This document shows, one piece after another, positions 1 through 44,288 of a DNA stretch of 44,288 nt (positions are counted from its first letter, which is position 1; every line of letters starts with the position of its first letter). Made by a program: the position numbers and the translations under genes. Below the pieces are notes generated by a model. It was not told the DNA's origin. It saw nothing but the letters and a program-made list of their open reading frames with translations, and ran no database searches. Source of the DNA: Octopus bimaculoides (lineage: Eukaryota); contig NC_068981.1 of assembly GCF_001194135.2 (NCBI RefSeq), forward strand, positions 143,848,976 to 143,893,263, read 5' to 3'.

Positions 1-265
<265 letters not shown>

Positions 266-314
266 TTACCAGACAGCCAAAATAAAAGATGGTTATGAAG
301 AACTGTTTGAAGCA

Positions 315-800
315 ACTTGCCCATGTCGTTAAGAAGCTAGCTTTCCAGCCACGTAGTTCCGGGTTCAGTCTCACTCTGCGGCGTTAAAGTCACTACAAAA
401 GACACTGTTTTTTTACTATAGCACCAGATTAACCAATACCCTGTGAGCGAATCTGTTTAACAGAAACTGTGAGGGACCTGGTCATACATATGTGTGTGTG
501 TGCGCGCGCGTGTGTGTTGTATGTGTGTGCGTGCGTGTGTGTGTGTGTGTGTGTCTGTGTGTGTGTACGTGCCTGTCTTGTGTATATCTTTGTGCCTATA
601 GTTGTCCTCGCACACCACTTAACAATCGATGTTGCTTTCCTTGTGACTCTGCAACTTAGCGTTTTAGTAATGAGATTCGATAGAATAAGTACCAGATTTT
701 TGAAAAGTTGTACTGGAGTCGATATGTTTGACTAAAATCCTTCCGAGAGGTGCCTGAGCATTGTTGCTGCCCAACGACTGAAACAAGCAAAATAGATACA
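315..800 (+). mobile_element. Degenerate tRNA-SINE, family C, with internal (TG)n
   Basis: Head GTTAAGAAGCTAGCTTTCCAGCCACGTAGTTCCGGGTTCAGTC, a (TG)n block at about 490-570 and tail AAGTACCAG..GTACTGGAGTCGAT..GACTGAAACAAGCAAAA. Same order as the copy at 20090-20494. Confidence 0.65.
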
Positions 801-945
801 TGTTTACAAATAGGGTATGCTTGCATGCGACAATATAAACAACTCGACGGTAATTGAACCAGAGGATTAGCTAAATGGTTTTTTTTCTATGTGCTGGGAG
901 TTATGATAAACATTAGAGTTAAACTTTCCTATTCCTTACATTCTT

Positions 946-994
<49 letters not shown>

Positions 995-1867
995 NNNNNN
1001 NNNNNNNNNNNNNNNNNNNNNNNNNNNNNNNNNNNNNNNNNNNNNNNNNNNNNNNNNNNNNNNNNNNNNNNNNNNNNNNNNNNNNNNNNNNNNNNNNNNN
1101 NNNNNNNNNNNNNNNNNNNNNNNNNNNNNNNNNNNNNNNNNNNNNNNNNNNNNNNNNNNNNNNNNNNNNNNNNNNNNNNNNNNNNNNNNNNNNNNNNNNN
1201 NNNNNNNNNNNNNNNNNNNNNNNNNNNNNNNNNNNNNNNNNNNNNNNNNNNNNNNNNNNNNNNNNNNNNNNNNNNNNNNNNNNNNNNNNNNNNNNNNNNN
1301 NNNNNNNNNNNNNNNNNNNNNNNNNNNNNNNNNNNNNNNNNNNNNNNNNNNNNNNNNNNNNNNNNNNNNNNNNNNNNNNNNNNNNNNNNNNNNNNNNNNN
1401 NNNNNNNNNNNNNNNNNNNNNNNNNNNNNNNNNNNNNNNNNNNNNNNNNNNNNNNNNNNNNNNNNNNNNNNNNNNNNNNNNNNNNNNNNNNNNNNNNNNN
1501 NNNNNNNNNNNNNNNNNNNNNNNNNNNNNNNNNNNNNNNNNNNNNNNNNNNNNNNNNNNNNNNNNNNNNNNNNNNNNNNNNNNNNNNNNNNNNNNNNNNN
1601 NNNNNNNNNNNNNNNNNNNNNNNNNNNNNNNNNNNNNNNNNNNNNNNNNNNNNNNNNNNNNNNNNNNNNNNNNNNNNNNNNNNNNNNNNNNNNNNNNNNN
1701 NNNNNNNNNNNNNNNNNNNNNNNNNNNNNNNNNNNNNNNNNNNNNNNNNNNNNNNNNNNNNNNNNNNNNNNNNNNNNNNNNAGTCAGTTGGCAGTGGTCA
1801 TACTGTGGCCATGAAATAATTGGAGTAACTCACGCTCAAGCAAGCAAGCTGGTGGTGGTGGTGGTTG

Positions 1868-2026
1868 AAGAAGAAGACGAAGTAGAAGAAGAAGAAGAAG
1901 AAGAAGAAGAAGAAGAAGAAGAAGAAGAAGAAGAAGAAGAAGAAGAAGAAGAGGAGGAGGAGGAGGGGGATGGGGAGGTTAAGGCGGAGAGAGAGTGAAA
2001 AGAAGAAGTAGAAGAAGAAGAAGAAG

Positions 2027-2057
<31 letters not shown>

Positions 2058-2298
2058 GGAAGAAGAAGAAGAAGAAGGAGAGGAGGAGGGGGAGGAGGAG
2101 AGAGAGTGAAAAGAAGAAGAAGGAGAAGAAGAAGAAGAAGAAGAAGAAGAAGAAGAGGAGGAGGAGAAGAAGAAGAAGAAGAAAAGGAGGAGGAGAAGAA
2201 GAAGAAGAAGAAGAGGAGGAGGAGAGAGAGAGTGAAAAGAAGAAGAAGAAGAAGAAGAAGAAGAAAAAGAAGGAGAAGAAGAAAAAGAAGGAGAAGAA

Positions 2299-2333
<35 letters not shown>

Positions 2334-2383
2334 GGAGGAGGAGGAGTGAGAGAGAGTGAGAAGAAGAAGAAGAAGAAGAAGAA
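1868..2383. repeat. Compound (GAA)n/(GAG)n polypurine tract with higher-order unit
   Basis: Almost purely purine strand. GAGAGAGTGA(A/G)AAGAAG recurs at about 1989, 2100, 2227 and 2350. Runs into the gap at 2384-2423. Confidence 0.95.
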
Positions 2384-2954
2384 NNNNNNNNNNNNNNNNN
2401 NNNNNNNNNNNNNNNNNNNNNNNAGAACTAAGTTTAAACGTATTTCAGTCGTAACCAATCTGTCGTGTTAAGACAGAAAAATCAACGATTACATTGCATA
2501 ATGTTACATAATTTCACAAGGCAGAGTATGATTTAAGAGAGGATTTTTACTATTATATATATTTTCTGTACCTTTCGTTTTTTTTGTTGTTTTTTTTACT
2601 TGTATGCTTTCTTCGTTTCGTATTCTTTGCACAACTATACTTTCTATGGCGTAAGACTGCGGTGGTTGTCGTAGTCGTCAACATCATTGTTGCTGCTGTC
2701 GTAACTGTTGTATATTTTGTGCAGTTTATTTTATGTACTTATTTGTTTTGTCGTTGTTTGGTTTCCTTTCGTTTTAGTACACCTGCCTATCAAGATGAAG
2801 GTTGCGAGAGGAAAGGTTAAGTGGCGGGCGGTTGGTGGATGAGGAAATCGTGTTTACACACTCTATCTTACATACAATATTTTGTTTTATTTCTTCAAGT
2901 CTTCTTATAGGTCTGATTAACATCAGCGTCTTCATCAGCTATTGAACCCACTAC

Positions 2955-3163
2955 CATCATCATCGTTGTCGTCATCATCATCATCATCGTGCTCCTCTTC
3001 TTCATCATCATCATCATCATTATCTTCAACATAACTGACATCTTCACCAATATCGCCATCACATTTGCTATCATTGTGACCATACCTGCTGGTGCACACA
3101 CGCACAAACACACACACACACACACATGCACACACGCACACACACGCACACACACACACACAC

Positions 3164-3194
<31 letters not shown>

Positions 3195-3247
3195 ACACAC
3201 AAACTCAGCACACACAGCACACACTCAGACACACGTATGTATGTATA
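2955..3247. repeat. (CAT)n and (CA)n microsatellites adjoining a gap
   Basis: Direct reading. Confidence 0.9.
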
Positions 3248-4123
3248 NNNNNNNNNNNNNNNNNNNNNNNNNNNNNNNNNNNNNNNNNNNNNNNNNNNNN
3301 NNNNNNNNNNNNNNNNNNNNNNNNNNNNNNNNNNNNNNNNNNNNNNNNNNNNNNNNNNNNNNNNNNNNNNNNNNNNNNNNNNNNNNNNNNNNNNNNNNNN
3401 NNNNNNNNNNNNNNNNNNNNNNNNNNNNNNNNNNNNNNNNNNNNNNNNNNNNNNNNNNNNNNNNNNNNNNNNNNNNNNNNNNNNNNNNNNNNNNNNNNNN
3501 NNNNNNNNNNNNNNNNNNNNNNNNNNNNNNNNNNNNNNNNNNNNNNNNNNNNNNNNNNNNNNNNNNNNNNNNNNNNNNNNNNNNNNNNNNNNNNNNNNNN
3601 NNNNNNNNNNNNNNNNNNNNNNNNNNNNNNNNNNNNNNNNNNNNNNNNNNNNNNNNNNNNNNNNNNNNNNNNNNNNNNNNNNNNNNNNNNNNNNNNNNNN
3701 NNNNNNNNNNNNNNNNNNNNNNNNNNNNNNNNNNNNNNNNNNNNNNNNNNNNNNNNNNNNNNNNNNNNNNNNNNNNNNNNNNNNNNNNNNNNNNNNNNNN
3801 NNNNNNNNNNNNNNNNNNNNNNNNNNNNNNNNNNNNNNNNNNNNNNNNNNNNNNNNNNNNNNNNNNNNNNNNNNNNNNNNNNNNNNNNNNNNNNNNNNNN
3901 NNNNNNNNNNNNNNNNNNNNNNNNNNNNNNNNNNNNNNNNNNNNNNNNNNNNNNNNNNNNNNNNNNNNNNNNNNNNNNNNNNNNNNNNNNNNNNNNNNNN
4001 NNNNNNNNNNNNNNNNNNNNNNNNNNNNNNNNNNNNNNNNNNNNNNNNNNNNNNNNNNNNNNNNNNNNNNNNNNNNNNNNNNNNNNNNNNNNNNNNNNNN
4101 NNNNNNNNNNNNNNNNNNNNNNN

Positions 4124-4170
<47 letters not shown>

Positions 4171-4284
4171 ATTATATATCCAGCGTTCGCTATTTTACCC
4201 TTGTATTTTACCCTTGTATATCTCCGGTTTCCTTGTATATCTCCACTGTCCTGTTTTTGTTCCCACCTTTGACCCTCCATAAAT

Positions 4285-4675
4285 CATTCGTGGAGGCGCA
4301 ATGGCCCAGTAGTTAGGGCAGCGCACTCGCGGTCGTAGGGTCACGGTTTCGATTCCCAGACCAAGGATTGTGAGTGTTTATTGAGCGAAAATACCTAAAG
4401 TTCCACAAGGCTCCGACAGGGGATGGTGGGGAATCCTGCTGTACTCTTTCACCACAACTTTCTCTTACTCTTTCTTCCTGTTTCTGTTGTACCTGTATTT
4501 CAAAGGGCCAGCCTTGTCACGCTCTGTGTCACGCTGAATTTCCCCGAGAGCTACGTTAAGGGTACATGTGTCTGTGGAGAGCTCAGCCACTTTCACGTTA
4601 ATTTCACGAGAAAGCTGTTCTGTTGATCGGATCAACTGGAACCTTCGACGTCGTAACTGACGGAGTGCCAACCAC
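4285..4675 (+). mobile_element. tRNA-derived SINE, family A (about 390 bp)
   Basis: Box A (TGGCCCAGTAG) and box B (GGTTTCGATTCC) head. Body aligns over its full length with 5193-5582 (-) and 9889-10276 (+). Tail ends in a CGTCG-TAACT-GACG stem-loop and CCAAC. Confidence 0.92.
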
Positions 4676-4713
4676 TAGTCTATTTCATTCAAGACCTGAC
4701 TCTCCTTAATGCA

Positions 4714-5150
4714 TTCTGAACCTAACTGATGGTCAGTTGTTATATAGCGAGGTTTGTTGACTACATCGATTAATACCACCACTCTTACGGTGACTTTTTC
4801 ACTGTTTCTGTTGTTGTGACAGTGTGTCAATATTGGTATTTTCAATTATTTGTTTGGGTTCCTTCATTATTGTATGATTTGTTACTTGTTTTCAATTTAT
4901 TTTTTCAAATCCCTTAAACAAAATAGCAAAGAAACAAAATATCATTCATGTGATTTGAAAAAATATATATTTTGAAAACAAGTAACAAATTTTAGAATAT
5001 TGAAGGAACCCAAACAAATAATTGAAAATACCAATGTTGACACACACTACTACAACAGAAACAGTGAACAAGTCACCATCAGAGGTGCTAGTAGTAATCA
5101 ATGTAGTCAAGACACATCACTATATAGTAGCTATATAATTCGGTTCAGAA
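4714..5150. mobile_element. Fold-back (MITE-like) inverted repeat, arms of about 170-190 bp
   Basis: About 4740-4910 is the diverged reverse complement of about 4952-5128 (e.g. TTTTCAATTATTTGTTTGGGTTCCTTCA / TGAAGGAACCCAAACAAATAATTGAAAA), with a spacer of about 40 bp. Confidence 0.85.
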
Positions 5151-5192
5151 TATACGGCTGAATGAGTGACCATCCTTAAAATCTGCAGAATG

Positions 5193-5582
5193 TTGTTGTT
5201 GTTGGCATTCCGTCGCTTACGACGTCGAGGGTTCCAGTTGATCCGATCAACGGAACAGCCTGCTCGTGAAATTAACGTGCAAGTGGCTGAGCACTCCACA
5301 GACACGTGTACCCTTAACGTAGTTCTCGGAGATATTCAGCGTGACACAGTGTGACAAGGCTGACCCTTTGAATTACAGGCACAACAGAAACAGGAAGTAA
5401 GAGTGAGAGATAGTTGTGGTGAAAGAGTACAGCAGGGTTCGCCACCATCCCCTGCCGGAGCCTCGTGGAGCTTTAGGTGTTATTCGCTCAATAAACACTC
5501 ACAACGCCCGGTCTGGGAATCGAAACCGTGATCCTATGACCGCGAGTCCGCTGCCCTAACCACTGGGCTATGGCGCCTCCAC
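5193..5582 (-). mobile_element. tRNA-derived SINE, family A, full length with TSD
   Basis: Reverse complement of family A with a (CAA)n tail. 10-bp TSD CTGCAGAATG at 5183-5192 and 5583-5592. Confidence 0.95.
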
Positions 5583-5934
5583 CTGCAGAATGAATAGCAA
5601 ACAACTCCAACACCACCACAAACATCACCATCCCCGTATTGCTACCACTCCTTCCTCTACTACCATCACGTACATACAGAAATACATTGCTAGATTGACC
5701 TTCATACTGGCAAGAAGGGATAAACATCCCTCGGAGATTCATCCAGTTATACAGTATTGTCTGATGAATTGGATCAATGATCCCCACAGATAATACGGAC
5801 TATACTGTAGTAATCCCAAGGATACCGACTCTGATGTGAAAATCATCTGATCTGTGGAAACATACGTAGCGACGTATTAAATATTTATAAATTCCATCCT
5901 GGTATTATTGTTATTATTATATTTATCTTATTTA

Positions 5935-6122
5935 TATTGACTGCGGCCATGCTAGAGCGCCGCCTTTAGTCGAACAAATCGACCCCAGGACTTATGCTTT
6001 GCTCACCTAGTATTTATTCTGTCGGTCACTTTTTTCCGAACCGCTAAGTTACGGGGACGTAAACATACCAACATCGGTCGCCAAGCGGTGAAGGGAGACA
6101 CACAAACACACACACACACACA
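5935..6122 (-). mobile_element. SINE family C, 3' half (5' part presumably in the gap 6123-6558)
   Basis: Reverse complement reads (TG)n..TTTACGTCCCCGTAACTTAGCGGTTCGG..GGGGTCGATTTGTTCGACTAAAGGCGGCGCTCTAGCATGGCCGCAGTC, matching 20290-20494. Confidence 0.8.
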
Positions 6123-6674
6123 NNNNNNNNNNNNNNNNNNNNNNNNNNNNNNNNNNNNNNNNNNNNNNNNNNNNNNNNNNNNNNNNNNNNNNNNNNNNNN
6201 NNNNNNNNNNNNNNNNNNNNNNNNNNNNNNNNNNNNNNNNNNNNNNNNNNNNNNNNNNNNNNNNNNNNNNNNNNNNNNNNNNNNNNNNNNNNNNNNNNNN
6301 NNNNNNNNNNNNNNNNNNNNNNNNNNNNNNNNNNNNNNNNNNNNNNNNNNNNNNNNNNNNNNNNNNNNNNNNNNNNNNNNNNNNNNNNNNNNNNNNNNNN
6401 NNNNNNNNNNNNNNNNNNNNNNNNNNNNNNNNNNNNNNNNNNNNNNNNNNNNNNNNNNNNNNNNNNNNNNNNNNNNNNNNNNNNNNNNNNNNNNNNNNNN
6501 NNNNNNNNNNNNNNNNNNNNNNNNNNNNNNNNNNNNNNNNNNNNNNNNNNNNNNNNNATGTACACACTGAAATGAACACATACAGTCATAATCATGAAAG
6601 AAATATAAATAAACAAATAAACTGCGTTATTTACATTATTTACATTTGATGGATATTTGTCCTCATCTTGTTTG

Positions 6675-6725
6675 TTGTTAACACAACGTTTCGGCTGATA
6701 TACCCTCCAGCCTTCAACAGGTGTC
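6675..6725 (-). ncRNA. Minimal type I hammerhead motif in the pLTR, core mutated
   Basis: Minus strand GACAC-CTGTTGA-A-GGCTG-GAGGGTATAT-CAGCC-GAAA-CG-TT-GTGTT. Stems I and II pair and stem III is the palindrome AACGTT. The core reads CUGUUGA instead of CUGANGA. Confidence 0.7.
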
Positions 6726-8159
6726 GTGGGGAAATTTCGAACCTGGGTTCTCCTTCCTAAGGTATTTTTCGATGTTATTATTATTATTATTATTATTCAG
6801 ATCACTGCTTGGAATCGAACTCGGAATCTTGGGGTTAGTAGTCCCGCGCTCTTAACCATTGCGCCATATGCCCGTGGGCAATTATAGAGTGAATTTTTTT
6901 AGGGCTTATAAATCTAATATTTGCCTGTCCTTCCTTAATACCGGTTCCCATACTCTATTCATATATGCACTCGGTCTGCTTAGGAGGTGTTTGTGTCCTA
7001 GCATATGTGCTATTAGATCATGTGAACTAGATCATGTCCAAGTGCTGTTAGGTCAGGTGAACTCAATGAAGCCACCCATACAGCTCACAACGGAAAAAGA
7101 AAAACACAATCAGCTAGCATTCCTGGACGTATTAATAACACGCACCGAGTATGGATTCCGGACATCCGTATACCGCAAGCCGAACTTCACTGGACGATAC
7201 CTTAACTTCAATTCCCACCATCCATACAATGTAAGGAGAGAAATTGCTCAGTACCTAAAACATCGAGCAATGAATATAAGTAACGATCATGATACCCACC
7301 ACGAAGTAAGAAGCACAGTAACAGTCTATTAAGCAACAACTGCCCCAAAAACATACTATCTACTCTAATTATGAAGAAAAGATAGGATGAAACCTATAAA
7401 CTGTCTACAGTTTGTCTACCCTATGTAAAAGGCCTATCCGAAAAGATACAAAAGCTATGGGCCCGTATGACATCAGGAGAGTATTGAAGAGTAATACAAT
7501 ACTTCGCAAATATCTCCTTCGGGTAAAACCACAAATAGAAGAGAATATGACCAAAATCTGCGTGCACTCCATCCCATGCAGTTGTGGTAGGTTATACAAA
7601 GGCGAAATATGTCGCCCCCTCAAAATAAGTGTAGACGAACATCGTAAAGCTGTGACACGAGGAGATATTGATAAATCAGGTATAGCTNNNNNNNNNNNNN
7701 NNNNNNNNNNNNNNNNNNNNNNNNNNNNNNNNNNNNNNNNNNNNNNNNNNGTAAAACCACAAATAGAAGAGAATATGACCAAAATCTGCGTGCACTCCAT
7801 CCCATGCAGTTGTGGTAGGTTATACAAAGGCGAAACATGTCGCCCCCTCAAAATAAGTGTAGACGAACATCGTAAAGCTGTGACACGAGGAGATATTGAT
7901 AAATCAGGTATAGCTGATCATATGTGGAAAAATTGAGACCACCTCCCCCTGTGGGATGAAGTTAAAATAATAGACAGAGAACACTACTGGAAAATACGAA
8001 GACTAAAAGTAGCAGCACATATGCTAGGACACAGCAACCTCCTAAACAGACCGAGTGCAGATATGAATAGCATAAATAGCATATGGGAACCGGTATTGAG
8101 GAAGGACAGGTAAATATTAGATTTATAAGCCCTAAAAATTTCACTCTATAATTGCCCAC

Positions 8160-8230
8160 GGGCATATGGCGTAGTGGTTAAGAGCGCGGGCTAATAACCC
8201 AAGATTCCGAGTTCGATTCCAAGCAGTGAC
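8160..8230 (+). promoter_or_regulatory. tRNA-like Pol III head (box A/box B) inside the Penelope pLTR
   Basis: TGGCGTAGTGG at 8167-8177 and GAGTTCGATTCC at 8209-8220. A second copy lies in the inverted pLTR at about 6800-6872 (-). Confidence 0.75.
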
Positions 8231-8435
8231 CTGAATAATAATAATAATAATGATGATGATGATAACATCGAAAAATACGTTAGAAATAAGAACCCAGGTT
8301 CGAAAATTTCCCAAGATACCTCATGAAGGCCGAAACGTTGCGTTAGCAACAAACAAGATGAGGACAAATATCTGTCAAATGTAAATACTTTAAATAACGT
8401 ACATAATACCGCATCTCTTAAATATAGAGCTGAAA

Positions 8436-9250
8436 TAAACTGCGCTCAAAAATGATAGATAGGCTGGTTAGTAATGAATGTATGAACCTTTGAAATAAGT
8501 TCGAAAAAGCACTAATTTCTGCATCTCCTTTGATGTTACACCACAAGATACATCCACTATTGCCCGCCGGAGTTCATCCCAGCTTCTAAATTGGCATCCA
8601 TTCCCGTAAAATCATCGCTTTAGAATACTCCACAAGGTTTCTGTTGCGTTTAAGTCGGGGAATAGGCAGGCCACTTCATCTTCTGAGGTCAACATTAGCC
8701 TACTTGTTGCAGATATTTTGTAGTTTTCTTCGCTGAGTGCGAGAACGTATTATTCCGCATGAATATTATGGTTGTCTTGAAGGTGATCCTTTACTTTTTT
8801 AACCAAGTGGCAAGGTGCTCCCTCGGAAGGCTATGTAAGCATCTGCAGTCATTTTAACACCGTCAGACACTTACCAGGGACCAACCATAATAGCTACAGT
8901 AATACCTGAGCAAACTATGATGTCCCTACTCCTTTTGTTGTCTCAAGTGTTGATGATAATCTCGTCACATTTACGAACCATAATTACACGATTAACAGAT
9001 CAATCGTTAATAATTTGGAACACTGAAGTTCGTGGAAATCATGCAAATAGCCACAATTTGCTTACGCTTGTGCAACAAATGACGTTTTGTACACACCACG
9101 CACATACAACTGTTGCCATCATTCTGTGGAAATTTCGTTTATTCCCATTTAAACGTGGATGTTCAGTTAGACTAAACTTTACTGCAGTAGATACCATGAG
9201 AGAAACTGTCATATAGACTTTTGGTGCAAAATGCACCCTTGTAAACATAG
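8436..9250 (-). mobile_element. Tc1-family transposase relic
   Basis: Manual minus-strand translation: VGPW*VSDGVKMTADAYI (about 8886-8833), IFMRNNTFSHSAKKT (about 8766-8720), MKWPAYSPDL..LWSILKR (about 8679-8620). Multiple stops; only one TIR-like end seen. Confidence 0.8.
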
Positions 9251-9888
9251 TGCTAACGTCAGCATGATCTAGTTGTTCCGCAAAAAGATTTGATACAATA
9301 AATACCAGATTTAAAATATTAGCACCGGTGTTTATTTTACTTACCGTTAAACTTTCAGGGCAATGCTTCATAATGGCTGCAGTCGAAAGCTGGAAACATC
9401 TAAATAGTAGAAGAATAATTGATATTTCTATTTCTCTTGCTGATGGACAAACAAAACAATAAACCTAGCGGCATTTCGTTTAAAGGATCTTGTAGAAAAC
9501 GGGAGACAATTTCAAGAAAGGAGTAACTAACTTATCAGCTTAAAGGCTCATAGAAAGAGCAGTCTGATCTTTCTTTTCAAGCTAGCGCAAATTCTTTTCG
9601 GTCTATTAGACATTGTCGAATAGCACAATCTCGCAAAACGAGTCAAATCAGTTGACAGATTTTTAGATACAGGAAAAAAGTTACGCCCGTTTTTGTTTCT
9701 TTTGTTTTGTTTTTTTTAGTCCAAACTAATTTGAATTGTTAAAGCTATAAGCGTAGTTACTGTTGGTGGTGGGGACGATGGTAGTTTATGGTGTTGATAG
9801 GAAGGGGATCTCTCGAACCCGTGATAGATGCTTCCGCAATTTCTTGTTGAACAACCTGTACTGATGACTTGTTTATGGGGGGAATAAA

Positions 9889-10276
9889 GTAGAGGCGCAA
9901 TGGCCCAGTGGTTAGGGCAGCGGACTCGCAGTTATAGGATCGCGGTTTTGATTCCCAGACCGGGCGTTGTAAGTGTTTATAGAGCGAAAATATCTAAAGC
10001 TCCACGAGTCTCCGGCAGGGGATGGTGGCAGACCCTGCTGTACTCTTTCATCACAACTTTCTCTCACTCTTACTTGCTGTTTCTGTTGCGCCTGTAATTT
10101 AAAGGGCCAGCCTTGTCACACTGTGTCACGCTGAATATCCGCAAGAACTACGCTAAAGGTACACGTGTCTGTGGAGTGCTCAGCCACTTGCACGTTAATT
10201 TCACGAGCAGGCTGTTCCGTTGATCGGATCAACTGGAACCCTCGACGTCGTAAGCGACGGAGTGCCAACAACAATA
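9889..10276 (+). mobile_element. tRNA-derived SINE, family A, full length with TSD
   Basis: Aligns with the other two A copies. TSD GGGGAATAAA at 9879-9888 and 10277-10286. Confidence 0.95.
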
Positions 10277-11289
10277 GGGGAATAAAACATGAGGGCCGTG
10301 CATTGCCTCACTGCCTCCATCAAAGCGACACTGCCTGTTGTAGATGTGCCATGTGCCATCCTTCAGATGTCTAAGTGATCTCAAGACTTTAATAGCTGAA
10401 AGAAGATAATACTAATTGCCCAATGACATGAATTCGAATAATTAATTTAACTTCTGATGCACTGAATGCCTTATACATAAAAAAAATCTTTTCTTCAATA
10501 TTATGGTATATTTTCAGGGATATAGGCAATAACAGCACTGTGAAGTGTAGGAATGAATTAGTGCTCTAGACGGAAGCTAATAATAATAGATTTTGTTATA
10601 TTGATGCCAACAGAGGGAAAGTACGCACAAAGCGACTGAATGGAGCTCGATAGCATTGATTTAAATTTAAATTTTCATTTGAAATAAGAAATAAATCATA
10701 CTTTATTTGTGTTATTTCAATTCCATTATTAATATTAATATTATTGTTGTGTTGTTAGTAATTTTCTGGTTTTATTGTTGTTAATGTTGTTGTTGTTGTT
10801 GTTGTTATCACCGCTACTACTATCATCATCTTCGCCATTATTATTATCATTATGATTATTGAAATATTTGATTCTTTGCATTCGTTTATTCATTTACTGT
10901 TTTTCTCATATATTGTTATTTATTTATTTGTTAATTAATTATTCTTTCTTTGTTTAACATCATAAGTTACTTCTTGGATATCTCTATCTTTTGGTGTGAT
11001 TTATACATTTTATTTAATTTCACTTCTATCTGATATGAAAATAATTTATTCGTCTATTTCATAGTTTCTTGCTATTTTTTTTTTCTTCTCAACTCCTTTC
11101 ATTCTTTCAATCTTTCATTCTGTTATTCTTCTATTCTTTTATTCTTGCATTCTTTCTTTCTCCCGGGTATGATACTAATGATAAACAACATATAAAGCTG
11201 TAATGAAATCAGAAGTGCAAGTTCTTTTAGTTCTTTCCTTTTTTTTTCTTACTTTTCTCTTTGTAGGTTATTTTCTTACGTGGATGTAC

Positions 11290-12015
11290 ATGCACAAACA
11301 CACACACACACAACACGTATATGCATATGTGAGTATGAATGTATGCATATATGCGTGTATATNNNNNNNNNNNNNNNNNNNNNNNNNNNNNNNNNNNNNN
11401 NNNNNNNNNNNNNNNNNNNNNNNNNNNNNNNNNNNNNNNNNNNNNNNNNNNNNNNNNNNNNNNNNNNNNNNNNNNNNNNNNNNNNNNNNNNNNNNNNNNN
11501 NNNNNNNNNNNNNNNNNNNNNNNNNNNNNNNNNNNNNNNNNNNNNNNNNNNNNNNNNNNNNNNNNNNNNNNNNNNNNNNNNNNNNNNNNNNNNNNNNNNN
11601 NNNNNNNNNNNNNNNNNNNNNNNNNNNNNNNNNNNNNNNNNNNNNNNNNNNNNNNNNNNNNNNNNNNNNNNNNNNNNNNNNNNNNNNNNNNNNNNNNNNN
11701 NNNNNNNNNNNNNNNNNNNNNNNNNNNNNNNNNNNNNNNNNNNNNNNNNNNNNNNNNNNNNNNNNNNNNNNNNNNNNNNNNNNNNNNNNNNNNNNNNNNN
11801 NNNNNNNNNNNNNNNNNNNNNNNNNNNNNNNNNNNNNNNNNNNNNNNNNNNNNNNNNNNNNNNNNNNNNNNNNNNNNNNNNNNNNNNNNNNNNNNNNNNN
11901 NNNNNNNNNNNNNNNNNNNNNNNNNNNNNNNNNNNNNNNNNNNNNNNNNNNNNNNNNNNNNNNNNNNNTATATACACACACACACACATACACATATATA
12001 TATTATGTATGTATG

Positions 12016-12046
<31 letters not shown>

Positions 12047-12535
12047 GTATACATTCACATATTTCTTATTGTCATACTGCTTAACAAAAACATTTGATTT
12101 ATGGAATTTTGATTGTTGTTTCGTCGGTAGTATATGTAAGATAGTAGATCATGAATTGTACAATTCTATGTAGATACTAATTGCAGAGACCTAACTCAGC
12201 ACAAATGTTATCAAACTCTTGCACAAATGTAGGTGTATGTGAATGCAGAAATTTTAATAGATCTAGATCTAGAAACATACATAATATTTCTTCAGTTTCC
12301 ACACCAAGCTAAATAATACGAAAAGTGGTATGTTGCATTAAATACATACATACTCACAATATGTATGCATATATATATGTGTGTATGTTGTGTGTATGTT
12401 GTATGTATGTGTGTGTGTATGTGTGTATATATATATATATATGTATATATGTATATCTTTATATATGTGTGTGTGTTTGTGTATGTTTGTGCGTATATAT
12501 GTATGTGTATATATATATATATATATATAATNNNN
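11290..12535. repeat. (CA)/(TA)/(TATG) microsatellite cluster with assembly gaps
   Basis: Direct reading. Gap at about 11363-11968, followed by a further gap at about 12532-13186. Confidence 0.9.
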
Positions 12536-13230
12536 NNNNNNNNNNNNNNNNNNNNNNNNNNNNNNNNNNNNNNNNNNNNNNNNNNNNNNNNNNNNNNNNN
12601 NNNNNNNNNNNNNNNNNNNNNNNNNNNNNNNNNNNNNNNNNNNNNNNNNNNNNNNNNNNNNNNNNNNNNNNNNNNNNNNNNNNNNNNNNNNNNNNNNNNN
12701 NNNNNNNNNNNNNNNNNNNNNNNNNNNNNNNNNNNNNNNNNNNNNNNNNNNNNNNNNNNNNNNNNNNNNNNNNNNNNNNNNNNNNNNNNNNNNNNNNNNN
12801 NNNNNNNNNNNNNNNNNNNNNNNNNNNNNNNNNNNNNNNNNNNNNNNNNNNNNNNNNNNNNNNNNNNNNNNNNNNNNNNNNNNNNNNNNNNNNNNNNNNN
12901 NNNNNNNNNNNNNNNNNNNNNNNNNNNNNNNNNNNNNNNNNNNNNNNNNNNNNNNNNNNNNNNNNNNNNNNNNNNNNNNNNNNNNNNNNNNNNNNNNNNN
13001 NNNNNNNNNNNNNNNNNNNNNNNNNNNNNNNNNNNNNNNNNNNNNNNNNNNNNNNNNNNNNNNNNNNNNNNNNNNNNNNNNNNNNNNNNNNNNNNNNNNN
13101 NNNNNNNNNNNNNNNNNNNNNNNNNNNNNNNNNNNNNNNNNNNNNNNNNNNNNNNNNNNNNNNNNNNNNNNNNNNNNNNNNNNNNNATATCTTATGTAGA
13201 ATAACTATTGCTTAACCGTTTTCTCACACC

Positions 13231-13278
13231 GTCTCCGATGAATGGATATATAAGATATCCCGGAAACAGCTGTAAGAC
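13231..13278 (+). ncRNA. Minimal type I hammerhead motif (U4C core variant)
   Basis: GTCT-CCGATGA-AT-GGATAT-ATAAG-ATATCC-CG-GAAA-CAGCTG-TA-AGAC. Stem I GTCT/AGAC, stem II GGATAT/ATATCC, palindromic stem III CAGCTG, GUA triplet. Confidence 0.8.
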
Positions 13279-13970
13279 TTTCTATTTATAAATGTTCTGA
13301 AATCTTTACAGCCTTGGATTTTTATCTCATTCTGTTAAATTTAGTAGTCATATGTGATCATATAGATACAAAAATATATATGCACGAGTATAAGTATATA
13401 ATTATTATATACATGCATATCTATGCGTACCCAGACACAGACGCACGCAAACATACACACACAAATATATATTTATATATATATATATATATATATTATT
13501 TGATATTTTTGTGAGGGAGAGTGTGTGCATTGTTGTGTGTATTCGTGTGTATGCTTTATGTACATGATATGTGCTTGATTAGTAGAGTGTAAATCTATCT
13601 CACTGCAGTTCTATGTGTGTTCGTCTTTCGTTGCGTGGAGTATGTGCATGATCGTGCCTATATGTGTGTGATTGAGAGGTGTACGCGAATGTGTGAGAGC
13701 TAGACAGGTTGCATGTTCGTGTACCAGTGTTTGTGTGTTAGCGTTAATAAACGTATGTCGGCAAAATTTTTTTTAATAGAGTAGACAAAATTGAAATTAA
13801 AATTACATTTATATATATTTTTTATACGTGTTAAAGATCATCGTGCATTTCATTGTTCGTTCATGTCATACATAAACAGCTTAGGGAACCAACCTAATAC
13901 AAATGCCTGTGCACCTTTGCTCAGGGTGAGTGGATAACTATAGCAATTCTTGAACTAATACATTTTACTA

Positions 13971-14092
13971 CGGTTCAAACATTTTTCGATTTTGGTAGTA
14001 ATGGTCGTTGTCGTTTCAACCCTTTAAAGGGTTGCATAAAGCGATGAAACGACAACGATCATTACTGCCAAAATCGAAAAATGTTTGAACCG
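13971..14092. repeat. 48-bp-arm inverted repeat (hairpin/MITE-like)
   Basis: Arms 13971-14018 and 14045-14092 are reverse-complementary at 46 of 48 positions. The spacer overlaps the palindrome AACCCTTTAAAGGGTT. Confidence 0.95.
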
Positions 14093-14103
14093 AAATAAGA
14101 TAG

Positions 14104-14169
<66 letters not shown>

Positions 14170-14886
14170 ACACACATACCTATGTGCATACATACATACG
14201 TTTATAAATACACCATCAAGTATACATATATATGTAGAAAGAAGAGAAAGATAGAAGAGGTATACGTAATCGGAATTAATGTCTCAATAAATAAAATAGT
14301 GTCTCTGTGGCTGTGCGTACTTGTGTCTCCGTGTACTTCTGTCTGTCTCTGTTGAAATGCGCATTATATAATGCATAAATATACGGACAAAGTTATTCAT
14401 ATGCATACAAGTAAGTATGTATATGAATACAAAATTCAATATAAGAAATTCTGTTTGTAAGTATACCTATTCATATCATGTACTTAAACACATTTATATA
14501 TCTATATATGTTCTCCCTTACATGTTGATGTACTTACAATTATCGTTATGCACACATTGATATCAAAGTGTCTATGTTTCCTGCGAAATCAACGATATTT
14601 TTTTTTACTTCGTTCTTTCACACCAATTCGCAGCCTACATATTGATATACTGTATCTTGTCTCATTACTCAATGTCAGCTAGCATTCTTACGCTGGCGAC
14701 AGCGGTATTATAAAATAGCATCGAGAGATATGTATAATATAAATCCTAAAAATATTAAATTATTTTACAAATTATTCTTCTCCTTAAATATCTAGAGTAA
14801 AATTTCATTTTATACTCTGTTATTATCTCAGGTGATACTTGCAGCCTTTAAAGTTACACACTTCGGTACATATGTACATGCACATA

Positions 14887-14975
14887 GTTTTTTTTTTCTA
14901 CTTGTTTTATTCATTAGACTGCAGCTTTGCTGGGATACCACCATTTAAAATGTTGAAGTTCAACTGTATCGAACA
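14887..14975 (-). mobile_element. SINE family C 3' tail plus poly(A), directly downstream of the 7SL-like part
   Basis: Minus strand TCGATACAG..CCCAGCAAAGCTGCAGTCTAATGAATAAAACAAGTAG(A)n versus the family C tail TCGATACATTCGAC..CCCAGCAAGGCCGCAGTCTAATGACTGAAACAACTAAAAGA (about 20419-20494). Confidence 0.75.
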
Positions 14976-15197
14976 GGTTACCAGCCGACAACCATTCATA
15001 GGTGCGATTTTGCCAGCTGCGTTTCTGCCTTGGGCCGAATCGAACCTGCTTAGTCAAGGTGGTCCTGATAAGCGCCATATCGATGCTGAGCTTAGTTCGG
15101 ACACATCTGAATGCCAAAGAAAACCGACTACCGAGACTTCCATCCTCAAACCAAGCCTCCAAATAGCTGGATTACAGGATCAATCCACAACTTCCCT
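14976..15197 (-). pseudogene. RN7SL: 7SL (SRP) RNA-derived sequence with internal deletions
   Basis: Minus strand is colinear with metazoan 7SL as recalled: CCTGTAATCCAGCTATTTGGAGGCT..GAGGATGG (Alu domain), GTGTCCGAACTAAGCTCAGCATCGATATGG, GGACCACC..TTGACTAAG, GGCCCAAGGCAGAAACGCAGC (helix 8), ATCGCACCTATGAAT. Helix 6 is shortened and part of helix 5 is deleted. Confidence 0.85.
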
Positions 15198-15256
15198 GTA
15201 TATATATATATATACACGCACACACACGCACACACACGCACGCGCGCACACACACA

Positions 15257-16470
15257 CACATGACAGAAGTAAATAGACGCCCCTATACTCATTAAAATTA
15301 ATATAAATTTGAAATTATGCATTCAAATTATTTATTATTATGATTGTGACTATCTAATATTTAGTAGACGTGCCCTTTACATTTTTCAATGTAAGGAATC
15401 TATTAGACATGCTAGTCTATCGATCAGATGACGAATATTCTTTTGAGGAATTTCTTGCAAAGTTTCATGCAGTAATCTCAAAAGATCTGATTTGAGTATG
15501 CTTTGTTGTTCTTTTTATGAAGTGTTCTGTTCATTATGACCCACAGGTGTCCAATAGGATTCATATCTGGAGACTGGTTTGGCCATGGAAGCTTTTTAAA
15601 GACATTGTCTTCCAACCAAACTTGGGTCTTTTTAGCCATGTGACAATGAGCCCCTTCTTCTATAAATAAAGAGTCTGTAATCATTTCACTACTGGAGAAG
15701 ATTGGAAGGAGTCCTTTCTACAATATGGACACATATTTATCTGAGTTTATGTTTCCCACACACTCCACCAGCTCTGATCGACCATTGCTCCAAATTGCTC
15801 CCCAGACCATCACAGAATAGCCACCGTGTTTCATTGTTGACTGCAATCTTTTCACGTCAAATTCCTGATCACAGAGTCTCCAGACATACACTCGACCACT
15901 ATCAGAAAAGACAGCAAATTTGGACTCATTAGAGAATATGATAATGTCCTAATGCTAGTGCCCTCTCCACCACTGGCCCAATCTTTTTTCTGATTGATAT
16001 TGTGGCTGGTTGAAGAAATGCTTCCTACTTGCTGCTCTGCCATAGTAGCCAAGTTTATGTAGATACCTGACAGTTGTCCTGGGATTGAAATCAACTTGTT
16101 CTGCTATGTCAGAGGCCTTGCAACGAGGATTAGACCCCACACTTCACATAACAAAGTGAAGGGTCCTGTCAGAGGGCCCTCGTCGACCTGGGCGAGGTAA
16201 TGTGGTCTCCTTGCCCTTCCTGGTGAATTGCACAATCACTCTACTAACTGTAGAAAGTGGGATCCCAAGTTTTTCTACGATTTTACTCTGATTAGGTCCG
16301 CATTGAGATTGATACACAATACGGCCTCTTTGAAATTCAAACAGTTCCAAGCCTTCTTTTGTGTGTGGCATGATTAAACAGTCAATTAATGGAAAATACA
16401 AGCCTATTCAAGCTAAAATAAGGATAAAACGATGCTTTATGGCGTCTCTATTTACTTCTGTCATGTCAGT
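15257..16470 (-). mobile_element. Tc1-family DNA transposon, defective, with TIRs
   Basis: TIRs ACATGACAGAAGTAAATAGACGCC (about 15258-15282) and its reverse complement (16441-16467). N-terminal [34 protein letters not shown]; linker YYGRAASRK; DDE C-part EGAHCH..WPNQSPDMNPIGHLW. Frameshifted. Confidence 0.92.
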
Positions 16471-17027
16471 ATATATAAACACCTATATATATATATGTGT
16501 GTGTGTGTGCGCGCGTGTGTGTNNNNNNNNNNNNNNNNNNNNNNNNNNNNNNNNNNNNNNNNNNNNNNNNNNNNNNNNNNNNNNNNNNNNNNNNNNNNNN
16601 NNNNNNNNNNNNNNNNNNNNNNNNNNNNNNNNNNNNNNNNNNNNNNNNNNNNNNNNNNNNNNNNNNNNNNNNNNNNNNNNNNNNNNNNNNNNNNNNNNNN
16701 NNNNNNNNNNNNNNNNNNNNNNNNNNNNNNNNNNNNNNNNNNNNNNNNNNNNNNNNNNNNNNNNNNNNNNNNNNNNNNNNNNNNNNNNNNNNNNNNNNNN
16801 NNNNNNNNNNNNNNNNNNNNNNNNNNNNNNNNNNNNNNNNNNNNNNNNNNNNNNNNNNNNNNNNNNNNNNNNNNNNNNNNNNNNNNNNATATATATATAT
16901 ATATATATATATACATATGTGTGTGTGTGTGCGCGCGTGTGTGTGCGCGCGTGTGTGTAGATATTTATATATACATATATACATGGAATCGTGCAAACAC
17001 ACACATACTCACATATATATTTATATA

Positions 17028-17909
17028 CAGCGATGGCTAAATTGTCACCACTTTATATTTCTAATTTTGCGCAAGCACGTTTTGTTTTTGATTTTGTCCA
17101 CTACACAGTATAGTAGGTTTAAGTGGGCACCGTCTGTGAGAAAAAACAGGACAATGACGCAATTCACTCTGCCAGAAATTTGGAAACGACACGCTGTCCT
17201 GCCTAGCATTCACGCTGGAAGCTCCAATACGAACATTTCAGAGTTTTGGGGCATCAATCTGAGGTCAGTGCAATCTGAGAAAATGTACCCAGAGTAATAA
17301 AAATCAAACAACCATTCAAAATTATGGTGGTTGCCGTGATCACTAGTGATGGCGACGTTATGCCTCCATTCGTCTTCCCACACAGCCTCAGAGTCAGTAC
17401 AGAGGGAGTAGTGCCTGGAAGGGATAGTGCACCCCTGGATCAAGAGGGTGGCTGCTGAAAGACCCTTTAACTGGCAAAAGGACTCTGCACCATGCCATGC
17501 CAGGCAAGCAGGAGAACCCTGTCATAGCAGTCAGACAATTTCTGCAACCACGTCACCCCTAACATCTGACCACCTAACTCTCGCGACTACAACCCCTTTA
17601 ATTATTATGTGTGGGGCGAAGTTGAGCAAGAGACCAACAAAACTCCTTGTAACACCAAAGATGAACTGAAGACAAGGATTATGGCAGCATTCACCAGCTT
17701 AAACACCAAGACAGTCCAGAAGAGTTGCAGGAGATTCCGAAATCGTCTGGAGGCCGTCGTCGAAACCAATGGCGATTTTATTGAATAAATTTACTTTTTA
17801 GTATTTCAAGATATTTCTATTTAATTTTGGTAAATATATGTTAAAATGAGTTATAAGCCTTATTTTCATTTTTGTATAATTTAGACGACAGTTTAGTCAC
17901 CGCACCCTG
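17028..17909 (+). mobile_element. Tc1/mariner maT (DD37D-like) element, internally deleted
   Basis: TA-flanked imperfect TIRs CAGCGATGGCTAAATTGTC and rc CAGGGTGCGGTGACTAAACTGTC. Motifs WQKDSAPCH (about 17472), I*PPNSRDYNPFNYYVWG (about 17564-17617) and C-terminus RRFRNRLEAVVETNGDFIE* (stop 17786-17788). The DD37D spacing is inferred from a reconstructed, frameshifted segment. Confidence 0.85.
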
Positions 17910-19599
17910 TATATACATACGCGCGCGCGTGTGTGCAACTGTGTATGTATGTGTGTGTGTCTGAGTGTGTGCTTGTGTGTCTTCGCGTGTGTGTAACAAA
18001 TAGGTAAACCGTCGCGTAGATCCTGTGAAAGCTTGATTAGTCTAAATCCTGTCCCTCAAGTGTTAGATATACTTTGCGTTTTCTCGTGATCCATAAGTTA
18101 ATTGGCAGATTAATATTAAATACGCGCACACTTTCGCGCGCGCGCACAGATACACACAAAGACACGCACGTAAAGAAACACACAAGTATATACACACATA
18201 CACACCTACCCAAACACATTTATACAGCCGCCAACGTGCAACAACACTTGTCTGCGTATGGTGGGGACAAATACATTCGACCGTTAGCAATTAAGTAATT
18301 ATAAAAAGATAACAATAAAAAACACTCCCTTTGAGGAAGAATTTTATTTGATATGACATAAAGACTTCAATGTGAAATTTATGGGAAACAAATAATTTTA
18401 GGTAGTAATTTAAACATTTTTAATTTACTGACTTCTACTTAACTGTATTTGACACATCAAAACTACCTAACTATATTAATGACATTATCACGTTACGGTT
18501 TTGTATATGCAGTGTTTCGCCGCATAGCTATAAACGCCCTTTTATAAAATTTATCATATTTACAGACGTATCAGAGCAGAATCTAACTTGCTTGTATGGA
18601 CTCACGGAAAAAAATAGCTATGTTAGTTTAATACACATTCATAAACAGTATTTCGCACTTCTATGAATGCACCTACCCGCTCATCACATCTTCTGTTTAT
18701 TCATCTAATCAAATAGAAAAATAGAGAATCGATTGAAACTGCTATCAGTCCATTACCATTCAGAGATAAAAACGAGAGCTTCATGACATCAATTATCTTG
18801 TGTGATTGTTTTCTTTAAATTACTCGCTTATTAGAAAGATTATCTCGGAAAGTTGGGTTATAACGTACTTAGGTACTTAACAGAACTTATTGCGACTGAA
18901 AGGTTTTGTATGGACGCCTATTTGCTTCGTTGCTATCCTAGTTTTCTATAATGAAAGAAAATCATTCGCTAGAAATGATATAGGAAAAGATAGGAAAAGT
19001 AATGATGAAGGCGAGAAACTGAACATTAGCGCCAAGATTTCTCTCCTTTATCAAGTTTTCGTTGAAATGTTATCACTGACTTTGATTTGCGATAAAATAG
19101 TAGTGGTGACAGCAATAACTACAACAACAATATCTCAACATTTATAATCCAATAATATATATATTAGCGAGTAATAATTACAGAACGTCGTCTTTCGACT
19201 TTGATAGCAAATTGGTTACTTCAGTGAAGAACTACAATAATCTTGAAAGCCAAATTCTTAAATTGGAGATTTTGCAAAGAAGAAAATATATTGGTATATG
19301 TAAATGGCATATGGCAAACAGCTTAGCTAGCCCTATCGTTTCGTGATAAAGAAAACATTTCTCTTTGTCACTAAACAACAGAAGTGGGAGATAATTAACT
19401 AGCGAAAGAAACGAAATTTAAAAAAAAGTAGTCGCCGAGTTTATCTAGGTTTTAGGCAATACTGATTGTTAAACCTACAATCATGACAAAACAAAACTAA
19501 TATGGAAATCATCACTTCCTGCAGTAATTTTAGAACTAATCTTCTAATCTCTTCTCGTAATCAATATTCCTTCATACTGACTTATAAAGCAAAATTTAA

Positions 19600-19790
19600 T
19601 TTCATATTTTGGCACAAATATCACAGATTTCAGGGCTATATTCGTTTGAATAAACCCTACCATATTTGATCGACCTTGAAGCACAACATTTTCTGCTAAA
19701 GTAATTTTTGCAGATTAACTTTCTAATCTCTCTTGGAGTTTGGAAGATTAAACAAAGTTAACCCTGTTGAGATTCCACCTTACACTGTTA
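19600..19790 (-). mobile_element. Old SINE family B copy
   Basis: Weak similarity to the family B tail and core (TTTGGCACAA..TTGATCGACC). Confidence 0.4.
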
Positions 19791-20089
19791 AGCAACATTA
19801 ATAAATAATGTATAGCGTGCATTATATTTCCTAACTAAAATATTGAGCACACAGCAAGAGAACCTTTATGCAGTCGCTCAGTGTTCTTGAAATATCACCC
19901 GAAATCATACATCACCTTAAATAAGTAAAGTTTATCAACCACTAAAAGGTGGGATAATCACGGATGGAATGCTTTTAATCAAAGATTTTCTATCAGAGTT
20001 GCCCACCAAAATAACAGTTTTAATATAGTAAATATTTTTTCTGTATTTTTCTTAAAAGTTAATTCAGTTCTGGCAGTAATTCATCAACC

Positions 20090-20249
20090 ATGCTTGAGCA
20101 GGTATGGTTGTGTGTTAAGAAGCTTGCTTCCCAACCCACCGGGTTCAATCCAACTGCGTGGCACCTTGGGAAAATGTCTTGTACTATAAGCCTCTGGCTG
20201 ACCAAAGCTTGTGAGTGGATTTGGCAGACGGACACTGAATGAAAACCGA

Positions 20250-20297
<48 letters not shown>

Positions 20298-20494
20298 ATT
20301 GTCCTCCCACCCACTGCCTGACAACCGGTGTAGGTGTCTTTACGTCTCTGTTACTAGCGGCTAGGAAATAGAGACCGATAGGATAAGTACCAGACTTTAA
20401 AAAATATAGGTACCGGGGTCGATACATTCGACTAAAAATTCTTCAAGGCAGTGCCCCAGCAAGGCCGCAGTCTAATGACTGAAACAACTAAAAG
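20090..20494 (+). mobile_element. tRNA-derived SINE family C, most complete copy, with internal (TG)n
   Basis: tRNA-like head GGTTGTGTGTTAAGAAGCTTGCTTCCCAACC..GGGTTCAATCC. Central CTTGTGAGTGGATTTGGCAGACGGACACTGAA block resembles a Deu/Nin-type domain (tentative recall). (TG)n at about 20255-20292, then the conserved tail. Confidence 0.85.
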
Positions 20495-23400
20495 ATGTTG
20501 AAATACAAAAACATATCAAGAAATAAGATTAGGATTAGGATTTACTTGATATGGATTTCTTACACTGGCAAAAGGAACTTACATGTTGTAAGTATTGGTA
20601 TTCATCTTCTGAACTCTGGTCAGTCCTGATAAAATCAGCCAAATGTTTCAGCAACCAGTTATTCTCGAATCACATTGAAACCAATGTAGCATTCGTTTCT
20701 AAGTCAGAGAGATTTGAGTGACATTCAGCTGCTATTTTTAATTGGTATGATTACCACTTAAAAAGTTTTCTTGTTGGATCAAAGACAAAGCTCAAAACTA
20801 TATATTACTTGTACTTATTTTATCAGTTCCCGACGGAGGAAAACAAAAGTCTCTGGTAAAGAATTCTATCCCCGGACCTCGATGCACGAAGCTAGGCGCT
20901 GTCAAGCCTTTCGTCCACTGCTCCACTCTGATTCTTTTTCATTCTGTATGAAAAGGAAAAAATAATAGTCTGTTAGAATACTGTTCAGTCCTCTAGTGCA
21001 TTAGGTTTCACACAAGTGAAGTCGAATTTCTAAAGTGGCTGGGTAAGTATCTATCTCTGTTTTATAGTACACAATCGGACATCAGTTATATCCATTCTAA
21101 AGCATCTTATCTAATAAATATCTGGAAGCAATTTGATTAACTCTATCAGATTTAATGTGTACATTTAGTCAAATAATATATGCAAGCAGTATAGAATATA
21201 AAGTTATATTATCCATCTTGTCAAAGTATTCCCACATATTGTTTCACTCGTTTTCTTTCACAAATATTCTACTTGACCTACTCTTGATTTTAAATGGTTA
21301 AAAGTTTCCTTAAAAAAATTATGATTGAAACCAGTTTTGATGTTCATAAACATTTTAAAACTTTGAAAATTATTTCACACACACACTTTATGATTCTTCC
21401 TTTTCTTATTTTTCATTCCACCCCCACTGCACCCCCGACATTTTTTTCTTCTTTTCCTGGTGAATGATATCACCTAGTAGGCCGCATTAGTCAATGTCAA
21501 ATACATAAAGTAGCGATGAAATTAATGAGAATTTGATTAATCACTTGAAACGTTTCTTTCGCCAAGCGAGTATTTCAAGACATGATGACTAACGGCGTAT
21601 TTGAAAATGGGTTAAAACAAATTTTTGAAGCCAACAAGTTTATGATAAATTATTTTGCTTAATATGACTGACAGATATAATCATACAGTCGTAGAATTAA
21701 TAATCTTTTATATAAAAAAAATTATAACAAAATGTTGTTGACGCTGATGTCAGTTGGGTCTGTAATATAACCAACTTGTACTTCCGATCAATTTTAAGGT
21801 TTGGGGGAAAGTGTATGAAAGGAAATCAATACGTAGAGTATATCAGACTTGTGACATATAGATATTACTTAACTAGTATGCTTTGCTAATATAAAAATCA
21901 TCATTTAATAATCTTCAAACATCTTCAGATAACGATTTCGACACATTTCATCTATATAAAGGCATTATTCGAGAAGACAGATTTTTCTTCCTTGTCATAT
22001 CCTTTTAACTTATATCAACAATATTTGAATACTAAAAAGATCTCATAAATAATCGACATAGAATGGAACGATAGATATCATCCGTAGAAATATAATCCTG
22101 ATTTGTGATGAGCATAGCTCAGTAAATTTTAACATCTTGTCATAAAACTTCAGTCTAATTTTTGTCTTATAATTTATTCAAGTGATGACTGACAGCCTAG
22201 AATATATATTGACATATCCTAGTAGATAACATCAATTATACAATATTCATGGTATACAATATATAATAAAGAGAATATGCTAAAATAAGAACGGCCACTG
22301 AAACATGAATCATAGTATTTTTAATTTGAAATTATGTTGTAGAGTCAGCACCATCGTCGTTGTCATCATCATCATCATCAGCAGCAGCAGCAGCAGAAAT
22401 ATTGCGACCATCACTGTTATAAATCATTTAGGCCTAAATTTACTGCAGGCTACTGTAAGCAATCTTTAAGTGCCCATCACCTATTGATAATTTTCGTTTA
22501 AATGTCTGAAACCTTTCTTTTCAAGGTCTTTTGGATTATTTCCAGTTAAGGCTTTTATAGTTTCTATAAATGAAGTTAGAGTTGCAGTTTGAATAGGAAC
22601 TTTAAAGAGTTCAATCGATTTTCTTAATCAATCTAGCATAACACTACTTTTGTATCAAAATGGCTGTCGTGCAAAAAGTATTTCATAGAATATGACTCTC
22701 CACAGACTCCTCATCCTCGACACTGAAGAATTCACGAACAAGTCACTATCCACACTTCTCTGCAGTAAAGCCCACTATTCGGGAGTACAAAAGTATACCA
22801 CTGTTAAATAGCTCAATGCAGATTTAGGGATGGTGTGTAATATTCTATTATTTTCAGTAACGTTACTTCCTTGGCACTGCACCTGTTACTGGTAATGGAT
22901 CGGATATTGCAACGTATCATTTCTTTTCGCTAATAATATTAATACAAGAGACTTTTCACAAAAAATATCAACGGGTTAACAATTTCAGCAGATGTTGCAA
23001 GAATAAAGATAGAGAACTGGCTGCAGTCTACATCTACGAAAGGCATCGTTCTCAAATCGTGTCAGTGGTACACCTATGTTCGTGGCCAATGTATATGGCT
23101 ATCAACAGATCACTCTATTTACATGTGTAAATGAAGTTTCCATTTACATATGTAAATGAGGTTTGTAAGCATCGTTTGTACTATAAATACAGTTTGTTAG
23201 TTACGATACAGTGATAGGTAAATTCCTCGAGATAGGCAAATTTCACGAGAATGGCACCTGAGATAAATCCGTTGTACTATCACCTCCTTGACGCAACGGA
23301 AATCGGAGATAAGTATCGTCTCTAGTATTTTGGTGGGGGTGGGGTGGGTCTAAAATGACGTGAACTACGTTCACAGCACAGAAAAGAAAGCTATTAGAAA

Positions 23401-23585
23401 ATATTGGTTGTGAGTCTTATACAGTAATAAGAGAATCTATCGCAGAATAAAATAAAACAGGGGAGCATAGTTGGTTATTTGCACAGGTTTTGAATTACTA
23501 GCGAAAGAAATTAAAATTTGAGTCACATTTTTATACAGTTTTAGGGAAACAAATAGGAACAGTGAGAAGTTTTGTTTGCAACAAC

Positions 23586-23680
23586 CTGGTTCTGGATTTG
23601 TCTCCTCTATGGATATGTCGTCTGCCATAGCCTCGTGGTGGAAATTTCTCAGGGAGTAATAGTGCTGAAGATATGGATGC
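23586..23680 (-). other. Candidate exon with start codon (MADDISIEETNPEP...)
   Basis: Strong acceptor CTATTTTCTTCCTTTGCAG|G, ATG at 23628 in the context GAGGCT-ATG-G, weak donor CAG|GTTGTT. No homology recognised. Confidence 0.2.
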
Positions 23681-24335
23681 CTGCAAAGGAAGAAAATAGC
23701 GTCGAGAAAACCGAACAAAATCATATTTTTGGACCAAGTTACTTGCTACATTTTTTCGGAATCTTGTCACTCATGCCCTCATAAATGCAGTGAACCAGTG
23801 ACAGGTCTGTTAAAATCCTGTAATGGTATTCTTCACTTATTGGAATATAAAATAAAATTATTCGTACGATTCGACTAAAGGGGTGCTTATTTCGAATAAG
23901 GCACGCCGTTCATCAACTGTTTGATTGACACAATGGCACATATATTAGGAGAAGAATATAATCCATTACTAACACTTAGTCACATCAAAGTAGGTTGATA
24001 AATGAAGGCCAAAGTAGATAGAATGGGATTCGAATCCAGAACGTTAAGATTCTGATTAAATATGGCATCCCTCTATTCTTTTTACCATATTACCACTCTT
24101 GATTATTAAAACAGAACTTATCAAAATTTGGTAGTAAAGTTTATGAGCATATTTTTATTGCTTTATATCGATTTTTAATTGCTTAATCATAACTGTATTT
24201 CATAGCTACGGTTCTACCAGCTTCCATTAGACAAAATACAAATAACAATAATAATTTCCCTTCATCTACTCAGAAATTTTTTTTTATTATTATTTAGAAG
24301 TATTTATTCGCGGGAGTAAATGAGTCACAAATATT

Positions 24336-24654
24336 GGTTTCAGACTTTGACAACAGGCCAATAATTTCGGTGGAGGGACTAAGTCGGTTACAGTGTTGCC
24401 AGTGCTTAAATAGTAAACTCAGAACGCAAAGACTGATGGAATACCGCTAAGCATTTTACCCGGCGCGGTAACGGTTCTGCCAGCTCTCCACCTTAAATGA
24501 GTCACAAATATTTCAAATTTTGGCGGAAGGCCAGGAATTTCCGGTGCTAAATCGATTACTTCGACCTCAGGGCGAACGGAAATGTGGGCCCCGGTTGAAA
24601 TTGAACTCGAACATTTTGCGTGGAGTGCCAAACATTCTGCCAGCTTGCTTGCTT
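24336..24654 (-). mobile_element. Two tandem SINE family B copies separated and flanked by the same 19-bp TSD
   Basis: TAAATGAGTCACAAATATT at 24317-24335, 24494-24512 and 24655-24673. The intervening segments are internally deleted family B sequences. Confidence 0.85.
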
Positions 24655-25979
24655 TAAATGAGTCACAAATATTAACGACTATTTAATCCCTATAGGTGCA
24701 AGTAATGGTAATCTTACTATCACCATTAAGTGAATTTAAATGGTAATTAAAAATTTTATTGCTCAGCTTATGTTGTTTTTGTTTTTTTACATTAGGAAAA
24801 GTTATTATTGTAAACTGTTTGAAATTACATTCATTGTTTCCTAAAGAAAAATAAATATACAGCCAATGCGGTGGTAGGGGAATTGATACACGAGAAGAAA
24901 ATTACGGCTAAAATAGTTAAGCTACCCATTAAACTTCTTTTGATGAACCGAATTCATGACTTCTACCTCCATTGGCTCCGATCCATGTGTATAATGTTAT
25001 TTTAGCTGTAAGTACAAAATTGTGTTTAAACTCTCTGACCATTATGTGTATGCAAGTGTACAGTGGTGTGCATACAAATGGATACTTACATTCTCTTTCT
25101 TTTTCTCCATTTTTGTCTCTCTATCTTCAGACTGACTAACAGTTAGTCAGATCTGGAGAAAAAGAAAGAGTGGGGGATTAATGAAAAACACAAGCAGAAG
25201 TATGTGCACAAGTTATTCTGTGAGTCTTTGTGTTTGTGTGTATGAGTAAATGTGCGTAGCCACTTTCGAACGATATAACACATCATGAAAGAGCTAAGAC
25301 AGCAAAATTATGCGTCTATGAGGTCGTGGTTGAAGTGGGTAGGTGAGATAAAATTAATAACTACAGTTACTAGAAATATGCTATGCTTTGTGAAGCAGTG
25401 AATCAAAATATCGTGCAAAAGGCGATATATCAGATAATTTTGATTTTACAAAATTCTATAATATTGAATACATCGCTGAATGTCTCAAAAAACAAACAAG
25501 ATTATGAATTTTAGGATCGCTTTTAAATGAGACGGTTACGGTAACTCGGTATTATATGAGTGAAATAGTTAAAGTTATAAAAGTGAGAAACAAGATAATG
25601 TGTTTTAGATTAGCATAATGAACTGGACATGCACGTACACAAATATATGCTTATACTCAGTGGCTACTACTCACTCCAGGTCACGACGGACAGAGAAGAT
25701 GCTCTTGAAGCCAAGAATTCAGCTTACGGAGACAATATTTGCATATCACCTGAGGAAACACAACTAGATTTCATAGTGCAGGGAAATGGTTATATAATCA
25801 AGAACCTGCATGCCTGGAGAACTGCGTTGCATAGAAGCAATTGTAGCTTGCTAATTAATATAGCGACGTCTATCTGTTTCACACATACTCACTCACTCTC
25901 TCTCCCTCTCTCGCTCTATTTGTTTCTGAACAACATCTACTTCTCATTGCAGTGAAAGTACTGTCAGAACGATATAGAT

Positions 25980-26022
25980 GCCTCTGATGAGAACCCAATA
26001 AGGTTCGAAAATCGATTAAGGT
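25980..26022 (+). ncRNA. Minimal type I hammerhead ribozyme with intact core
   Basis: GCCT-CTGATGA-GAACC-CAATAA-GGTTC-GAAA-ATCGAT-TA-AGGT. Perfect CUGAUGA/GAAA core, 5-bp stem II, palindromic stem III ATCGAT, 4-bp stem I. Confidence 0.85.
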
Positions 26023-26099
26023 TGTTCATCATTTTTTTTCAGTCTGCGAGGAAATGGTTAAAAATTTGCCTTGTTTATAATTATACCATACGTTACAGG

Positions 26100-26226
<127 letters not shown>

Positions 26227-26672
26227 TGTATCGCACCAGTATTACTTGGGCTAGCGATGACAGATGAAACATGTATACTACACGAGACTGAACGTTAATT
26301 TTATACCAGCGCTTGTTTTCAATCATCGCTGCATTTGATCATACACATTGTTTATTTCAACAGGATAATTTTTAAGCCAATATAGCCTAATTGAAATAAG
26401 GTTACTTGCTGGTCCCTCTCTCTCTTTCTCTCTCTCTTATTCTTCTTATTATTATAGCATAGATTATTGTATCTAGTGGTAGTACAAACTAAATTTTTCA
26501 AAACCATGATTATTTTCAGTCTCTGCTCAATCTCCCATTTGGTGGAAAGCGCTGTTTGACGCAATGAAGTTTGCTTCTTCTTTTTTTTGTGGAAAAATGC
26601 GTTCACTGATCATCTCCAATATTCTGTTGTGTGCTGTACTTTTCGCGGCGTGTTATTAAAGCCTTAAGAAAA

Positions 26673-28300
26673 ATGCTCAAACGCCCTACATCTTCTAAGG
26701 CGTCTGGCGGTGATCATAAGCGCTAGAAAAAGGTTATGATGCTCCATGAGAAGGCACAATTGCTGAATATGTTCCGGGAAGGTAAAAGTTATGCGGGAGT
26801 TTGTTGATATTATGTTGTCAACGAAAGCACCATACGCTACATAAAGAACGAGGTGGCGATCAGGACTACCGTAGCAGTAAGCTTCTGTGAACGTGTCAGA
26901 AAGATAACGATAGTGAGAAATAAGCACTTCGTCAGGATGGAATCTTCCTTGGCATTGTGGATCAGTGACTGCAAGAAGAAAAACATCCCCTTGAGCGGTA
27001 ACAACATCCGCGAGAAAGCGCGGAAATTATACCAGCAGTTCGACGGAGAAGACGGAGCCGAAGGCACCGAAGAACAGCAACCAAGATCATTGACAGCACC
27101 GGAGCCCGAAAATTTTCAAACCAGCAAGGGATGGTTTGACCGTTTCCAGAAACGGTTTAAAATAAAGTGTGTTTCCCTGCATGGAGAGACAGCATCAGCC
27201 GACAAAGAAGCCGCCGAGAAGTACCTTGAGACTTTCAGGTAGATCATCGAGGACAAGGGATACAAGCCGGAACAGGTTTTCAACATTGATAAGATTGGCT
27301 TGTTCTGGAAGAAGATGCCATCTAGAGCGTACATCATGAAGGACGAAGCCAGAGCCCCAGGATTTAAGGTACAGAAGGACAGAGTGATGCTAACTATATA
27401 TTGCAATGCTGCTGGCTCCATGATGAAGCCAGGACTTATCTACAAATCCACGAAACTGAGGGCCTTCAAAAATAAGAATAAAATCCTGCTGCCTTTCCAC
27501 TGGATGCACAACTCTAAGACCTTGATTACCAAATATCTAACTATGAATTGGTTCCACCGATGCTTCATCCCTCAAGTCAAGATACACCTCCAAAATGTTT
27601 GCATGGATTTCCAGGTGTTGCTTGTTATAGATAATACTGGTGGTCATTCTTTGGATTTGAATCACGAAGGGGTCCAAGTCGAGTTCCTCCCTGCCAATAC
27701 TACCTCCCTCATCCAACGTATGGATCAAGGCGTGAACCGTACCTTCAAGGCACTTTACACTTGGAATTCTCTCCAGCACCTTGTGGAAGCAATGGATTCG
27801 GACGACAATTACAAGTTAAAGGAGTACTGGCGTAACTTCACGATCGCATTGTGACTGTCAATCATCCACGCTACTCTTAAAGACATGAAAAACGAAACCC
27901 TCATCACATGCTGGAAGAAGGCGTGACCAGTGTGTCCAGGACTATGATGGTTTCTCACCTGAAGATATTCAGCACGAGACTGTCAGCAATGCGGGAAAAC
28001 TGGCAAAGGTACTTGGTGGCGAAGGCTTTGACGACATCACGCAAGATGAGGTCAACAACCTCATTGATGCCCACTCTGAAACCCTGAGAGACGAAGATAT
28101 GTTGGAGTTAAGTAAGTCTGCCAGCAAAGAGAGGAAGCGCCAGATCCAGTGGAAAGGAAGAGGAGGTTGAGGTGGGCCTGGCAATCGAACTTCTATCCGA
28201 CCTTTTAAGGATAGCAGAGGAATTGCAAGGGAAGGCGGAAGCAGGGGATCCCGATATGGTTCGGTCTCTCCTGTAAAACACCTGAAGAAAAGGCATCACC
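26673..28300 (+). mobile_element. Tigger/pogo transposase pseudogene (CENP-B HTH + DDE_1)
   Basis: One frame from ATG 26673: HTH KKVMMLHEKAQLL..VNESTIRYIK, CENP-B-type MESSLALWI..IREKARKLY..FQTSKGWFDRFQKR, DDE VFNIDKIGLFWKKMP / LLVIDNTGGH / LPANTTSLIQRMDQG (D-30-D). At least 5 in-frame stops; TIRs not found. Confidence 0.93.
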
Positions 28301-28505
28301 TGAAGAGCTTTAAATCAACGTCGTCTTAAATCAATATCATTCATTATTGGTGAGTAACTGTACATTTTACTTTATTTTTTATTAAATTATCATTATGTGT
28401 GTGCGTGTGTCTGTGTGTGTGTTTGTGTTTGTGTGTGTGTGTGTACTCACTATACCAATGAGTCTGAATCAAACTGTTTTGATCTCACTATCTATCTATC
28501 TATAT

Positions 28506-28547
28506 AACTGTCCGATGAACGGGAACGTGAAACTCAGAGTAACGGTT
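28506..28547 (+). ncRNA. Minimal type I hammerhead motif (U4C core variant)
   Basis: AACTGT-CCGATGA-ACG-GGAA-CGT-GAAA-CTCAGAG-TA-ACGGTT. 6-bp stem I with one G.U, 3-bp stem II, quasi-palindromic stem III, GUA triplet. Confidence 0.8.
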
Positions 28548-28579
28548 TTTTTGTTATATTTCTGCTGCTTTTAAATAAA

Positions 28580-28626
<47 letters not shown>

Positions 28627-28695
28627 ATAAAACTTACTTGGAATAGGATGTGTGGTGTTCAATCATATAATAACATAAATAATAATAATAATAAT

Positions 28696-28733
<38 letters not shown>

Positions 28734-28734
28734 G

Positions 28735-29055
28735 ATGAAAGGCAAAGTCGAACTCGACGGAATTTGAACTCAGAACGTAAAGACAGACGAAATACCGTTA
28801 AGCATTTCGCCCGGCGCGCTAACGTTTCTTATTTCTTTATTGCCCACAGGGGGCTAAACATAGAGGGGACAAATAAGGACAGACAAAGGGATTAAGTCGA
28901 TCACATCGACCCCAGTGCGTAACTGGTACTTAATTTATCGACCCCGAAAAGATGAAAGGCAAAGTGGACCTGGGCGGAATTTGAACTCAGAGCGTAACGG
29001 CAGACGAAATATCACTAAGCATTTCGCCCGGCGTGCTAACGTTTCTGCCAGCTCA
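28735..29055 (-). mobile_element. Dimeric SINE family B; second unit truncated at (TA)n
   Basis: Two head-core units joined at GCTAACGTTTCT|TATTTCTTTATTGCCCAC, the same junction as in 43561-43988. Confidence 0.9.
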
Positions 29056-29279
29056 CTACCTTGCGAAGACGAAAAATATTGTAGGAATAAATATTGGTTG
29101 TTTCTATAGTTATATATTGGTAATGTTTGATTTTAATGAATCTTGCTTGCCATGCTAAAGGAAATCGTTTCAAAGTTTTTGCAGACATTAGTAAATAACG
29201 TTGTTAGGTATAATTTATCCCTCAATTTTCTATCTTTCTCTCTAACTTCAAAGTGTATGGCTCTCTAACTCCACGCTCT

Positions 29280-29384
29280 ATGGCTCTCTCACTTACACTC
29301 TCTCTCTCATTTCACTCGCTCTCTTCCTCTCTTTCTCCCGTTCCCTCTTTATCTCACTATGTGTCTCACTCACTCTCTCCCACC

Positions 29385-29419
<35 letters not shown>

Positions 29420-29730
29420 NNNNNNNNNNATCTCTCTCTCTCTCTCTCTCTCTCTGTAGCTCACTGTCACTCCTATGCATTCACTCTCTCTTTCTCCCTC
29501 CATCTCCCACTCTCTCACTTACTTTCTGTCCGTCTCTTTCTCTCCTATCTTTCTCTCTTTCTCACTATTTTTTCGACTCCTTTTTTCTTTTTCTCTCAAT
29601 CTCTCTTTTTCTTTCTTTCTATGTCTGTCTGTCTCTCTCTTTCTCTCTGTCCATCTCTTACTCTGCTTCTCTGTCTCTCACCTTCCCTCTCTTTCTCTCT
29701 ATTCCTCTCTCTCTCAATCTCTCTCGGTAC
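29280..29730. repeat. (CT)n-rich polypyrimidine tract
   Basis: Direct reading. Confidence 0.92.
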
Positions 29731-29789
29731 TAGATCAGAGCCGTTGCTTTCTTTTCTTTTCTTCCTGAATGCATTGCATATGATGCAAA

Positions 29790-30235
29790 TGTGACGGTGA
29801 TGTGGAGCTGGAAGTCGTAGTATATGTTTGAGATGATGGTGATGATCATGATGATCATGATAATGAAGATGGCGATGGTGGTGGTGGTGGTGGTGGTGGT
29901 GGTGGTGGTAATGATGATGGTGGTAATGATGAAGATGGTAATGATTTTGAGGAAGACGATGAAGTTTAGGATGATAAATATAATGATGAAATGAAAATGG
30001 TAATGATATCACCAGGTGATGATGATGATGATGATAGTGATGGTGGTGGTGGTGGTGGTGGTGGTCGTCGTCGTCGTCGTCGTCGTCATCGTCGTCGTCG
30101 TTGTCGTCGTCGTCGTCGTGGTCGTGGTGGTGGTCTTGGTGGTGGTCGTAGTGGCGTTACTGCTGCTGCTACTGCTGCTACTACTGTTGCTACAGGTGGA
30201 CGGGGTTATGGTCGTCGTGGTCGTCGTGATGATGC

Positions 30236-30310
<75 letters not shown>
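29790..30310. repeat. Compound trinucleotide microsatellite (GAT/GGT/CGT/GCT)
   Basis: Direct reading. Confidence 0.92.
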
Positions 30311-30313
<3 letters not shown>

Positions 30314-30469
30314 GTCGATTGATCCCTGAGTAAGGAAGACAATAGCATTATTTGAAGCGAGTGTTGTTTTCTTTTAATCTTAGTTTCTTTGAAATATGAT
30401 ATATTTTTTTTTCTCTTTTTGTCAGTTATTACAATTCCTAAACGTTATTAGTGGAGTGCACATGTTGCT

Positions 30470-30600
30470 GGCAACGAGTGAATGCCGCACTAAATTCTGG
30501 CACACTATCAACTCCGATGCCTTTATGTTTAAATTCTAATCCCACTGCAGTCGACTTTAACTGCTTTCATCTTTCAGGATTCAATAAATATACCGAGTGT
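30470..30600 (+). mobile_element. Old SINE family B fragment
   Basis: GTCGACTTTAACTGCTTTCATCTTTCAGGATTCAATAAATATACC resembles the family B core. Confidence 0.5.
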
Positions 30601-30716
30601 GTTGCGTTTTTTTTTCTTTCTTTTCTGCCTTTTCTTCCATCTGTGAATATGGTGTGGGGCCTGATCAATAACCTCTCAACTTACAAAAGCAATCTTGAGA
30701 CCAGTTAAGAAAAATG

Positions 30717-30719
<3 letters not shown>

Positions 30720-30783
<64 letters not shown>
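30720..30783. repeat. (AAT)n microsatellite
   Basis: Direct reading. Confidence 0.97.
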
Positions 30784-30785
<2 letters not shown>

Positions 30786-31989
30786 CCAACAATAGCAACA
30801 ACAGTACTAATAACAACAGCATTCAAGTATCCTCAGCGGTAATATCCTCTCAGACTTACAAAAAATAATAAATGAATAACTAAAAACAAAGATCTTACAA
30901 CCTTCTAACTAATAAATGCGAATCATTTTTAAATGTTTGTTGTCGATTTAATGATTTCAGATCAAATTTATGGAAGGTACATTGAAACTCAAAATTTTTT
31001 TCTATTTTTCTGATCATCAAAACATCTTTCATCTCAACATAATATCTGTACATCTCCACCTTCATTATTATTTTTTGTTCCTTCGTCATCCGTTCAATGC
31101 CTCTCTTTTCCCATACATTTATCTTTGTTTTTGTTGGGGTTTTTTCGATGCAAGTAGTTATTTGTTTTTGCTTTTTGTTTTGTTTTATTCCTCATTTCTT
31201 TCTGCTCGCTAAACAATATATTGTCTTCACCTAAAAATGCTAAGACCTCATATAACTGTACTAATATTTCGCTAACCACTCTAATCTCCTAATTCAACGA
31301 TGGCGTCTCGACATTGTCGGTCAATTTCCCATAAATAGTTGCTAAATCACCATTTAATTTTATCGATCTGTAGGATAAAATCAAAGTCTACTTTAGGAGA
31401 GATTTGTACTCTGATGTATTGTAGAGAATCTTATCCCTGGTCAAAATGTTTAATTTTAAGCCAAAGTGTAATTCTTTCTATTTTTTCAGATAAGTTCAAT
31501 ATCTTATTGCATATTGTTATCATATATATCGTTAACATATGACAAGATTATTATGTCTGGAACTCATTTGATCATAGGTTTTCTCGATCAGTGTTGCCCT
31601 GGGGCTAAACAACAATAACTCTCTAACTCCACCTGTACATCAACTTGCTGTGCCAACGTCAGGAGCCGTTTTGTCTCTTATTCATCCTCTCTGAAACCTT
31701 ATAAACAGAACACTCCTCGTTATGCCACATATTTAATAGAAAAATAAATGCCGTTTCGATTACAATACTTCATAGGATATATGAATCCGTATAATTTCTG
31801 TTGAGAAAGTTGGTTTGTAGAAAATCGAACAAAAGAACTTTTAGTATTTAATCATTCATCCAGTACGACTAACTTTACATGTTATTCTCCCGGTTTAGGA
31901 AAAATAAGTACTCGTCAGGAACAGCAGTCAGTAGTTATAGATTATATATTACCTAAAAATTTTAGTCTTTACGACTATGCAAAACCAAT

Positions 31990-32590
31990 ATACGGTGGTA
32001 GATAGGCAGAATCATTAGAGCATCAGGCAGAATGCTTCACGTTTATAAGTTGCATCCCTGTAACTTATGAATTCACATCCTGCTGAAGTCAACTCTACCG
32101 TTAATCTTTCCGAAAATCAGTTATACACAGTACCATTAAAAGTACTTGTCGAATTCAATGACTACTCCCTCCTTGAAATTTCTGGCCTTGTATCTATGTT
32201 AAAAGGGCAGTGGGTTGGTAGAATAGTTGAGCGTCGGAAAAGTGCATTGTGATAGTTTTTCCGGCTCTCGGTATTTTAAATTCAAATCTTGCTGTTTCAC
32301 TCTTCTGGGGTCAATAAAATTCCAGTCAAGTACTGAGCCCGATTACATTGATTAAACCCTCTTCCTCAGTATGTAAAATTGTTTTTGTGTTAGAAACAAT
32401 TATTTCCAGGGCTGTGGAGTGGGAAAGGCATTATTTCAAGGGGCAAAATACCTGGCGTTATTTTAATATGTTCCTTTAATTTCTAAGTTTTAATCTCATC
32501 GGGGCAGCCTTTTCCTTTTATCCTAAGGATATCGATAAAATAATGTGTCGCTTAAGCATTTAGAGTTGATCTAATCGACCTAATTCTCAT
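31990..32590 (+). mobile_element. Three diverged head-to-tail SINE family B copies
   Basis: Three successive head (GGCAGAAT../GGTAGAAT../GTGGGAAAG) plus core (..GATAAAAT..GTAC/..GATCTAATCGAC) units starting at about 31990, 32205 and 32405. Confidence 0.55.
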
Positions 32591-33199
32591 CGTTTAGATG
32601 TAAACAGCCGTTTGGAATAACACTACGTTTTACAAAAATCAATATCGCTTCCAAGCAAAAGCGAAGAAATATCTTCATCGGTAAAGCACCCAGTAAATAC
32701 TGTGTGCTACTGATGTATATTTTGTTTTCACGCACTCCAGGTTCCAATTTCAAATTTTAGCTATGGGTTTAACATTTAAATTTCATTCTTCTGAAGTTGT
32801 TTAAATTTTTTTAACTAGATTTGGAAGAAGAAATTGGGTTCGAAATAATCGAATATTCTCTCCACCGAAATGTTCAGTTTCACTAGAAATCAATACCTTA
32901 TTTTGCATTATTTAAATATATACTTTCATTCTTTATAGTAAATCCCTCATATGTTAACCGCAGCAGACAATACTTCCACGAAAAAATACTGTAAAAAGGG
33001 TAGTATAAACAGAATTTGTATACAAATGTCTGTTTGAAAATGAACTAGACTGTTAAGTGATCGGATTAATTTGTCAAACACCACTTTTTGCAATAGGTTA
33101 TGGTTAATGAACTAACATAATCGCAGTGTGATTGAAATGAGAAAGTTAAGTATCTCCGTTGTACCAAATAAATAATGAATTTGATGAAACAATTGTATA

Positions 33200-33720
33200 T
33201 TGTATATTGTAAATGAACACCTTGACTTGCCCAAAACCAGTATAAGTTGTGATGTCATGATCAGGTAGTAAAAGTTCTGCATTGGAAACTGTGAAATATG
33301 GAGGTTAGACCATAAACCGTAGAGAGTGACAGAGTTGGAGACTTGGAAAATCTTGTGGGATTTCCCAGTTCAAACAAACCTGTTGTTTGAAAACAAGAAA
33401 CCGGCCTTAGTGGTGGTGGACAAAGTAAACTTTGTAACTGATGCTGCCTGCCCATTTATCTCTTGAATAGTTAAGAAGGAAGACGAAAAGGGAGACGCGA
33501 CCACCATATGAAAAGCCATATTGTGGACGATGAAAAAAATGAAGATAGTACCCATTAACATCGGGACCTTGGGGACAGTATCAAAAGATATTGAGAGGAA
33601 CGTAAAGAAAATGGAAACAAAGTGTCAAGGAGAGCAGATGCAAGAAGTTTGCCTCCTTGGCAGGGTTAGATATTTGCAGAGAACAAATAGCATATTACCG
33701 TAAGCTACAGGTGGTAAGCC
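33200..33720 (+). mobile_element. 3' fragment of a REL-endonuclease LINE (R4/Dong-like)
   Basis: Manual translation: HDQVVKVLHWKL..HKP*RV..WKILWDFPVQT..KPALVVVDK..TDAACPF..KEDEK..KMKIVPINIGTLGTVSK..MQEVCLLG. This fits the CCHC plus PD..D REL domain of R4/NeSL/CRE-type elements; degraded. Confidence 0.8.
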
Positions 33721-33769
33721 CGCTGTTCATTTAAGATTCCTGAAGTTTCAAAGGAACGTGAGTAAAAAG

Positions 33770-33922
33770 AATATTAAGAAGAACGGTTTCAAATGTTGGG
33801 ACAATGCCAGCCTTTTCGGGGCTGGGGATAGGTTGATTTTATCGAACCCAAAACCATGTAAGACGAACTCAACCGCGCCAGAATTTGAATTCATAGCGTA
33901 AAGATGAACGAAATGCTTCTAA

Positions 33923-33985
<63 letters not shown>
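33770..33985 (-). mobile_element. SINE family B fragment followed by (AAT)n
   Basis: TTTATCGAACCC..GACGAACTCAACCGCGCCAGAATTTGAATTCATAGCGTAAAGATGAACGAAATGC is the reverse complement of the family B core. Confidence 0.65.
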
Positions 33986-33986
<1 letters not shown>

Positions 33987-36314
33987 GGATATTTCTTTAC
34001 TGGTGACAAGGGCCTACATAAAAATGTACAAAAGACATGGGTATAAAAACAGAACACGAGCTAACAGAACAAAACACGAGCTAAATTAAAATGAAAATTC
34101 CACAATACGGCGGAGACCTCTGAGGGCTTCCCTTGGAAACCTTACAAAAATCACGATCTCCCTGACCGCTTAGGTAAGTGCATCCACAGAGTAAGCCCTT
34201 TCAAGCAGTCCATGAAATTTTGAAAGTTACTAAATGACTCATCAACAGTTATATATATACATACATGCATACATACATACATACATACATACACACACAC
34301 ATATATGTATATTCATATAGAGAGAGAGTGAGAGGGAAGAAAGAGAGAGAGAGAGAGGTATTAATGCAAATAAACAGAAGAAAGCTTGACACTTATATAC
34401 GTACAAATATATAGATAGATAGATAGAAAAAAAAGACAAATGGGTTTTAAAATTTAATATAGCTGTTTCGATAGAATTTTATTGATACATTCATAGATTA
34501 TATCATAGCATAAGTCCACCATCTTCGGGTAAAATTTTAGTCATATAAACAAGCAAGGTAAAATACTGATGATGATCTAGCCAACAATCGTTTCACCATT
34601 CTTCAGACATACGACGGTTGAGTGCCGAATAGAGAAAACAAAAAAACAACGAATTTATCTGACAACCAAATACATAGCGTGGAAATATATTTGTGTGAGA
34701 ACGTAAATGGTGATTGTAATATTCATGACTTTCCGAAAAGGATTTGCCGTATAAATTAAATAAACTTGTATCAAGTGAGATTCGAAACTGCGTAATTTCA
34801 TGCATGCCAATAGCTTACATCTGATTGAACTTTGCTCACTGTGGAAAAAAAGATAAACTTAAAAACTCCTAAAAATGTCAGGGGATTTGATCAACAAGTT
34901 TTGTGTCACTTCATTATAAAATACCCACGAGACTTAATATGAGGCCGGTTTAGGAAAGCATCCATAACAGAATAGAATCAAAACTGTCATTACTATCTTA
35001 ATATTGGATGTATGATGGATGTATGCAGGGTTTCTATCATCTAACCTTATTCAATGTCTCTAATAATGCTATTTGCCAACGGCAATTAATCAGTAATTCC
35101 TTTCTCCGTCTAAAGCCCGAGTGTAACCTCAGTAACTTGCTTTGTGGATTTGACTGCAAGATAGATCTCTTAGTGATTCACTGTCTAAGGTTATCGCCAA
35201 ATTGACTTCATTCTTTCAGACTTCTAGTGAGAGAGGAAAATATGCAACAATTTTGGCATCTGACCAGTATTCAGCAGTAGAAACGAACTTTTGTCCGACC
35301 AACGAATCCCTTGTAATTTCCAGAGTTTAAGCTATTATTCTATGGCTTCTATCCAAACAAGTCTTCATGCTAGCCTTCGTGCAACATTAGAAGCCCTCCA
35401 ACAATGTAAACATTACTTTTATTCATTTAAAGGTCCCTATTAACATCTAGCCTCTAGGGCCTATTGGCTCATCTAAAATGTCCCAGTCTTAATAAAGCAT
35501 TTATTTCCTATAAATTCTATATCTCATTTTAGCGAATAATTTCATTATGTATCTGTAAACAATAATCAAAGTGTTTTGCCTAATTCACTAAAAGCTTCAT
35601 AAACTGGTCATAAAAATTAACGCTTGTTAAGGATTTTATTATTTTAGAGTTTGTCTCATTCCGTTAACACAATCCTTTAATGCAAGGGAGAACAAATAAT
35701 TATTCTAATATGAATAGTTTGCATTACGCTAAAATTATTGTCCATAATCACATGAATTCAAATTACAAATTTTTATTAACATTTTAGGACGACTTCAGGT
35801 AGGCTCTACGTTCCATTATTTTACATATGTTAACACAGGTTACATGCGTATGTGTACAGACCTGTTATTCGTTATGCATACACCTTGTTGAAGCAGAATT
35901 TAATAATGGCTTGACACTATATAGCAGTACAGTGCAGAGAATTTCAAACTGTATATCCCGATACTTTAATGCGTCACTGATGATCTCTTGTTGTGTTACG
36001 ATATTGTATCTGATCATATTAATTATCACAAATATTTAACCCTGAAATATATTTCAGTTCTCATTATTATGCGTATTATTTGACATCTGACTGGTAACGC
36101 GATATCTTAACTAATTTATGAGACAACGTAATTAACGCATAACGAGTATATTATTTTCAAAAAGTCACATCACGACGAAAAGTGTGGAAAGCTCAAGAAC
36201 AGTGTGTTATTATAGTGGCACTTGCATTAAGTTACATAAGAGGAAACCTTTGTTGGAGTCAGCAGATTTTCACATTATCATATTCGTATACGATCATGAT
36301 AATTTATTCCAAAA

Positions 36315-36476
36315 AGAAGGTAGCAAGCTTGCATAATCGTTAGCTTTACATTCTGCGTTCAAATTCCACCGAGGCTGATTTTCTCTTTTATCCTTCCGTA
36401 GCCGATAGAATAAATACCGGGTCGGCAGTAGGGTCGATTTAATCGACTTAATTCTCCTCTAAAATTGCTAACCTTA
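36315..36476 (+). mobile_element. SINE family B, internally deleted
   Basis: AAGGTAGCAAGCTTGCATAATCGTTAGC..TTCAAATTCCACCGAGG..TATCCTTCCGTAGCCGATAGAATAAATACC..GGGTCGATTTAATCGACTTAA. Confidence 0.7.
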
Positions 36477-37344
36477 TCTGATAAAAAAAAAAATAGAAAG
36501 AATTACACTTTGGTTTAAAAGTAAACATTTTGACCAGGGATAAAATTCTCTACAATACATCAGAGTACAAATCTCTCCTAAAGTAAACTATGCTTTTTAT
36601 CCAACAGATCGATAAAAATAAAACTAGCCAATAATTGGTTAAACCTTCAAATGCGGTTCAGAGTATGGTTAAAGCCCAATGACTGAAACCAGTAAAACAA
36701 TAAAAGAAAATATTCGTGATTTAATTCTAAAATTAACTAACAATAAGCTTAATTTAATTTTCGAATGCACAGACCATAAATTTAAAAAGAAATGAAACTG
36801 AATGACTTGAATGAGATATTGCCATTGTTAGAATTACATAAAATAATAATAGAGAGGTGAGCCACGAACTGCGCATGACAGAGAATTCGAAACGATCTGC
36901 TAATATAAAGAAAAGTGAAAATGAGAGCTAGAGTACTATTGTTTTTCGTTTTTGTTTTATTTTATCATTTTTTTTTAGCTCTTCTTCCATAGCTGCTATT
37001 CTTTATTCTTTATATCTGCACGTTTCGTTTTGTTTTAAATATAACACATTGACACACAGACTCACACACATATGCATACGCACACATGTGAGCGTGTATT
37101 GAGAAAGCAAGAGACAAAGAAAAAGAGCTATCATCATAGAGTAATAGTAGGTGAGCTGCTGGCCGACTGCGTTGCATTTTCAGATCACAGTTGAAGCCAA
37201 TTAATTTCCTCAATGCCCTTGGGGAAATTTAGAACGTCACAGCATTCTATATCACCTTTTTCTTTCATTCTGTCTCTCCCACTACCTCTCTCCCTGTTTC
37301 CTCTCTATCTCTCTCACGTTACGCTATCTTTCTCTTTCTCATCA

Positions 37345-37564
37345 CACACGCACACACACACACACACANNNNNNNNNNNNNNNNNNNNNNNNNNNNNNNN
37401 NNNNNNNNNNNNNNNNNNNNNNNNNNNNNNNNNNNNNNNNNNNNNNNNNNNNNNNNNNNNNNNNNNNNNNNNNNNNNNNNNNNNNNNNNNNNNNNNNNNN
37501 NNNNNNNNNNNNNNNNNNNNNNNNNNNNNNNNNNNNNNNNNNNNNNNNNNNNNNNNNNNNNNNN

Positions 37565-37603
<39 letters not shown>

Positions 37604-37809
37604 CATATATATATAGAATCATATATATTATGCTTAGGTGCATATACATATACATACATATAGATATATATGCATATAAACATCTACTTTGATATACATA
37701 TATATTTGTATATACGTATACATATATATGTATGTGTGCATACGTATACATATAAATATATATGTATAATATATATGCTTATATATATATGTGTATATAT
37801 GTATATATG

Positions 37810-37840
<31 letters not shown>

Positions 37841-37905
37841 GTATATGCATATATATATAATCATGGTGATGTCTTATGATCATCGTATTATTCATATATA
37901 TGTAC

Positions 37906-37998
<93 letters not shown>

Positions 37999-38090
37999 TG
38001 AGTGTGTGTGTGTGTATATGTATATATGGATGTAGGTAGGTAAGTACGTACGTATGTATGCATGTATGTATGTATGTATGCATGTATAAC
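37345..38090. repeat. (CA)/(TA)/(TATG) microsatellite cluster with gap
   Basis: Direct reading. Gap at about 37369-37564. Confidence 0.92.
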
Positions 38091-39341
38091 TCGATGATCA
38101 TTAGATTTATAATCACTCTAGTACTATTTTGCATTTTAGAAATTACTTATAAATTTAGTGCATCTTCTTTTATTTCATTATGTCTAATCATTCTCTTCAG
38201 GCGACAAACCAAAAAAGAAGTAAAAAAAACAATTTAATCCTTTGGTTTATGAATGAAACCAACAACTATCCATTCATGGCAACATTTAAAGATAGCTGCA
38301 AGTTCTGAACATCCAAAACAACTCTGAAGTATTAGATATAATGAATGTTCACTACTGCAGCGTCTTTTGGGATCAGCTGCCACATACCTACATGAAGAAA
38401 GAAAAAAGAGGACAAATTCTTGTTTTAATGAAGCTCCTTTCCGAAAATAATAAAGTATCTCAAGATTTGGTTTCTAAGGATTGAAACTATGGAAACGGCA
38501 GAGAGCTACACGAGGAATATCTGTTGTACACACGAAATATTATCGTACGAAGGCAATGATTATTTGTTCGTATGTTGCTGGGGTTTTTTTTCTTTCTTTT
38601 TACTCAATCTGATTAATGGTATACAATTTTCGTATTTGCTTTTAAAAAGAAATCCAAGTTTTTTGGAGAAAATGCATCTGCAGTTCTAACTCAAAACAAA
38701 TTCTATTCGGTACATTTTTCTATAATGTAAGAATTCACATTATTTATGACTGCAAATGAGGGAATTGTACATTTCTAGATTTTCCTCCTTTACACTAGTA
38801 TTTGGAAAAAAGATGCTATGTATTCTGCAAAACACACTCCGCTTAAAGATACATTCAAATTGCATTTAAACTGTAATCTCTTAATCAAAGTAATTTCGTT
38901 TCATATTTACTCGTGCTTTATTATTAGTTGTAATTTCTTTATAAGTCCAGTAATTACGTACAAATTAAATACTAACCAACTAATTCACCACACAACTTTT
39001 TGACTTTATGACTATACTATAAAAATATACGTATATTTGTGCTGGTTGTGTGCTCACGATTACTACTTAGTATACATATGCATGTGTGTGTGTACGTGTG
39101 CGTGTGCGTGTGTGTGTGTGTGTGCGCGTGCGTGTCTCGTGTGTGTGTGTGTGTGTGTGTGTGCATGTGTGTGTGTGTGTGTGTGTGTGCGTCTGTGTGC
39201 GTGCGTGTGTGTGTAATTTCAAGATCCAAGGATCTAGGTGTAGGAAGTTAGTAAGCTTCGAACAGTCCATTGTAGGTATAAAAAACAACGTCCTGGAACA
39301 ATGATAGTTTATTGATGTAGAAGGTTGAAGGCTTTTCCCAT

Positions 39342-39373
<32 letters not shown>

Positions 39374-39787
39374 TGTATGTATGTATTATCTATCTATCTA
39401 TCCATCTATCTATGCAAGCATGCGTGCGTGCATGTATGTATGTATATGTGTGTGAGTGTGTATTTGTGTGCGTATCCATGGAGATAAAATGGCTGTTATA
39501 TTCCTAAGTACGTCATCAACATTCTGCTTGTGACATGGTGTTGCCAGAATACGATAGAGTTGTTTACCACGTCAACATTAACTACCACTTCAAGAGTATT
39601 TTAATATATTGTGGACGTTTCGTCGTATTTCTGGAAAGATTACTTTTCTATCCTTCCCTCATTTACCCCAGTTGTTGAAAATGGATACTGGGTATTCTGC
39701 AAAATAGACAACTCACGTAATAAACTTCATTTTTGTATCTAGTTTTCAAGATTCCTTATGTGAATTCGTGTGTTGAAACAAATTTTG

Positions 39788-39907
39788 TTGTCTCTGGGTA
39801 GAGTCATATTGTCTTAATATAACACACTCACCGGTTCAATTTCCTAAATGGGTGGAAATTAAATCGGTGAGTATGTGGCATTGAGGCTCTATGACTCTCC
39901 CCAGACA
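39788..39907. repeat. Imperfect fold-back of about 120 bp
   Basis: TGTCTCTGGGTAGAGTCATA..ACTCACCGGTTCAATTTCC pairs with GGAAATTAAATCGGTGAGT..TATGACTCTCCCCAGACA around a 9-nt loop. Confidence 0.8.
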
Positions 39908-40955
39908 CCACTTAATGAAGTTTTCATAAATAACTAAGACCACAAGAAGATAATTGTTTTTATCTTAATGTCCTAAAAATCTTATTCAATAGTTTAAAGT
40001 AAACATCGTGATGTCAAGTTATCTTGATCCGGGATAAACATCAATACCATGGGATATACATAGCTTACGATGAATTGTAATCTGTCGAAATCAGAAATAT
40101 TGTCAAGGAAATTTAGAAATGTGAAAACTAATGGTCGAATTCTGCAGTGCTTGATTGAGAAGGAATTGTGCTGTGCATATTTAAATCGGTAAAACATTCA
40201 TTCGATTAATAATGATACAGTTCAGCATCTAACTTCCGTAATAGATAACCTTCACCTACCAAGTGGTAATTTAAATTATTAAGATAGAATCACCGTGGGG
40301 AACTTTCTAGGTGCAATGTCACGGTCTTTAGCCTTATCTAACAAGGAGGAATCAAGAGTAAGGTCGATTTGGAATTGTGAAACAATTGAAGTACCAAGTT
40401 TCGTCTTTTAGTTGGCTTAAACATTGTTCTTTATCTCTGACTCACTTTCCCATGCATACATACATACATACATACATACATGCAGGCATACATACACACA
40501 TACGTATACACATGCATATATACATACATAACATATGAATGCATACATATATGCATGCATGCATGCATACATACATATATGCACACAAGCATGCATACAT
40601 GCATACAATTCTTTGGCACTTTCCTTTTCTCTATCTATCCACATCCTCCCTACTTTTTCTCACTCCTTCCTCTCTATCTCTGTCATTGATTCTGTGTATA
40701 TGAATGAGCGAGTGTGTGTGTGGGTAGATTTTTTGTTTTAATTCTTGACTTGTTACAATAAATGGGTTGCGATCATGCTGGGGAGGGGTCTTACCATGAC
40801 CCAGTATATGGTATTATTTAAAGTTTGTTATATTTTCTATTGATCATTTCGGAATGATCTCTAAGATACAAGGATGCAAACAAAGCAACACAGGTTGTCA
40901 AGCTGCGTGCGACAAAAAGACACACACACGCATACATGCATGCATACATACATCG

Positions 40956-40989
<34 letters not shown>

Positions 40990-41002
40990 CATACATACAT
41001 AC

Positions 41003-41337
41003 ATGGTGGTCGTCTACTCCTTACACAGAGTTTGACCACCTCCTGCACCTACACCTTAGCCCTTTCATGGCGTCTGATGTGGTTTTTAAAGCCAGACAAT
41101 GTTTTGAAAAAACACCCACACAGATTGCACCTCTGGTTTGTACTATCAATACCTGCAGGTAAGTTCTGCTCATTGTGGATCCTAACATGTCTTTTAAGAC
41201 CCCCATTGGATTTGCACATTCAAACGTGTGTACAGACATATAATCAGAATAGCTGGTTGAAGTTTGTTTTCCATGGGTTCGCAGGTGAGATTTGAGGCCA
41301 GCCAAAGACACGCATGTTCTGTCACAGACTGTGCACA
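41003..41337 (-). mobile_element. 3' end of an RTE-like LINE with three C2H2-like fingers, embedded in (TATG)n
   Basis: CTVCDRTCVSLAGLKSHLRTH, then after a frameshift CKSNGGLKRHVRIH and CNLCGCFFKTLSGFKNHIRRH, stop at 41049-41051. Short 3' UTR ending ACGACCACC(ATGT)n, with (ATAC)n arrays on both sides. Confidence 0.7.
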
Positions 41338-42049
41338 CATACATACATACATACATACATACATACATACATACATACATACATGCATACATACACATAT
41401 ACTTGTGCGTATCTCTGTGTGTGCATGTATTGATATATATTTATAATGTTCCGCGAAATGGAACTGAACTTGAAACGCTGTGATTGCAATGCAAACTTCT
41501 TAATCCCTATTATGAACCGTAATTTACTAACTAATCGAATGGCGTTGATTTCCTCTGAAATTTTTACTTTAGAAATGTATTCTTCATTTCAAACACGAAT
41601 CTAGGTTTATGCAGCAAACTACAAAATCTTAGAGATAACTCACATAGATAGACATTCTGAACGTTATGTAAAAATTTTAAGTAATGTCTAAACAGACATG
41701 ACACTTCAAATATAACATTTCAACAAAAACAAAAATGGCTTTCCTAATTGGTAGCTGAAATAATTAAAGGGTTAACATGAAAAGCTTTATATATGATGAA
41801 TATCTTCTTTTCCTGATCGTATTATTTCATGTCATATGATTTCCTTTATCGTCTACTTTCGAATAGTTCCACCTGTTTCATGAACTGTATATTTATATAT
41901 TTGTGCACGTTTTGTATTCTTCTATTCATCTTTCGGGTCATTTACGTTGTTAATGAGTAGAAGGCTATCGCTTTGCGACTTCTTATCCTGTTTACATTCA
42001 TATCGAATTTCTTTTGTGTACCACTAAGTAGCAAACCAGAAGGTAGAGT

Positions 42050-42050
42050 A

Positions 42051-42095
<45 letters not shown>

Positions 42096-42137
42096 NNNNN
42101 NNNNNNNNNNNNNNNNNNNNNNNNNNNNNNNNNNNNN

Positions 42138-42193
<56 letters not shown>

Positions 42194-43116
42194 GATATAC
42201 GCAGACGTATATATGGACATGCAGATATATATTTACGAGTATATAGATTCAAATACATACATATATACATACATACGTTCATTGTGACACACGCACATAT
42301 GTATGTGTAATAAATATATGTGTGTGCGCGTGAGCGTATATTTATACACACATATATAGATATGTGTTTGTGTGTGCGCGCGCGTGTGTGTCTGTGTGTG
42401 AGTATGTGTGTAAGTATGTGTGTGTCTGTGCGTGGGTGTGTGGGTGTGTGCGTGCGTGTGTTTTCCACTGTTTGTCTTTTCGAAAGTTGGAAAACGAGCT
42501 GATTGAGTCATTGCAAGTTATTACGTTTGAAAAGAAAACTCATCTTGCATTATATCTGGAAATGGGCTTCGAATCAATACTAAAAATCTTATTACGCAGA
42601 ATGTATATAATTGGGGCCATAACAATTCTTATATACATCTGCTTCAACAAGGGCACATTCAGTCGGACATGACAATCATCCACTCAAACATACATAGACG
42701 CGTGTGCTTCTATATGAGTACATATACATATGTATGTNNNNNNNNNNNNNNNNNNNNNNNNNNNNNNNNNNNNNNNNNNNNNNNNNNNNNNNNNNNNNNN
42801 NNNNNNNNNNNNNNNNNNNNNNNNNNNNNNNNNNNNNNNNNNNNNNNNNNNNNNNNNNNNNNNNNNNNNNNNNNNNNNNNNNNNNNNNNNNNNNNNNNNN
42901 NNNNNNNNNNNNNNNNNNNNNNNNNNNNNNNNNNNNNNNNNNNNNNNNNNNNNNNNNNNNNNNNNNNNNNNNNNNNNNNNNNNNNNNNNNNNNNNNNNNN
43001 NNNNNNNNNNNNNNNNNNNNNNNNNNNNNNNNNNNNNNNNNNNNNNNNNNNNNNNNNNNNNNNNNNNNNNNNNNNNNNNNNNNNNNNNNNNNNNNNNNNN
43101 NNNNNNNNNNNNNNNN

Positions 43117-43157
<41 letters not shown>

Positions 43158-43270
43158 TAGATATAGATATAGATATAGATATAGATATAGATAGATAGAT
43201 ACGCATATATACCAAAACCCGTATGCATATACACACACAAACACACACACATACACACACATACACACAA
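42050..43270. repeat. (TA)/(TG)/(TAGA) microsatellite cluster with gaps
   Basis: Direct reading. Gaps at about 42096-42137 and 42738-43116. Confidence 0.9.
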
Positions 43271-43560
43271 GTGCGCACATGCCCACACAAAGCCGTTAAT
43301 GGTTGCTTGAGCCAATTTTTTATGCAAGGGAAAAAGTGAGAAAAGCGAATAGAAATTAGCATTAAATTCATTTCTATTGTTGGAACCTCGAAGAAACTAT
43401 TTTGCAGTAATTTGTTCCGACTTCTACATTCTCAGTTCTAGTTCCTCCAGATTAGCTGTTCAAGGTCAATAACTATGGCACCAGTCAAATACTGGGGTCG
43501 GTGCAACTAATTGCCATCTCACCGCAAGATAGCTGTGCTATCATTCGAAAGCAACATATT

Positions 43561-43988
43561 AGTTTCTATTCTAGGCACAAGGCCCGAGAATTTGGGAAAG
43601 GGGGCCAGTCAATTAGATCGACCCAGTACGTAACTGGTACTTAATTTATCAACCTCAAAAGGATAAAAGGCAAAGTTGACCTCGGCAGAATTTGAACTCA
43701 GAACATAAAGACAGACGAAATACCGGTAAGCATTTCGTCCAGCGCGCTAACGTTTCTTATTTCTTTATTGCCCACAAGGGGCTAAACATAGAGGAGACAA
43801 ACAAGGATAAGCAAACGGATTAAGTCGATTATATATACCCCAGTGCGTAACTGGTATTTATTTAATCGACTCCGAAAGGATGAAAGGCAAAGTAGACCTC
43901 GGCGAAATTTGAACTCAGAACGTAGCAGCAGGCGAAATACCGCTAAACATTTCGCCCGGCATGCTAACGTTTCTGCCAGCTCGCCGCT
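43561..43988 (-). mobile_element. Full-length dimeric SINE family B with TSD
   Basis: Two head-core units. 17-bp TSD TTCGAAAGCA(A/G)CATATT at 43544-43560 and 43989-44005 flanks the whole dimer. Confidence 0.92.
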
Positions 43989-44288
43989 TTCGAAAGCAGC
44001 ATATTGAAAATTCTGCTTGTCACTCTGCTAGTAAGTTATCATGCGCTTTACGCTATTATCACTAAAAATTGGTACTTTTGTTAAGGTAGTAAAGCGGCAG
44101 AATCGTTAGCACTCAATACAAAATACTTTGTATATCTCGTCGGAGTTTATGTTGTTACCAATATAAATTTTGAATATAAAAATTAGAATCTTGAATATTA
44201 TCTGCAATTCGAAGGTTCTGAAAAAATAATGTATGATAGTTAGAAGTGGATCTTGCCACCATAAACAACAGGTGAATGTAAGGGTTTT

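What the first reader, a model, noticed from the sequence alone, without database searches (positions are those of the whole stretch)
14887..15197. 7SL RNA-derived head fused to a SINE 3' tail: candidate 7SL-derived SINE in a mollusc
Seen (minus strand): about 220 nt colinear with 7SL RNA (Alu-domain CCTGTAATCCAGCTA..GGAGGCT; GTGTCCGAACTAAGCTCAGCATCGATATGG; GGACCACC; helix-8 GGCCCAAGGCAGAAACGCAGC; ATCGCACCTATGAAT) with internal deletions. It is followed without a spacer by the about 80-nt tail of tRNA-SINE family C (compare 20419-20494) and an A-run. Established: 7SL-derived SINEs are, to my knowledge, reported only in Euarchontoglires (Alu, B1, Tu) and hagfish, and SINE tails provide LINE RT recognition. 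Inference: either a member of an undescribed 7SL-headed SINE family that borrowed a LINE-recognition tail (an independent, Alu-like origin), or a single template-switch chimera. The degenerate SRP54-binding helix argues against a functional SRP RNA gene. No TSD was found.
Basis: partly seen in the sequence, partly recalled or inferred. Interest (0 to 1): 0.85.

Follow-up and report, generated by a model that had tools for sequence, protein, structure and literature searches.

The report
Lone 7SL pseudogene fused to SINE tail
A decayed copy of the signal-recognition-particle RNA (7SL) is fused to the last ~50 bases of the genome's commonest SINE, but it sits at one single-copy, silent, old locus, so it is a one-off retrocopy and not a new Alu-like SINE family.

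Summary
The 7SL homology is real. Metazoa_SRP scores 29.8 bits (E 1e-5, below the gathering score of 70) on the minus strand, 15191-14943. Other 7SL-like contigs of the same species match its two ends. The SINE part is only ~50 nt (14946-14898) plus A10 (14897-14888). That tail is the 3' module of a SINE superfamily with roughly 3x10^5 copy equivalents in this genome.

The 7SL head is single-copy. In a complete contig set of the species, one contig spans the locus at single-copy depth, and only five others touch any part of the head. Three raw DNA runs give depth 1-3. Three RNA-seq runs give no reads.

Three related species carry the same flank-tail-junction-7SL arrangement at 87-89% identity over the element, so the fusion is old and has not amplified. 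It keeps the S domain, lacks 7 nt in the A-box region, and does not fold like SRP RNA.

Best reading: a chimeric retropseudogene, made when a LINE reverse transcriptase copying a SINE RNA switched onto the 3' end of 7SL RNA. This is the U6/L1 type of chimera. The single-step mechanism is inferred; the target-site duplication is inconclusive. The kind is known; interest is low.

The parts
14947..15191 (-). 7SL (SRP RNA)-derived sequence, 245 nt, from near the native 5' end to the 3' T-run (TTTT at 14950-14947). It retains the S domain (helices 6 and 8) and carries internal deletions.
   Evidence: cmscan Metazoa_SRP 29.8 bits, E 9.6e-6. Other 7SL-like contigs of the same species match 15149-15192 and 14947-15008. 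Single-copy depth.
14898..14946 (-). 5'-truncated 3' tail module of the genome's dominant SINE superfamily (AAATGGTGGTATCCCAGCAAAGCTGCAGTCTAATGAATAAAACAAGTAG).
   Evidence: 84.6% identity to 20455-20493. Alignment A1. Raw-read depth jumps from ~1-5 to 150-1070. Contig homology of other copies ends at 14925-14942.
14888..14897 (-). A10 run ending the retrocopy.
   Evidence: Sequence. Other copies of the tail also run into A-rich tails.
15199..15279 (-). (TG)n(TA)n microsatellite directly 5' of the 7SL head, separated from it by CAGGGAA. Possible target site or half of a TSD.
   Evidence: Sequence. 4 of 5 family-C SINE copies in the window also have (TG)n directly 5'. The miRNA and scaRNA cmscan hits here are low-complexity artefacts.
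14860..14887 (-). 3' flank CTATGTGCATGTACATATGTACCGAAGT, a candidate degenerate TSD partner of 15222-15190.
   Evidence: 13/15 match plus TACAGGGAAGT/TACCGAAGT. Not significant against the window background (215/3931 and 168/3931 tiles).
20296..20496 (+). Reference copy of SINE 'family C', whose 3' module is the tail fused to the 7SL copy.
   Evidence: Summed contig depth climbs to 13.5 million at 20464-20479, against 45.9 for single-copy sequence.

Best explanation
This is a dead, single-copy chimeric retropseudogene.

Proposed mechanism: a LINE-encoded reverse transcriptase began target-primed reverse transcription on the A-rich 3' end of an abundant SINE RNA. It copied about 50 nt of the tail, then switched template onto the 3' end (U-tract) of a 7SL RNA molecule and copied it to or near its 5' end. 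The product integrated next to or within a (TG)n(TA)n microsatellite.

The fusion arose before the species with this window split from three sequenced relatives. It never amplified, is not detectably transcribed, and has since decayed.

Shown: the 7SL homology, the tail homology, direct same-strand abutment at the 7SL T-run, single-copy status, presence at the orthologous locus in relatives, and absence of RNA reads.

Inferred: that both parts arrived in one reverse-transcription event by template switching, and that the deletions are decay rather than features of a source gene.
For: - 7SL homology: (29.8 bits, E 9.6e-6, full model span). In one search, loose ends of other contigs continue as GCAAAACACCCCGTGTCGAGCTGTAGTGTG|ATCGC. 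That segment resembles the helix-5 3' strand of human 7SL as I recall it.
- Single copy:
  - in the whole contig set of run X4, one contig spans 14944-15196 at 100% and depth 45.9. Only 5 other contigs touch the stretch, each 41-62 nt long and at about single-copy depth.
  - same result for run X9.
  - raw-read depth is 1-3 on the head, against 150-1070 on the tail.
  - the head's 31-mers occur only in this species.
- Junction: high-copy tail homology ends at 14942. 7SL-like homology ends at 14947, right after TTTT. Both parts are on the same strand, and an A10 run closes the 3' end.
- Tail abundance: about 3x10^5 copy equivalents with A-rich 3' ends. That many retroposition events makes occasional template switches plausible.
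- Age: contigs from organisms B, C and D cover flank + tail + junction + 7SL. The ungapped stretches over the element are 87-89% identical. The longer spans to 14452 carry 13 gap letters.
- Silence and decay: 0 RNA reads in three runs. The fold z-score is -1.41 and the fold is not an SRP rod. There is a 7-nt deletion in the region of the A box, which lies at positions 6-15 of human 7SL (PMC7245038).
- Same 5' context as family-C SINE copies, i.e. (TG)n directly 5'.
- Template switching is the accepted route to such chimeras and to SINE module exchange (PMC7245038 discussion; PMC4758252).
Against: - No significant target-site duplication flanks the whole unit, and no empty site was found in an outgroup. 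One-step insertion is therefore not demonstrated.
- The source 7SL gene of the species was not recovered. It is unknown whether the deletions predate or postdate the insertion.
- One other short contig (X4 record 10) seems to join a similar 7SL 3' segment to tail-like sequence. That could mean more than one such locus.
- Copies less than 80% identical to this one cannot be seen with the read-laying tool.
Confidence: 0.65

Rival explanations
1. Two independent events: a 7SL pseudogene (a retrocopy or a DNA-level duplicate) and a separate 5'-truncated SINE insertion that happened to land at its 3' end, or the reverse order.
For: No TSD brackets the whole unit. The tail module is extremely abundant, so neighbouring fragments are common. 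5'-truncated SINE copies are ordinary.
Against: The tail fragment begins within about 1-5 nt of the 7SL T-run, on the same strand, with no intervening A-run or TSD. All three relatives already carry both parts. Exact abutment by chance is unlikely even at about 1 tail per 8 kb.
Confidence: 0.2
2. An old member of a genuine 7SL-headed SINE family, either low-copy or diverged beyond 80% pairwise identity, that borrowed the SINE/LINE tail.
For: The architecture (small-RNA head + recognised tail + A-run) is that of a SINE. Contig X4 record 10 may be a second 7SL-3'/tail junction. Extra copies of the 14947-15008 segment exist in organisms A (3), E (3) and B (1). The tool cannot see matches below 80% identity.
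Against: At most 2-3 other loci match even the most conserved 7SL blocks, each at single-copy depth. The extra contigs diverge from the window outside 41-62 nt, and one carries the helix-5 segment deleted here, so they do not share the structure. The S domain is retained and the A-box region is damaged. There is no RNA. No amplification occurred in any of four species since they split.
Confidence: 0.1
3. A functional, divergent SRP RNA gene, or a chance resemblance to 7SL.
For: Helix 8 and the 5' UGUAAUCCAGCUA motif are well kept.
Against: Against a functional gene: 29.8 bits versus a gathering score of 70, many broken pairs and deletions, no RNA reads, no SRP-like fold, and about 13% divergence between close species, twice that of the flank. 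Against chance: E 1e-5, and independent matches to other 7SL-like loci.
Confidence: 0.02

Closest known systems
Template-switch chimeric retrogenes/pseudogenes: U6-L1, 7SL-L1 and similar in mammals, and the tripartite chimeras in Magnaporthe (PMC2104539, PMC4476161, bioRxiv 10.1101/2025.02.02.635956; only their titles and abstracts were seen)
   Same: The 5' part is a small Pol III RNA copied up to its native 3' end. The 3' part is a 5'-truncated retroelement ending in an A-run. The two are fused directly on the same strand. The locus is single and inactive.
   Different: The 3' partner here is a SINE tail module rather than an L1 3' end. The host is apparently an invertebrate whose LINEs probably recognise specific tails. 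The TSD is not demonstrable.
SINE1 (7SL-derived SINEs): Alu/B1/Tu in Euarchontoglires and SINE1-1_EBu in hagfish (PMC7245038)
   Same: A 7SL-derived 5' part joined to the tail of an older tRNA-type SINE. That is the chimera formation proposed for the birth of the hagfish family.
   Different: It is not a family, because only one locus exists. The S domain is retained, whereas SINE1 families have lost it. The A-box region carries a deletion. There is no evidence of transcription or amplification.
Plain 7SL retrocopies (P7SL_MD in marsupials, P7SL_Cpo in guinea pig; PMC7245038)
   Same: A near full-length 7SL sequence, S domain included, followed by a 3' A-run. Such elements are not accepted as true SINEs.
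   Different: Those are 7SL + poly(A) only, and are multi-copy (over 12,000 for P7SL_MD; an expansion is reported for P7SL_Cpo). This one has a SINE tail between the 7SL part and the A-run, and is single-copy.

Membership tests
SINE1 (7SL-derived SINE family) | Head homologous to 7SL RNA | tested here: met
   cmscan Metazoa_SRP 29.8 bits, E 9.6e-6. Matches to other 7SL-like contigs.
SINE1 (7SL-derived SINE family) | Many dispersed copies sharing one uniform chimeric structure | tested here: not met
   One contig at single-copy depth. Only 5 short partial matches in the whole contig set. Raw-read depth 1-3. Limit of the test: 80% identity or more.
SINE1 (7SL-derived SINE family) | Internal deletion of the S domain with the Alu domain retained (this distinguishes a SINE from a retrocopy; PMC7245038) | tested here: not met
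   Helices 6 and 8 of the S domain are the best-aligned part. The Alu-domain 5' hairpins carry a 7-nt deletion.
SINE1 (7SL-derived SINE family) | Intact internal Pol III promoter and transcription | tested here: not met
   Model positions 5-11 are deleted, overlapping the A box at positions 6-15 of human 7SL (PMC7245038). 0 reads in three RNA-seq runs. Those libraries are standard cDNA, so small Pol III RNAs may be under-sampled.
SINE1 (7SL-derived SINE family) | 3' tail shared with a partner LINE/SINE, plus an A-rich end | tested here: met
   Tail 14946-14898 matches the superabundant SINE 3' module, followed by A10. The partner LINE itself was not identified.
Template-switch chimeric retropseudogene | 5' part is a cellular small RNA copied to its native 3' end; 3' part is a 5'-truncated retroelement with an A-run; direct fusion on the same strand | tested here: met
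   7SL homology ends at the T-run 14950-14947. Tail homology starts at 14946-14942. A10 at 14897-14888.
Template-switch chimeric retropseudogene | One pair of target-site duplications flanking the whole chimera | tested here: inconclusive
   The candidate 15-nt match is low-complexity; about 5% of window tiles score as well. No empty site in any available relative.
Functional metazoan SRP RNA gene (Rfam RF00017) | Score at or above the gathering threshold, with conserved helices 2-8 | tested here: not met
   29.8 bits against 70, with many non-canonical pairs and deletions. Fold z-score -1.41.

The most novel reading that the evidence does not exclude
The locus, together with the short contig that also seems to join a 7SL 3' end to tail sequence (X4 record 10), would be the remnant of a very low-copy 7SL-headed proto-SINE in this lineage. 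That would be an abortive, independent 'Alu-like' birth outside vertebrates, one that retroposed a few times before dying.
Probability: 0.08. Interest if true: 0.6.

Novelty: new member of a known kind. Interest (0 to 1): 0.22.

Why it matters
It removes a tempting false lead: this is not an invertebrate Alu-like SINE family. What remains is a textbook fossil of the raw material from which SINEs are thought to arise, namely a small Pol III RNA fused by template switching to a tail that the LINE machinery recognises. It shows that such fusions also occur in a genome dominated by tail-specific SINEs, and that most of them go nowhere. Here the likely reasons are a retained S domain, a damaged A box and the lack of the gene's upstream promoter. 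The locus is also a clean shared-insertion marker for the four related species that carry it.

Tried and rejected
- Whole-window Rfam scan at gathering thresholds: no hit. The homology appears only in E-value mode.
- The mir-297, SCARNA7, mir-1277 and similar hits at 15188-15372 are (TG)n/(TA)n artefacts.
- Self-BLAST of the element against the window: no second 7SL head.
- ARAGORN: no tRNA-like gene in the window, so the 'tRNA' origin of family C is not confirmed here.
- TSD search: only low-complexity matches.
- Empty-site search in relatives: organisms B, C and D all carry the insertion. Organism E has only fragmentary contigs that stop before it. No contig joins 14887 to 15192.
Similarity to family C is marginal, while other 7SL-like loci match it, so I assigned it to 7SL.
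- The true 7SL gene sequence could not be recovered, because only 30-nt loose ends are shown.
- Organism identity is coded and was not determined.
- Literature searches for 7SL SINEs in cephalopods or octopus found none.
- The first Pfam call failed on frame.

Full report
**What is in the sequence**

On the minus strand the order is:
- a Tc1/mariner-like remnant;
- a (TG)n(TA)n microsatellite (15279-15199);
- CAGGGAA;
- a 245-nt 7SL-like sequence (15191-14947) that ends in CAACATTTT;
- about 50 nt of SINE tail (14946-14898);
- A10 (14897-14888);
- a TG/TA-rich flank.

**Is the 7SL homology real?**

At Rfam gathering thresholds the window has no hit. In E-value mode on 901 bp, Metazoa_SRP aligns over its whole length (model 1-299) to 15191-14943. 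The score is 29.8 bits and E is 9.6e-6, against a gathering score of 70.

High-confidence blocks are the 5' Alu-domain motif (CCUGUAAUCCAGCUAUUUGGAGGCU) and the S domain.

The alignment shows:
- a 7-nt deletion at model positions 5-11;
- loss of about 15 nt in the 5' strand of helix 5;
- a shortened helix 6;
- a poorly paired 3' region.

The other cmscan hits nearby (mir-297, SCARNA7 and so on) fall on the microsatellite and are artefacts.

**Independent support, and a corrected boundary**

I laid the complete Logan contig set of a run of the same species (X4) on 14944-15196 at 80% identity or more. Six contigs matched. One is the locus itself: 100% identical, word depth 45.9, which is the single-copy level.

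Two contigs match only 15149-15192. Three match only 14947-15008, 14953-14998 and 14958-15002, at 81-87%. Beyond 15008 one of them continues as GCAAAACACCCCGTGTCGAGCTGTAGTGTG|ATCGC. By my recollection of human 7SL (…CAAAACTCCCGTGCTGATCAGTAGTGGGATCGCG…), that is the helix-5 3' strand segment missing from the window copy.

In species C, a contig at about 6 times single-copy depth matches 15008-15073 and continues likewise (GACTCTGTGTCAAGCAGTCGTGGGATCGCA). So these are other 7SL loci.

It follows that 7SL homology in the window extends to about 14947, ending in a T-run like a Pol III terminator. Similarity of 14990-14947 to SINE family C is marginal: 9 of 500 shuffles for one copy, and not significant for three others.

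**The tail**

The tail matches the family-C copy at 20455-20493 (84.6%; alignment A1).

Raw-read depth (about 1.9 Gb sampled per run) jumps from 1-5 on the head to 150-225 at 14928-14971 and to 650-1070 at 14884-14927. Contigs of other copies stop matching at 14925-14942 on one side and run into A/T-rich tails on the other.

I also laid contigs on the family-C copy. Summed depth rises 5' to 3' to 13.5 million at 20464-20479, against 45.9 for single-copy sequence. That is roughly 3x10^5 copy equivalents. Other copies continue into A-rich tails.

**Copy number of the head and the junction**

- The window holds no second head.
- The head's 31-mers occur only in runs of this species.
- Contigs: one spanning contig at single-copy depth in two individuals.
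- Raw DNA: depth 1-3 in three runs.

Even the most conserved 7SL blocks attract only 2-3 other contigs, each at about single-copy depth.

**Age**

Contigs from three related species (B, C, D) cover 14452-15107, 14452-15073 and 14452-15152. Each includes unique flank, tail, junction and 7SL part, with no gaps across the element.

Divergence is about 6-7% in the flank and about 13% in the 7SL part. The fusion therefore predates their split and did not amplify in any of them.

A fourth relative (E) has only fragmentary contigs that stop before the insertion. No empty site was found.

**Activity**

Three RNA-seq runs (about 5.5 Gb sampled) give no read on 14944-15196. The 245-nt RNA folds no better than shuffles (z = -1.41) and not as an SRP rod. 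The 7-nt deletion overlaps the A-box region, which lies at positions 6-15 of human 7SL (PMC7245038).

**Mechanism**

The observed features are:
- 7SL copied to its U-tract;
- direct same-strand fusion to a 5'-truncated retroelement 3' end;
- a terminal A-run.

That is the anatomy of template-switch chimeras such as U6-L1 and 7SL-L1. The papers listed concern such chimeras; I saw only their titles and abstracts, and the anatomy is from my own knowledge. Template switching is also the proposed route for SINE module exchange and for the birth of hagfish SINE1 (PMC7245038, PMC4758252).

With about 3x10^5 tail-primed events in this genome, rare switches onto an abundant RNA are expected. The 5' end abuts a (TG)n tract, as do 4 of 5 family-C copies in the window. 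That weakly suggests the same integration machinery.

The one-step origin remains an inference. The candidate TSD (TGTGCGTGTATATAT / TGTGCATGTACATAT) is not above the low-complexity background.

**Comparison with what is known**

By Kojima's criteria (PMC7245038), a SINE1 family needs many copies of uniform chimeric structure and is distinguished from retrocopies by loss of the S domain. Neither holds here.

The locus is best filed as a chimeric 7SL retropseudogene. That is a known kind, though I found no report of one in cephalopods or other molluscs. The host taxon itself could not be verified, because run metadata are coded.

**Residual uncertainty**

One 107-nt contig (X4 record 10) matches 14953-14998 at 87% and then reads TCTCACTCAAGGTGATGCTCCAGCATG, which resembles the SINE tail. 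It could be a second, independent 7SL/tail chimera or a paralogue. This is what keeps the low-copy proto-SINE reading alive, at about 8-10%.

Noticed in passing
window 15283-16350 (minus): Tc1/mariner-like transposase pseudogene: a frame with several stops, and a Pfam DDE_3 hit (E 5.5e-10). It lies directly upstream of the microsatellite. Raw reads show tens to hundreds of related copies.
   Followed up: partly
window 20456-20495 (+), also 14898-14942 (-): The ~40-nt SINE 3' module (…CCCCAGCAtGGCCGCAGTCTAATGAcTGAAACAA) reaches a summed contig depth of 13.5 million against 45.9 for single-copy sequence. That is about 3x10^5 copy equivalents, with a steep 5'-to-3' gradient, so many SINE families or truncated copies share this tail.
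   Followed up: partly
window 20256-20293, 536-553, 6107-6122, ~40915-40935, 15199-15279: 4 of 5 family-C SINE copies, and the 7SL chimera, have a (TG)n tract immediately 5' of the element and none 3'. Either (TG)n belongs to the SINE's 5' end or it marks a target or 5'-junction preference. The genome-wide check did not resolve this.
   Followed up: partly
window 14452-15152 versus contigs of organisms B, C, D: The 7SL part differs by about 13% between species, and the adjacent unique flank by only about 6-7% (about 2.5-5% in 14803-14883). Possible causes are CpG decay in the GC-richer insert or constraint on the flank.
   Followed up: no
X4 contig record 10, matching window 14953-14998: A 107-nt single-copy contig joins a 7SL-3'-like segment (87% to the window) to SINE-tail-like sequence at a slightly different junction. 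It may be a second, independent 7SL/tail chimera. Extra copies of 14947-15008 exist in organisms A (3), E (3) and B (1), and none in C.
   Followed up: partly
window 26853-27854 (+): pogo/Tigger-like DNA transposon ORFs: HTH_Tnp_Tc5 (E 1.7e-14) and DDE_1 (E 6.1e-28).
   Followed up: partly
window 7412-7936 (+): An ORF with the same ~45-aa segment (VKPQIEENMTKICVHSIPCSCGRLYKGE…DIDKSGIA) on both sides of an N gap. It is probably an assembly duplication inside a retroelement fragment. No Pfam hit.
   Followed up: no
whole window: The window comes from a draft assembly with many N gaps. At least 15 (TG/CA)n tracts of 8 or more units lie in 44 kb, and several gaps sit next to microsatellites.
   Followed up: no
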